In this document: in pieces, positions 1 to 64,000 of the stretch
How the letters are laid out: every line of letters starts with the position of its first letter
Numbering within the stretch: position 1 is the first letter of the stretch
DNA from: Bacteroidales bacterium
GTDB lineage: Bacteria; Bacteroidota; Bacteroidia; Bacteroidales; VadinHA17
Assembly (NCBI GenBank): GCA_049512815.1
Contig: JBEKWS010000020.1
Location: 13,093-77,092 of the forward strand
DNA length: 64,000 nt
Direction of reading: 5' to 3'
The notes under the pieces: generated by a model
Databases searched by the model: none
The model's input: the letters and a program-made list of their open reading frames with translations, nothing else
Told to the model about the DNA's origin: nothing
Position numbers and translations under genes: made by a program

Positions 1-1
1 C

Positions 2-349
2 TGGCATACTGATGATCCCTCCGAACAGAACCTCAGGGATGCAATTGACAAATTCTCCTCCCTTGGCCTTAAGGTACAGATAACGGAGTTTGATGTAACT
101 ATCTACACATCGAGGACTGATACAATCAACATTGGATTCACTCCGGAACGAGAGCAAAAACAGATTGACTTTTATAAAATGGCATTCAAGGTATTGCGGG
201 AGAAAAAAGATGTAATTACTGGAGTAACCTTCTGGAATATCTCCGATGGGAGAAGCTGGCTTGACAGACCAAATAAAAAAAGTTTTCCTTTATTGTTTGG
301 TGAGAACCTGAAACCAAAAAAGGCATACTGGGAAGTTGTAAAATTCTGA
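2..349 (+). CDS. C-terminal part of a GH10 endo-1,4-beta-xylanase (5' end outside window)
   Basis: The frame is open from the window edge to a TGA at 347-349. The translation contains LGLKVQITEFDV (GH10 nucleophile-type ITExD motif) and TFWNISDGRSWL (typical GH10 C-terminal motif). Confidence 0.75.
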   Translation, partial: WHTDDPSEQNLRDAIDKFSSLGLKVQITEFDVTIYTSRTDTINIGFTPEREQKQIDFYKMAFKVLREKKDVITGVTFWNISDGRSWLDRPNKKSFPLLFGENLKPKKAYWEVVKF

Positions 350-380
350 TATTTAAATCCTTACAACTAAGATCTTCAAA

Positions 381-413
381 AAGCTTGACAGGTAAAACTG
401 TTAAGCTTTTTTT
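381..413. terminator. Bidirectional intrinsic terminator between convergent genes
   Basis: An 11-bp stem (aagcttgacag / ctgttaagctt, one G-T pair) with a 6-nt loop. It is followed by a T-run on the + strand and preceded by an A-run, which gives a T-run on the - strand. Confidence 0.6.
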
Positions 414-426
414 ATTCTCGGTCGGA

Positions 427-1740
427 TCAGATTATGGAATTTAAAATCAATACCCCCATCAGCCCTATAAAAGATATGGTTGTCTCCATTAGAGTCCATG
501 AAAAAAAAGTCTGTTTTATCGACAGATTGAAAAACTCCTTGAACATCCAGAAAGCCGTATCATTAACATGCGACATAAATACACTGCCAGCACCTACAGC
601 CAGTACCAGCAATTCAGGTGATACATGAGTTGTGGCGAGTAAAGGCGCTACTATCCCGGAGGCTGTTATTCCGGCAACCGTTGCGGAGCCCAGGGTTACC
701 CTGAGCAATGCGGTAACCAGCCACGCAAATACCAGAACCGGCAACTGCCATTGTCTGCTTAACGAGGAAATATATTCAGCTGTACCGCTATCGGTAAGTA
801 CCTGCTTAAAAACGCCCCCTGCTGTTATTATCAATAAAATGACAGATATACCTGAGATACCTTCATTGAGCCACTTCATTACGACTTCCATTTTTCGCCC
901 TGACCTAAGTCCAAAGTACCATAATGCAACCAGGACAGTTAATAATAAAGCGATATTGGCATCACCCAAAAAGGCAAGAATTTTATTTGCTAATGATTCC
1001 TCAGGCAGGAAACTCCTTGAGATCACGGATAAGGTTATGAGAAATACCGGAAGCATCGCAATTATAAAGCTGGGCAATGCAGGCGGCAGTTTTTCATATG
1101 GGATGTCCTCTTTTGATGCGAATAACCCCACTATATCTATTTTTACATTTTTAAAGAGCGTTCCCAGAACAGGTCCGGCAATGATAATAGCCGGTATTGC
1201 AATTATTAATCCATATATCAAAGTTTTACCAAGGTCGGCGTTAAAAGCATTTACGAGTATAACAGGGCTCGGATGGGGCGGAAGGAAACAATGTACGGTT
1301 GACAGGGAGGCAGCCATCGGAATAACCAGATAAAGCAGCGGCAGGCGGGTTTCTTTGGCAACAGAGAAAACCAGGGGTATCAGAATAATGAAGCCGGCAT
1401 TATAATAAAGTGGAAGTCCGACCAGAAATCCGGTGAGAAGAAGTGACCACTGTATATTCTTTATCCCGAAACCCTTTATTAGTGTAGCTGATATTTTTTT
1501 TGCTGCACCACTTGATTCAAGTATCTTCCCAAGCACAGCTCCCAGACAGAGGATCAGTGCCAGACCTGATAGAGTGCTTCCCACGCCGTTTTCTATTGAT
1601 TTAATTATTTCCATTGGTTTCATTCCAAGAAAGAAACCACTGAGAATAGCAACAATCAGAAGTGAAATAAATGGGCTTACTTTTTTGACAGACAGAAAAA
1701 TCTGTAAGGAAATTGCCAGAGCTATAATAATGAATGTCAT
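427..1740 (-). CDS. GntP-family aldonate (gluconate-type):H+ symporter
   Basis: A 437-aa polytopic membrane protein. The N-terminus (..LLIVAILSGFFLGM..IENGVGSTLSGLALILCLGAVLGKILESSGAA..) is typical of the GntP family. Confidence 0.85.
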   Translation of the reverse strand: MTFIIIALAISLQIFLSVKKVSPFISLLIVAILSGFFLGMKPMEIIKSIENGVGSTLSGLALILCLGAVLGKILESSGAAKKISATLIKGFGIKNIQWSLLLTGFLVGLPLYYNAGFIILIPLVFSVAKETRLPLLYLVIPMAASLSTVHCFLPPHPSPVILVNAFNADLGKTLIYGLIIAIPAIIIAGPVLGTLFKNVKIDIVGLFASKEDIPYEKLPPALPSFIIAMLPVFLITLSVISRSFLPEESLANKILAFLGDANIALLLTVLVALWYFGLRSGRKMEVVMKWLNEGISGISVILLIITAGGVFKQVLTDSGTAEYISSLSRQWQLPVLVFAWLVTALLRVTLGSATVAGITASGIVAPLLATTHVSPELLVLAVGAGSVFMSHVNDTAFWMFKEFFNLSIKQTFFSWTLMETTISFIGLMGVLILNSII

Positions 1741-1777
1741 CCGGTTTAGTTCATTCCGCTTACCAGAGAAAGTACTA

Positions 1778-3499
1778 TTAATGGAGATCTCTTAAGACGA
1801 CTGATCCTGATCCTCCTTTCAGGAAATCAAAATCGCAACCTTTGTCGGCCTGCTCAACATGCTTTACGAACATACTGACGTATCCACGTTCAGCAACTGG
1901 TTTTGGAGCAGTCCAGACACTCCGCCTTTTCTGAAGTTCTTCTTCAAGTAAAAGAAGCGTAAGAGACCGTTTCTCCACATCAAGTTCAATCATATCTCCC
2001 GTTCTCACCAGGGCCAGGGTTCCTCCTACTGAGGATTCAGGCGATACATGCAATACAACTGTGCCATATGCTGTACCACTCATTCGGGCATCAGATATGC
2101 GGACCATATCTGTAATTCCCTTCTTAATCAGTTTTTCCGGGAGTTCCAGATTTCCTACCTCCGGCATTCCCGGATACCCAACAGGACCTGCACCTTTCAA
2201 TACCATAATGCAATTCTCGTCAATATCAAGATCAGGATTGTCAATTCTGGTATGATAATCCTCGATATTCTCAAAGACAACTGCCCTGCCTCTGTGTTGC
2301 AGCAATTTTCCTGAAGTAGCTGAAGGTTTGATAACAGCACCATTTTCACACAGGTTGCCCTTTAATACTGCAATTCCTGCTTTTTCCTTTAATGGTTTGT
2401 CGAGTGGTGCTATCACGTCATGATTATAACAAGCTGCTCCCTTACAGTTTTCACCTATTGTTTTCCCGTTGACAGTCAGAGCATCTGAATGGATGATCTT
2501 ACTTAGCTGATCGATGATCACTGGTAATCCACCCGCGTAATAGAAATCCTCCATCAGATATTTCCCTGAAGGCATAAGGTTTAATAAGAGCGGCATATCA
2601 CTTCCAAGGCGATCAAAATCATCAAGGTTCACATCAACTCCTATCCTCCCGGCCAGGGCTATCAGATGAATGACAAAATTGGTTGAGCCACCAACAGCTG
2701 AGTTTATCCTGATTGCGTTTTCAAAGGCTTTCCTTGTCAGTATATCCGACATTTTCATGTTTTCGTTAACCATCTCAACTATTCTGTTGCCGGAAAGGTG
2801 AGCCATAACCTTTTTCCTCGAGTCGATGGCAGGGACAGCAGAAGCACCTGGCAATGTCAGCCCAAGTGCCTCGACCATAGAGGCCATTGTCGATGCGGTA
2901 CCCATTGTCATGCAGTGGCCGGCACTTCGCGACATACAACTTTCTGCCTCAATTAAGTCTTCCCTAGAAACAGTTCCTGCCTTAATACCCTCCGATAGCT
3001 GCCATGTAGCTGTACCGGACCCGATATCTTTCCCCCTGAATTTACCGTTTAACATAGGTCCGCCTGGCACCACAATTGTGGGCAGATTCACACTTGCTGC
3101 TCCCATCAGGGTCGACGGAGTCGTTTTATCACAGCCTGTCAGAAGAACGATGCCATCGAGCGGATTAGCCCGGATCGTCTCTTCCACATCCATGCTTGCC
3201 AGGTTTCTCCAGAGCATCGTCGTTGGTTTCATTATTGTTTCGCCAAGCGACATTACAGGGAATTCCAGAGGAAAGCCTCCTGCTTCATAAACTCCGCGTT
3301 TAACAATTTCTGCAAATTCCCGTAAATGACCATTACAAGGTGTCAGATCAGACCAGGTATTGCAGATACCTATTACCGGCTTACCCCTGAACATATGGTC
3401 AGGATGACCCTGGTTTCTGAGCCAGCTGCGATGCACGAAACCCATCTTATCATCTTTCCCGAACCATTCTGTACTCCTTAAGTAAGATTTCTTTCCCAT
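1778..3499 (-). CDS. IlvD/Edd-family sugar-acid dehydratase (arabinonate/xylonate/dihydroxy-acid dehydratase type)
   Basis: A 573-aa protein with family motifs: ..PVIGICNTWSDLTPCNGHL.., ..LLTGCDKTTPS.. and ..SGTAYGTVVLHVSPES... It lies adjacent to and co-oriented with the GntP permease. Confidence 0.85.
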   Translation of the reverse strand: MGKKSYLRSTEWFGKDDKMGFVHRSWLRNQGHPDHMFRGKPVIGICNTWSDLTPCNGHLREFAEIVKRGVYEAGGFPLEFPVMSLGETIMKPTTMLWRNLASMDVEETIRANPLDGIVLLTGCDKTTPSTLMGAASVNLPTIVVPGGPMLNGKFRGKDIGSGTATWQLSEGIKAGTVSREDLIEAESCMSRSAGHCMTMGTASTMASMVEALGLTLPGASAVPAIDSRKKVMAHLSGNRIVEMVNENMKMSDILTRKAFENAIRINSAVGGSTNFVIHLIALAGRIGVDVNLDDFDRLGSDMPLLLNLMPSGKYLMEDFYYAGGLPVIIDQLSKIIHSDALTVNGKTIGENCKGAACYNHDVIAPLDKPLKEKAGIAVLKGNLCENGAVIKPSATSGKLLQHRGRAVVFENIEDYHTRIDNPDLDIDENCIMVLKGAGPVGYPGMPEVGNLELPEKLIKKGITDMVRISDARMSGTAYGTVVLHVSPESSVGGTLALVRTGDMIELDVEKRSLTLLLLEEELQKRRSVWTAPKPVAERGYVSMFVKHVEQADKGCDFDFLKGGSGSVVLRDLH

Positions 3500-3876
3500 A
3501 TTTTCTATTATTACTTATTGATTCATATTTCAAAGGACGAACGAGAGGTCAAAATTCCGCAAACTAACTATACCGGACAGTTCAGCCTGGGCGGTACGAT
3601 TGTTTTTCATAATTAAGACTACTTGTTTCAAGAAGCCGGACTGACTTTATCAATGCCATGGAAAGATAGAAAATCTTGTTCGAAATTAAAATCATCTGAC
3701 CTGAAACCTTAATGAATTAGAAATATTTTTTTATTTTATATATTTAATGACCTATTTTTTGCATCTGTGACAAAAAATTAAAAGAAAAATCTGATTTTTT
3801 TTGTCCTAAAGCATCATGATTTAAATTAACTTCAATTTAATTTGAGATTAATTTTTCATCATTTAATCATAATTAT

Positions 3877-3975
3877 GTCGAGACAGCAGCAGAAGCAACA
3901 GTTCTGGGTCTTAAAGCCGGGGTCGACTCCGACTGCGGAAGTGTTTATCAGACAAGTGCCATCGATGCTCTGAAT
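3877..3975 (+). pseudogene. Short relic resembling an internal GH3 glycosidase segment
   Basis: An isolated frame in an AT-rich intergenic region reads VETAAEATVLGLKAGVDSDCGSVYQTSAIDALN. This is similar to the ..A(L/V)KAG.D.(E/D)CG..Y.. segment of GH3 beta-xylosidases/glucosidases. No start codon or remaining domain is present. Confidence 0.35.
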
Positions 3976-4226
3976 ACAATGATAATACAATGATGATTGT
4001 TGGCGGAAATTTTCTTATTAAGGCTGTTAGTCTTAAATGGTGATAGCTGCCATCAATTTGTTAAAAAGGTACATAGGAGAATTAATTTTATGTAATTTTA
4101 GATGACAGTTTAAAACATGGAATCGTAGAATTGTTTTTAAGATTAAAACTCTGAAAAAGTCAATAGCCAATTATCTAACTCAAATATCAAGTAACCTAAC
4201 TTATTAATTAACTTAAAAATTTGTCT

Positions 4227-5732
4227 ATGAAAAAACTGAGAATTTTACTCTATTGCATGATTTTGTCCGGTTTGTTTTCCGGAAATCTTCTGTCGCAGGA
4301 GCCCGCTGTCATTAAAATTGATTTTGACCGTAAAATAGGTGCCATCGATCAAAACATTTACAGCGGTTTCGTTGAACCTATCTTTACCACTGTTTATGGC
4401 AATATATACGATCCTTCATCTCCTCTGGCAGATGAGAACGGATTCAGGAAAGATCTTATTCAGCTTCTCAAGCAACTGAAAATTCGTGCCCTAAGGTGGC
4501 CAGGTGGAAATTATGTATCAGGCTATAACTGGGAGGATGGAATTGGTCCTAAGAATCAACGTCCTGCAAGGATGGATCTTGCCTGGCACCAGATCGAAAC
4601 CAACCAGATGGGAACAGATGAATACGCCAAATTCACCAGCCTTATCGGAGCTGAAAATTTTATTTGTATAAATGCAGGAACAGGCACTCTTGACCAGGCC
4701 AGACACTGGATCGAATATTGCAATGTTGAAAAAGGAACATATTATTCAGATCTCAGAAGAAAGTACGGAAATGAAAAGCCCTATAATGTGAAATACTGGG
4801 CTCTTGGAAATGAAATAGACGGACCATGGCAGATGGGACAGAAAAATGCAGAAGATTATGTCAAGTTCTCCCTCGAAGCAGGCAAACTGATGCAATGGGT
4901 GGATAAGAATATTAAGCTGGTTGCAATTGGTGCTTCAAATTACAAGCCGGATATGGCCTGGATTGACTGGAACGATTATGTACTGACACATATGGCCGGC
5001 AGTATTGATTATCTTTCCGTACACAGATATGTAAATGAGGCATTACCTACAGGTGACCGCAGTTTCTCCAGTGTAATGTCATTAGGCCTTGATCTTGACC
5101 AGAGGATAGGAATGATAAGATCGTTGATCCAGAAGGCTTTAATGAAAACAGGATCAAAAAGACCAATATACATTTCATTTGATGAATGGGCAGGGGGGGG
5201 AAATAACCTTACCGGATCTTTACAGTTAGCTCAGCATCTGAATGCTTTTATAAGGAACGCCGATATAGTTAAGATGGCTAACATTACAATGTTAACAAGC
5301 CTTGTAGGCATTTCACCGGATGGTGATTTCAAGAATGCACTATTTTACCCATTCTTTCTGTTCTCCAATAACTGCAATGGTACTTCTCTCAATGTAAGTA
5401 CCAACTGTGAAAAATACAGTAATAAAATATTTAATGATATACCTTATCTTGACGTCACAGCTGCATTGAATGACTCAACTAAGACTCTGGTAGTAAATGT
5501 CGTCAACAGACATGAGACAAAAGATATCCAGTCAAATATAGTTTTACAGACTGGTGATTTTACCGGAAGTGCCACAGCAAACGAAGTAAACGGCAAAACA
5601 ATCACTTCGGGTAATACGAAGACCGAAGAGGCTGTAGGTATCAAGACCAGGGAGGTTAAATTTAAGGGGAATAACATTCAGTACACTTTCCCTGCACATT
5701 CATTTACACAGCTGGTGATTCCCTTTAAATAA
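4227..5732 (+). CDS. GH51 alpha-L-arabinofuranosidase, copy 1 (secreted)
   Basis: Motifs RWPGGNYVSGYNWEDGIGP, WALGNEIDGPWQMG (acid/base GNE) and YISFDEW (nucleophile region), plus a signal peptide MKKLRILLYCMILSGLFSG. The start was moved to the ATG at 4227, because the ORF track begins at a TTG at 4221. Confidence 0.9.
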   Translation: MKKLRILLYCMILSGLFSGNLLSQEPAVIKIDFDRKIGAIDQNIYSGFVEPIFTTVYGNIYDPSSPLADENGFRKDLIQLLKQLKIRALRWPGGNYVSGYNWEDGIGPKNQRPARMDLAWHQIETNQMGTDEYAKFTSLIGAENFICINAGTGTLDQARHWIEYCNVEKGTYYSDLRRKYGNEKPYNVKYWALGNEIDGPWQMGQKNAEDYVKFSLEAGKLMQWVDKNIKLVAIGASNYKPDMAWIDWNDYVLTHMAGSIDYLSVHRYVNEALPTGDRSFSSVMSLGLDLDQRIGMIRSLIQKALMKTGSKRPIYISFDEWAGGGNNLTGSLQLAQHLNAFIRNADIVKMANITMLTSLVGISPDGDFKNALFYPFFLFSNNCNGTSLNVSTNCEKYSNKIFNDIPYLDVTAALNDSTKTLVVNVVNRHETKDIQSNIVLQTGDFTGSATANEVNGKTITSGNTKTEEAVGIKTREVKFKGNNIQYTFPAHSFTQLVIPFK

Positions 5733-5778
5733 CTTAGAAGTAATTACAGGCGCTAAGTTGTAGTAATATACCATTACG

Positions 5779-5825
5779 GACCTCCCTGAAACGTATCAGA
5801 TAGATACCTTCAATGAGGTCTTTTT
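5779..5825 (+). terminator. Probable intrinsic terminator of GH51 copy 1
   Basis: An outer stem gacctc/gaggtc and an inner gtatc-N5-gatac stem, followed by TTTTT. It is homologous in position and structure to the stronger hairpin after copy 2. Confidence 0.45.
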
Positions 5826-6050
5826 ATTCGCAGAGTGCCTTCCCGGATGAAATGCAATCAGATGTTATGGGTTTTCATCAATTTAAAAAAAAAGGGACTG
5901 CAGATGATTAATTTTAGTTAATTTTAAATGTTTGTTTGGAATATTAAAGCGTAGAATCTTTTTAAGATTTCATATCTGGAAAGTTGGCAGGTAATTATCT
6001 GACAAAAATATTAATTAACCTAACTTATCAATCAACTTAAAAATTTATCT

Positions 6051-7556
6051 ATGAAAAAACTGAGACCCTTACTCTATTGCATGGTTTTGTCCGGTTTGTT
6101 TTCCGGGAATCTGCTGTCGCAGGAACCTGCTGTTATTAAAATTGACTTTGACCGTAAAATAGGAGCAGTTGATCCCAACATTTACAGCGCTTTTGTTGAA
6201 CCTACCCGTGCCGTATATGGTCCTATTTATGATCCTTCTTCTCCTCTTGCTGATGAAAACGGATTCAGGAAGGATTTTATTCAGCTTATTAAACAGCTGA
6301 AAATACATGCACTCAGATGGCCGGGAGGTAATTTTGTCTCCGGCTATGATTGGGAGGATGGAATCGGACCTAAAAATCAGCGTCCTGCAAAACTGGACCT
6401 TGCATGGCATCAGATTGAAACAAATCAGATGGGAACTGATGAGTATGCAAAATTTTGCAGCCTTATCGGAGCTGAAAATTTCATTTGTATAAATGAGGGA
6501 ACAGGCACACTTGACCAGGCGAGACATTGGGTTGAATATTGTAACGTTGAAAAAGGAACATACTATTCTGATCTCAGGAGGAAGTATGGTAATGAAAAGC
6601 CTTTTAATGTAAAATTCTGGGGGCTTGGAAACGAAATCGACGGACCATGGCAGATGGGACAGAAAAATGCAGAAGATTATGTCAAGTTCTCCCTCGAAGC
6701 AGGCAAACTGATGCAATGGGTGGATAAGAATATTAAGCTGGTTGCAGTCGGTGCTTCAAATTACAAGCCGGATATGGCCTGGATTGACTGGAACGATTAT
6801 GTACTGACACATATGGCCGGCAGTATTGATTATCTTTCAGTACATAGGTATGCTACTGAGGCACTACCAACTGGCGACCGGAGCTTCTCAAACATGATGT
6901 GCCTTGGTCTTGATGTGGACCAAAAGATAGATATGGTAAAAGCACTGATTGAAAAAGCTATGATGAAATCAGGATCAAAAAGACCTATTTACATTTCATT
7001 CGACGAGTGGTCTGCAGGCTGGGGCAATACCCTTACCGGATCATTAATGGTTGCACAGCATCTGAACTCCTTCATCAGACATGCGGATATAGTTAAAATG
7101 TCCAATTTTACCATGATTTCCGGTCTTGTTGGCTCTTCCCCCGACGGAGATTACAGGAATGCTGTGTTCAATGCATTCTATCTTTATTCAAATAACTGCT
7201 ACGGCAATGCTCTCAATGTTTATACCAGCTGCGAAAAGTACAGTAATAAAGTATTCAATGATATACCTTATCTTGACGTAACAGCTGTATTAAACGATTC
7301 AACTAAGAAACTGGTAGTAAATGTTGTCAACAGGCATGAGACAAAGGACATTCCTGCAGATATAGTTTTACAATCCGGGAATTTTACCGAAAGTGCAACT
7401 ATTAATGAGGTAAACGGAAAGGCAATAGATGCTGTCAACACCAAGACCGATGAGGCAATAGCTATTAAAACCAAAGACCTGAAGTTTAAAGGAAATACCA
7501 TTCGTTACAGTTTTCCTGCACACTCATTGACACAATTAATAATTCCAATTAAGTAA
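6051..7556 (+). CDS. GH51 alpha-L-arabinofuranosidase, copy 2 (secreted)
   Basis: A 501-aa paralogue of the 4227-5732 product. The catalytic motifs are the same (WGLGNEIDGPWQMG, YISFDEW) and the signal peptide is nearly identical. Confidence 0.9.
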   Translation: MKKLRPLLYCMVLSGLFSGNLLSQEPAVIKIDFDRKIGAVDPNIYSAFVEPTRAVYGPIYDPSSPLADENGFRKDFIQLIKQLKIHALRWPGGNFVSGYDWEDGIGPKNQRPAKLDLAWHQIETNQMGTDEYAKFCSLIGAENFICINEGTGTLDQARHWVEYCNVEKGTYYSDLRRKYGNEKPFNVKFWGLGNEIDGPWQMGQKNAEDYVKFSLEAGKLMQWVDKNIKLVAVGASNYKPDMAWIDWNDYVLTHMAGSIDYLSVHRYATEALPTGDRSFSNMMCLGLDVDQKIDMVKALIEKAMMKSGSKRPIYISFDEWSAGWGNTLTGSLMVAQHLNSFIRHADIVKMSNFTMISGLVGSSPDGDYRNAVFNAFYLYSNNCYGNALNVYTSCEKYSNKVFNDIPYLDVTAVLNDSTKKLVVNVVNRHETKDIPADIVLQSGNFTESATINEVNGKAIDAVNTKTDEAIAIKTKDLKFKGNTIRYSFPAHSLTQLIIPIK

Positions 7557-7599
7557 TCTGATCTGAGTACAGGAAATTAAAGACGTAAAAAATTGTCCT

Positions 7600-7648
7600 G
7601 GCCTCACTGGAACGTATCAAAAAGATACCTTAAGTGAGGCCTTTTTTT
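7600..7648 (+). terminator. Intrinsic terminator of GH51 copy 2
   Basis: A 9-bp stem ggcctcact/agtgaggcc with an inner gtatc/gatac stem, followed by TTTTTTT. Confidence 0.7.
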
Positions 7649-7809
7649 AAGGGATGTATAATTCAGTGTGCTCTTTATAATGAGAATCGGTAACATATTT
7701 AAACCCGGAATAGCTTCTGCGAAAGAAAACGGGTTTCCATAATATTGGACTGAAAACTCAGGGGTATCAGACATAATTGGTACATTTACCATAAATAATA
7801 GTCAAAAAC

Positions 7810-10384
<2,575 letters not shown>

Positions 10385-10441
10385 TGATTTTGCACAAAAG
10401 CTTTTTAATTGATTAATTTAACTTCATAATTCAATTTTACC

Positions 10442-12139
10442 ATGAACATTTTTGTTTTTTCTTTTGCTGTGTTGATGTTCTTTATCAACGGAATTACAGG
10501 CAAACCTGATAAACAGGGATCTGTCAACACCGATAACCCTGTTTTGAGAAGTAATATCCAGCTCCAGGATATTCCACCGACAACATCCCTGGTATATCCC
10601 GGCACCAATGGCAGACTGGTATATGTCGCTGACAGCCTGGGTAATAAAATCCCTGATTTTTCCAATGCCGGGTATAAAGGCGGAGGTGTACCTATTCCGT
10701 ATGTAGCGATCAAAAAAATTGTCTGGCCGGTAATGGGAGACAATTCAGTAAATATCCAGGCAGCAATAGACAGTGTTTCTGCCCTCCCTCCTGACGCTTC
10801 AGGATTCAGAGGCGCTGTGCTTCTGAAAATGGGTGAATATGAACTTGAGAAACCGATTTATGTAAAAGCGTCGGGTATTGTGCTTAGGGGAGAAGGGATG
10901 AGTGATATCGGAACCATTCTTATTGGTAAAATACCAAAAGAAAGACAGGCCTTCAGAGGTGGACTTATAAACATAAATGGTACTTCAGCTATAGCCCCGC
11001 AGGAAGAAACAAAACAGATAATTACTGAAAAGTATGTACCGGTTGGTGCCCGTAGTTTTAATGTAGTATCAGCCAAAGGATTTAAAGTGGGAGACAAGGT
11101 TCTGGTAAGGCGTATTGGTAATCAGGACTGGATAAAGGCTATTGGTGAAGACAGTGTTGGTGCAGGCAGAAGCAGATGGAGACCTTTTAATATTACCTAT
11201 GACAGAATAATTGTCGATATCAAGGGAAATACAATTACCATTGATGCAACCATTTTCACTGCCATAGATACTCGTTGGGGCGGAGGAGAGATTCTCAAAT
11301 ACAACGATGAGCGCATTGATCAGGTAGGAATTGAAAACCTGCGCGGAGTATCAGAGTATAATCCTTCAGTCAGGACAGTTGCTTATGGGAATATGGATCG
11401 TCCATCATTTGAAGACCCAAAAACCCGGTATGAAGGGAATGAGTATTTTTCTGACGAAAATCACCTTAATAACTTTATAATTATTTCCAATTCGAAGAAT
11501 GTATGGGTAAGGAATATCAGTGCTCTTCACTTTGTCACCAGTGTAATACAAAGCAATGCAGGTTCAAAATGGATAACAGTGCAGGATTGTGAATCAAGGG
11601 AGCCTGTATCTGTCAGAATGGGAGGTAGGCGATTTATTTACCAGATGAATGGCCAGTTATGCCTTGTACAAAAGTGTTTTTCACAGAAAGGACGACATTC
11701 ATTTGTTCTGCAGGGATCCGAGGCAAGTGGTAATGTTTACCTCGACTGCCAGGCAGTTAACCCTTACTCCACAAGCGAACCCCACAACAGATGGGTAAAC
11801 GGGGTCCTCTATGACAACGTAAAAGCGCCTTTGACAGCCAGATTCTGGAAAGATTTTCCCATTGGCTGGGCTGGCGCTAATATCATATTCTGGAATTGCG
11901 AGGGTGATTTTCTGTGTCAGAGTCCACCAACTGCGAATAACTATTCTTTCGGACATATCGGAGTAGATGCTGTTATATTTAATGCACCCCTGCAGGATCT
12001 CACCGCACCAAGAGGGCATATTGAATCATTGGACAGGCATGTCACTCCAAGAAGCCTCTATCTTACACAACTTAAAGAAAGACTTGGGGAAGAAGCTGTT
12101 AAGAATGTAATAAAGGAAAATCAGATAATGTATAATTAA
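10442..12139 (+). CDS. Secreted protein of unassigned family, probably right-handed beta-helix (pectate-lyase-3-like N-terminus); candidate glycan-active enzyme
   Basis: A 565-aa protein with a signal peptide. The segment ..IPDFSNAGYKGGGVPIP..GDNSVNIQAAIDSVSALPPDASGFRGAVLLKMGEYELEKPIYVKASGIVLRGEG.. resembles the start of pectin-lyase-fold proteins. I could not assign a CAZy family from memory. Confidence 0.5.
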   Translation: MNIFVFSFAVLMFFINGITGKPDKQGSVNTDNPVLRSNIQLQDIPPTTSLVYPGTNGRLVYVADSLGNKIPDFSNAGYKGGGVPIPYVAIKKIVWPVMGDNSVNIQAAIDSVSALPPDASGFRGAVLLKMGEYELEKPIYVKASGIVLRGEGMSDIGTILIGKIPKERQAFRGGLININGTSAIAPQEETKQIITEKYVPVGARSFNVVSAKGFKVGDKVLVRRIGNQDWIKAIGEDSVGAGRSRWRPFNITYDRIIVDIKGNTITIDATIFTAIDTRWGGGEILKYNDERIDQVGIENLRGVSEYNPSVRTVAYGNMDRPSFEDPKTRYEGNEYFSDENHLNNFIIISNSKNVWVRNISALHFVTSVIQSNAGSKWITVQDCESREPVSVRMGGRRFIYQMNGQLCLVQKCFSQKGRHSFVLQGSEASGNVYLDCQAVNPYSTSEPHNRWVNGVLYDNVKAPLTARFWKDFPIGWAGANIIFWNCEGDFLCQSPPTANNYSFGHIGVDAVIFNAPLQDLTAPRGHIESLDRHVTPRSLYLTQLKERLGEEAVKNVIKENQIMYN

Positions 12140-12162
12140 CATATTAAACTAATACTTCTACC

Positions 12163-13068
12163 ATGAAAAAATCATTTTTGCTTATTATACTCGTTATTAC
12201 AATTTCGTTGAATTCTCCGGCTCAGGACCAGGCTCTGAACAACATTATTGCTGATGGTGCCAAACTTGAAAAAGTAGCTGACGGATTTTCATTCACCGAG
12301 GGGCCCACTGCTGATAAACAGGGTAATATCTATTTCACCGATCAGCCAAACAACAAGATTCTAATATATAGCGAGAAAACAGGTATCTCAACCTATATGG
12401 AACCATGCGGCCGTTCGAACGGGATGGCATTTGACAGAATAGGAAATCTCTGGACCTGTGCAGATGACAAAGGCGAATTGTGGATGATCACTCCTCAGAA
12501 AAAGGTTGAAATAATTTCCGCATCATTCGATGGACACAGATATAACGGACCAAATGATGTATGGATCGCTCCTGATGGAGGACTTTATTTCAGTGATCCG
12601 TTCTTTGTCCGAAATTACTGGGAACATAAAACGATGACACAGGATAAACAGTGTGTTTATTACCTAAAACCCGATCATAAAACTGTTGTACGTATAGTTG
12701 ACGATCTCTTACAGCCGAATGGGGTTATCGGAACACTTGATGGCAAAACTCTTTACATTACCGATATGCAGGGCCGGAAAACCTGGTCTTATTCAATTAA
12801 TGCTGACGGTTCTCTTTCGGATAAAAAGCTTTTCTGCGAAATGGGTTCTGACGGACTGACAATTGACTCGGATGGAAATTTATATCTTGTAGGCAGAGGT
12901 GTCACAGTATTTGATAAAATCGGGGGAAAAATCGGAAATATTCCTGTCCCTGAAGGTTGGACCGCCAATATATGTTTCGGAGGCAAAGATTTCAAAAGTC
13001 TGTATATCACCGCAAGCAAAGGATTGTACAGAATAAGGATGAAAGTCAAAGGTGCAGCAACAAGCTGA
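12163..13068 (+). CDS. SMP-30/gluconolactonase/LRE-like (SGL) lactonase, secreted
   Basis: A 301-aa protein with a signal peptide. It shows beta-propeller lactonase motifs: FTEGPTADKQGNIYFTDQPNNKI, YNGPNDVWIAPDGGLYFSDP, QPNGVIG..DGKTLYITD and DGLTIDSDGNLY. Confidence 0.8.
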   Translation: MKKSFLLIILVITISLNSPAQDQALNNIIADGAKLEKVADGFSFTEGPTADKQGNIYFTDQPNNKILIYSEKTGISTYMEPCGRSNGMAFDRIGNLWTCADDKGELWMITPQKKVEIISASFDGHRYNGPNDVWIAPDGGLYFSDPFFVRNYWEHKTMTQDKQCVYYLKPDHKTVVRIVDDLLQPNGVIGTLDGKTLYITDMQGRKTWSYSINADGSLSDKKLFCEMGSDGLTIDSDGNLYLVGRGVTVFDKIGGKIGNIPVPEGWTANICFGGKDFKSLYITASKGLYRIRMKVKGAATS

Positions 13069-13149
13069 AACCCTATAGCTTTTTAAATAAATTTAAACCC
13101 TGAATATCAAAAGAATTGATTCTATTCATTTATTCAGGACCTTACCAAG

Positions 13150-13264
13150 CCCAATGGTCATGTTGAATCGTTGGGCACATGTAGCTTCCAGGAGTTTTTA
13201 CCTGACGCAACTTAAGGAAAGGCTGAGAATGGAAGCTATTAGAAATGTAACACGAGAATGTTAG
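13150..13264 (+). pseudogene. Degenerate 3'-terminal relic of a paralogue of the 10442-12139 gene
   Basis: Two adjacent frames read GHVESLG.. and ..SFYLTQLKERLRMEAIRNV. These parallel the C-terminus RGHIESLDRHVTPRSLYLTQLKERLGEEAVKNV of the 565-aa protein. A frameshift separates the two pieces. Confidence 0.6.
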
Positions 13265-13302
13265 TCGACAGATTATTAATCTTTGAGATAACAAAAGAAG
13301 AA

Positions 13303-13337
13303 AACAGCCGCCATGAATTGCATAGTGGCTGTTTTTT
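13303..13337. terminator. Bidirectional hairpin terminator
   Basis: A stem aacagccgc/gtggctgtt followed by TTTTTT on the + strand and preceded by an A-rich run. It lies 45 nt downstream of the stop of the minus-strand 13382-15313 gene. Confidence 0.55.
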
Positions 13338-13381
13338 ATTAAGTGTTTCCCGGTTTATTAAAACCGAAAAAGTTCTGTTGA

Positions 13382-15313
13382 TTATAAATACTGAACAAAT
13401 CCCTCCATGTTAGTGCGGATCTTGTAAACCCAGTTATAACTGACAATATACAGGGTTTTCATGTCTTTATCACCAAAGCAGAGGCTAACCGGGAATGACG
13501 GTACGTTTATCATACCAACGAATTCTCCTTTTGAGTTGAAGATTTGGACACCATAATAGGTTCCAACATAAAGATTGCCCAGTTTATCAATAGCCATTCC
13601 GTCGGCGCTTGTCGACTTGCCCTTTCTGTTAAGTACGTTTTCAGTCAGGAATAATTTTGCAAACTGGCGACCATTTTTTATAGTTCCATCAGGATTTACA
13701 TCATATGCCCAGATATAATTCTTCTTATCGCTTTTAACCGGATACCATGTTTCATCATCATAAGTATTATTGATGAACAGAGTTTTGCCGTCAGGGGATA
13801 ATACAACTCCATTAGGCATGGCAAATGCATTAGGCTCGAGGAGTCTGGTCAGCTTGCCCGCAGGTGAAAGATAATAAACAGCCCTTCCCGGCTGGAATTT
13901 CACAGCTTCCATAGTGAATTGAGGGTCAGTGAAATAAATACCACTTTTTGCATCTGTTATAATATCATTTGGTCCATCGAGTGACTTTCCATCATATTTA
14001 TCGGCAAGTACCTTAACAACCTGTCCTTTTGTCGTCATCTCAATAACCCTGTGACCCAGCATATCACAAACAAGAAGGTTGCCATTTTTATACGGATAGA
14101 GTCCGTTTGTCTGCATTTTACCTTCAGTAATATACTTGTAAGTTCCATTTGGATCCAACTCAACTGTTGAACTTTTTTTCGGGCTTCCGGTCCATTTCTG
14201 GTCGAAGTACATATTCGAAAAATAAACTTTCCCGTTCATCCATTTAGGCCCTTCGCTGAAAGTCAGTCCCGGTTTTGTTTTTGTACCGTCGATAAACAAG
14301 TCCAATTTGGCATCTTCAGGAATAATGACATGGTATGCATCAAGTCTTGCCTTTTCTTTTTCAGCATAGTCTGCTCTTGCAGGCCAAAAAATATCTATCG
14401 CATCGCAGCCAAGATCACCGACTTTTGCGCCGTGAACCATATTGCCCGGGATCAGAACTACATTATTTTTTGCCATGCTCTGTTCCCCATCGAGGAGAAT
14501 TTCATTACATCCTCCGCGCAGCACAAGCATCATCTGTTCTTCAGGATGTACATGACGGTCGAAGAGTGCTCCCGGATCCATCGAAATAAAACTCACCTGG
14601 GTATTCTTACCTGTAACCAGTCTTGAGTTTGCTCCTGCAGTAAGTGCTGTCAGCTGAAACTCATATAAATCATATACCAGATTGGGTTTTACATTCGGAA
14701 CCTGAGTGGTTGGAAGATCCACTGATTGAGCAGGAACATTCTTTACACCTGCTTTTTGAAGGTAGTCAAGACGTACCGGGCTGTAAACTGCAAGCAATTT
14801 TGCACCGGAAGGACCGGCTTTAATAGCGCTTTTACTCCCTTTTTCAAGATATACAAAATCAATTCTCGGTGTAGCGCTATGGGTTCCATCAGGTTCTTCT
14901 CTTTTTCTTGAGATCATAGTAATAGGTGATCCATTAATAACCTGATCTACTGATCCTTCCAGAACAAATAAAAATTGTTCTGATGGAAGAACTTCTTCAG
15001 GAATTTTTGCATTTGGTTCAAGCTGGAGAATACATGCCATTGTACCGGTTCCCCAATAGATTTTAGCATTTACGCCAGCATACAGAACTGTGTTTGCAAT
15101 GCTGTCAAGGGTTGTAACCTTTCCGGCTTGAAGATTTGAAACAACATTTGTTTTTGGAAGACCGGCAAGTTGCCTTTCTGTCAAAGAATATTGTTTAATA
15201 AGGTAGTTGTTTTTCTTTTGCCACTCTGGTGCTGATGTGCACTGGGCCAGTAGAATAACGATCAAAACCAGAAGACCCGGGAAGATAAGTTTTTTTGTCA
15301 AAGTCCTTTTCAT
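13382..15313 (-). CDS. Lipoprotein fusing cupin domains (N-terminal half) with an SMP-30/SGL lactonase beta-propeller (C-terminal half)
   Basis: A 643-aa protein with a lipobox (..LLAQC). It has a cupin metal motif region (RHVHPEEQMMLVLRGGCNEILLDGEQ..VLIPGNMVHG) followed by SGL motifs (FSEGPKWMNGKVYFSN, LDGPNDIITDAKSGIYFTDP, MPNGVVLSPDGKTLFINN, ADGMAIDKLGNLYV). Confidence 0.75.
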   Translation of the reverse strand: MKRTLTKKLIFPGLLVLIVILLAQCTSAPEWQKKNNYLIKQYSLTERQLAGLPKTNVVSNLQAGKVTTLDSIANTVLYAGVNAKIYWGTGTMACILQLEPNAKIPEEVLPSEQFLFVLEGSVDQVINGSPITMISRKREEPDGTHSATPRIDFVYLEKGSKSAIKAGPSGAKLLAVYSPVRLDYLQKAGVKNVPAQSVDLPTTQVPNVKPNLVYDLYEFQLTALTAGANSRLVTGKNTQVSFISMDPGALFDRHVHPEEQMMLVLRGGCNEILLDGEQSMAKNNVVLIPGNMVHGAKVGDLGCDAIDIFWPARADYAEKEKARLDAYHVIIPEDAKLDLFIDGTKTKPGLTFSEGPKWMNGKVYFSNMYFDQKWTGSPKKSSTVELDPNGTYKYITEGKMQTNGLYPYKNGNLLVCDMLGHRVIEMTTKGQVVKVLADKYDGKSLDGPNDIITDAKSGIYFTDPQFTMEAVKFQPGRAVYYLSPAGKLTRLLEPNAFAMPNGVVLSPDGKTLFINNTYDDETWYPVKSDKKNYIWAYDVNPDGTIKNGRQFAKLFLTENVLNRKGKSTSADGMAIDKLGNLYVGTYYGVQIFNSKGEFVGMINVPSFPVSLCFGDKDMKTLYIVSYNWVYKIRTNMEGFVQYL

Positions 15314-15350
15314 AATTTTAATAATTTATATAGTTTTTGTTGGTATTTAT

Positions 15351-16790
15351 TTATTGCTTTTCAATTGTAACATTTCTCTTGCCAAGAGGATCACCCACCT
15401 GGTCCATTCCTACGATATCATAGCCAAACCACTGATATGATTTTGCCATAGCTGAAGTTTGCGCCCATGCATAGTCGTGTTCTTTGGTTTTTGTCCACAT
15501 CACTCTGTGTTCTTCAGTATCGAATAAAAGCTCCATTTCATAAGTGAACTTTGTTTCCGGGGAACCAACTCTCTTTGACACATCATCCGGGAAACGACGA
15601 AGAAGCCTTGATCCTATATACCCGACTTGTTTTCTCAAAGCAACTACATAAACATCAATATAATTCTTCTCAAAAGCTTCAAAATTAACCGGTTCAACTT
15701 CAAAAAACATCTGAAGTTTTGCCATTGTCAGCGGCACATCTGTTACATCGAGTTTCCCTTTTTCAAGTGCAACACCGTAAACTATCAATTCAAGCGGATC
15801 GGTTTCGGAACTCTCAAGTGAATGTATTTCACCGGCTCGTACCGGGACAGCATCACCATAGGCGATGTCGGCCCATTCGTCATTCACGTGAACTTTCCCT
15901 TTTCCCTTAATGACGAAATAGACCTCGTCGACGCCTGAGTGAAAGTGTCTTCCAACAGAAGATCCAACCGGGATCAGCAGATGATCAACAAAAGCCCAGT
16001 TTGATTCAAATGAACCATGTCCCAGAGCCCTTCTGTAGAATACTGTATCTTTACCGCCATCCATGTTAACTACCGGGCGTAATAAATCTTTTGTCAGCTG
16101 AAGGGTATAAATAAATGTCGGCTTCTTTTCGAGAGTTGCTCCAACGCGGTCATCAGCAGTCTCAAATAGTCCGGTCGGATCGGCTGAATAATTGTATGCA
16201 CCCCTTCGCTGGAAACCTCCGCCCCCTGCTGCAGGGCCGTATCCTGCTGCTTCAGCAGGGTTTACAACGGCCACATTGAAATTCACCCAGTCGACGGGTT
16301 TGCTAGTAGGATTGTATACTGCATGCGAATTCCCCGACTTGCAGGGAACACCAACAGGCCCTTTGACCAGCGCAGTCTGTCCGTTAACAGTAAATTCACA
16401 ATCACCATCCAGGATCAGAAACATTTCATCTGAATTGGTATGGAAGTGATGGCCGATAGAACTTTTAGGCATCAACGGACCATGGTGCATAAAGTTTAAT
16501 CCGGTTATTGCACCTCTGCCTAAAAGTGTTTGTATGTATAATGTTCCGGTACCCTGATGGACATTCTTGCTTGCAAAAGCTTTTGTTTGATCAGTATGCC
16601 CAATGCGTTCGGCAAGCGGGATTACTTTCGGTTTTTCCTGACCGGAATTTCCATCCTGGCCGATGACTGTAATCAGTGAACTTAAAATCAATATCAACAC
16701 AACCGCTGATATAGGGATCGTCAAAGCATTTTTCAGCTTTTTTAATTTCAATATGAAATCTGAGAATGTTTCCATTTTTTTCATAATCAA
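15351..16790 (-). CDS. Membrane-anchored/exported bicupin protein with a possible ABM-like (dimeric alpha/beta barrel) C-terminal domain
   Basis: A 479-aa protein with an N-terminal hydrophobic anchor. It has two cupin motifs (GHHFHTNSDEMFLILDGDCEFTVNGQ and GRHFHSGVDEVYFVIKGKGKVHVNDE). The ~100-aa C-terminal tail (..FEAFEKNY..GYIGSRLLRR..) has an ABM-like pattern. Confidence 0.65.
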   Translation of the reverse strand: MIMKKMETFSDFILKLKKLKNALTIPISAVVLILILSSLITVIGQDGNSGQEKPKVIPLAERIGHTDQTKAFASKNVHQGTGTLYIQTLLGRGAITGLNFMHHGPLMPKSSIGHHFHTNSDEMFLILDGDCEFTVNGQTALVKGPVGVPCKSGNSHAVYNPTSKPVDWVNFNVAVVNPAEAAGYGPAAGGGGFQRRGAYNYSADPTGLFETADDRVGATLEKKPTFIYTLQLTKDLLRPVVNMDGGKDTVFYRRALGHGSFESNWAFVDHLLIPVGSSVGRHFHSGVDEVYFVIKGKGKVHVNDEWADIAYGDAVPVRAGEIHSLESSETDPLELIVYGVALEKGKLDVTDVPLTMAKLQMFFEVEPVNFEAFEKNYIDVYVVALRKQVGYIGSRLLRRFPDDVSKRVGSPETKFTYEMELLFDTEEHRVMWTKTKEHDYAWAQTSAMAKSYQWFGYDIVGMDQVGDPLGKRNVTIEKQ

Positions 16791-17252
16791 TTAATTCGGT
16801 TATTTATTTTAGTTCGATGCAATATTTTAAAAATCCGTACCAGGCTGATTTCCTGCAGAGGAGTTATCCAATTCAAGTATATACAAATCTATACAAACAG
16901 AGAGGATTTGAGAATTTTTTTTGTAATTTATTTCCCCTTAAGGTGAATATATCCGGACAGGCTCTTATGCTTTCAGGATTTCAAACAAGTCTACCGTCTA
17001 ATGGTTCAACGACTTAGAAATTTTATAAATTAATATCAGTGCTAGAAATTAAACCCTTTAATACGGATAGTCAACAGTATATTATATAAAAATTAAGAAT
17101 TTTTAAGATTTTGCAACGCTTTAAAAACAGTATATTTATGGAATATTGGCTATCAACAATACAACGATAATTAGAAGATAATATTAATTAACTATGCAAA
17201 AAGCATATAATCAAACAGATGATAATTTTTACTAACTAATAAATAATGCAAC

Positions 17253-18782
17253 ATGAAAACAATTTTGCAGAAAATTGCTGTTAAAACCAGGAAGCAAGAA
17301 GCTGCGGAAAGAGAATCTGTTAAGGCTGAATTGAATAATCCGGCCATCTCCAGCGATCGCCGTAACTTTCTTAAGAAAGCTGCTTTAGGTGGTATTGCTC
17401 TCGGTGGGTTATGGCATCTGTCAGTTGAAGATACAATAGCCCAGACTACACAGAATGTTTCCCGGGCATCGAACCCGTCTGATCTTAAAATCACCGACCT
17501 GCGCATAGCAGATAAAAGTGGCAGATCTCTTGCCAGCCGTATTATTCGAATTGAAACAAACCAGGGTATTTACGGGCTGGGAGACATAAGAGACGGAACA
17601 GACCCGCGTTTTGCCCTTTTCCTGAAGAGTAAGATAGTAGGCCTTAATCCCTGTAACGTCGAGATGATCTTTAAAGTCATCAAGCAATTCGGGGGACCTG
17701 GCCGGCAGGGTGGTGGTGTAAGCGCTGTGGAAACAGCATGCTGGGACTTGTGTGGTAAAGCCTTGAATGTTCCTGTTTGGCAATTGCTTGGAGGAAGATA
17801 TCGTGATAAAGTCAGGATCTATGCCGATACGCCTGACGAGACTGATCCGGCAAAACAGATTGAAGCACTTAAAAGAAGACTGGTCGACGGCTATACATGG
17901 CTTAAAATGGACATTGGAATGGATGAAATTGCCAAAGATCCCGAGTCTCTGGTCAATTCAAAATTCTGGGGTCAGAACAGCAATAATTTAAGCAACTGGT
18001 ACATGGGAAGAAGTTATGCCGCTGGCGGTTTTGATGATTATTGGAAAAAAGAACAGCCCTTTACCCAGATTCAGGTAACCGACAAAGGGCTGGAAGGTCT
18101 TCAGAGAATTGTTGAAAATGTGAGAAACGTGGTCGGTACAGAGATACCTCTTTCAGCCGATCATTTCGGACATATTGATATGAATCAGATTATCCGTATA
18201 GGCAAAGCACTCGAAAAATACAGGTTGGCATGGCTCGAAGATACGGTTGCATGGTTCCTCACTGATCAGCTGAAAGAGATAAAAGCAGCTCTTGAAACAC
18301 CAATACTTACAGGGGAGGATATTTATTTGCTTAACGGTCAGCTTGGAGGATTTAAAAAACTGATAGACGAACGCGCTGTTGATATTGTCCATCCAGATCT
18401 AGTGAGTGCTGGCGGTATACTTGAGACAAAGAAAATCCTTGACTATGCAGAGGAAGCAGGAATTGCAGGAGCATTACACTCCAACAGTACTCCTGTTGCC
18501 TGGATGGCCGCAATTCATGCTGCTGCTGCCACGGAAAATATTCTTGCTCTTGAGCATCATAATATTGATAATCCCAAGTGGGAGGGAATGGTTAAAATGA
18601 CAGGTAAACTACCTCTGATTACTAACGGGTTTGCCAATGTTCCTCTTGATGCTCCGGGTCTAGGAATTGAGCTTAACGATGAAGCTATCAAGGCAATGAT
18701 GCCAAATAAAGGTGAAAAGTACTTTGAACCTACACCTGAGTGGGACAGGTCAGGAATGACATATGATAAATTGTGGATATAA
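17253..18782 (+). CDS. Enolase-superfamily (mandelate racemase/muconate lactonizing enzyme; acid-sugar dehydratase-like) protein with a twin-arginine signal
   Basis: A 509-aa protein with a Tat motif SDRRNFLKKAALGGIALGG. The capping domain reads LKITDLRIA..IIRIETNQGIYGLGD. Barrel metal-ligand-type residues sit in ..LSADHFGH.., ..AWLEDT.., ..LTGEDIY.. and ..IVHPDL... Confidence 0.8.
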   Translation: MKTILQKIAVKTRKQEAAERESVKAELNNPAISSDRRNFLKKAALGGIALGGLWHLSVEDTIAQTTQNVSRASNPSDLKITDLRIADKSGRSLASRIIRIETNQGIYGLGDIRDGTDPRFALFLKSKIVGLNPCNVEMIFKVIKQFGGPGRQGGGVSAVETACWDLCGKALNVPVWQLLGGRYRDKVRIYADTPDETDPAKQIEALKRRLVDGYTWLKMDIGMDEIAKDPESLVNSKFWGQNSNNLSNWYMGRSYAAGGFDDYWKKEQPFTQIQVTDKGLEGLQRIVENVRNVVGTEIPLSADHFGHIDMNQIIRIGKALEKYRLAWLEDTVAWFLTDQLKEIKAALETPILTGEDIYLLNGQLGGFKKLIDERAVDIVHPDLVSAGGILETKKILDYAEEAGIAGALHSNSTPVAWMAAIHAAAATENILALEHHNIDNPKWEGMVKMTGKLPLITNGFANVPLDAPGLGIELNDEAIKAMMPNKGEKYFEPTPEWDRSGMTYDKLWI

Positions 18783-18819
18783 GAATTTGATTATTTAATT
18801 TTCTGTTCACGAATATTTT

Positions 18820-18852
18820 GAGGGTGCGGGAAAATTGCACCCTCTTTTTTTT
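18820..18852 (+). terminator. Intrinsic terminator
   Basis: A GC-rich 8-bp stem gagggtgc/gcaccctc followed by TTTTTTTT. Confidence 0.85.
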
Positions 18853-19069
18853 AAATGAATTAATTGCCCGGAGTTTATTTATTATATATATAAAAATTAG
18901 TAATTTAGAATTTAGAAATTGGACTTCTACTCTTAACTGACTAATAATTAGTTATTTACTATTTGAATTAATCATTGTGTAAAGACTCATTTCCTGATGC
19001 GGGTTAACTGGGACTCATTAAAAAAATAATTTCTGGAAACAGGAACGTATGTAACTTGAATTTTACTGA

Positions 19070-20059
19070 ATGAACAAATACAAAACGGGCACAAGCTGGC
19101 GTAAGTATCTTCAAATCAGAGAGGTAAATGTGTTAATAGCGCTCATTTTCATAGTTGTTATAATGAGTGTTGCAAGTCCGTATTTTCTGAAGCAAGATAA
19201 TCTGTTTAACGTCCTGCGGGGCATGTCCACGATAGGTATAATGGCGATCGGCCAGACCATGGTTATTATCACCGGTGGAATTGACCTGTCAGTGGGATCC
19301 CTTATGGCAGTTTCTTCAATGCTTACAGCAAGGTTAATTGCCGTGTATAGCCAGAATGCTCTGCTTGCTGTTATTTGCGGACTCATTTTCGGATTATTAT
19401 TAGGAACTGTGAGCGGTCTTATTATTACCAGGTTTAAAATCAATCCTTTTATTACAACCCTGGGGATGCTAAGCATTGGACGAGGTTTGACATACCTTCT
19501 TGCCACCGGGGTCAAAGGAAGCGTTGCATCGAATATTCCAATGCAAAATGCATCCATAATTTTTCTTGGAAGCGGCTATCTGGGGCTTGTACCTTTTTCT
19601 GTTGTTTTACTTCTCTTACTGGTCATTCTGGTGACGGTCTTTTTAAAACGCACGGTTCCCGGACGGTATATTTATGCCGTGGGGAGTAATGAGAGATCAG
19701 CGCGATTATCAGGAGTTCCCGTTAATAAGGTTCGTGTTTTTGTTTATGCCATATCCGGCTTTTTCTGCGCCCTGGCAGGCATAATATTAACCGGACGGCT
19801 GTCGACCGCCGCCACAAATATTGGCATCGGCAATGAACTGGATGTGATTGCTGCCGTCGTGATTGGCGGCGCCAGTTTGCAGGGAGGCGAAGGTACTGTT
19901 ACCGGGGCAATCATTGGTGCCACAATTATGTCAATAGTAAGGAATGCCTTTGTTTTGCTGCACATCCCTAACCATTTTCAGACTATTACAATTGGAATTG
20001 TGATTATACTTGCCGTGGGACTTGACCAGTTACTGAAAGGAAAGTTGAAAAATATCTGA
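19070..20059 (+). CDS. Sugar ABC transporter permease (CUT2 / RbsC-like)
   Basis: A 329-aa polytopic protein with RbsC-like segments: ..NVLRGMSTIGIMAIGQTMVIITGGIDLSVGS.. and ..GRYIYAVGSNERSARLSGV... Confidence 0.85.
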   Translation: MNKYKTGTSWRKYLQIREVNVLIALIFIVVIMSVASPYFLKQDNLFNVLRGMSTIGIMAIGQTMVIITGGIDLSVGSLMAVSSMLTARLIAVYSQNALLAVICGLIFGLLLGTVSGLIITRFKINPFITTLGMLSIGRGLTYLLATGVKGSVASNIPMQNASIIFLGSGYLGLVPFSVVLLLLLVILVTVFLKRTVPGRYIYAVGSNERSARLSGVPVNKVRVFVYAISGFFCALAGIILTGRLSTAATNIGIGNELDVIAAVVIGGASLQGGEGTVTGAIIGATIMSIVRNAFVLLHIPNHFQTITIGIVIILAVGLDQLLKGKLKNI

Positions 20060-20062
20060 CTT

Positions 20063-21115
20063 ATGAAAAAAAATACCGGTATACTGTTATCATTACTTGT
20101 TATTCTTATGTTTAATTACTCCTGTAACAGGTCGTCCTCTCACAGGAGCTCAAGGATATTGCCTAAGCCTCCTGCATATTTCTCAGAGGGAAGAGCCGAG
20201 GATCAGGGTAAGGTGATGCCTGTTAAAAACATGAAGAATGAAAAAATAAGGATCGCTTTCCTTGCAATGGAGACCAATCCGTGGTGGACTCCTGTAAAAG
20301 AAGGAGTAATGGAAGCCAGAGACATCCTGAAGGATTTCAATACTGATGTTGACTGGATAGTCGCGGGTGATCGTCATACTGCTGACGTGTTCGGGATTGC
20401 TGTTGAGGCAGCAATAGCTCAAAATTACGATGGTATTGCCTGTCTTGCCGGCGATGAAGGTATGATACCGTTTATACAAAAAGCATTCAAGGCCAATGTT
20501 GCTGTTGCCACATATAATTCGGAAACAAACAAAGAATCTCCAAGGGTATTTTTTGTAGGAGCAGACAATTATAAGCAGGGCAGGGAATGTGGCGAAAAAA
20601 TGGCACAGCTGATTGGCGGGAAGGGGACAGTTGCTATTATAACAGGATTTTTTGCGGTGGAAGCACATGAATTAAGGCGAAAAGGTTTTAAGGATGTCAT
20701 CGCAGAAAAATATCCCGATATAAAAATTGTGGGGGAAGTAGAAAATGTCGATCTGGCAGATATTGCTTATACACAGGCGATGGATTTCATGAGTTCTTTT
20801 CCTGATCTTTCCGGAATTTATATTACTGCCAGTGGCCAGTTTGGAGCAGCTAATGCTGTAAAGGACAGTGGCAAAAAAGGCTCGGTTAAGGTTGTTTGTC
20901 ATGATTTCCTGCCTGAAACGGTGGGTCTTGTCAGGGAGGGTGTGATTCAGGGCTTAATTGATCAGAGTACAAAATTACAGGGTCGGGATGTCGTCATCCG
21001 CCTTTATAACTATATTGCCGGAGGTATTGTTCCTCCTTTTGGAAAACTCCTTTTAGACACTCCAATGGCCACTCCCGGAAATATAGATCAAATTCTGCCC
21101 GATTCAGGTAAGTAA
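20063..21115 (+). CDS. Sugar ABC transporter substrate-binding lipoprotein (RbsB/LacI-fold periplasmic binding protein)
   Basis: A 350-aa protein with a lipobox-like N-terminus (..MFNYSC). The body is type-1 PBP-like (..IRIAFLAM.., ..GIACLAGDEGMIP.., ..GTVAIITGF..). It starts 3 nt after the permease stop. Confidence 0.75.
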   Translation: MKKNTGILLSLLVILMFNYSCNRSSSHRSSRILPKPPAYFSEGRAEDQGKVMPVKNMKNEKIRIAFLAMETNPWWTPVKEGVMEARDILKDFNTDVDWIVAGDRHTADVFGIAVEAAIAQNYDGIACLAGDEGMIPFIQKAFKANVAVATYNSETNKESPRVFFVGADNYKQGRECGEKMAQLIGGKGTVAIITGFFAVEAHELRRKGFKDVIAEKYPDIKIVGEVENVDLADIAYTQAMDFMSSFPDLSGIYITASGQFGAANAVKDSGKKGSVKVVCHDFLPETVGLVREGVIQGLIDQSTKLQGRDVVIRLYNYIAGGIVPPFGKLLLDTPMATPGNIDQILPDSGK

Positions 21116-21155
21116 AGAACTCTTATTATTTCAAATGATATCAGGTTAAAACGTA

Positions 21156-22679
21156 ATGTCTGTAAAATCAGATTATATTCTGGAAGTAAAGGGAATCTCC
21201 AAGAACTTTGGAGGTATAAAGGCATTGAACAATGTCGATCTGACGCTGTATCGCGGTGAAGTACATGCAGTAATAGGCGAAAATGGCGCAGGGAAGACAA
21301 CCCTGATGAATATTATCGGAGGGATACTAAAGCAGGATGAAGGTTTACTGATGTTCAATGGAGAAAAAGTTGAATTCAATTCACCACTGGAAGCCTTTAG
21401 AAAAGGTATCGCCACCATTCACCAGGAATTGACAATGATGCCTCATTTAAATGTCATGGAAAACATTTTTATGGGGCGAATGAAAAAGTTCAATATTTCG
21501 CACCTCGGTTTTATCAATTATCAAAAGCTGATAGGCTCGGCCAGGGAAGCGCTGGATTTAATAAATTTCTCTACGGATCCGAAAAGTTGTGTGAAAGATC
21601 TGAGTATATCGGAACGGCAGGGTATTGAAATCATTAAAGCGCTTTCAGGTGATGCGAGTATTATTATAATGGATGAACCTAATTCTTCCCTGACTGATTT
21701 GGAAACAAAGCAGCTGTTCAGCATAATCGGGAGATTAACCAAGAGAGGCGTATCAGTTGTTTATGTCTCCCACAAAATTGAGGAAGTACTGCAGATTGCA
21801 GACAGAATCACCATTTTGCGCGACGGTCAGTCTGCAGGGACTATTGAAAGAAAAGAAGCCACTGTTACACGTTTATTCAGTATGATTGCCGGACGCGAGA
21901 TGAAGAACCCTCATCCAAGAATTATCCATAAATCTGACCATATTCTCTTGCAAGTTAATGCTCTGGGAGGTAACGGGTTCCGTAACATCAGCTTTGATCT
22001 CTCCAAAGGCGAAATACTTGGATTTTACGGTCTTGTCGGATCCGGCAGAAGCGAACTTGGACGTGCATTATTTGGCGCTGACCCCGTTGAAGAAGGGACA
22101 GTAACCCTTTCCGGTAAATTATTATCCATAGATTCACCCATGGAAGCAATTGCGAACGGAATAGCCATGGTCCCTGAAGACCGAAAGGAACAGGCTCTCT
22201 TCATGAATCTCCCGGTTAGATCAAATATGACCATTTCACATCTGCCGGAATTAAGTCACCTTAATTTTTTCATCAGATCATCATCTGAGAACAAAGAAAT
22301 AAACAATTATATCAGGCTGCTGAACATTAAATTAAAAGAGCCGTCGCAGCTCATAAGTTCTCTCAGTGGTGGAAATCAGCAAAAGGTTATGCTTGCACGT
22401 AATCTTATGATTGATCCCAGGATCATCATACTGGATGAACCTACCCAGGGTATAGACGTCGGAGCCAGGGAAGAGATCTATCAGCTGATCGACAGCTTGG
22501 CAGCAAAAGGGATGGGTATTATTTTTATTTCTTCAGAAATACCCGAAATTATGACTGTATCGGACAGAATAGCCGTTCTGCACGAAGGACGGTTAGCCGG
22601 ATTACTAAGAAGGGAAGAGGTCACAGAGAAGAAACTCATTGCGTTTGCCACCGGATACAGCCTTAAGATAACAGTATGA
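21156..22679 (+). CDS. Sugar ABC transporter ATPase with duplicated ATP-binding cassettes (RbsA-like)
   Basis: A 507-aa protein with Walker A GENGAGKTT, ABC signatures LSISERQ and LSGGNQQK, and Walker B motifs IIIMDEP and IIILDEP. Confidence 0.9.
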   Translation: MSVKSDYILEVKGISKNFGGIKALNNVDLTLYRGEVHAVIGENGAGKTTLMNIIGGILKQDEGLLMFNGEKVEFNSPLEAFRKGIATIHQELTMMPHLNVMENIFMGRMKKFNISHLGFINYQKLIGSAREALDLINFSTDPKSCVKDLSISERQGIEIIKALSGDASIIIMDEPNSSLTDLETKQLFSIIGRLTKRGVSVVYVSHKIEEVLQIADRITILRDGQSAGTIERKEATVTRLFSMIAGREMKNPHPRIIHKSDHILLQVNALGGNGFRNISFDLSKGEILGFYGLVGSGRSELGRALFGADPVEEGTVTLSGKLLSIDSPMEAIANGIAMVPEDRKEQALFMNLPVRSNMTISHLPELSHLNFFIRSSSENKEINNYIRLLNIKLKEPSQLISSLSGGNQQKVMLARNLMIDPRIIILDEPTQGIDVGAREEIYQLIDSLAAKGMGIIFISSEIPEIMTVSDRIAVLHEGRLAGLLRREEVTEKKLIAFATGYSLKITV

Positions 22680-22719
22680 ATCGGATATGCAATAGAAACA
22701 GGAATTTTCAGCAAGGATC

Positions 22720-24222
22720 ATGAAATCAGAAATCGTTGTCGGAATAGATAGCAGTACCACTGCCACAAAGGCAATAGCCTGGGATATTAATGGTAAGTAC
22801 ATTGCCGGAGGAAGCAGTCCGATACGATTGTCTTCCCCTCAGTCAAATTATTACGAACAGAATCCTGATGATTGGTGGAGTTCTCTGGTGGAGTCTCTGC
22901 AGGAACTTACATATCAGGTTGATAAAGGAAGAATTACTGCTCTCGCAATATCGAATCAAAGGGAAACATTTGTCGGATTGGATAAGGATGGCAAACCTGT
23001 GAGACCTGCTATCACCTGGCTCGATGAACGATGCAAAAGCCAGGTAGATAAATTCGCAAAAATAATAGGGGAGGATCACATCCATCAGATTACCGGCAAG
23101 CCAAAGGATTATGCACCGGTGGTATATCGTTTAGCCTGGATGAAAGATAATGAAAGGGATCTCTTCAGGAAGGTGGCCAATTTCTGCGATGTACACACCT
23201 ATCTCGTTAATAAATTAACAGGACACTACAAAACAAGCTGGGCAAGCGCAGACCCAATGGGGATATTTGATCTTGAAAATAAGACATGGTCGCTGGAAAT
23301 CCTTAACCAGCTTAATATTACCCCCCGGCAATTACCTGATGTATTCCCCCCCGGGACTGTTTTAGGACATGTTACCAGGGAAGCTGCAGAAACCACAGGG
23401 TTAAAAAGCGGTACAAAGGTAGTTGCAGGAGGTGGTGATGGTCAGGCAGCAGGAGTGGGCGTTAACGCGCTTACCCCTGGACGGGCATACTTGAACCTGG
23501 GCACTGCGGTAGTTTCAGGGACATTTACTAAGAACTATATAACCGACAGGAGTTTCCGTACAATGGCATGTTGCGCAGAGGAAGGATATTATTGTGAGAC
23601 AAGCCTGCGTTCAGGTACATTTCTGATTGACTGGTTTATACAGCAGATGCTGAAAATCGATCCTAACCATAAACCTGAGATTTACAGGCAACTGGAGGAA
23701 GAAGCGCAACAAGTTGAACCTGGCAGTGAAGGACTCATGATCCTGCCTTACTGGAATGCAGTTATGAACCCATACTGGGATCCGGATGCCCGCGGATGTA
23801 TAGTCGGTCTCACTTCAGGTCATCACAGAGGTCATTTGTACAGGGCAATACTGGAAGGAATTGCAATGGAACAGTCCCTGGCCACGGAAGCTGTGGAAAG
23901 GGCAATTGGGGAAAGGACTAAAGAATTTGCAATAATAGGCGGAGGGGCAAAGAGCGATTTATGGCGACAAATTATTGCCGATACCAGTGGAAAAAAAGTG
24001 CTGACTATGTCTTCTGATGAAGCTTCCTCCCTGGGTGCCGGTATATCAGCAGCCGTTGCTGCCGGATGGTTCCCTTCATTTGTGGAGGCTGCTCATAATA
24101 TGGTTCATGTTAAAGGTATAACTGAACCAGACTCTCAAAATGCAGGACAATACCATAATCAGTTATTCAAATACAGGAAGATATATCCTGCAATCAGAGA
24201 AATATATAAGCCCGGCACTTAA
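22720..24222 (+). CDS. FGGY-family carbohydrate kinase (xylulokinase-like)
   Basis: A 500-aa protein with an N-terminal VVGIDSSTTATKAIAWD motif and the FGGY C-terminal region ..IIGGGAKSDLWRQIIADTSG... Confidence 0.85.
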   Translation: MKSEIVVGIDSSTTATKAIAWDINGKYIAGGSSPIRLSSPQSNYYEQNPDDWWSSLVESLQELTYQVDKGRITALAISNQRETFVGLDKDGKPVRPAITWLDERCKSQVDKFAKIIGEDHIHQITGKPKDYAPVVYRLAWMKDNERDLFRKVANFCDVHTYLVNKLTGHYKTSWASADPMGIFDLENKTWSLEILNQLNITPRQLPDVFPPGTVLGHVTREAAETTGLKSGTKVVAGGGDGQAAGVGVNALTPGRAYLNLGTAVVSGTFTKNYITDRSFRTMACCAEEGYYCETSLRSGTFLIDWFIQQMLKIDPNHKPEIYRQLEEEAQQVEPGSEGLMILPYWNAVMNPYWDPDARGCIVGLTSGHHRGHLYRAILEGIAMEQSLATEAVERAIGERTKEFAIIGGGAKSDLWRQIIADTSGKKVLTMSSDEASSLGAGISAAVAAGWFPSFVEAAHNMVHVKGITEPDSQNAGQYHNQLFKYRKIYPAIREIYKPGT

Positions 24223-24293
24223 ACAGAAAGTGTGATGCGACCTTGCAGTTTGTTTTTTTCATATACTTCCCTGGAAAAGATTACAGAATCTTT

Positions 24294-24334
24294 GAAAAAA
24301 AAACTAAGGAGTCAAATCTATAATGACTCCTTAG
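24294..24334 (-). terminator. Intrinsic terminator downstream of the susD-like gene
   Basis: A perfect 11-bp stem ctaaggagtca/tgactccttag. On the minus strand it is followed by a T9 run. Confidence 0.8.
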
Positions 24335-24396
24335 TCTTAATCTTATTCTGTTTTAATCAAAATTACTTACTGAATGATGTTTCCATTTAAGAGGTT

Positions 24397-26007
24397 CTAC
24401 TGTTTATCCCAGAACACTCTTGCTATTAAATTATCTGTGCCACCCATAGCTGTTACTGCAGCCTGGTAGTTCACTTGATTTTTAGACGATTCAGCATCAG
24501 GATAAGTAAATCTGTGAACATATCCGTCACCACCATTTGCCAGAAGCGCGTCATTATAACTATTACGAGTCAAAGTGGGGAAACCAGTTCTTCTGTAGTT
24601 GGCCCAGGCTTCCGGACTCATCAGGAAACTAGCTATCCAGTATTGTGTGTTGATCTGTTTAAGAGCGTTAGCAGGATCATATAACACACCAGATTGTGCA
24701 ATATAGGCATCCTGTTCTGCCACGGAAACTGAAGGAAGTATAGGAACTGCGGTATTTGTGGGTTTAGTCTTGGCTATAACTAAAGAATAAGCACTCATGT
24801 CCGCTCTTATTCCAGCTTCATAATATTGCTTGGCAGCAACATCACCACCGGTGATCCAACCTCTATTTGCCGCCTCTGCAAGTAGCAAAGAAGTCTGAGC
24901 ATAGGTCACATAAAAAGAAGGGGTTGTCAAAGATGCCGCCACGTTTACGTTCGCCTGTGAATAATCAAACCCTGAAGCCTTAGGCCCTCTATAACCAAGG
25001 GCAACAGTAAGATTAGCGTTGGGAATCCCTACCGGAAGACCAAACTGAGCTGCTACATTAGTATTGGGGGCAGGATCATTTAACGGAGCATTTGGATCTG
25101 CAAATGATGCGACCATATACTTGCTACGTGGATCACTGGTTGATTTCAATTGATTTACGAAAGGCTCTGCTATATAATAGAATCTCGGGTTGTTATTTAT
25201 CAAACCACCGTTACCAGTATTTGTAAAAAGTGTGCCATCGTAAACCACTAGCGCATTGTCATTATTCGATGTCATCACTCCACCATTAAATGCTTGAGCC
25301 ACTATTGATGCAGCTTTGGTGGGATTTAGCTTAGAATAGCGCATTCCTAATCTTAGCAGCAACGAATTACCAAGTTTTTTCCATTGCGCCACTTGTGCGG
25401 CTGCATTGGTAATGGGAATATAAGCTTTTGCCCCATAAAAAAGGTCAGCAGAAACGTAATCACCGGCAGGATCCAATTTACTTAATGCGTCTGTTATCTC
25501 GAGGTAAAGGTCATCATAGATAGCCGCATTATTGTCATATGGAGGGAAGAAGGATGTTTCACCTTCAATGGCAGCCAGGCCTGTCTTAAAGTAAGGTACA
25601 TCCCCGTAAGTGTCAACAATGTTCATAAAGACCGAAGCTTTGTAGATACGGGTTATGCTCTGTAAATTAACTTTAGTGGTAGTCCCTTTCAACATATTCA
25701 AAATTTGAACAAATGCTTTGACCGCACCTGTATACTGGCCCCAGGAGCCGTTCTGGGTCCCGTCAATGTTTTCATTAAAATTGAAACCCAGTGTGGCTCC
25801 AAGGTTATACGGAATAACAAATTGCTGAACTATCGTACTTTCTGAATCCCAACCACCAAGGTAGGGTTCTACTCCGGCAAGCAAAAGCGCCGGATCAATG
25901 GTAGTTATTGCAAATGGATCTGTGTTGACTTCCACAAAACCCTTATCGCATCCTCCAATCAAAAGCAGGAATGCACTTAAAAATATTAATTGTCTTATCT
26001 TTTTCAT
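24397..26007 (-). CDS. SusD/RagB-family nutrient-binding outer-membrane lipoprotein
   Basis: A 536-aa protein with a lipobox (..LLIGGC). It lies immediately downstream (5 nt) of a SusC-like gene and has a typical SusD-like N-terminus, ..FVEVNTDPFAITTIDPALLL... Confidence 0.85.
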   Translation of the reverse strand: MKKIRQLIFLSAFLLLIGGCDKGFVEVNTDPFAITTIDPALLLAGVEPYLGGWDSESTIVQQFVIPYNLGATLGFNFNENIDGTQNGSWGQYTGAVKAFVQILNMLKGTTTKVNLQSITRIYKASVFMNIVDTYGDVPYFKTGLAAIEGETSFFPPYDNNAAIYDDLYLEITDALSKLDPAGDYVSADLFYGAKAYIPITNAAAQVAQWKKLGNSLLLRLGMRYSKLNPTKAASIVAQAFNGGVMTSNNDNALVVYDGTLFTNTGNGGLINNNPRFYYIAEPFVNQLKSTSDPRSKYMVASFADPNAPLNDPAPNTNVAAQFGLPVGIPNANLTVALGYRGPKASGFDYSQANVNVAASLTTPSFYVTYAQTSLLLAEAANRGWITGGDVAAKQYYEAGIRADMSAYSLVIAKTKPTNTAVPILPSVSVAEQDAYIAQSGVLYDPANALKQINTQYWIASFLMSPEAWANYRRTGFPTLTRNSYNDALLANGGDGYVHRFTYPDAESSKNQVNYQAAVTAMGGTDNLIARVFWDKQ

Positions 26008-26012
26008 AATCC

Positions 26013-29000
26013 TTAGAATTTAACATTTAAAGCAAACATAAAATCTCGGGTTGTTAGTAATGATGAATTCTCATAACCAGATCTCGTGTCTCCCGAAGAT
26101 TGAATGGCTTCAGGGTCAAGGTTAGGAATATCCTTATAAAGAATTGCCACATTACGACAAGAAACTTGCAGCGATAATCCCTTGACAAAGCCGAGGAAAG
26201 CCGCTTTCTTTACAACATCGGTGAGATTATATGATAACGTAATGCTTCTCAACTTAACAAAATCTGATTTAAATGTGAAAGGATCCCCGATTTGAAGATT
26301 TCGGTAATCTCCGTAAAAGCCCTGCAGATCTGTAACCACAGTAGTGTTGGGTTGGCCGGTGGATTGATAAACACCAGGAAATACCAGACCAGTTTCTCCC
26401 TCTCTGCGACCCTCCAGTGAAAGATCGGACATTCCCTGTCTTGTCATATTTAAGTATGTAGATGATAGTACTGTTCCTCCCAGCTTGTAGTCGATGAATA
26501 CACCAAGAGAAAGATTTTTGTAGGTAAAGGTGTTGTTCCAACCACCTGTGTGTTTTGGGATCGAACTTCCAACAGGTACAGTAGTAGGCGATGCGAGCAA
26601 TCTACCGTTGTTTTGAACGAGAATATCACCATTATCATTTCTCAAATATGTTTTTGTATACAATTGGTTCATCGGCATTCCCACCGTGTAATGCAATTCT
26701 CCAAGAAACTCGTTACCGGTACCATTATAGTAAATTACAAGTAAATCCTTAATTGGTGTCCCATCCGGGTTCTTGCCAACGGAGAGTACTTCTGTTTTCA
26801 AATAAGTAGTGTTCCAGGCAGTCGTCCAGCTGAAGTTTTTCGTTTCTACAGGTGTATACTCTATTAATAATTCCACACCGCTGTTCTTTAATGAGCCAAT
26901 ATTTTGTTTGGAAGTAGTATATCCGGATGCATCAGAAAGGTTAATACTCATTATCTGGTCAGTTGTCACCTTGTTAAAGTATCCAATATCAAAATGCAAC
27001 CTGTTGTCAAGCAACCTCGCTTCCAAACCTATTTCTTTTTCAGTTACGGTAAATGGTTGCAATGCCGGATTAGGAGCGCTTGTGGGCGCAATACTTGCTG
27101 TAGTCTGACCATTAAATTGGTTAGCACCAATACTATAGGTCAGGAGTCCATCATATGCGTTTACACCATTTGAGCTACCTACCTGGGCCCACGAACCTCT
27201 CAGTTTGCCGTATGAGAGCCATTTCTGGTCCTTCAACAATTCTGAGAAAACAAAACTACCTGACACTGATGGATAAAACTTAAAATTATTTTCTGGATTT
27301 AATACAGAGAACCAGTCATTTCTACCCGTAAAATTGAGGTAAAACATTGAGTTATATCCAATCTCGGCCAATCCATAAAGTGAATTAACCCGTGTTTGGC
27401 TAAAACTATAAGTTGGGGTTTTAGTAACCCCGTTTGAAATGGAGAAAAGGTCTCTGACGGTAAGATTTGTGGCGGTCTCACTAAAATTGTGAGTTTTGTA
27501 TCTAAATGTGTTTCCCCCAAAACTTGCATCTACAGAAAATTTATTAATCTTCTTGCTTACACCCACAAGGAAATCAGCATTTACGTTAGTCTGCCAGAAT
27601 TCTACAACATTATAACTTCCTTTATAAGTACCATCTGAATTTGTTGGAATACTGGTTGCTATACCGCCAGGACTCTTGGTCTCTGCGAAACTGATGGCAT
27701 AATCGTAGTTATACCTGCCCTGAGCATACAGCCAATCGGTTATATCATAACGTATGGTAGTTGTCCCCAGAAAACGGTCTCTCGTGTTGATATATGAAGC
27801 ACCTGCTGCCATAGCATAGTAGGGGTTGAGAATTGTACCCTGAAAACCTGAAGTTACCGCCTCAGTTCCCGTAGCAGGGTTGGTGTTATTATATCTTAAA
27901 TTCGCCAGTGGAATGGATTGAGCCAACCGGGTGAGGAAGTTCATGGAACCAGCTCCCTGTTGTCCGATTTGCGGTGGGTTAATGTAGTTTTCTTTTGTGT
28001 AGTTGATATTCGTGGAAAACTTGAGTTTTTTAGTAATGTCGTAATTGACCCCTATGTTGAAAGTATTCTTTTTATATTCATTTGACGGTTCAATACCTGA
28101 GCCAGTCGTGTTTGAGAATGAGGCCCTGAAGCTACCATTGGCGTTACCACCTGACATTGCTACTGTGTTGTTGGAAACTTTTCCGAGTTGAAAATAGTCT
28201 CCCACCCTGTGTGGCTGAAATGAGTAGGGTACTACTGATCCATCAAAAAGGTAAACGTCCGAACCATCTAACTTTGCGCCCCAGCTTAATTGACCATTAC
28301 CAGCGGCTTCTGCCTGAGAGGCTGGTTTCTTTCCCGCTAATCCCTCACCATATACCTTTTGGAAGTCAAAGAAATCCAAAGCCTTCTGCAAAGTATAACT
28401 GGTAGAATATTCAACACCGATACTCTGATTTTTTTGACCGGATTTTGTGGTAATGATGATAGCACCATTTGCTGCCCGTGAACCATAAATTGCGGCGGCT
28501 GTCGCACCTTTTAATACAGTCATGCTTTCAATGTCATCAGGGTTAACATTACTCATATTATCCCCTAAGTCACGCTGATTAGCACCATCTGCACCCCGGG
28601 CACCCTGATCCATGGGAAGGCCATTAATTACAATTAATGGAGCATTATTTGCTCCTGTGAAAGCAGCCTGTCCACGTAAACGTATTTGCGAACTACCACC
28701 AACACCGGAAGCCGGAAGCGTTATGTTCAGACCTGCAACCTTTCCTTCAAGCGACGACATCATGTTGGCAGATTTGCTTGCCAGCAGTTCTTCCGTTTTA
28801 ACAGATGTTGCTGAATAACCAAGACTTTTTGATTCTCTCTTAATACCAAGTGCCGTTACTACGACTTCGTTCATCTGTTGCATGGCTTCTTCAAGGGCAA
28901 CATCGATAGTTGTTTGCGTTCCAACAGTCACCTCTTTTTGCTTCAAGCCAATAAATGAGAATTGCAAAATTGCCTCATTGTTAGGTACCGGGATAGAATA

Positions 29001-29177
29001 TCGCCCGTTGATGTCAGTAGTAATTCCGGTAGTAGTTCCTTTAACAAGAACAGTAACCCCCGTCAGCGCGGTATTATCTGTAGTTTTGGTAACTCTACCC
29101 GTAATTGTCCGTTGAGCAAAAGCAACCTGTAATCCCGCGAACAACAGGAGTACAAGAAGTGTTGTCAGTTTTCTCAT
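26013..29177 (-). CDS. SusC/RagA-family TonB-dependent outer-membrane transporter
   Basis: A 1054-aa protein with an N-terminal carboxypeptidase-regulatory-like domain (RTITGRVTKTTDNTALTGVTVLVKGT), the plug region NEVVVTALGIKRESKSLGYS and a C-terminal beta-barrel ending ..FALNVKF. Confidence 0.95.
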   Translation of the reverse strand: MRKLTTLLVLLLFAGLQVAFAQRTITGRVTKTTDNTALTGVTVLVKGTTTGITTDINGRYSIPVPNNEAILQFSFIGLKQKEVTVGTQTTIDVALEEAMQQMNEVVVTALGIKRESKSLGYSATSVKTEELLASKSANMMSSLEGKVAGLNITLPASGVGGSSQIRLRGQAAFTGANNAPLIVINGLPMDQGARGADGANQRDLGDNMSNVNPDDIESMTVLKGATAAAIYGSRAANGAIIITTKSGQKNQSIGVEYSTSYTLQKALDFFDFQKVYGEGLAGKKPASQAEAAGNGQLSWGAKLDGSDVYLFDGSVVPYSFQPHRVGDYFQLGKVSNNTVAMSGGNANGSFRASFSNTTGSGIEPSNEYKKNTFNIGVNYDITKKLKFSTNINYTKENYINPPQIGQQGAGSMNFLTRLAQSIPLANLRYNNTNPATGTEAVTSGFQGTILNPYYAMAAGASYINTRDRFLGTTTIRYDITDWLYAQGRYNYDYAISFAETKSPGGIATSIPTNSDGTYKGSYNVVEFWQTNVNADFLVGVSKKINKFSVDASFGGNTFRYKTHNFSETATNLTVRDLFSISNGVTKTPTYSFSQTRVNSLYGLAEIGYNSMFYLNFTGRNDWFSVLNPENNFKFYPSVSGSFVFSELLKDQKWLSYGKLRGSWAQVGSSNGVNAYDGLLTYSIGANQFNGQTTASIAPTSAPNPALQPFTVTEKEIGLEARLLDNRLHFDIGYFNKVTTDQIMSINLSDASGYTTSKQNIGSLKNSGVELLIEYTPVETKNFSWTTAWNTTYLKTEVLSVGKNPDGTPIKDLLVIYYNGTGNEFLGELHYTVGMPMNQLYTKTYLRNDNGDILVQNNGRLLASPTTVPVGSSIPKHTGGWNNTFTYKNLSLGVFIDYKLGGTVLSSTYLNMTRQGMSDLSLEGRREGETGLVFPGVYQSTGQPNTTVVTDLQGFYGDYRNLQIGDPFTFKSDFVKLRSITLSYNLTDVVKKAAFLGFVKGLSLQVSCRNVAILYKDIPNLDPEAIQSSGDTRSGYENSSLLTTRDFMFALNVKF

Positions 29178-29215
29178 AGTTTTAGTAGGTTAGGTTAATA
29201 ATTAATAAAAATATT

Positions 29216-30531
29216 CACTAATGTCCGATTAATACCAGCTAATTTTCAGCTGTTTATCATATAGTTCTTTGACATCTTTATAATTCTGATTTGTAAGTAG
29301 CTCATTTATTGGCGTTTTGTCAAATAGAGATATGCTCAAAATTTGTAATATTTCGTAGGTTGAACGATCAACTTTCAATTTGTTACGAACTAATGCGACC
29401 AAGCAGTAAGTAATTATTGCAGAATAAACCTGTATTTTGACCGCATTCATGCTTGTACCCCAAAATGATTTGATTTTCAAGTGTTGTTTTATCCATTTGA
29501 AGAAAAGTTCCACCTTCCATCGGTATTTGTAAAGTTAAGCAATTTCTTCTGAAGATAGTTTGAAGTTATTGGATAAAAATTCAAGTTCATTATCTGTTTC
29601 TTCATCGTAAAACTTAATAAGACGAAGTTTTTCCGGATATTTCTTAGACACATAAAATCCAGTAAGCTTTCCAATTTGATCGAGCAAAACGCCAGTCTCC
29701 TTATTGACTTTGTTTGAATAAATTCTTTGGAACTGGAGGTTGTCTTTAGCTCTGCATACAAAGAAGGCTGAACTTTGGTGGATCCTGAAGAGTCGAGCAT
29801 AATCGACGTATCCCCTATCAAAAATGTAATAACCGCCTGGTTCATAATATAATAAATCCATAGCTCTCATATCATTCATTGAAGCGGCGGATATATGGAT
29901 AAAACAAGGGATGGAGGTCTTAATATCATATAAGGTATGCAATTTGATTCCTCCCTTTGTTTTACGGAATTCGGCCCACCAGAACATACTCAAGCACAAA
30001 TCAATGGTTGAAGAATCGAAGGCATATACATTTCCTTCAATGTTCAACTGAAAATCCTGATCTACTATTGAAGATTTACGTGCTTGTTCGATTAAATGAA
30101 AGGCGTAATCTTCAAAAATTCTACAGTCACGTTTCTCATTGGCATTGGCAAAATTGGATCTTGAAGTACCTTTTCCAAATCCAAGATGATAGTACTTAGG
30201 TCTGTGAGGTTCTAAACTAACCATAAGATCTCTAAAACTCTCTCTGCCGGCAATTTGACCAAATACCATACTGAGAAGTTGATTCCAGCAGGAAAAGTGC
30301 TTAATGTATTGATTGCCACTGTATTCATATACCAAACGATCAAATACACGCTGAGGTAAAAAATCTGCAAGTTGGGCGAAAACATATTTGCCTTGATTCA
30401 TGGATTTTTGCTTTTAACAAAGCTAAAACCACGAATTTCAATTCAAATCGTCACGCAACTAAAAAGCTCTACAAGCCAGATATATCAAGGATTTCAAAGA
30501 ACGTTATATAATTTTAATCGGACACTAGTGA
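29216..30531 (-). mobile_element. IS4-family insertion sequence (~1.3 kb) with terminal inverted repeats and a 7-bp target duplication
   Basis: 18-bp IRs tcactaatgtccgattaa (29216-29233) and ttaatcggacactagtga (30514-30531) with 1 mismatch. They are flanked by the direct repeat AAAATAT (29209-29215 and 30532-30538). The element encloses a DDE transposase frame. Confidence 0.85.
29229..30401 (-). pseudogene. IS4-family (DUF4372 + DDE_Tnp_1 type) transposase interrupted by one in-frame TAA
   Basis: The 288-aa ORF (MNQGKYVFAQLADFL..CWNQLLSMVFGQIAGRESFRDL..) and the 94-aa ORF (..ELFFKWIKQHLKIKSFWG..) are in the same frame. Reading through gives ..SSEEIA*LYKYRWKVELFFKWIKQ.. with the stop at 29535-29537. 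Confidence 0.85.
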
Positions 30532-30624
30532 AAAATATTAGTAAACTAATATATTGAAAAGTTCGTTTTTATGGGTCATGCATTCTTTAAAATATCAGTC
30601 ATAATTGTTAAAGTTTCAATCACA

Positions 30625-31683
30625 TTATCGAACCACTCTTGCGCTTCCTCCCTTCATAACTTTCTCTGCTTCAGCTCTTGTAGCCCAATTCCAGTCACCC
30701 ATGAATCCATGACAAAGCGCTGAATAAGCGGCGGAGAACTCAATTGACTCCTGGGGACCTCTTCCTTCGAGCATACTGCAAATAAGTGCAGAAGCAAAAC
30801 TGTCGCCTCCGCCTGTCCTGTCGAGAACCTCAAGATTTTCATATTTCCTTGAAGCATAGAACTCGCCCTTATAAAGCATAACAGTCTGCCAGTCGTTAAG
30901 AAGTGCCGTTCTGACATGTCGCAGAGTGGTTCCTACAACCTGCACATTTGGGAACTCTTTGACTACCTGTTTGGCTACGGTTTTATAGTTTTCAGGATCA
31001 AGATCAGAATATGATTCCGTTCCGTCTTCAGCTTTTATTCCAAGCATTTTTTCAAAATCCTCTTCATTTCCAATTATTACATCCACGTATGGCATTACCT
31101 TTTTCATTACCTCTTTTGCCTTTTCGGAGCTCCACAAAGTAGACCTGAAATTAAGGTCGAAGCTGGTGGTAACACCCAGTTTCTTGGCTGTTTTCAGGGA
31201 GGTAATAGCTTCAGCGGCAGCATTGTCAGAGATAGCCGTTGTTATGCCGGTTGTATGGAACCATTTTGTCTGGATTAGAACTTTTTCCCAGTCAAAGTCT
31301 CCCGGTTTAATCAGACTGATTGCTGAGTGTGCCCTGTCGTACATCTGTTTACTGGCCCTGGGTCCAATACCGATTTCAAGATAGCATAAGCCATTCCTTA
31401 CAGTACCTTTACCGTCAAAAGGCAGAAGTATTAGCCCTGACATATCAACACCATGCTCCCTTCCTTTATTGATTATATATTGTCCCGACCAAATATCGAC
31501 AAGCTTGGATAACCAGGCAGTTTTATGTCCCAGTTTTGAAGCATTTACGGTAACATTCAATTCTGCAGCCGCAATTGCTATAAGAAGATGTGATGATTGT
31601 TCAAGCCGGCCGTGATCAGGTGCAGTGAATCTTATCATTGCCTCACCAAATCCAATAATATCATATTTCTTTTCTATGCTCAT
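30625..31683 (-). CDS. PfkB-family sugar(-acid) kinase, 2-keto-3-deoxygluconate kinase-like
   Basis: A PfkB N-terminus (YDIIGFGEAMIRF) and a C-terminal ATP/anion-hole motif (DRTGGGDSFASAL). The start was moved to the ATG at 31683 (MSIEKKYD..) because the longer ORF overlaps the upstream gene by 120 nt. Confidence 0.8.
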   Translation of the reverse strand: MSIEKKYDIIGFGEAMIRFTAPDHGRLEQSSHLLIAIAAAELNVTVNASKLGHKTAWLSKLVDIWSGQYIINKGREHGVDMSGLILLPFDGKGTVRNGLCYLEIGIGPRASKQMYDRAHSAISLIKPGDFDWEKVLIQTKWFHTTGITTAISDNAAAEAITSLKTAKKLGVTTSFDLNFRSTLWSSEKAKEVMKKVMPYVDVIIGNEEDFEKMLGIKAEDGTESYSDLDPENYKTVAKQVVKEFPNVQVVGTTLRHVRTALLNDWQTVMLYKGEFYASRKYENLEVLDRTGGGDSFASALICSMLEGRGPQESIEFSAAYSALCHGFMGDWNWATRAEAEKVMKGGSARVVR

Positions 31684-31705
31684 TATTTTCAGATTAAAAT
31701 TAATA

Positions 31706-32671
31706 TTAAAGATTGAGCTCTTTTCTGTTGAAAATTGATTTAGGCAATCTACCTTCAAGGTAATCCACGATACCTGAAGCTGCTTCGCAGGCGACCCTGA
31801 CGGTACATTCATTGGTAAGAGCTGCACTATGAGGACTTACAATAGTTTTAGGATTTTTGAGGAATAATTCGTTTTCTACAGGAGGCTCATTAGCCAGCAC
31901 GTCGAAACCGGCACCAGCCAGTTTGCCTTCATCAAGCATTTTACAGACATACGCTTCATCAACAATATTCCCTCTTGCTGTATTGACCAGATATGCTGAA
32001 GGTTTCATTAAAGAGAGAAGCTTCTCATCAACGTGGTTCCTGGTTTCCGGGGTCATAGGAACATGTATGCTTACAACATCTGCTTCTTTAAAGACTTGTG
32101 TCTCAATACTGTATCTTACTACTCCAGGAGCAACAACAACATCACTAATATACGGATCATAAATTATCACCTTCATATTGAAAGCACCCATGCATTTTTT
32201 TGCAACTTGTTTCCCTATTCTTCCATACCCTATGATACCAATGGTTTTGCCATCCAGATCAACAGGGAGATAATATCTTCTTGCAACCTTAAATTTACCC
32301 TGACGTGTTTCAGAATCAAGGAAGACAAGGTGTTTGGTCAAAGCTCCTATGAAAGCTACTGTATGCTCTGCAACTGTTACTGTATTCGCATCGGGAGTAT
32401 GAAGAACCATTATACCTCTCCGGGTTGCTGCATCAACATCAACATTGTCAACACCCGTCCCTGTCCTGCTTATCACTTTCAGATTCGGTGCAGAGTCCAT
32501 GAGCTCGCCAGTAAATTTAATTGTTGTATCAAGCATTACCGCAGTAACATCTTTTACCAGTCTTTTAAACTCATCATGATCGCCTGATGGCATATATACG
32601 ACTTCGGCCGCCTTTTTAAGAATGTTAAGAGCATCAGGGCTCACTTTCTCGTTTACCAGTGCTTTTTTCAT
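31706..32671 (-). CDS. D-isomer-specific 2-hydroxyacid dehydrogenase family protein
   Basis: A 321-aa protein with an NAD-binding motif GIIGYGRIGKQVAKK and catalytic-region motifs NTARGNIVDE and VSPHSAA. Confidence 0.85.
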   Translation of the reverse strand: MKKALVNEKVSPDALNILKKAAEVVYMPSGDHDEFKRLVKDVTAVMLDTTIKFTGELMDSAPNLKVISRTGTGVDNVDVDAATRRGIMVLHTPDANTVTVAEHTVAFIGALTKHLVFLDSETRQGKFKVARRYYLPVDLDGKTIGIIGYGRIGKQVAKKCMGAFNMKVIIYDPYISDVVVAPGVVRYSIETQVFKEADVVSIHVPMTPETRNHVDEKLLSLMKPSAYLVNTARGNIVDEAYVCKMLDEGKLAGAGFDVLANEPPVENELFLKNPKTIVSPHSAALTNECTVRVACEAASGIVDYLEGRLPKSIFNRKELNL

Positions 32672-33555
32672 ATTAAATCTTCTTTTTTAAGATAATCTTC
32701 AATTTTCTTTTTAATATCCTCACCTAAAGGAAGTAATGGCAATCTGGGATTTCCTCCGTAAAGCCCGGCCAGATCCATAGCATATTTTACAGCGGCAACG
32801 CCTCCGGTGCCCGATACCGCCTTATTGAGCTGAATAACTTTTTCATTAAGTTTAAAAGCCTCTTCATACTGTTTGCTTACGGTAAGATCATATAATTTAC
32901 AGGTAATTTCGGGAAATACATTGGCCAGGGAAATAACCCCTCCCGGTGCACCCATAATGAGACCGTTTACAAAGAAGTTGGCAGAACCAGGCATAACGTT
33001 AAATGTATCTCTTACAGCAAGTAAAAAACTCTCGATATTGCCAGTGGAAGAATCTTTGACTCCAAAAATATTGGGATGCTTGGCAAGGTCCTTCACAAGG
33101 CTGACCGACAAGGTTGTTCCGCCGCAAAACTGTGGTGCATTATATACAAGGCATGGCGTAGTCAGGCTGCTGGCAACATCCGTAAAATACCTGAGAAGAA
33201 CAGGATCAGTCATCTCCTTCTTGAAATACGACGGAGGCAGAAGTGTTATAAAATCTGCTCCCAGTCCCTGTGAAATTTTTGCGAATTCTATTGTCTCCTT
33301 TGTGGATTCAAAAATACATCCGGCCATAACAACCTGGTCAGATCCCTTGTTTTTAATTATTGTTTCAAGGACCTTCTCCTTTTCGCTGTTTGTAAGACTT
33401 TTGTTTTCTCCATTGGAACCCAAAGCAAGATATCCCTTCAGCCTGGACTTTGCATAGAATTTCATATTGTTTTTGAGTTTATCGTATGCCACCTCTCCTT
33501 TATCATCAAACGGAGTCGTAATAGGTGCGAAAACTCCCATCAGTTTTTTTTCCAT
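32668..33555 (-). CDS. DHDPS/N-acetylneuraminate-lyase-family enzyme (2-keto-3-deoxy-sugar-acid aldolase or dehydratase type)
   Basis: A 295-aa protein with ..GVFAPITTPF.., ..LVYNAPQF.. and a Schiff-base lysine context ..IFGVKDSS... Its stop overlaps the downstream start by 4 nt. Confidence 0.8.
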   Translation of the reverse strand: MEKKLMGVFAPITTPFDDKGEVAYDKLKNNMKFYAKSRLKGYLALGSNGENKSLTNSEKEKVLETIIKNKGSDQVVMAGCIFESTKETIEFAKISQGLGADFITLLPPSYFKKEMTDPVLLRYFTDVASSLTTPCLVYNAPQFCGGTTLSVSLVKDLAKHPNIFGVKDSSTGNIESFLLAVRDTFNVMPGSANFFVNGLIMGAPGGVISLANVFPEITCKLYDLTVSKQYEEAFKLNEKVIQLNKAVSGTGGVAAVKYAMDLAGLYGGNPRLPLLPLGEDIKKKIEDYLKKEDLI

Positions 33556-33643
33556 TGGTTTACTTTTTAATTAATTTTAATTAATATAAAAATCATTTTT
33601 GCCCTCGGGCAGCATTCATAAACCTCCTATTGTAAAATACTTC

Positions 33644-34831
33644 TTACGGCTGCTTCTGCGGGACCGTTTGATTTGCAGGCTGTGCAGGAGCTGCAGGTGC
33701 ATTTGGTGCAGATGGAGGTCGCTGACCAGCTCCCGGACCCGGTGCCGGCAGATTAAAAGGCTCTTTCCATTCAAGCTGGTTGGCGATATTTGCGCTTAAC
33801 TTATAAATGATGATACTTTTATCGGGATCTTTACCTCCTATAATATCTATCTTGTCCCTGTCCATATTGCCTAAACCGGCGGCGGCACAATAATTAATAT
33901 ACCCGACATTTTCAAGCGGAATGCCCATAAGTCTTGAGCACATACTGTCGATTGCCACAACATCAAATCCTGCCAATGCTATCCTGTGGTCAACCGGGGT
34001 ACCGCCGATCGGGCCATTTCCTTCCATTCCCTCAACGCCATCGATAATCGTAAAATCGGGACGAACGCTCTGTGCCATCAGGAACATATTGTAATGCAGC
34101 CAACGTGATCCGCCTGAGTGCATATTCCGCTTATAGCTTATCGGTTTGCTCCCGTTCACAGATCCCGGATTAAGTGGTGCAGCCATTGCAATATTCTTAA
34201 TACCCCCGGTCATCACAACTGAGTTATGTGTCTTGAGTCGGGATAACGAAATAACATAATAATCGGGATTAGCGAAAATATCTGCTATCTCAATTTTATC
34301 AAGATGAAGATTCCTGTCGATGATAAAATAAGGCTTGCCTTTTCCTGTGGAATTCAGATCAACGAATTTTATATTAAAGTCTTTCGCAAGATCAGTATAA
34401 CCGTAGTTTTTAAATCCGTCTGAGGAGTTGACACTGGAACTTGATTCAGCAATTATAATCTGGCCTTTATAAATTGGCTTCAGATATTCAAGCAGGGCGC
34501 GCAATGCATCCTTGTGTGTTGCACAAAGCTCCCTGTTGGTAACAACCATATTCGGTTTGATTACCAGCTGCTTCCTTTTCAAACCGGCCTTGATTTCTTT
34601 GCCAAAAGGTTTGATCACTTCAAACAACATTTCCTTCCGGTCTGTTCCGGTAGTAAAAGCCACAGGACTGTGGCCTTCGTTGATAACAAGCTTTGGTTTA
34701 GCCTTCATATCCGGCGGTTCAACAGCCATTATGTCTCTAAAACCACCTGACAACATTGCAACTGATCCCAGTCCCAGCATTTTAAGGGCATTCCGTCGTC
34801 CGATAACTAATTGTTTCTCTGATACTTTCAT
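33644..34831 (-). CDS. DUF362-domain protein with a Tat-type signal and a Pro/Ala-rich C-terminal tail
   Basis: A 395-aa protein. It has an N-terminal ..GRRNALKMLGLGSVAMLSGG.., DUF362-like segments (LVIKPNMV.., ..LSRLKTHNSVVMTGGIKN.., ..LAGFDVVAIDSMCSRLMG..) and the tail PAPGPGAGQRPPSAPNAPAAPAQPANQ. Confidence 0.7.
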   Translation of the reverse strand: MKVSEKQLVIGRRNALKMLGLGSVAMLSGGFRDIMAVEPPDMKAKPKLVINEGHSPVAFTTGTDRKEMLFEVIKPFGKEIKAGLKRKQLVIKPNMVVTNRELCATHKDALRALLEYLKPIYKGQIIIAESSSSVNSSDGFKNYGYTDLAKDFNIKFVDLNSTGKGKPYFIIDRNLHLDKIEIADIFANPDYYVISLSRLKTHNSVVMTGGIKNIAMAAPLNPGSVNGSKPISYKRNMHSGGSRWLHYNMFLMAQSVRPDFTIIDGVEGMEGNGPIGGTPVDHRIALAGFDVVAIDSMCSRLMGIPLENVGYINYCAAAGLGNMDRDKIDIIGGKDPDKSIIIYKLSANIANQLEWKEPFNLPAPGPGAGQRPPSAPNAPAAPAQPANQTVPQKQP

Positions 34832-35036
34832 AGTCTTATGTATTTTCTATTCTGTATTATCCGTTAAATCTGCTTTTAGATATTTTTGCCCGTTTCACTT
34901 GTTAACATTATCAGATATCTTGAATTATAATCACACTCTATATAAATAATCTGTCAGCTGAATCTATTTGTGCCAGTAAATAAACTGATCAGGAATTCAC
35001 CAGCCCATATGGTTCAGCAATCAACACTGAGGTTAA

Positions 35037-36083
35037 TTATCTCTGAGGAGTAGTCATTGATTCACGTTCCTTTACATATGCTCTTATAAATTCAGGCGAG
35101 GGAGCGGCTTTCGGGTCATCAAAGAATTTTCCCATATTATCTGCGTTGTCCAACATCCATTTGTTGAATTCCTTGTTCATTTCCGGCGTAAAACCACCGT
35201 CAGCCTGTTGTGCTGTAAACCTGCCCTCCTTAACTCCGGCATGTGCAAAAGCATCCTCCATACGGCTTCTTTCTGAGGTCTCAACAACTTTCTGGGCAAG
35301 TTGAGGCGGAATAAATACAACACCTTCGCGTGTTCCCAAAACAATATCCCCCGGCATAACAGTGACATAACCAATCTGGATCGGGCAGTTTATTCCGATC
35401 ACCAGGTTAGAGCTGTTAGCCTGCGGCCTGAAGTCGCGAACCATTACGTTCCAGTTTGGATTAACTGCAAGGTTGCCATAAAGATCTCTCAGAGTTCCCT
35501 TAATAACAGCACCGTTACCTGTTTTGGTCCATATAGTTGTACCAAGGTTATCACCTACGTGGGATGCATCAAGCATAGCTTCACAAACATCTGCCACATA
35601 TACATCTCCCTTTTGCAGCTGGTCAATTCCCCAGGTATATTGGCCTCTTCCTCTTCCGTCTTTTGTTCCCTGCTGTTGAATAAGACCGTTAAGATCGGGA
35701 CGATAAGGAAGAAAATGGATTGTTGAAGCCCTGCCACAGATGACGATGTTTTCCCTCATCATCTTAAACCCTCCGTAATACTGATTGGTGTAGGTAGCTC
35801 TCCGGAACTCGCCAAAGCTTGTCGGGCCCTGACCTTCAACAGGATCGCTGGATCCGTTAAGAGTCTGCCAGGCTTCGGTAACAGATACATATCTCATTCT
35901 CTGAATAATGTCGTCAGAAACTTTTGGCCGTCCGTCCGGAAAGCGATCCCCTTTCCAGAGAGAAGTATAATAGAGCATTTCATCTTTTGTCAGAGAAGTC
36001 GGCTGGGCACTAACAGAAGAATGTAAAATAATTCCTGCCAATAAAGAAAGGCAGAGCGCATAACATAATTTTCTGATTTTCAT
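35037..36083 (-). CDS. RraA-like / HMG-aldolase-family protein with an N-terminal signal peptide
   Basis: RraA-family motifs ..KGDVYVADV..GDNLGTTIWTKTGNGAVIKGTLRD.. and ..PGDIVLGTREGVVFIPPQ... The signal peptide is MKIRKLCYALCLSLLAGIILHSSVSAQ. The start was moved from a TTG at 36098 to the ATG at 36083. Confidence 0.7.
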   Translation of the reverse strand: MKIRKLCYALCLSLLAGIILHSSVSAQPTSLTKDEMLYYTSLWKGDRFPDGRPKVSDDIIQRMRYVSVTEAWQTLNGSSDPVEGQGPTSFGEFRRATYTNQYYGGFKMMRENIVICGRASTIHFLPYRPDLNGLIQQQGTKDGRGRGQYTWGIDQLQKGDVYVADVCEAMLDASHVGDNLGTTIWTKTGNGAVIKGTLRDLYGNLAVNPNWNVMVRDFRPQANSSNLVIGINCPIQIGYVTVMPGDIVLGTREGVVFIPPQLAQKVVETSERSRMEDAFAHAGVKEGRFTAQQADGGFTPEMNKEFNKWMLDNADNMGKFFDDPKAAPSPEFIRAYVKERESMTTPQR

Positions 36084-36261
36084 AGTATTTCCTCCCAAAT
36101 TAAATAATATTGATTTCTATTCCTGCCACCCGATGAACCTGGTTATCCAAGTAATAACCTGTATTAAAAGTTTAAGCTAACGGGCAAATTGTTTCGAATA
36201 TAATTATAAAGATCAAATAATAAAATAACAATCGATTGCACAAAAATATTTTTAACATTCA

Positions 36262-37578
36262 TTATGATATTCTCCTGATCAGACGGTTTTTTTCTTTAGT
36301 CAATTTTTCCCGTGGCTCACGCTGGCTCCAGAAAGTGGCAAGCGAAGAAGCAGAAATGTTCATCCATGTACCGAAAATAAGAGGTGCCAGAGCAGCAGCC
36401 TGACTTTTGAGAACATCATAAGCCAGACCAACGGCGAGGCCTGCATTCTTTGTTCCGACTTCCATAGTAAGAGCTCTGGTATCTGCATCATTAAAGCCTA
36501 AAGCCTTAGATGAAGTAAATGCAAATATGTATCCAAGGATATTATGTGCTATGGTGGCTACAAAAAGCGCAGGGCCAATAGTAAGTAAGGTCGTCTTGTT
36601 ATGTGCCGCTACTATTATAATATAAAGCATAATTGCCCCGAGTGACAGTATTGGCAATACTATATCCATCCAGTTTGCCGGACCATTTGTACGACGAATG
36701 ATGATAACAGTAACCGATACAATAGCAACAGCCCAGAAAACCAGAATGAGGCCTATTTGTAAAGTTTTGATAATGGCAGGGAAAGTTATGAAAATCAGCC
36801 CCAGACCAACAAGAAAGGTGATAATCCCCATTAAACCAACATTGCGATCCTTCTTTACCCAGGAGATATTTCCATAGAGCAGTTTATTTATAATGATACC
36901 TGCAAATACCGGAATGAAAATAATGTTGACAATGCTGATCATCATACCTACGGCATCGACCTCAATCAACTGGCCTGCAAATAGCTTCATTAAAAAAGGA
37001 GTAACAAGGGGAGATATCAGTGTGGTTAAGGTAGTGACAGTCATTGAAAGAGCCAGATTGCCTTTTGCCAGGTAAGTCATCACATTTGAGGCTGCTCCTC
37101 CGGGGCAGGCACCGAGCAATATTATCCCGGCTGCCACTTCAGGCGGGAAATGATAGATTTTGATAATCAGAAAAGCAATAATGGGCATCAGCACATAAAC
37201 CATCAATGTACCTGCAATGACTTTTAACGGTTTTGACAATTCCCTCACAAAATCAGCAATGCTCAGTTTTGTCCCCATACCAAACATGATCACCTGAATG
37301 GAGGGCACGATGAGTTTATTTGTATCAAAACCCCAGTTTGTAAATAGTTGTGGAAAATAGAGTGTGAATGAGACAAATGCGAAGATCTGACATGTAAAGG
37401 ACAACCCTTTAAGTTTTTCAGTTCTCTGCACAGCGAAGGCAAGTGCATAAAACATAGCAAAAAGTATCAATCCGGATATGCGGAAACTCCCTTTTCCAAA
37501 AACCAGTAGCAAAATCTCAGCTAAGGCAAACAGAATTGCCAGAGAGAGAAATACTTTCACTGCGCCAGTATTTTTCAT
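36262..37578 (-). CDS. Bile acid:sodium symporter (BASS/SBF) family permease
   Basis: A 438-aa polytopic protein with the family segment ..LLGACPGGAASNVMTYLAKGNLALSMTVTTLTTLISPLVTPFLM... Confidence 0.8.
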   Translation of the reverse strand: MKNTGAVKVFLSLAILFALAEILLLVFGKGSFRISGLILFAMFYALAFAVQRTEKLKGLSFTCQIFAFVSFTLYFPQLFTNWGFDTNKLIVPSIQVIMFGMGTKLSIADFVRELSKPLKVIAGTLMVYVLMPIIAFLIIKIYHFPPEVAAGIILLGACPGGAASNVMTYLAKGNLALSMTVTTLTTLISPLVTPFLMKLFAGQLIEVDAVGMMISIVNIIFIPVFAGIIINKLLYGNISWVKKDRNVGLMGIITFLVGLGLIFITFPAIIKTLQIGLILVFWAVAIVSVTVIIIRRTNGPANWMDIVLPILSLGAIMLYIIIVAAHNKTTLLTIGPALFVATIAHNILGYIFAFTSSKALGFNDADTRALTMEVGTKNAGLAVGLAYDVLKSQAAALAPLIFGTWMNISASSLATFWSQREPREKLTKEKNRLIRRIS

Positions 37579-37594
37579 ATTGGATATTAAGTTG

Positions 37595-38530
37595 TTAGGT
37601 GGACAAAAATTTAATTACGGTATCTCTTATCTGATCAGGCTGAAGGCCGTGTTGTCCCAGTAATTCTTCGTAGGGTCCGTTGCTGGCATAATGGTCGCCG
37701 ATTCCGATCATTTTAATTCTGACAGGGTATTCCTGACTGCAAATTTCCGATATAGCACTTCCCAATCCTCCAGCTATAAAGTGTTCTTCCACAGTGACTA
37801 TTTTGCCTATTTCTTTTGCTGCTGCCAGGATGAGCTCCCTGTCCAGCGGTTTCAAAGTATGCATATCAATAAGGCGGACACTTATTCCTTCTTTTTCGAG
37901 GAGAGTAGCTGCAGCAACAGCTTTTGACAGGACAGTTCCTGTTCCAATTAACGCGACATCCCGGCCATCCCTCATTACAATACCTTTTCCCAGTCTGAAC
38001 TCAACATCCTCAGGATACAGTACCGGCATTTTAGGGCTTCCGATTTTCATGTAGCACGGTCCAATGTGACTGATCATTGCATGAACTGCCTTTTTAATCG
38101 TCACCGGATCTCCCGGATTGATTATTGTTACACCCGGGATTGTCCGGATAATTGCCACATCGTCAATAGAGTGATGGGTCGGACCAAGCTGATCGTATGT
38201 TAAACCGCAACAACGGCCGACAACTTTAACATTCTGATTCATATATCCCAGGTCATTCCGGAACATCTCGAAGGGACGAGCTGTGACAAATGGCGCAATT
38301 GCTGCAAAAACCGGTATCTTTCCGGTAGTTGCCAGTCCGCTGGCAAAACCTGTTACGCCCTGTTCCATTATGCCAAATTCAAAATGCCTCCCGGGAAACC
38401 TGCCGGGAAATGCTCCCAGTCCCGATCCTGAACTGCTGTCAGCAGAGAGGACAACCACATTTGGATTTTTTTCTGCTGCCTCAATAACAGCCTCTCCGAA
38501 GGTTTTTCTGGGATCTAATAATTCGTTCAT
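37595..38530 (-). CDS. Transketolase, C-terminal (pyrimidine-binding + C-terminal domain) subunit
   Basis: A 311-aa protein with ..VVLSADSS.SGL..F..RHFEFGIMEQ.., directly downstream of the N-terminal subunit gene. Confidence 0.9.
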   Translation of the reverse strand: MNELLDPRKTFGEAVIEAAEKNPNVVVLSADSSSGSGLGAFPGRFPGRHFEFGIMEQGVTGFASGLATTGKIPVFAAIAPFVTARPFEMFRNDLGYMNQNVKVVGRCCGLTYDQLGPTHHSIDDVAIIRTIPGVTIINPGDPVTIKKAVHAMISHIGPCYMKIGSPKMPVLYPEDVEFRLGKGIVMRDGRDVALIGTGTVLSKAVAAATLLEKEGISVRLIDMHTLKPLDRELILAAAKEIGKIVTVEEHFIAGGLGSAISEICSQEYPVRIKMIGIGDHYASNGPYEELLGQHGLQPDQIRDTVIKFLST

Positions 38531-38543
38531 TGCCAGTACTCTT

Positions 38544-39392
38544 TTATATTTTTTCTTTCAGCTTTTTTTCGATGGCATCTAAATCGCGTTCTGCCTGCTC
38601 CATCTCTTCCGGAGTGGCTTTCCAGTAATGATAATTTACTTTTCGTTCGGCAAAGCTGAGTCCTTTTGATTTAATGGTATCAGCGATAATTATTGAAGGT
38701 TTGCCTTTCTCAAAAGGCATCTCCTTTGCATTACCTATGATTGCTTCAAAGTCGTGACCATCGATTGTCCTGACACTCCACCCGAATGAACGCCATCGTT
38801 CATCCAGAGGTTCGTAGTTCATTACATCTACTGTCCGGCCGCTTATCTGTAACTGGTTCCTGTCGACAAAAACAAGAATATTATCAAGCTTGTGCATTGA
38901 TGCAGCTGAAGCTGCCTCCCAGTTGGATCCTTCAGCCAGTTCCCCGTCGCCCATTAAAACATAGACCCTGGACTGTGATTTGTCCATCCGGAGCCCTAAA
39001 GCCATTCCCCCGGCTATTGAAAGGCCATGTCCAAGCGCTCCGGTATTTGTTTCTATTCCCGGAAGTTTATGCATGTTGGGATGCCCGGGTATCGGACTGT
39101 CAAGATCTCCATAAGTATCAAGGATTGATGCATCAAAAAAACCACGTTTGGCAAGTGTGGCATAAAGAACAAGACATTTATGTCCGGCTGACAGAACAAA
39201 ACGGTCCCGTAGCGGCCATTTTGGATTACCCGGATCAACATTCAGCAAATTAAAATAAAGTGCAGTTAGAATTTCAACGGAAGATAGTGCCCCTCCAACG
39301 TGACCTGCCCCCCCCGCCCTTATAAGCCGTAAAATATTTCGTCTTATATTAAGTGCTATATATTCCAGCTTCAAAATTTCCTTTGAGTCCAT
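38544..39392 (-). CDS. Transketolase, N-terminal (thiamine-diphosphate-binding) subunit
   Basis: A 282-aa protein with ..GAGHVGGALS.. and the TPP motif ..MGDGELAEGSNWEAA... Confidence 0.9.
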   Translation of the reverse strand: MDSKEILKLEYIALNIRRNILRLIRAGGAGHVGGALSSVEILTALYFNLLNVDPGNPKWPLRDRFVLSAGHKCLVLYATLAKRGFFDASILDTYGDLDSPIPGHPNMHKLPGIETNTGALGHGLSIAGGMALGLRMDKSQSRVYVLMGDGELAEGSNWEAASAASMHKLDNILVFVDRNQLQISGRTVDVMNYEPLDERWRSFGWSVRTIDGHDFEAIIGNAKEMPFEKGKPSIIIADTIKSKGLSFAERKVNYHYWKATPEEMEQAERDLDAIEKKLKEKI

Positions 39393-39420
39393 TAGAGTCT
39401 AAAAATAATCATTACATTTT

Positions 39421-39894
39421 TTATACCTGGTGTTTCCTGGCATATTCAACATAGCATGCTACCTTAGGTTCCGAAGTTGTTCCTGGCTGCCACACTGATT
39501 CCATCCAGATCTTGACTATCTGTTTAGCTACTTCCACTCCAGTGGTGAATGACCCTATGGTCAGTAAGTTAGCGTTGTTGCTTTTGATAGCCCGTTCGGC
39601 TGAATAAGTATTGCAGCAAAGGGCTGCATATATACCGGGGACCTTGTTTGCTGCAATACTCATACCAATGCCGGTTCCACAGAGGAGAATTCCCCGGTCA
39701 TATTCATGTGCTGCAACAGCCTCTCCTACTGCGAATGCCACCCTGGCATAAATAGGATCTTCACTTCCAAAATCCTTTACAATATAGCCCAGCCCCTTAA
39801 GCTGGGAAATAATTACATCTTTGAGTGCTGCTGCGTTAGGATCGCAACCGATTGCAATAGTCGGTTTTTTATGTTCAGCTTGCGAAGCGTTCAT
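39421..39894 (-). CDS. rpiB: Ribose-5-phosphate isomerase B / LacAB-family sugar-phosphate isomerase
   Basis: A 157-aa protein with ..IAIGCDPNAAALK.. and ..GILLCGTGIGMSIAANKVPGIYAA... Confidence 0.85.
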   Translation of the reverse strand: MNASQAEHKKPTIAIGCDPNAAALKDVIISQLKGLGYIVKDFGSEDPIYARVAFAVGEAVAAHEYDRGILLCGTGIGMSIAANKVPGIYAALCCNTYSAERAIKSNNANLLTIGSFTTGVEVAKQIVKIWMESVWQPGTTSEPKVACYVEYARKHQV

Positions 39895-40045
39895 AATTCA
39901 GATAAGTTAAAAAATTATTAAATCCTGATTCCATTTCCATATTTGCCGGAATGCAATGATAGTTAAATTTAAAATGAGTAAAAACATAAAAAATATTAAT
40001 TTGGCAGCAACTTGCTGAAATTGATTCTTACACATGCTTTTTCAA

Positions 40046-41045
40046 GGTATAATTCCGGGAATTTAAACCAGGTATCCGGAAATTGACTTCCCGTAGTAAA
40101 AATGCAATGGAAAACAGATAGTCGGCTACTAGATTCATTGAAAACATTTCAGAAACCTGGAAATATACTAAAGTATTTCTTCATTGATCCTATATCCGAT
40201 TTAAGTAAATTCTGAAAGTTTTCTTCATCTGTTTTATGACCCAGACATTAACATTTTATGATGTACATCAAATGACCTAGCAGTCTTGATGCGCAGACAA
40301 AATTATGGTTACTCTGTGCAACTTTTGAAGGGTTCATGAGGCTTCTTGGTGTTACTTTTTCTGGCGATCATCAAATTAATACTTTCTGCTTATTTGCAAA
40401 CCAGTTCATAGTAGTAATCAGTATATGCACTATCGCCATATACAATGCTATTTTCAGGCAGATTAAAGAACAAGTTTTTCATTCCATCAATATCATGATA
40501 ACACCCAGGAAGCATCGCAAATTCAACTGGGATTCCATCCACTGTTGTAATTACCTGAACAGTGAACCCATAGAAGTATTTTCTCATAGAAGGTTTATAG
40601 CCCCGGTATTGCTTCCCCTGAATAAGCTTGGAGCGACAGATACGAATGTTTTCACAGGTAGCTACCGGGAAACTGTCAATAATATATTCTGATGATATGT
40701 TTAATCTTTTTATTATGTCAGCAGTATTTAAAAATAGGTCTACAATTAACTCGAAGATTGAGTGTATTCACCTGTTAAAGCGGCTCTTGCTGAGCATTCC
40801 GGGAAGAAGGTTGGTAGACTTAACAAGACTAATTGTATGATCGATATTACCATGAAAATATTTTGCAGCAATCAGAGCCACTGCAATCAACTCGGAATCA
40901 GAAGAATTATGGTTAACAGGTTCTTTATGACCAATTTCTATCATGATATCATCAATAAAGACGTAAATTGCAATAAATTTTTCTATCATATACTTCAGGT
41001 TATATGGTTTGGCGACTTAAACCTGGAGGGTTTTTTAATTATACC
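40046..41045 (-). mobile_element. Decayed IS982-family element (transposase frame with several in-frame stop codons)
   Basis: A single minus-strand frame from the ATG at 40989 reads MIEKFIAIYVFIDD..SDSELIAVALI..LSKSRFNR*IHS..IIDSFPVATCENIRI..RKYFYGFTVQVITTVDGIPVEFAMLPGCYHD..VYGDSAYT..ELVCK*.. and then more stops. This follows the IS982 pattern (F.DD, DSxPV.VCEN, Y(F)YGFK.H, D.GY). The candidate ends share ggtataatt (40046-40054) and aattatacc (41037-41045). Confidence 0.65.
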
Positions 41046-41191
41046 TAATTTATATATGCTTGATTATCAATATATTAACAATATTTATCAACATATTTTA
41101 TTGATTTACAATATTTTAACAATTTTTACTTCAAACTATAACTTGCAACTTAAGTAAATTAATAGATTTAATCCAACCTAATTTGAACTCA

Positions 41192-43876
41192 ATGAAAAAA
41201 TCCAATTATCTGATCTTATGCGTATCAGCAGCGCTTATGATTACAGGCTGCACAAAGCAGAAGCCATCAGTCGTCACTATCGATGTGGCGAAGAATGGCA
41301 TTGAAGTGCCTAAAGGTCTATGGGGCATTTTTTATGAAGAAATCAACCGTGCCGGGGACGGAGGATTATGGCCCGAAATGATTTACAATATGGGTTTTGA
41401 GGAGAAGAACATTCCGCCTACATCTTATATCGAAAACGGAGAAGTTGTTGCTCCCAAAAAACCCAGTTATTTATTCGGGAGGATCAGCAATTTCATATTC
41501 TACGGTTTCAGCCCTACCAACGTTACTGAAGGATGGACCCTGGAAAACAAGGGCAACTCTAAATCCGGAATGGAAGTTGTTTCTGACAATCCTCTTAACA
41601 AAGCAAATCCTCATTCACTGTTCCTGAAAATTGACGCAAATGATGGTAGCGTAAACCTTATCAATGAAGGTTTCAAGGGGATCTCGCTGGTCAAAGGTGA
41701 AAAATATGATTTCCAGTTCTACCTGAGAGCTGACAAATCGTACAAAGGAAAAGTTGTGGCATCACTGGTGGGCAATACAGGTAGTGCTGTGTACTCCCAG
41801 GAGTATGATGTGAATAATTCCGGTACCTGGACAAATTACAAATCAGTGATTACATCAAATGTTACTGACAATGCTGTAAAACTTGTACTTCAATTCAAAT
41901 CAACCGGTAAAGTTTGGATCGACTATGTGTCGCTGCTGCCTGAAACTACTTTCAAAGGGCATGGTCTGCGCCAGGATATTGCCCAGACACTGGCAGACCT
42001 CAAACCTTCCTTTATCCGCTGGCCAGGTGGTTGCGTAGTTGAAGGATTCACTATGGAAAACAGGGTGAATTGGAAAGAATCTATCGGTGATCGAATGTCA
42101 CGTCCCGGACAGTTCGACCTATGGGGTTATCATAATACCTACAATTTCGGTTATCATGATTACTTACAGTTCTGCGAAGATATTGGTGCTGCCGGCATGT
42201 TTGTAGTAAATGCAGGTCTTTCATGCTCAGTACGTAATGGTGATTACTACGAAATGGACCAGATGAAGGGAATAGTTCAGGATATACTTGATGCTATTGA
42301 ATACGCTATCGGCGATGTTAATACCAAATGGGGTGCAGAACGTGCAAAAAATGGACATCCGGCTCCTTTCCCGCTGAAATATATTGAGATCGGAAATGAG
42401 AATTTTGGTCCGAAATATGGGGAACGGTATAATATGATATATGCTGCATGTAAAGCAAAATTTCCACAGATTACATATATTAATAATAATGGCCTTTCCA
42501 ATAATCTTCCTGAGTATTTTGATGCTGATAAGATTGAAATGATTGACCCGCATTATTATGTAGCTCCTGAGACATTCTTCAACACAGTTCATCTTTACGA
42601 TACGGTGCCTCGTAGTAATTATAAAGTCTATATCGGGGAATATGCAGTGAACAGCAATGTTGGATCCGGGACGCTGGAAGGTGCTCTGGCTGAATCCGCA
42701 TTCATGTTTGGCATTGAGCATAACTCGGATCTTGTTAAGATAGCATCGTATGCTCCTCTGCTTGAAAATGTGAACTGGAGACACTGGCCGACAAACCTGA
42801 TAAGGTTTAAGAATGATTCAGTTTTTGGCCGTTCATCATATTATGTACAGAAAATGTTCAATGAAAACAGACCTGATGTTACTCTTCAGTCAGCTCTTGA
42901 CTTGAGTACCACTGTTGAAACCATTTCCGGCAAGGTAGGATTTACAGCAAATTCGATGGGTAGTAATTCCAATATCAGTGTTAAAGATTTCACAGTAAGC
43001 AAAGGCTCATCTGCCAAATATTCATCCCAATTCCCTGCCGATACAGTCAAATGGGAAAAAACAGGATCATGGAAAATTATTGAAAATGCTTATTCCACAG
43101 GCATTCCGGTTGATGTAGTACGCACAGGAGGTCTTTATATCCCTGGTAATATACGAGGAAGCGAAAATCAGAGTCGTTTCAAAATGGGAGGTGGTACACT
43201 AACCCTTGAAGATATGGTCTTTGACGATTGCACAATTTCTGCCAATCTCAAAAGGGACAGCTCATTCAATGGATTCAGTATAAGATTTGGAATAGCAGAC
43301 GATAAAAACTATTTTACACTCTCGATCAATAATCCAAGGATGAGGCGGCCTGGTATGCCTCCCGGACTTTTCGGCAACCAGGATATGAATCAGCCGGTTA
43401 AATATACAGCAAGCGTTGAGCATGTTGTAAACGGTACTACCTTACGTCTGGGTAACATTGGAAGCTCATTCGACTTAAATATCGGTACATGGCATAGCAT
43501 TATGGTTTCTGTCAGCGGAAAAATGATCAGCTGCACAATTGATGGAGTAAATTTTGGAGAATTAGAATACAAGGGCTTGCAGAAGCAATATGCTGTTGCC
43601 GGTTATGATAATGCTAACCGAGAAGTAATTGTTAAGGTTGTAAACGGCGAGAATACTCCGTTCAGCACAGAGATCAATCTTACAAATGTTGCAAAGGTTG
43701 AACCTGTTGGACAGATAATTACACTGACGTCTGCCTCCAATAAGGATGATAACAGCTTTGCTGAACCTAAAAAAGTGGCTCCCGTTACAAGTGAATTCAA
43801 TGGCTTCAGCAATTCATTCAAAATGGAATTCAGGCCAAGCTCATTTACTATTCTGAGAATTAAAGCATCCAAATAA
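41192..43876 (+). CDS. Large GH51 alpha-L-arabinofuranosidase lipoprotein with N-terminal CBM-like and extra C-terminal domains
   Basis: Lipobox ..LMITGC, then ..IRWPGGCVVEGF.., the acid/base region YIEIGNENFG and the nucleophile region YIGEYAV. The start was taken as the ATG at 41192, because the ORF track begins at a TTG at 41183. Confidence 0.85.
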   Translation: MKKSNYLILCVSAALMITGCTKQKPSVVTIDVAKNGIEVPKGLWGIFYEEINRAGDGGLWPEMIYNMGFEEKNIPPTSYIENGEVVAPKKPSYLFGRISNFIFYGFSPTNVTEGWTLENKGNSKSGMEVVSDNPLNKANPHSLFLKIDANDGSVNLINEGFKGISLVKGEKYDFQFYLRADKSYKGKVVASLVGNTGSAVYSQEYDVNNSGTWTNYKSVITSNVTDNAVKLVLQFKSTGKVWIDYVSLLPETTFKGHGLRQDIAQTLADLKPSFIRWPGGCVVEGFTMENRVNWKESIGDRMSRPGQFDLWGYHNTYNFGYHDYLQFCEDIGAAGMFVVNAGLSCSVRNGDYYEMDQMKGIVQDILDAIEYAIGDVNTKWGAERAKNGHPAPFPLKYIEIGNENFGPKYGERYNMIYAACKAKFPQITYINNNGLSNNLPEYFDADKIEMIDPHYYVAPETFFNTVHLYDTVPRSNYKVYIGEYAVNSNVGSGTLEGALAESAFMFGIEHNSDLVKIASYAPLLENVNWRHWPTNLIRFKNDSVFGRSSYYVQKMFNENRPDVTLQSALDLSTTVETISGKVGFTANSMGSNSNISVKDFTVSKGSSAKYSSQFPADTVKWEKTGSWKIIENAYSTGIPVDVVRTGGLYIPGNIRGSENQSRFKMGGGTLTLEDMVFDDCTISANLKRDSSFNGFSIRFGIADDKNYFTLSINNPRMRRPGMPPGLFGNQDMNQPVKYTASVEHVVNGTTLRLGNIGSSFDLNIGTWHSIMVSVSGKMISCTIDGVNFGELEYKGLQKQYAVAGYDNANREVIVKVVNGENTPFSTEINLTNVAKVEPVGQIITLTSASNKDDNSFAEPKKVAPVTSEFNGFSNSFKMEFRPSSFTILRIKASK

Positions 43877-43900
43877 GGACTGGGAATTGTCATAATTAAG

Positions 43901-43944
43901 GGCAATCTCAAATGTAAACATTTACATTTTGAGATTGCCTTTTT
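43901..43944 (+). terminator. Intrinsic terminator
   Basis: A long near-perfect hairpin ggcaatctcaaatgtaaa / tttacattttgagattgcc followed by TTTTT. Confidence 0.85.
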
Positions 43945-44023
43945 AATTTAACGAAGATTACACTGAAATTCTACTTGTCTGACAAATACATACCTACTGT
44001 ATTATTCCTTCAATACCCGGTGC

Positions 44024-45547
44024 TCAGTTACGCATAGAATTACTGTCTTTAATATCAACAAGTACTTTGTTGTTTTCAGCAAAAGCGAAAATAATACTTT
44101 CAGTATGCATACAATTAATAAAACGCAATGTAAGTTCGAGCGACTTATCATCTTTCCAGGTATAGGCACCGGCAATTTTAAAGGGCGGTAAACCTGTCAG
44201 ATTTCCTTTTGAACGGGTAAAAAGGTTTGGTCCATGCATGGTAGTTTCCCCAAGTTGCCAGCTACCGGAAGCAAATGACATATCATAAGATGCTGTATCG
44301 GTTTTTATATTGAGCATACACATCTCATCCTTGAATTGAATGGACATACTCTTAATTTGTTTCTGATTCTCCGCAAGGCTGATAGTTTTACCTGAGATTT
44401 GTGAACTCATTGCTTCATTACTGACCTTTGGAGGTATGGGAAGTGCAAGAGAGGCTAATCTTTGCTTCATTTCTGCAACAGACTTTTCATCTTCCGGCAG
44501 GTTTCCATCCTTTATTCCCCGATATAAATACTTCCATATCATATCAAGTTCACCCCACATATCAGAAGATTCTGCAGTAAATACAACCAACGCATCTTTT
44601 TCCGGCATAATCAGTATAAACTGGCCATATGCTCCATTGGCCATGTAGGAATTATGCCGGGCACGCCAGAATTGGTAACAATATCCCTGCACAGAATCAT
44701 TTGAGGAATCTCTTTTTGCCTCAGAGAGGTTGGGATTCTGGTATATCTTAAGAGAGGTAGCTTCTTCGACCCATTTTTCTGGCAGGATTTCCTTCCCGTT
44801 CCATTTGCCTTTCTGAAGATACAATTGTCCGAATTTTGCCAGATCTTCAGTCTTTAGTCGCAGGCCCCATCCTCCTGTATTAATGTCTTCCGGATTTGTT
44901 TCCCAGTCAGCTCCTTCAATTCCAAGTGGTTCGAATAACCTTGGGGTAAGGTAGTCAATTACTTTTTCACCGGTAACTTTCTGAACTATTGCAGATAACA
45001 TAAAAGAAGCCATCGAATTATACTGATATTTTGTTCCCGGTTCATTAACAACCGGCGTCTCCAAAAATGTTTTAACCCAACCAGTAGTCATAGAAGATGA
45101 CTCACGTCTTTGTCCTATTGACATGGTTAGCAGATGCTTTATTTTAAGTTCCGCCAGAAAGGGACTTACTGTATCAGGCAGGCATTCAGGGAAGAATGAA
45201 ATAACCTTATCTTCAATACTGAGTTTTTTTTCTTTTACAGCCAGAGCGACTGCTGTAGATGTAAAGCTTTTACTGGCTGAATATAGTGTGTGTTTTAGAT
45301 CTGGACCAAACGGATTCCACCAACCCTCGGCAATAACTTTGCCATGCCTGAGAAACATAAAACTATGGAACTCATGCTTGCCGGCAGCCGCGGAATCAAG
45401 GAAAGCAATAATATTCCGTGAAGATACATCTTCAGTTTCCGGGACACTCCTGGGAAGCGAAGTGCTTACCTGTTTTTTTGTGAATGAAATGAGAGTAAGA
45501 CAGAGAATAATTACTGCAAAGGATGATCTGTTTAAATTTTTTTTCAT
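44024..45547 (-). CDS. Beta-lactamase-fold serine hydrolase (class C / esterase EstB-like), secreted
   Basis: A 507-aa protein with a signal peptide, an S-x-x-K motif in YSASKSFTS and a Y-x-N-like YQYNSM. Confidence 0.75.
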   Translation of the reverse strand: MKKNLNRSSFAVIILCLTLISFTKKQVSTSLPRSVPETEDVSSRNIIAFLDSAAAGKHEFHSFMFLRHGKVIAEGWWNPFGPDLKHTLYSASKSFTSTAVALAVKEKKLSIEDKVISFFPECLPDTVSPFLAELKIKHLLTMSIGQRRESSSMTTGWVKTFLETPVVNEPGTKYQYNSMASFMLSAIVQKVTGEKVIDYLTPRLFEPLGIEGADWETNPEDINTGGWGLRLKTEDLAKFGQLYLQKGKWNGKEILPEKWVEEATSLKIYQNPNLSEAKRDSSNDSVQGYCYQFWRARHNSYMANGAYGQFILIMPEKDALVVFTAESSDMWGELDMIWKYLYRGIKDGNLPEDEKSVAEMKQRLASLALPIPPKVSNEAMSSQISGKTISLAENQKQIKSMSIQFKDEMCMLNIKTDTASYDMSFASGSWQLGETTMHGPNLFTRSKGNLTGLPPFKIAGAYTWKDDKSLELTLRFINCMHTESIIFAFAENNKVLVDIKDSNSMRN

Positions 45548-46020
45548 TGGGTTAGGTTTAATGAGTTATCGAAAACAGAGATAATATTACATAAAAATAT
45601 AATTTATTGCTAATGTAATAGGAGTTAAATGAAATATTGCGATTTAGGGCTTAGACAAGTTCCTTATTGGTCAATTATTATTCCAAAGTATTCTTCAACA
45701 AGTTCATAATCTCCGGAGAAAATTATTAAATTCGGGCCTCATTAGTTATTTATAAAGTATGGACTTTACAATTCCATTTAGCGTATTTAGTGATTTACAT
45801 CTTGTTTCATGTCCTGTTCATCAGCCTTACCGTTTCGGGTTAATGGAATTTACAAATGATTGATTTCATAAGGATTCCTGATTATAATTTTTCTTGTATC
45901 GAATTCCGATCAATTACCTTAACCAAGAAAAGTTAATTAAACATAAAAAAAAAATTAAGCGATTAGTTTTATTAATAAATTTTTAATCTTGCATTATTAA
46001 TCCTTAAAGGATAACATATC

Positions 46021-47793
46021 ATGCAAAAAATGAAATTCGATATTTCCAGGTTAAAAGGGAAATTAGGACAAATGAGAGACTGGTTTTTAAGGCATCGTCT
46101 GCCGTATAAGCTGATATTTTTTATTATGGGCATTGCATCGACGGTGTGGTTTCTGATCAGGGTAATTCCAAAACCATCGAGGGCGACCTATCCATGTATG
46201 AGAGTGGCAGCGCCAATCATGTCGGGATTTGTTACTTATCTTCTGGCAGTTGCCGGACTGACTGCAGTATCAAGGAGGTCGAGGCGGAAAATAATAAATT
46301 TGAGATATGGAGCAACGGTGATGCTTCTGGCGGGAGTTATAGTAGCCATGGCAGTAATCCCGGTCAATAATACTGAGACATTATTTCAGACGACAGAGAC
46401 AAGGACAGGACCGGAGGATGGGCCAAACCAGCCGATCGGTGAAGCAAAGGGTATATTCCCCGGACGAGTGGTGTGGGTATGGAATCCGGATGCAACAAAC
46501 GAAAAGTTTGAACATAATAATTTTGATAATTACGACTTCTTTATAAGCCCTCAGAACAATAATCCGGAGGTCATCGCCAGGATGTTCCGTGACGGAGTTC
46601 TCAAGCTCGCCGGTAAGAAGGACGTAAAAAAAGCCTGGGATGCAATTTTCAAATATTTCAATGAGAAGAAACATAACAAGATGGCTGGCTATACAAAAGG
46701 AGAAAAGATCTTTATAAAGATAAACCAGGGTCAGGCAGGATGGGTTCTTAGCCAGGAAGACAAAAAAAATGGTTACGCTCTTCCAAATACTTTGCCAAAG
46801 GGACAGGAGATGAGGAAAGTAAGTATGGAACCCACAGAAAGTGGTCCTTATTCAGTTCTTGAACTGTTAAGAGAACTGGTTAATGAAGCGGGAGTAGATC
46901 AGGCAGACATATCAGTCGGAGACCCAATGAACCCAATCTATGCTCACAACTATAATGTCTGGTCAAAAGAATTCCCCAATGTCAAATATCTTGATAGATC
47001 CTCAACTAACTTTGGGCGTACTCTTATCAAAATAACAGAAAAACCGCTTGTCTATTATTCGGATAAAAACACTAATGACAAGCTGTATGATGTTATTGAA
47101 AATGCCAATTACGTTATCATGATGGCAGTCCTTAAATCTCATGGAGCAGCTGGCATTTCACTTACAGCTAAACTGAATTTTGGTAACATTGGAAGAAATG
47201 GTGCAGGTCATCTTCATTATTCACACATTGCTAACAGAAGGGAGGGCAAACCCACCAACACAGGTTACCATAAATACAGGGTATTTGTCGATCTTATGGG
47301 AAGCAAATACCTCGGACAGAACACGCTTTTCTGGTTTGTAGAAGGTTTATTCGGAGGTGGAGCAAGTGAAGTAAAGGGGCCAGTAAAATATTTCATGACA
47401 CCATTTAATAACAACTGGTGTAATTCCATGTTTATGTCACTCGACCCTGTTGCTATAGAATCGGTTGGTTATGATTTTCTCAGAACAGAATGGGACGGAG
47501 TCCATAAACATGATGCCGTCAACAACGAATGGGAATCAATGCCAAATGCTTATGGGGTTGATGATTACATGCATCAGGCTGCCGATACTGCCAATTGGCC
47601 AAAAGGCATCAAATATGATCCTGATAACAGCGGCAAGCCAATACCGGTTCTGGGTGTTCATGAACACTGGAATAACCCGGTTGATAAACAGTATTCCCGC
47701 AATCTCGGAACCGGAAATGGTATAGAACTTGTATCTGTACCGGAAGATCTTGTTAAGAGTGTAGAAAAAGGAAATAAAAATGAACTCAAGTAA
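46021..47793 (+). CDS. Membrane-anchored DUF362-domain protein
   Basis: A 590-aa protein with about three N-terminal hydrophobic helices and a PKPSRATYPCMR segment. Its DUF362-like segments (..KIFIKINQGQ.., ..VLKSHGAAGISLTAKLNFGN.., ..SLDPVAIESVGYDFL..) parallel those of the 33644-34831 product. Confidence 0.6.
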   Translation: MQKMKFDISRLKGKLGQMRDWFLRHRLPYKLIFFIMGIASTVWFLIRVIPKPSRATYPCMRVAAPIMSGFVTYLLAVAGLTAVSRRSRRKIINLRYGATVMLLAGVIVAMAVIPVNNTETLFQTTETRTGPEDGPNQPIGEAKGIFPGRVVWVWNPDATNEKFEHNNFDNYDFFISPQNNNPEVIARMFRDGVLKLAGKKDVKKAWDAIFKYFNEKKHNKMAGYTKGEKIFIKINQGQAGWVLSQEDKKNGYALPNTLPKGQEMRKVSMEPTESGPYSVLELLRELVNEAGVDQADISVGDPMNPIYAHNYNVWSKEFPNVKYLDRSSTNFGRTLIKITEKPLVYYSDKNTNDKLYDVIENANYVIMMAVLKSHGAAGISLTAKLNFGNIGRNGAGHLHYSHIANRREGKPTNTGYHKYRVFVDLMGSKYLGQNTLFWFVEGLFGGGASEVKGPVKYFMTPFNNNWCNSMFMSLDPVAIESVGYDFLRTEWDGVHKHDAVNNEWESMPNAYGVDDYMHQAADTANWPKGIKYDPDNSGKPIPVLGVHEHWNNPVDKQYSRNLGTGNGIELVSVPEDLVKSVEKGNKNELK

Positions 47794-48865
47794 CACATTG
47801 ATTAAGGTTCTTAAAGGCAGGATGACTGCCAGAATAAATGCTTTACTGATTGCTTCTTTCATGGCAGGGCTGTTCACACCTTTCATTAACGCCCAGACCT
47901 CCGGAACAGTTCAGTCATTTGGAGAAGGGATCTCTGCTAAAAAGTTCTATTCATCAACCATTGACGAAGATAATACAATATGGTTTCTTACCGAATCCGG
48001 AATTGTCAGTTTCGATGGTGCGAAATGGGCACTGCATAACAAGAACCGTAAGGTAGCTGCCACCGGTCTGAAGAGTGTGGTATATGGTTTTTCTTCTTAT
48101 GGACCAGAACTTTGGATAGCTACTCCACAGGGCGCAACTGTTGCATCTCTTCCGGTCGATGCAAGGTCGGGTGCCACCACATATTATGCTGATAACTCCA
48201 AAATTATAAGCGAAAATGTACTTGCGGTAGCAATTGGAAAAAAGGAGCTTAGATGGTTTGGAACCGATAAGGGAATATTTGCATTTAAAAGTAGGAAATG
48301 GCTTACCAACAGTTATAACAGGACTTACCCTGAAGGTACTTTCCAGGATTATCCTATCACATCGATGGCAACCAGTATCGATGGCGATTCACTTTATATC
48401 GGTACACTTGGAGGAGGAGTTCTCAGGGTATACAGGAATGATGTTGATGGTGTTTCCGGAGCTTCGGAATATGCGGCCTGGGGACCCATCCTTATACCTT
48501 CTGATACTGTTTACAGTGTTCACATCTCTGCCGACGGTACTCAGTGGATTGGCACCAAAAGAGGAGTAGCCAGGCATACAGGCTATAAAACCCTTGAAGG
48601 CTGGACTGTCTTTACCACAGCCGAGGGACTGGCAGATAATATTGTTCAGGCTATCAATTCAGATTCCAAAGGGAGAATATACTTTGGAACAAAGAACGGG
48701 TTATCTGTATTTGACGGGACCAAATGGACCCCTTATAAGATAGAGGATGGGCTTGCAAGCAATAACATTCTTACAATAGCTGTCGATAAAAAAGATGGTG
48801 TCTGGCTTGGGACCGATAATGGAGTAAGCAGTCTCAAAAACGGGAAAATTACCAGTTACCGGTAG
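47780..48865 (+). CDS. Secreted stand-alone beta-propeller protein made of two-component-regulator propeller (Reg_prop) type repeats
   Basis: A 361-aa protein with a signal peptide. It has repeated ..W(F/I)GT..G(V/I)..(F/Y).. blades: WFLTESGIVSFDGAKW, WFGTDKGIFAFKSRKW, WIGTKRGVARH, IYFGTKNGLSVFDGTKW, VWLGTDNGVSSL. Its start overlaps the upstream gene by 14 nt. Confidence 0.75.
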   Translation: MNSSNTLIKVLKGRMTARINALLIASFMAGLFTPFINAQTSGTVQSFGEGISAKKFYSSTIDEDNTIWFLTESGIVSFDGAKWALHNKNRKVAATGLKSVVYGFSSYGPELWIATPQGATVASLPVDARSGATTYYADNSKIISENVLAVAIGKKELRWFGTDKGIFAFKSRKWLTNSYNRTYPEGTFQDYPITSMATSIDGDSLYIGTLGGGVLRVYRNDVDGVSGASEYAAWGPILIPSDTVYSVHISADGTQWIGTKRGVARHTGYKTLEGWTVFTTAEGLADNIVQAINSDSKGRIYFGTKNGLSVFDGTKWTPYKIEDGLASNNILTIAVDKKDGVWLGTDNGVSSLKNGKITSYR

Positions 48866-48903
48866 ATTATTTTACCTGTGACATCATCAATATCCGCTCA
48901 CAT

Positions 48904-50823
48904 CTACTTCAGATTCCAATAAATAACATAACGTTGTTTATCAATCTGGTAATAAGGGATCATGGTGATTTCTTTTGATGCTACACCAGTGGTTTTAAAT
49001 ACCAATTGTTTACCATTTACAGGAATCAGCCAATCATTTAATTTTCTGCCATTAATATTTAATGTGGTTACAATATTATCGGGAACAGCAGTGTTTCTGA
49101 AATCAAGCTGGTCTTTTCCATATGGAGCAGGGGCTTCAATCCCCTCTGTCCCCATATCACCGGCAAGAACTATCGGACCATAAACTACCGCTGCCATATT
49201 GGGATTGTCGTTTGTTGCTACGAGGCGCAATGACATCGGATAAGTAATATCTATTTTATCTCCAGTTTTCCAGGTTTTGTTCAATACAATGTAACTGCCT
49301 GGTTTCTGGCTGATTTTAACGTTTCTACCGTTTATTTTAACAGCAGCGCCCGATGTAGCCCATGACGGATAACGAATATTTAAAGGCACATTTACATCTT
49401 TTATTTCTTGTATTGTAAGGTGCGTGGTAGCTTCTTCAGGATAACCGGTTTGTTGTTTCAATTTAATGCCCTTTTCTTTCCAGGTCAACTCTGAAGGTAT
49501 AAAAAGATTTACATAAATGCTCTTGTCATCATGATAGTATATGCCTTCACCATATTTTGCATGGTTTTCAAATCCGGTACCTACGCAACACCAAAACGAG
49601 TTTTCTTTAGTACAATACGTTTTAAACGTGCCAGGTGCATAGGACAAAAAATACATTACCATGCCGGTTTCCGGATCTTGTGAGGCCAGTATATGATTGT
49701 AAAGAGCTTGTTCATAGTAATCTGCATATTTTGCGTTTGCTGTCCAGGTAAACAGGTGACGTGTGAGCTTCAGCATGTTGTATGTATTGCATGATTCAGT
49801 AGTTGCATTTGATATGTGCTTTGATATCTGATCAGGTCCAAAGAAAAATTCATGATCACTGTTCCCCCCTGTTACATAGGTATGGTGATCTATCACTGTC
49901 TGCCAGAAAAAATCGGCAATATTTCTTTCTCTTTCATTTCCAGTTACTTCATAACCTCTGGCTTCACCAATAATTTTCGGGATTTGAGTGTTAGCATGGT
50001 TTCCGGCTAATTTGTCTTCCTTCCGGGCCAAAGGGTCCAAAATACTGTGATGAAAGAAGCATTCTGCAAGTTTTTTGTCATTTATATTTCCGGTAATTGC
50101 ATACAAATTGTATGCTGCTTCCATCATACCACCAAACTCTGTTTTGTGCATAATTGCCAACTGTTCAGGAGAGAGGTTTTCTAGTTTGTGGTAAGCCCAG
50201 TCGCTCATTTTTACTACAATATCCAGTGCTTGTTTATTACCTGTATATTGATACATATCGATCAGACCTTCCATCACTTTATGCAAGGTGTACCATGGTG
50301 CCCAAACTGGTTTGCCTTCTATTACACGATTGATTAAATTCTGAGGGAATGCGCTTAAATAACCACCCTGATTTATCACTTCCTGAATCTCAGCCAATGC
50401 ACTTACCAGAGAATCAGCCTTGCTTTTATAAGCAATCTCACCTGTGGAAGCATACATGAGGGACAGGCCTGAAAGCACATGCCCCAAAGAATGACCTCTT
50501 AATTCAACATCCAAACCTTCCCATCCACCAAATGGCCGGGCATTCGTAGACATGCCTGCATCAACCCGCCAATTGTGCAGTAACTTTTTATTACTAATAC
50601 TTAACAACCACTTGCCGTCACGCTCCATATTTTCTTTGAAACGGCTGTCGAGCAGTCTTATATCACTTAAATCAAAGCTGTATGCTTTAACTTGTATTTG
50701 CGGTTTTACAGTTTGAATAGATGAAAACTGACCAACATACTGAGAAAACACTATTGCCGTATTAAGGCAGCATAGGATTAATATGACAGGTAACTTTTTA
50801 ATTAGATTGTTTATCATATCCAT
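48904..50823 (-). CDS. GH127 (DUF1680) beta-L-arabinofuranosidase-family protein, secreted
   Basis: A 639-aa protein with ..GHSLGHVLSGL.. and ..WYTLHKVMEGL... It has an E-x-C motif (TESCNTYNML) and a CC motif (SFWCCVGTGFENHAKY), matching the Zn/Cys catalytic site of GH127. Confidence 0.85.
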   Translation of the reverse strand: MDMINNLIKKLPVILILCCLNTAIVFSQYVGQFSSIQTVKPQIQVKAYSFDLSDIRLLDSRFKENMERDGKWLLSISNKKLLHNWRVDAGMSTNARPFGGWEGLDVELRGHSLGHVLSGLSLMYASTGEIAYKSKADSLVSALAEIQEVINQGGYLSAFPQNLINRVIEGKPVWAPWYTLHKVMEGLIDMYQYTGNKQALDIVVKMSDWAYHKLENLSPEQLAIMHKTEFGGMMEAAYNLYAITGNINDKKLAECFFHHSILDPLARKEDKLAGNHANTQIPKIIGEARGYEVTGNERERNIADFFWQTVIDHHTYVTGGNSDHEFFFGPDQISKHISNATTESCNTYNMLKLTRHLFTWTANAKYADYYEQALYNHILASQDPETGMVMYFLSYAPGTFKTYCTKENSFWCCVGTGFENHAKYGEGIYYHDDKSIYVNLFIPSELTWKEKGIKLKQQTGYPEEATTHLTIQEIKDVNVPLNIRYPSWATSGAAVKINGRNVKISQKPGSYIVLNKTWKTGDKIDITYPMSLRLVATNDNPNMAAVVYGPIVLAGDMGTEGIEAPAPYGKDQLDFRNTAVPDNIVTTLNINGRKLNDWLIPVNGKQLVFKTTGVASKEITMIPYYQIDKQRYVIYWNLK

Positions 50824-50951
50824 ATTATTTTAATTAGAACAATTAGTCGCTCAACTGATAATTCTTTTATACTTCAACTGGACAAATATATATTTATTTA
50901 TCTCACAGTATAATTCAAGTCATGTAATTTTTAAGTTGCTGTCAATAATCC

Positions 50952-52049
50952 TCAATCCTTTATGTATCCTGCCTCCCGATAATATTTTTCAGCACCGGGA
51001 TGCAGAGGTACACCGAAATTCTTCCAGACAGAGTTCGGATCGTAAGTATATATCCTGATGAACCATTTCAGAGCCCTGTGGTTTACATCAATAGCTTTTG
51101 CCAGATCATAGGCGGCCTGCTCAGGTGTATCATCACGCGCAAAGAAAGATTCTCCTGATCTGCCCAGAGTTTTTATCCGGCGGTTAATGCCCTTTAGCAG
51201 ACTGTGCTGAACCTCGACAAATTCGGCATCCACATTCTGCTGTGCAAGGAGTTTCAACAATTCTTCGGGCAATTCAAAAAAATACAGATCGAATTTCTGA
51301 CTTAAGGTTGTCCATGAGGAAGATTCGGGATTTAAAGAAGGACTTGCCAGAAAGCCGGAAACTATATCAAAATCTCCTTTTAAGGCTTCTTCCATGGTAA
51401 CCCCTATTTTTCCTCCCCAGGCTTTAATATCATCTGCAGATATACCATAATATTTCAGAATGGTCATCATATTGTTATCGGCACCCATAATTCTTACTGA
51501 CTGCTGCATTTGTTTTATTCGGGCAAAATCTCTAATTCCCGATTCTTTTCTGGATGCCACCAGAAAATAGAACGGATCCTCGATTTTTGCTATCAGGCGT
51601 AGATTGCGAAAGGGTTCTTTGTTACCCGGAGTCCCATTGTAAGCTGAGCTCAGCATGGCACTTGAAGTTACACCAAAATCAACACGGGCATTTATACGGA
51701 CATTAGTGCCATCTCCAAGATTTATTTCATCAAGTGGTGGCGGAAAGTCATGTGTCGAGACCAGACGCGGATCATACGACCTGTTGCAGTTACGGCAAAG
51801 AATAACTGAATAGCCATATGGTTCCATTGCTTTTTTAACGTAATCTCCAAGTTCTCCCCAGGGACATCCGCTCTCGCATGCTGCAGCCATCACCGGCCTT
51901 TTAACATCCCAGCCGGTTTTACCGACATCAATGGTTTCCTGAGCATGGATCAGATTTTCCGGTAGAAATATTGCAGTTAAAAAAATTACAGCAATTATAC
52001 TGCCAATTTTTGCAGCCAGTTTTGATGATGATGTTTTCATTTTAAACAC
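50952..52049 (-). CDS. TAXI-like (TRAP-type) periplasmic solute-binding protein homologue, orphan
   Basis: A 365-aa protein with an N-terminal anchor/signal. The C-terminus ..GVPLHPGAEKYYREAGYI.. is typical of TAXI-family binding proteins, but the N-terminal Gly-rich TAXI motif was not seen. No TRAP membrane genes are nearby. Confidence 0.5.
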   Translation of the reverse strand: MFKMKTSSSKLAAKIGSIIAVIFLTAIFLPENLIHAQETIDVGKTGWDVKRPVMAAACESGCPWGELGDYVKKAMEPYGYSVILCRNCNRSYDPRLVSTHDFPPPLDEINLGDGTNVRINARVDFGVTSSAMLSSAYNGTPGNKEPFRNLRLIAKIEDPFYFLVASRKESGIRDFARIKQMQQSVRIMGADNNMMTILKYYGISADDIKAWGGKIGVTMEEALKGDFDIVSGFLASPSLNPESSSWTTLSQKFDLYFFELPEELLKLLAQQNVDAEFVEVQHSLLKGINRRIKTLGRSGESFFARDDTPEQAAYDLAKAIDVNHRALKWFIRIYTYDPNSVWKNFGVPLHPGAEKYYREAGYIKD

Positions 52050-52227
52050 AAATATAGAAAAGTCTCACAAAGACAATTACACAAAGATAATTATTATGAA
52101 TGCAACGAACTCAGCAGAGATATTCTAAGATCAAACTATCTTCCCAGCCTTCCCCAACCCTACCCTTAATACACATTTGGTTGGTAACTCGAAATTATAC
52201 AATTGATATGTTACTGTAATATGACAA

Positions 52228-52419
52228 GGAGATCCTTCGCTTCGCTCAGGATGACATGAATATCAGGTGGTTATGGCGTGGTATAAGTGGCGATTCGCAA
52301 CACTGATTATCATTAAAAAAAGACATGACTTTGCGAATCGCCACTTCTGCCACCCCTCCCATTATGTCTCCAAATGAGCTGTCATCCCTGTCCGCACGGC
52401 TGGCGGACTCGGGATCTCC
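52228..52419. repeat. ~190-bp nested-palindrome (long imperfect hairpin) element, MITE/REP-like
   Basis: The outer arms are ggagatcc (52228-35) / ggatctcc (52412-19). The second tier is aggatgaca (52249-57) / tgtcatcc (52380-87). A third tier is ggtgg/ccacc. The core is a perfect 16-bp stem aagtggcgattcgcaa (52285-52300) / ttgcgaatcgccactt (52331-52346). Confidence 0.8.
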
Positions 52420-52436
52420 CAGAACCATCTACTGAT

Positions 52437-52640
52437 TTAATAGAGGTATAAGTTGTCATAATAGCAGGAGTGCAAAAAATATTTTAAATAAACCCCCGGA
52501 ATTCCGAGCGGAGCAAATTTCCCCAGGGCAAGAATATACTTATCTTTGAAAAAATGATTAAGGACAAATGAGGCTAATAGAATTACCCATAAAAAAGTCA
52601 ATCCTATTGTTGCTATTATCTTAAGAGTTTTTCTCTTCAT
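52437..52640 (-). CDS. Small hypothetical membrane protein
   Basis: A 67-aa ORF with one or two hydrophobic helices. I recognised no family. It lies in the AT-rich block. Confidence 0.35.
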   Translation of the reverse strand: MKRKTLKIIATIGLTFLWVILLASFVLNHFFKDKYILALGKFAPLGIPGVYLKYFLHSCYYDNLYLY

Positions 52641-52669
52641 GAAAATTCCTCCTACAAAATTTAAGTTAA

Positions 52670-53170
52670 TTATTTCTTATCATATTCAGCAATCGGGGAA
52701 GGCTTTCCTAGATACATTTTCATATTAAATTTGTATGTTGTAGCATTTTCTACATTATGAATTTCACCATAAGTATGAGCATATTTGGCAATATTAGTAA
52801 AAACTATCCTTACTGGGATAACCATGCCTTCTTTAATTGAGACTGAAATGGGTTGACTAAAGTCACTCAGACCAACATAAAAGGTATATTTTCCCGGACT
52901 TTTTGAGAGTCTTAAACCGACCTTATCTCCGAATATCAATTTAGAAGCAGTTACCCATCCTTCAGGAGGTGAGTCCTTAGTAGGATTAGCAACAGTATAA
53001 ACTGGAAATGAAAAACCTATATTACCTTCACTCTTTAGATAATAAAATTCAACATATCCCTTTGGGCTTCCCTCCGCAACTCTGTCAATTTTTCTGATTG
53101 GTGCACAACCTGCAAGAATTGAAATAAAAATCAAGTAGGCTAACGAATAAATTAATTTAATTTTTATCAT
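52670..53170 (-). CDS. Hypothetical lipoprotein
   Basis: A 166-aa ORF with a signal peptide and lipobox (..ISILAGC). I recognised no family. Confidence 0.55.
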   Translation of the reverse strand: MIKIKLIYSLAYLIFISILAGCAPIRKIDRVAEGSPKGYVEFYYLKSEGNIGFSFPVYTVANPTKDSPPEGWVTASKLIFGDKVGLRLSKSPGKYTFYVGLSDFSQPISVSIKEGMVIPVRIVFTNIAKYAHTYGEIHNVENATTYKFNMKMYLGKPSPIAEYDKK

Positions 53171-53275
53171 AATTTTAAAGAATTTAATTAGTAATTGAAA
53201 TTAATTATTTTTTATTTATTTTATCATAAAATTGATTATATATTGTTCTGCCTAAATGCAGACTATAATTGGCAA

Positions 53276-53333
53276 AAGAAAAAACCCCCGAAGATTGAAT
53301 TGGATTATTAAATGGTTATGCGATGGGGGTTTT
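53276..53333 (-). terminator. Possible terminator hairpin downstream of the SPFH fragment
   Basis: aaaaccccc (53281-89) pairs with gggggtttt (53325-33) around a long loop. On the minus strand it is followed by a T-rich run. Confidence 0.35.
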
Positions 53334-53356
53334 AAATAAATCAGTTTTATCTTTTC

Positions 53357-53629
53357 TTAATTTTTATCAGAATTAAATATCATTGGCAAACCATCTTTGG
53401 AAGATCCAATGATAATAACTTTTGTATTTGGAGATTCTGCTACCTTGAGTGTTGCTTCAATTCCTTTCCATTCAAGAAGTTGTGGGCTAATTCCCTGTGA
53501 AACTATCTGTTGAAAATTATGAATTCCTCCTGCCTCAATACTCTTTCTATTTGCTTCCTGCTTTTCTTTTAAAAGTACAAATTCCATTTTCTTTGCCTCT
53601 AGCTCCATGGATAATTTCTCTTGCACACG
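53357..53629 (-). pseudogene. 5'-truncated SPFH/band-7 (prohibitin/HflC-like) gene fragment, C-terminal ~90 codons only
   Basis: The translation ..ELEAKKMEFVLLKEKQEANRKSIEAGGIHNFQQIVSQGISPQLLEWKGIEATLKVAESPNTKVIIIG.. matches only the C-terminal coiled-coil and tail of SPFH proteins. The frame opens at a stop codon at 53630-53632, exactly where the opposite-strand S11 homology starts. Confidence 0.5.
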
Positions 53630-53946
53630 TTACTGATGCTTCTGGGAGAACTATTGCAAAAGTTTCAGGTGGAATGGTTACAAAACACAGCAGACTTAAA
53701 GCAAATCCAACAATTGCAATGTTTATTGCGAAAAGAATTTCTGAAAATATGAAAGAAAAAGGAATAAAATCTTTGTATGTGAGAATACGTGCAAAAACCG
53801 GGAGTACTGGCCCCGGACCAGGTGCTAATGCAATAATAAAAAGTCTGTCAAGAGAAGGGTTTAAAATAATAAATATTTTGGATACTACAAGGGTTCCGCG
53901 TGGTGTACCAAAGAAACAAGGCGGAAGAAGAGGTAGAAGAGTATAA
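53623..53946 (+). pseudogene. rps11: 5'-truncated archaeal-type ribosomal protein uS11 gene
   Basis: The translation is ..AHVTDASGRTIAKVSGGMVTKHSRLKANPTIAMFIAKRISENMKEKGIKSLYVRIRAKTGSTGPGPGANAIIKSLSREGFKIINILDTTRVPRGVPKKQGGRRGRRV. The SGGM.(V/T)K..R..S/NP motif, the inserted GS(T)GPGPGA loop and the GGRRGRRV tail are archaeal/eukaryotic uS11 features. About 20 N-terminal residues are missing. Confidence 0.7.
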
Positions 53947-53989
53947 AAAGGGGTTCTTAAAAAGAACCTACAACAGTAAAAAATAAAAA

Positions 53990-54697
53990 ATGGAAAACAT
54001 AAGCAAAGGAGAAAACAAATTTGTATTCAAAGCTGAAATAGAAGACAGCTTAATTAATTCTATAAGAAGATATGTTGGACAAATACAAATTGCAGCATTT
54101 GATGAAGTTGAAATATCAAAAAACGACTCTCCTCTTTATGATGAAACTATTGCATATAGATTGGGATTGATTACTTTAAAACAAAATGCAAAGAAAGAAG
54201 GAAAATTAAAGTTAAACTCACAAAACAAGGGATATGTTTATTCTGGCTCTCTTAAAGGAGATTTTGATGTTGTTTATGATAAAATGCATATAATTCTTTT
54301 AAGTGAAGGGCAGGAATTAGAGATAGTTGCTAATGTAAAAATGGGAAAAGGACAGGATCATGCTAAATTCTCTCCTGGGATAATGAATTACAGACAGATT
54401 TCAGAAATATAAGTTGATAAAGAAATTGCTGAAAAATTATAAAACACTTTCCCAAACATTGAGATGAAACAAAAAGGTGATAAATACTTGATAGTCGATG
54501 ACAAAGAAAAAGAAGTCACTGATATCTGCGAAGGACTTGCAGAGAAATACGAAAAGAAGATTGAGGTAAAACCAACTGAAGAGATTGTGGTGTATTTGGA
54601 ATCTTTCGGTCAAATTGACGCTAAGAACATATTTACAAAAGCAGTTGAGGCATTGAAAAAAGATATGAGTGAATTAGGAAAGAAATTCAGCAAGTAA
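53990..54697 (+). pseudogene. rpoD: Archaeal-type DNA-directed RNA polymerase subunit D (Rpo3) gene with two in-frame TAA codons
   Basis: The 140-aa ORF (..FKAEIEDSLINSIRRYVGQIQIAAFDEVEISKNDSPLYDETIAYRLGLI..AKFSPG..) and the 77-aa ORF (..IVVYLESFGQIDAKNIFTKAVEALKKDM..) are in the same frame. They are separated only by TAA codons at 54410-12 and 54440-42. Together they span a full-length small RpoD. The gene starts 43 nt after the S11 stop. Confidence 0.65.
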
Positions 54698-54825
54698 GTA
54701 TTTTTTTATAATAGTTATCTAAATATAACCTTTCTATAAGTTTAATATAATCGTTGCACAAGATTATGAAAGAATTTTTCACAATAACTATAACATATGA
54801 AAGTATTTTCATATGTATTTAGCAA

Positions 54826-54859
54826 AAAAAAGGATAACTCACATGGAAAATCCTTTTTT
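54826..54859. terminator. AT-rich hairpin, possible bidirectional terminator
   Basis: aaaaaaggat (54826-35) pairs with atcctttttt (50-59) around a 14-nt loop. A second perfect 10-bp palindrome acatatgaaa/tttcatatgt lies just upstream at 54792-54817. Confidence 0.3.
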
Positions 54860-55459
54860 ATTACACTTTGAGATCATTTAATATTTAGTGGGAGATCTGG
54901 CTATAAGCACTATAAAAGAAATAAGCCCTATAATCAATGAAAGAAGACCAAGAGAAAGGAAAATTAGCCCAATTGTTTTTCCTTGCATATGCCCAACAAA
55001 CCAATATAAAAGGAACATTTCTTAATAAAAATCGCATAACTTACTACCAGCTTCGAGAAATGTTTAAAGGTTGGGAAGGGGGAAACTTGCCTATAAAAAG
55101 TAATAAATTCTTAAGTTTAATAATATGTTACCATTATTGTGAAGAAATACACGGCAGGCAGGTTTGTATACCCGTCCGAACGGTTTCAGCCGGGCGGGCT
55201 TTGTGGTTAAAAAGGACTTTTTCAACAGCCCCATGTATTTTCACATCAATTGTAACATTAAAGAAAAAATCAATCCCCTCTTTTATTATATTCGTAAATG
55301 TCTTGTTAAGAAATGTTAAATTCCAATTAACCAATAAAATCAAAGTATTTATCTTAAAATATTATCCATTATAAGTTAGTTTGAAGTTCCCACTTATGAA
55401 CTAATATAGTAATTTTAATGCCCACAAGTGAAACATTCTATTTATTAACTATCTTAACT

Positions 55460-56698
55460 ATGAAAAAAGCCATCATTATCTATTTGTTTTTAAGTATTCT
55501 GAACCTGGCAGGAGGCACAGGCCTGGAAAAGAAGATTTCCAGATTCGATTTTACCGGACCCCGTGATCCGTCTTTTATAAGAGGTTTCAATTATACACCT
55601 GCCAACGTGGCTTCTCCACGGCATCATATCGATTGCTGGGTGCATTATGACTCAGCAACAATTAAATTTGATCTTGACCTGGCAAAAAGTCTCAATCTAA
55701 ACCAGGTAAGAATTTTTGTTCCCTATGCAGTTTATACAGAGGATATAGAAGCTCTCCCTGCAAAACTGCAACATTTCGTACGCGAATGCCATAAGCGGGG
55801 GATAGGGGTCATGCCTGTTATCGGAAGCGGACCATGGATAAGGGATACATCACTGCGTGTACAGGGAAGAGCATGGGTTCAGTTTCTTGTCAACTCAATA
55901 TCGAACGAACCCGGACTTGCATTCTGGGATGTAATGAATGAGCCTGACTGGCCAATAACTCCCAAAGAGAGAGTTTTGCGTAATTTTGAAAACTGCAAAT
56001 TCATGGCCAAAACCTTTCATGAAATTGACCCGAATACTCCTGTTACTATCGGGATGGCATTTGTAGATGGCATGATTGAACTGGCTGATTATGTGGATGT
56101 ACTGCAATTCCACGATTATATGCAGACCCGCGAACAGATAAGAAACAATATCGCAAGGGCAAAAGAATTTGCAGCAAAAGCTAAAAAGCCATTGATAAAC
56201 GGTGAAATAGGTTGTATTGCGCGTGCCAATCCTTACGATATTACCCTCCAGGAACATATGAATGCAAAAGTAGGATGGTATATTTGGGAACTGATGATTG
56301 TCCGCAAAGGATGGGGACCTGTCCATGGTGTTTTTTATGAAGATGGGAGTGTCAGGGACCCGTCGATTGCAGCTGCAATCATGGGTTTTTTTCGCAAACG
56401 TACTGCCGATATACTTCCGGCAGTTCCAGACAAGGAAGGCTGGGTCACGAAGGTGATAGACCAGAGTGATAAATGGCTTAAAGATCCTGCCGGAACATGG
56501 AAAGACGGATTGGATCTTGCCGAAACCGCCGCCCACCTGCTGGAAGCCGGAGAACTTTCTGCAATGAGAATTCCACCCACTCAGGAGGTTGAGATGCTTC
56601 GTCAGGGGCAAGTCGACCAGAAGGCTCTTAAAGGGCTTATTATAAAATTCAAAGATCAACTTGAACCTTACAAGTTAATCCAGCCGCGTAATAATTGA
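55460..56698 (+). CDS. Clan GH-A (beta/alpha)8 glycoside hydrolase (GH5-like), secreted
   Basis: The acid/base motif is ..AFWDVMNEPDWP.. and the nucleophile region is ..PLINGEIGC... The signal peptide is MKKAIIIYLFLSILNLAGG. The start was moved to the ATG at 55460. Confidence 0.7.
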   Translation: MKKAIIIYLFLSILNLAGGTGLEKKISRFDFTGPRDPSFIRGFNYTPANVASPRHHIDCWVHYDSATIKFDLDLAKSLNLNQVRIFVPYAVYTEDIEALPAKLQHFVRECHKRGIGVMPVIGSGPWIRDTSLRVQGRAWVQFLVNSISNEPGLAFWDVMNEPDWPITPKERVLRNFENCKFMAKTFHEIDPNTPVTIGMAFVDGMIELADYVDVLQFHDYMQTREQIRNNIARAKEFAAKAKKPLINGEIGCIARANPYDITLQEHMNAKVGWYIWELMIVRKGWGPVHGVFYEDGSVRDPSIAAAIMGFFRKRTADILPAVPDKEGWVTKVIDQSDKWLKDPAGTWKDGLDLAETAAHLLEAGELSAMRIPPTQEVEMLRQGQVDQKALKGLIIKFKDQLEPYKLIQPRNN

Positions 56699-56911
56699 TT
56701 TGTTATGTGCACTTGAACCATATCTTTTAAGATTTTACGACCAAATATTTCCGAAACTAACTTCTAGACACGATTTATTTTTCTCTTTTAATATTCAGTC
56801 ACTATTTGCGTTAAATTTAAACTTTACTTCAATAATTAATTATGACTTTTGCCTTCATCATAATTCAAATTATCTATTGTTTGTTTATCTAACTCTAAAG
56901 GACCTTTTACT

Positions 56912-57358
56912 ATGAAAAAAGCTTTAACATTTTTATCGATTATGCTGTTTACAGTAAATCATCTTTGCTCAGGACAAACGACTGAATATCCGCCTGATTC
57001 AAAGCCGGCATCTACAAATATTCAGAATGGCCAATATCCGCGAGTAACTTCTGATCTCAGGGCAATTTTCAGGGTCAAAGGTACTGATGCCCAAAAAGTG
57101 CAGATTCAGCTTGGGAAGACTTATGATATGGTAAAGGATGATCAGGACTTCTGGACGGTTACTACCGATCCGCTTGTGCCGGGATTTCACTATTACTCCC
57201 TTGTTATCGATGGGATGAAGGTCTCCGATCCTGCCAGTGAAATTCTTAAAAAGGCAGGTATAAATAATGTAGTATTTTATCAATCTCCGGGAACAGCTCA
57301 CGAATGGCTTACCTGGAGAAGATCTTTATACCAGTTTGCACAGCTTCTGTTCAAGTAA
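56912..57358 (+). CDS. Internally deleted CE1-type esterase paralogue: signal peptide + Ig-like N-domain fused in frame to the last ~35 residues
   Basis: The 148-aa product aligns with the N-terminal ~110 aa of the 61622-62785 product (..PADSKPA.TN....YPR..S.LR.IFRV....AQKVQ..LG..YDM.K.D...[18 protein letters not shown]...SDP.SE). It then jumps directly to ..[26 protein letters not shown]. The alpha/beta-hydrolase core, including GLSMGG, is absent. Confidence 0.7.
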   Translation: MKKALTFLSIMLFTVNHLCSGQTTEYPPDSKPASTNIQNGQYPRVTSDLRAIFRVKGTDAQKVQIQLGKTYDMVKDDQDFWTVTTDPLVPGFHYYSLVIDGMKVSDPASEILKKAGINNVVFYQSPGTAHEWLTWRRSLYQFAQLLFK

Positions 57359-57535
57359 GAAACTAGCATATGTCGATCACCTTAGAACTTAATCCTTACT
57401 ATATTTGGTGATCTTACTCATTATCGCCAGGGATCTTCAGACATTAGGGCTCAATATGCCTGAAGACTCCAGGTTATTTATATTAAGGTATATCACAAAA
57501 AGCTCTAACTGAATTATTGTAATTTAATAAGTACC

Positions 57536-58993
57536 ATGAGAACCAATCCATCCAGGAAAATTCATTTTGTATTTTCATTATTCTTGTTGATATTCTTCTG
57601 CCCATTTATAAGCGCCAGGGAAGATCAAAAGAGCAGGGTAATTATACTGACAGATATTGAGGCTGATCCTGACGATACTCAATCCTTGATCCGATTACTA
57701 TTATATTCCAATGTTATAGACATTAAGGGATTAATTGCCACCACTTCTACGCATCAAAAAACCGAAGTTCACCCTGAGTCTATTCAGAGAGTTATCCGAA
57801 CTTATGGTAAGGTCCAGGCGAACCTTAACAGACATGAAGAAGGTTTCCCTGATGCTAACTCGCTTTTACTACTTGTAAAGCAGGGCTTGCCGGAATATGG
57901 AATGAACGGAGTTGGAGATGGGAAAGACTCTGAAGGTTCGGAATGGATTTTAAAAGTCATTGAAGAAAATGATGATCGGCCGGTATGGATATGCGTTTGG
58001 GGAGGCCCCAATACTCTTGCTCAGGCATTGTATAAAATCAGAAAGACAAGAAATGATACAGAGGTTCGGAAGTTAATTGCCAAACTAAGGGTTTATTCAA
58101 TTTCCGATCAGGATGACAGCGGCATCTGGATGAGGAAAAATTTTCCGGATCTGTTCTATATTGTGAGCCCGGGTGGTTACGGAAGCTCAACATGGAATGC
58201 AATTCATCTGTTCTTTCCGGGAATAAATAATGAAATAATAAGCAATCGCTGGCTGGCACAAAATATTCAACAAAATCATGGTCCTCTTGGTGCCATTTAT
58301 CCTGATGTAGCTTATGGGATGGAAGGGGATACGCCATCCTGGTTTCCATTAATTCCAAATGGATTGAACAATCCGGAACATGCCAACTGGGGTGGCTGGG
58401 GAGGCCGTTATGAACTGTACCGGCCTGAATATTCATCGCTGGATACTGCAGGATTCACAGGTGGTGTACCTGTTGAGCCAGAACCACGGGCAATTTGGAC
58501 TAATGCGGTCGACAGATTTGTACCGTATGTATTTAATGAATATGGACGGGCTATCCGAAGGGATACGGTAACTTTCAATAATAATAAGGCTACTTTATTT
58601 CGCTGGAGAGAAGATTTTCAGAATGATTTTGCCGCCAGAATGGACTGGACCACTAAACCATATCAGGAATGCAACCATCCGCCGGTTCCTGCTTTGGGTC
58701 ATCCTGACCAGATAACCGTAAAATCAGGTGAAATTTTCAGGCTGGATGCAAGTGGTACCACTGATCCAGATGGGGATAATTTAAGTTACTTATGGTTTCA
58801 GTATCCGGAAGCTGGCTCTTATAAGAAAACAATACGATTTGACCTGGCAGAAAACCTTTATAGGATTTTTTATATAAAAGCTCCGGTGGTTGATAAAAAT
58901 GAAACTGTCCATTTCATCTTAAGAGTCACCGATAAGGGGACGCCACCATTAACAAGATATAAGCGGGTAATAGTGAATATAATGCCAAAATAA
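57536..58993 (+). CDS. DUF1593 protein (nucleoside-hydrolase-like N-domain + Ig-like C-domain), secreted
   Basis: A 485-aa protein with ..RVIILTDIEADPDDTQSLIRLLLYSNVIDIKGLIATTS.. and a C-terminal ..CNHPPVP..DASGTTDPDGDNLSYLWFQYPEAG... Confidence 0.7.
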   Translation: MRTNPSRKIHFVFSLFLLIFFCPFISAREDQKSRVIILTDIEADPDDTQSLIRLLLYSNVIDIKGLIATTSTHQKTEVHPESIQRVIRTYGKVQANLNRHEEGFPDANSLLLLVKQGLPEYGMNGVGDGKDSEGSEWILKVIEENDDRPVWICVWGGPNTLAQALYKIRKTRNDTEVRKLIAKLRVYSISDQDDSGIWMRKNFPDLFYIVSPGGYGSSTWNAIHLFFPGINNEIISNRWLAQNIQQNHGPLGAIYPDVAYGMEGDTPSWFPLIPNGLNNPEHANWGGWGGRYELYRPEYSSLDTAGFTGGVPVEPEPRAIWTNAVDRFVPYVFNEYGRAIRRDTVTFNNNKATLFRWREDFQNDFAARMDWTTKPYQECNHPPVPALGHPDQITVKSGEIFRLDASGTTDPDGDNLSYLWFQYPEAGSYKKTIRFDLAENLYRIFYIKAPVVDKNETVHFILRVTDKGTPPLTRYKRVIVNIMPK

Positions 58994-59114
58994 ATACTAT
59001 TTTTCCCAATATGATTGGAACTTTCCATATACTATATTAATATGCAATATCTGTTTCAGGATTGAAAAATGAAAACAATAATAGTTATATTGACAACTTT
59101 ACTAAAATTTTTGA

Positions 59115-60338
<1,224 letters not shown>

Positions 60339-60403
60339 ACATTTGGATGAATAAAACAGATTACTTTTTGTTTATAGAGAATTTTGATAAGAACATTTAA
60401 TAA

Positions 60404-61600
<1,197 letters not shown>

Positions 61601-61621
61601 CATATACTTAAATATTAGTAA

Positions 61622-62785
<1,164 letters not shown>

Positions 62786-62853
62786 CCATATTCTTCAGGC
62801 AATAAGTCCCTTAAGAAAAAAGTTCTTCCAGATATAATTTATTATTAAACAAC

Positions 62854-63762
62854 ATGAAAACTTTTAAAATAATTATTGTATTGCTTTTCGTATTTTCAAT
62901 AAATACAACAGCACAGGAAATAATTAACTTATATCCGGGGACTATTCCCAATTCAAAAGAATCCAATATAAAAGAAAAAGGGAGTAATCCGCCTGCAGGT
63001 ATTATCTCTGGAGTCACTAAACCTGCTCTGGAAATCTACCTGCCGGAAAAGGAAAAATCAAGTGGTGCTGCCGTAATCATTTGCCCGGGAGGTAGTTATA
63101 AGGTATTAGCATTTCAAGCCGAAGGAATAATAACGGCAAAAGAATTTATGAAAAACGGGGTTGCTGCATTTGTACTTAAATACAGGCTGCCAGACGATGC
63201 GGCAATGACAGAAAAGAAAATTGGCCCGTTGCAGGATGCCCAGCAAGCCATTAAAATGGTCAGGGAAAACGCATCAAAATGGGGAATAGATATAAACAGG
63301 GTAGGTATAATGGGGTTTTCTGCCGGCGGACATCTAGCCTCAACAGAAGCTACTCATTATGAAAAAGCAGTGATTGAAAATAACAATAACACAAATTTGC
63401 GTCCTGATTTCCTGATACTGATCTACCCTGTCATAAGCATGCAGGATAGTCTGACACATCTCGATTCAAGAACAAATCTGTTAGGCAAAAATCCATCGAA
63501 ACTCTTAATTGATGAATTCTCAAATGAATTGCAGGTTGACGAAAATACTCCGCCAACCTATATTACTCATGCGGGTGACGATAAGGCGGTCGATATTGAT
63601 AACAGTATCGTTTTTTACGAAAAGTTGAGGCATCATAATGTTCCTGCTGAATTACATCTGTATCCCAAAGGAGGGCATGGTTTTGTTTTATCTCAAAAAA
63701 CTGAAGACTGGATGATGCCTTTATTCAAATGGATGAAAAACTCTAAATGGATTGCTAATTAA
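62854..63762 (+). CDS. Alpha/beta hydrolase, BD-FAE / acetyl-esterase-like, secreted
   Basis: A 302-aa protein with a signal peptide, ..AVIICPGGSY.., the G-x-S-x-G motif GFSAGGHLAS and the C-terminal His region ..LYPKGGHGF... Confidence 0.75.
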   Translation: MKTFKIIIVLLFVFSINTTAQEIINLYPGTIPNSKESNIKEKGSNPPAGIISGVTKPALEIYLPEKEKSSGAAVIICPGGSYKVLAFQAEGIITAKEFMKNGVAAFVLKYRLPDDAAMTEKKIGPLQDAQQAIKMVRENASKWGIDINRVGIMGFSAGGHLASTEATHYEKAVIENNNNTNLRPDFLILIYPVISMQDSLTHLDSRTNLLGKNPSKLLIDEFSNELQVDENTPPTYITHAGDDKAVDIDNSIVFYEKLRHHNVPAELHLYPKGGHGFVLSQKTEDWMMPLFKWMKNSKWIAN

Positions 63763-63817
63763 TAATAATGGTGAATTTTTAATATCTTAAAACATTATAA
63801 AACACGAAAAAAACAAA

Positions 63818-64000
63818 ATGAATAGAAAATCCATTTTCCTCTTACTGCTTGTCGGTGCAATATTTTGTATTCTGGCTGTATCAACCATTCTTGCACAAAA
63901 CCCCGAGATTGGTAAAGCGGCACGCTATTGTAATCCTTTGCCCATGATCATTGCGCCGGGAGGTAATGCATCGGGCGATGTAACAGTTATCCGGGAAAAA
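63818..64000 (+). CDS. 5' part of a secreted protein (continues beyond window), family not assignable
   Basis: An ATG at 63818, the signal peptide MNRKSIFLLLLVGAIFCILAVSTILAQ, and an open frame to the window end (..RYCNPLPMIIAPGGNASGDVTVIREK). Confidence 0.5.
   Translation, partial: MNRKSIFLLLLVGAIFCILAVSTILAQNPEIGKAARYCNPLPMIIAPGGNASGDVTVIREK

Follow-up and report, generated by a model that had tools for sequence, protein, structure and literature searches.

A probable relic of Woesearchaeota DNA in a polysaccharide-utilisation region of a Bacteroidales bacterium

Genes and composition of the locus

The window, by which we mean the whole stretch of 64,000 nucleotides that was analysed, contains a Bacteroidota-type polysaccharide-utilisation region with SusC/SusD, GH2, GH51 and GH127. 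Within this Bacteroidales region lies an archaeal block of ~2.6 kb, reaching from 52431 to about 55018. An original prediction, made from the sequence alone, had described an AT-rich block at 52430-55400 that carries an archaeal-type S11-rpoD gene pair, and all the elements that it named were recovered in place in the ORF list and in the composition. The GC content is 0.312 over 52431-55050 and 0.409 in the rest of the window, where the lowest value among stretches of equal size is 0.365. The left limit of the prediction holds at 52431, while the right one has to be moved inwards, the archaeal part stopping near 55018 and host DNA being present from 55252. The features of the block and its surroundings are the following:

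50952-52049, minus strand: host gene of a TAXI-family (NMT1_3) solute-binding protein, the left neighbour (Pfam NMT1_3, E 1.5e-21; TIGR02122)
52143-52430, no strand: bacterial-type hairpin/repeat element, GC 0.42, abutting the archaeal left end and absent from empty-site relatives
52437-52640, minus strand: intact ORF of a 67-aa single-pass membrane protein, presumably archaeal (ORF list, synteny, GC 0.31)
52670-53170, minus strand: intact ORF of a 166-aa lipoprotein with a LAGC lipobox, of Woesearchaeota origin by its identity to protein P0002
53357-53617 (ORF called to 53626), minus strand: archaeal SPFH/prohibitin-like gene reduced to a 3′ fragment, with the 5′ end lost at the joint (P0005, L022)
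53618-53620, no strand: joint at which truncated SPFH meets truncated S11; its 3 nt (CTC) agree with neither side, and there is no real microhomology
53621-53946, plus strand: 3′ two-thirds of archaeal uS11 (rps11) (NF007176 profile, identity to Woesearchaeota)
53990-54697, plus strand: archaeal rpoD/rpo3 pseudogene, full length, 235 codons (NF001988, alignment of relatives)
54698-54860, plus strand: archaeal region 3′ of rpoD, conserved and non-coding, with a palindrome (DNA homology to L006, L007, L011 and L022 until about 54858-54860)
54878-55018, minus strand: ORF of a 46-aa membrane protein, convergent with rpoD, presumably archaeal (ORF list, synteny in L022 and in the P0002 contig)
55019-55251, no strand: stretch of about 230 nt between archaeal and conserved host DNA, GC 0.35, with a GC-rich hairpin at 55155-55174
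55418-56698, plus strand: host gene of a clan GH-A-like glycoside hydrolase (GH), the right neighbour (weak Glyco_hydro_2_C TIM-barrel match)

When S11 and RpoD were compared with profile HMMs, both scored best with archaeal models and not with bacterial ones, in agreement with the archaeal assignment of the two genes in the original prediction. The uS11 fragment (53617-53946) obtained 103 bits (E 1e-29) with the NCBIfam archaeal S11 model NF007176 and 91 bits with TIGR03628, versus 42-46 bits with bacterial S11 models. It is also truncated at its 5′ end, as had been predicted: its alignment to NF007176 begins at position 22 of 132, and its 103 bits miss the curated cut-off of that model (182 bits), so that it is a gene fragment and not a functional member of the family. 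The first ~50-54 codons are missing. Homology to archaeal loci starts at 53621, from residue 51 of the 159 residues of the L002 protein, whose residues 1-50 have no counterpart, and the fragment shows 95-99% amino acid identity to Woesearchaeota S11; it has neither a start codon nor a promoter context.

RpoD, the gene of which starts at 53990, 43 nt past S11, obtained 138.8 bits (E 2.5e-40) with the archaeal RpoD model NF001988 over model positions 16-262 of 266, versus at most 26 bits with bacterial rpoA models, and its identity to Woesearchaeota loci is 81-85% in amino acids and about 81% in nucleotides. The score is below the curated cut-off of NF001988 (153 bits), and the reading frame is interrupted by two in-frame TAA codons that the original prediction had overlooked, at 54410-54412 (codon 141) and 54440-54442 (codon 151). 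Relatives have TAT/CAA and AAA/AAG/AGG at these positions, and both stops were found in every bacterial-context contig examined. This rpoD is a pseudogene. Recoding of TAA was considered and rejected: S11 and RpoD both terminate in TAA at conserved C-termini, and the internal TAAs are single-base changes from Tyr/Lys codons. Private changes at otherwise invariant RpoD sites, counted as a gauge of relaxed constraint, number nine in the window, and eight and 18 in two long-branch archaeal sequences.

The two small membrane/lipoprotein ORFs and the 5′-truncated SPFH fragment that had been predicted are indeed there, but the archaeal origin of the lipoprotein and of the SPFH piece had been missed. 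The lipoprotein is 70% identical to P0002, which a 49 kb archaeal contig encodes beside S13-S4-S11-RpoD, and full-length homologues with 25-31% identity are encoded downstream of rpoD in L002, L007, L008 and L022. The SPFH piece retains the C-terminal part of the protein, with 81% amino acid identity to P0005, and its homology is cut at 53617. At the DNA level, 53400-53617 is 80.7% identical to positions 8314-8097 of L022, a Woesearchaeota-type contig in which the SPFH homologue lies about 2.5 kb downstream of rpoD. Sequence homologues of the 67-aa and 46-aa ORFs were not detected. The former is probably archaeal, because its position is the one that small TM genes have in a donor-like contig, between rpoD and the lipoprotein gene (the order in the P0002 contig is lipoprotein of 164 aa, 72 aa, 74 aa, then rpoD converging). 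The latter occupies the place of the 72-74-aa TM gene of such contigs, is probably archaeal too, and may be the right-most archaeal feature. The small lipoprotein and membrane genes have kept open reading frames, though they are probably not in use.

None of these genes can do the work that it did in the archaeon: S11 lacks its N-terminal third, start and promoter, RpoD is interrupted by its two nonsense codons, and of SPFH a stump is left. Outside the block the window is bacterial, as had been predicted, and a tblastx comparison of the whole window with the archaeal loci revealed no further archaeal fragment; a second copy of the block was not found in the window either. There were no Rfam matches at E ≤ 1 over 51900-55600 and no tRNA in the window, and a promoter and terminator scan gave signal at background level only.

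Occurrence in independent samples and the host site

At least 10 samples (ENA, JGI, Logan) contain the block, and its bacterial neighbours and two stop codons recur along with it. Carrier contigs were collected by exact matching to the lipoprotein, a choice that biases how conserved it looks. Its ORF is present in 13 contigs, of which the 10 listed come from as many samples. In the five contigs that extend past both ends of the block, the host genes to the left and to the right are the same; those that reach a host gene on one side have the same one there, and one Logan contig is 100% identical over 52229-56278. The block is found in two host haplotypes, in which the flanking genes differ by 9.4% and 7.2% and the segment 51801-55600 by only 0.18%, with six differences in the block. 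As judged from these assembled contigs, the block appears to be physically part of the recipient genome, reproducibly so in independent data.

These data bear on one of the three explanations put forward originally, a chimeric metagenome assembly of Bacteroidales and Woesearchaeota genomes. An abrupt change in GC and two truncated genes that meet head to head are what such a chimera could leave behind, and organisms of both kinds do occur together in one sample, ERZ25039554 (L022 and L026). However, the junctions are identical in ENA, JGI and Logan assemblies made by several assemblers, across at least 10 samples and in two host haplotypes, bacterial DNA flanks the block on both sides within single contigs, and the permuted gene order described below would demand three coincident mis-joins. 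Moreover, every copy carries the two nonsense codons in RpoD, which are incompatible with a living donor. We regard a chimera as extremely improbable.

A rival reading is partial domestication, in which the intact lipoprotein and 67-aa ORFs would be expressed and useful to the bacterium, explaining why the block is retained and nearly identical across haplotypes. These two ORFs have stayed intact next to three broken genes, and the 0.18% difference over 51801-55600, against 7-9% in adjacent genes, could mean recent spread. Yet six haplotype differences in the block are too few to measure selection, the exact-match retrieval biases the apparent conservation of the lipoprotein, and recombination imports ending at the heterology would account for the mosaic pattern just as well. 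Domestication seems to us improbable, and the block may well be neutral to its carrier.

Relatives of the bacterium, at 88% identity, provide the empty site. The TAXI protein has 863 homologues, some from named Bacteroidales or Bacteroidetes, and a syntenic 412-aa GH gene lies beside TAXI in L025, L026 and L027; with the boundaries used here neither the TAXI nor the GH protein gave an exact match, as gene callers use other start codons. In two of the relatives GH and TAXI are adjacent, their spacer measuring 836 nt (L025) and 272 nt (L027). Homology between the window and L025 breaks off at 52142; at 55252 it sets in again, for L027 as well, and what follows is ordinary host sequence in front of the GH gene. 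The hairpin element on the left has an inverted repeat (52275-52300/52331-52356) and a 27-nt motif (52230-52256) that is 100% identical to an intergenic site in unrelated bacterial contigs (L023/L024); a 60-aa ORF in it has no Pfam match and is probably spurious. On the right, 55019-55251 had no match among archaeal loci, bacterial loci or the rest of the window. The insertion site has a compound history, because these two stretches are unexplained or separate insertions. L025 holds other inserts in the TAXI-GH spacer, and some strains have a further break at 54722.

A mobile element was another of the original options, and it was not borne out. The spacer does look like a hot spot, given the inserts in L025, the hairpin element at 52143-52430 and the break at 54722, and the block might accordingly be imagined as cargo of some unrecognised element (a transposon, an integrative element or a virus) travelling between archaea and bacteria. 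But no integrase, transposase or recombinase was found, and a repeat search revealed no flanking direct or inverted repeats, no terminal inverted repeats and no target duplication bounding the block. In the donors the genes of the block are ordinary chromosomal core genes, the window holds a single copy, and 2.9 million viral contigs contained no relatives of the lipoprotein and RpoD. Carriage by a mobile element is thus very unlikely.

Gene order in the donor lineage and the joint

The S11-rpoD region of the window has ~81% nucleotide identity over 1.1-1.25 kb to Woesearchaeota MAG contigs and to metagenome contigs. The matching contigs all carry DUF655-S13-S4-S11-RpoD at GC 0.29-0.33, confirming that S11 followed by rpoD is the archaeal operon order. 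The block shares with this S13-S4-S11-rpoD (alpha) operon the 43-nt gap between S11 and rpoD, about 81% nucleotide identity and the conserved 3′ region, but it is without S13, S4 and the first third of S11, has two stops in RpoD and is fused to an SPFH stump. The closest relatives of the block are Woesearchaeota contigs and those of its flanks are Bacteroidales, two different domains. Judged by these similarities, the block from 52431 to about 55018 is DNA of a Woesearchaeota (DPANN) chromosome set between two bacterial sugar-utilisation genes. The remaining original option, a relic of transfer from an AT-rich archaeal donor, is thereby supported, and the donor lineage can now be named.

The block had been described as a mosaic. 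Its pieces instead fit a single donor neighbourhood, since homologues of the lipoprotein and SPFH genes adjoin rpoD downstream, in convergent orientation, in related Woesearchaeota. Each of the five archaeal contigs with such homologues has them past rpoD and pointing towards it, and none has them upstream of the operon; gene order past rpoD varies among Woesearchaeota relatives. In comparison with L022, window 53400-53617 corresponds to 8314-8097 and 53621-54858 to 11859-10695, on the same strand but with the order swapped. The donor order would run from mid-S11 through rpoD and its 3′ region, followed on the opposite strand by the 46-aa, 67-aa and lipoprotein genes and by SPFH up to its middle; in the bacterium this donor-like order is found circularly permuted. 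The two outer ends of the block would have been adjacent in the donor; this adjacency is taken from synteny in relatives, because the true donor is unsampled and the best match is about 81% identical in nucleotides.

The joint was defined by a three-way comparison of the window, both L022 sites and four other archaeal loci, and reads GGATAATTT / CTC / TTGCACACG. A 15-nt inverted match between sites close to the left end of the block and to the joint (52415-52429/53635-53649) was dismissed as chance, as shuffled sequences average 2.4 such matches.

Proposed origin and its implications

We think it probable that the block is a non-functional relic of archaeon-to-bacterium DNA transfer, which would have arisen via a circularised or concatemeric fragment and illegitimate recombination. 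About 2.6 kb of a Woesearchaeota chromosome would have entered an ancestor of this Bacteroidales population. In the simplest mechanism the fragment would have been end-joined into a circle or a head-to-tail concatemer, so that the broken ends of SPFH and S11 met at 53617/53621. The opening of the circle or concatemer would have fallen between the 67-aa and 46-aa genes. Illegitimate recombination with little microhomology would have placed it in the 0.3-0.9 kb spacer of the divergently transcribed TAXI and GH genes, where it became fixed.

No circle would be required if a longer linear archaeal fragment had been inserted and the part from mid-SPFH to mid-S11 deleted later, or if two fragments of the same donor had been co-inserted. 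Dead DNA normally suffers internal deletions, Woesearchaeota differ among themselves by rearrangements downstream of rpoD, and the joint has no diagnostic signature, all of which would suit such a course. It requires, however, that the donor had its SPFH-lipoprotein cluster on the upstream side of the ribosomal operon, or that two pieces were ligated together by chance, whereas the five archaeal contigs with homologues uniformly have these genes downstream of rpoD and converging on it. In addition, the 46-aa TM ORF is still downstream of rpoD, and the outer ends of the block map where neighbouring small TM genes sit in the P0002 contig. Linear insertion is possible, although we consider it unlikely.

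Archaeon-to-bacterium transfer is known, for example from the archaeal genes in Thermotoga and Aquifex, and documented interdomain transfers mostly involve operational (metabolic) genes that are intact and used. As in Thermotoga and Aquifex, archaeal DNA was here fixed in a bacterial chromosome and is recognised by phylogenetic affinity and composition; unlike there, the genes are informational (uS11, RpoD), were truncated on arrival and are decaying, and the donor is a DPANN archaeon. A second parallel is provided by NUMT/NUPT insertions and Wolbachia-to-insect transfers, in which dead DNA of a physically associated genome is captured in break repair. Both involve non-functional pieces of essential genes, junctions that are blunt or poor in microhomology, and rearrangement or concatenation of the pieces, and both lack mobile-element machinery; but those insertions are in eukaryotic nuclei with a resident donor, while here the recipient is a free-living bacterium and a physical association with the donor is hypothetical. 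A literature search on Woesearchaeota-to-Bacteroidetes transfer gave nothing directly relevant.

The relic might record a physical, cell-to-cell association, a Woesearchaeota episymbiont living on this Bacteroidales lineage, with DNA leaking from symbiont to host much as Wolbachia or organelle DNA leaks into its host, a reading that we find doubtful. A bacterial host for some Woesearchaeota/Pacearchaeota is so far a proposal, made from their murein-lytic proteins (PMC8204110). If the association were true, dead archaeal fragments in bacterial genomes could mark pairs of DPANN archaea and bacterial hosts, and if more such relics exist in the lineage, the question of bacterial hosts for DPANN archaea would become directly testable.

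Under the preferred reading of an end-joined, transferred fragment, the block would be a rare direct trace of DNA of a DPANN archaeon passing into a bacterium, a transfer caught raw and unselected, with essential informational genes broken and decaying, yet fixed in a natural bacterial population. Woesearchaeota DNA would then reach the cytoplasm and the chromosome of Bacteroidales in nature, and insertion would be possible without mobile-element machinery, apparently via an end-joined (circular or concatemeric) fragment. The block also matters for the quality control of MAGs: CheckM-type tools would flag it as contamination, and archaeal marker genes on a bacterial contig are not necessarily that.

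Archaeal genes within a polysaccharide-utilisation region

By its gene content the window is a Bacteroidota polysaccharide-utilisation region, with a SusC-like TonB receptor, SusD, GH2, a GH51-type arabinofuranosidase, GH127, Sde182-like proteins and esterases. An AT-rich stretch had been predicted between the genes for a TAXI-family (NMT1_3) solute-binding protein (TAXI) and a clan GH-A-like glycoside hydrolase (GH), and indeed the GC content there is 0.31, versus 0.41 in the remaining window, where the lowest value among equal-sized stretches is 0.365. The TAXI homologues are from Bacteroidales or Bacteroidetes wherever they are named. The following features were found:

50952-52049, minus strand: TAXI gene, host neighbour of the block
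52143-52430: bacterial hairpin element of normal GC content, abutting the archaeal DNA
52431 to about 55018: archaeal DNA, the middle part of the segment that varies among host relatives
52670-53170, minus strand: 166-aa lipoprotein ORF, 70% identical to the homologue P0002
53357-53626, minus strand: SPFH fragment, 81% identical to the homologue P0005
53617-53946, plus strand: uS11 fragment, recognised by archaeal S11 profile models
53990-54697, plus strand: archaeal rpoD pseudogene, matching NF001988 and starting 43 nt after S11
55019-55251: about 230 nt that separate the last archaeal feature from conserved host DNA and contain a GC-rich hairpin (55155-55174)
55418-56698, plus strand: GH-A-like hydrolase gene, host neighbour of the block

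The original prediction of archaeal S11 and RpoD genes was upheld by profile models, the archaeal ones scoring far above those of bacterial S11 and RpoA. The translation of 53617-53946 obtained 103 and 91 bits with archaeal S11 models versus 46 and 42 bits with bacterial ones, and as the profile alignment begins at model position 22 of 132, the S11 gene is 5′-truncated. The rpoD frame matched archaeal NF001988 with 138.8 bits (model positions 16-262 of 266), and bacterial RpoA models gave at most 26 bits. Two in-frame TAA codons interrupt this frame, at 54410-54412 and 54440-54442. In 10 archaeal relatives the first site is TAT or CAA and the second AAA, AAG or AGG, and rpoD is uninterrupted in all 10, with longest ORFs of 235 codons in seven and 242 in three. 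Because S11 and RpoD both terminate in TAA at their conserved C-termini, TAA is a genuine stop here. The RpoD gene of the window is a pseudogene. Private changes at otherwise invariant RpoD sites number 9 in the window, and 8 and 18 in two long-branch archaeal sequences.

A scan for RpoD homologues in one genome per GTDB species gave four loci of 74-84% identity, three labelled Candidatus Woesearchaeota archaeon and one labelled only 'archaeon'; JGI metagenomes provided six further RpoD loci of 81-85% identity. At the DNA level, the best archaeal locus shares about 81% identity with 53618-54697, and homology to the archaeal loci runs on past the 3′ end of rpoD to about 54860. The order DUF655-S13-S4-S11-RpoD is present in every archaeal locus reaching far enough upstream, and the GC content of the loci, 0.29-0.33, is in the range of the block. 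The suggestion of a transfer relic from an AT-rich archaeal donor is supported.

P0002 is encoded on a 49 kb JGI contig carrying L21e, Rpb4, DUF655, S13, S4, S11 and RpoD in order and, past RpoD on the opposite strand, a 74-aa gene, a 72-aa gene, lipo164 and Bax1-I. Weaker full-length lipoprotein homologues lie downstream of rpoD in four archaeal contigs (L002, L007, L008 and L022). The P0005 gene belongs to the Woesearchaeota-type contig L022, where it converges on rpoD from a site about 2.5 kb downstream, and 53400-53617 shows 80.7% DNA identity to L022 8314-8097. By these matches the remainder of the block (the lipoprotein and SPFH parts) is also archaeal. None of the three recognisable block genes can work; the lipoprotein ORF and two small membrane ORFs are open.

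Recurrence across samples and haplotypes

The 140-aa RpoD ORF and the lipoprotein ORF were found on 13 contigs, and the 10 among the matches listed represent 10 samples (ENA ERZ27250059; JGI 3300052918 and six 33000786xx; Logan SRR7028477 and SRR35605324). Identical host genes flank the block on each side in the five contigs reaching both sides, and contigs reaching one host gene carry the same gene on that side. Over 52229-56278 the Logan contig matches the window at 100% identity. Besides the haplotype of L013, the contig from which the window derives, there is a second one (L012, L014, L015 and others), which differs from the window by 9.4% in GH127-TAXI and by 7.2% in the GH gene (49521-51800 and 55601-57050, compared with L012/L014). 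Across the central segment that holds the block (51801-55600) the haplotypes differ by 0.18%, at 7 of 3800 positions; six differences are within the block, too few for measuring selection. This pattern is a recombination mosaic: either imports of divergent alleles ended at the border of the heterologous block, or the block spread recently between strains along with its near flanks. The outer flanks, beyond the divergent genes, differ by 0.3-0.8%.

Both rpoD nonsense codons are present in all six bacterial-context contigs checked directly, which represent the two haplotypes; wherever a contig covers the 140-aa and 77-aa ORFs, they are called identically. The bacterial-context contigs carry S11 from residue 51 onward only, and S4 and S13 are absent. 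A chimeric assembly of bacterial and archaeal DNA, which had also been proposed, is refuted by the recurrence in independent samples and two haplotypes and by the shared nonsense codons, since a chimera with a living archaeon should contain an intact rpoD.

A one-base deletion at 53484 in the second haplotype (L012, L014, L015, L016, L019, L020 and L021) frameshifts the SPFH stump and alters the ORF calls there, a further decay of the relic. Three contigs, L015, L020 and L021 (JGI 3300078627, 3300078626 and 3300078611), diverge from the window directly after 54722, 25 nt beyond the rpoD stop, and all end in an identical unrelated stretch of 123 nt. This stretch did not occur again among the contigs compared and is probably a multi-copy element, perhaps an IS end, that entered the relic in part of the strains.

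Insertion site and permuted gene order

GH and TAXI are direct neighbours in two host relatives (L025 and L027; TAXI protein about 88% identical), with a minimal spacer of 272 nt in L027 and one of 836 nt in the 547 kb contig L025. Homology between L025 and the window stops at 52142 and that of both relatives restarts at 55252, so the variable segment is 52143-55251. Its hairpin element has arms of 26 nt (52275-52300 and 52331-52356) and a 27-nt core, GATCCTTCGCTTCGCTCAGGATGACAT, that recurs with 100% identity between genes of the unrelated bacterial contigs L023/L024; an Rfam search gave no match, and the element is possibly a bacterial intergenic repeat of wide occurrence, or a MITE. Gene callers placed a 60-aa ORF on it. 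At the other end, neither the archaeal nor the bacterial loci gave a match to 55019-55251, nor did the remaining window. In the L025 spacer (7165-8000), 572 nt are other inserts, which include REP-like GC-rich hairpins such as CCGTGGGTACAACCCACGG; such different inserts at the same place indicate that the GH-TAXI spacer tolerates insertions and is a hot spot for them.

In every archaeal contig S11 and rpoD are followed by convergent small TM genes, the lipoprotein gene and SPFH. In the window a 67-aa ORF, the lipoprotein ORF and the truncated SPFH (minus strand) precede the truncated S11 and rpoD (plus strand) and a 46-aa ORF (minus strand). On L022, 53400-53617 maps to 8314-8097 and the adjacent 53621-54858 to 11859-10695, on the same strand with the order swapped. 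The block is a circular permutation of the gene order in the archaeal contigs, in which the truncated ends of SPFH and S11 are fused and the opening separates the two small TM genes. At the joint the sequence is GGATAATTT, CTC, TTGCACACG; the three bases CTC fit neither of the parent sequences, and meaningful microhomology is lacking, a structure typical of end-joining or illegitimate recombination. An inverted match of 14/15 nt pairs 52415-52429 with 53635-53649, no more than 15 nt from the block's left end and the S11 joint, respectively; it is probably due to chance, as shuffles gave 2.4 equally good matches on average.

We lean, if narrowly, towards entry through a circle or concatemer: a Woesearchaeota cell, lysed or attached, would have supplied a fragment of about 2.6 kb, and end-joining would have turned this into a circle or head-to-tail multimer. 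Its integration, independent of homology, would have been in the promoter-distal part of the GH-TAXI spacer, so that the two host genes and the regions just upstream of them were spared. The main alternative, one longer linear insert with a later internal deletion or two co-inserted fragments, draws on the variability of the region downstream of rpoD among archaeal relatives and on a true donor that is unsampled; it requires a donor gene order that the five informative archaeal contigs all lack, and we consider it unlikely. The proposal of mobile-element cargo is unsupported, as profile searches found no recombinase, the block showed no terminal repeats, target duplication, RNA family match or tRNA, and viral contigs held no relatives of it.

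Relation to known transfers

Interdomain transfer itself is already known, and the block adds one more case, of the unselected, failed kind. In its anatomy it resembles dead inserts of the NUMT or Wolbachia type more than the classical archaeal genes that function in bacteria. Some Woesearchaeota and Pacearchaeota were proposed as possible episymbionts of bacteria (Castelle et al., 2021; PMC8204110), and the presence of a relic from Woesearchaeota in a chromosome of Bacteroidales fits this proposal without proving it. In practice, a bacterial contig that carries archaeal marker genes is not always contaminated. ENA sample ERZ25039554 holds both the donor relative L022 and a host relative, L026, as a co-occurrence only.
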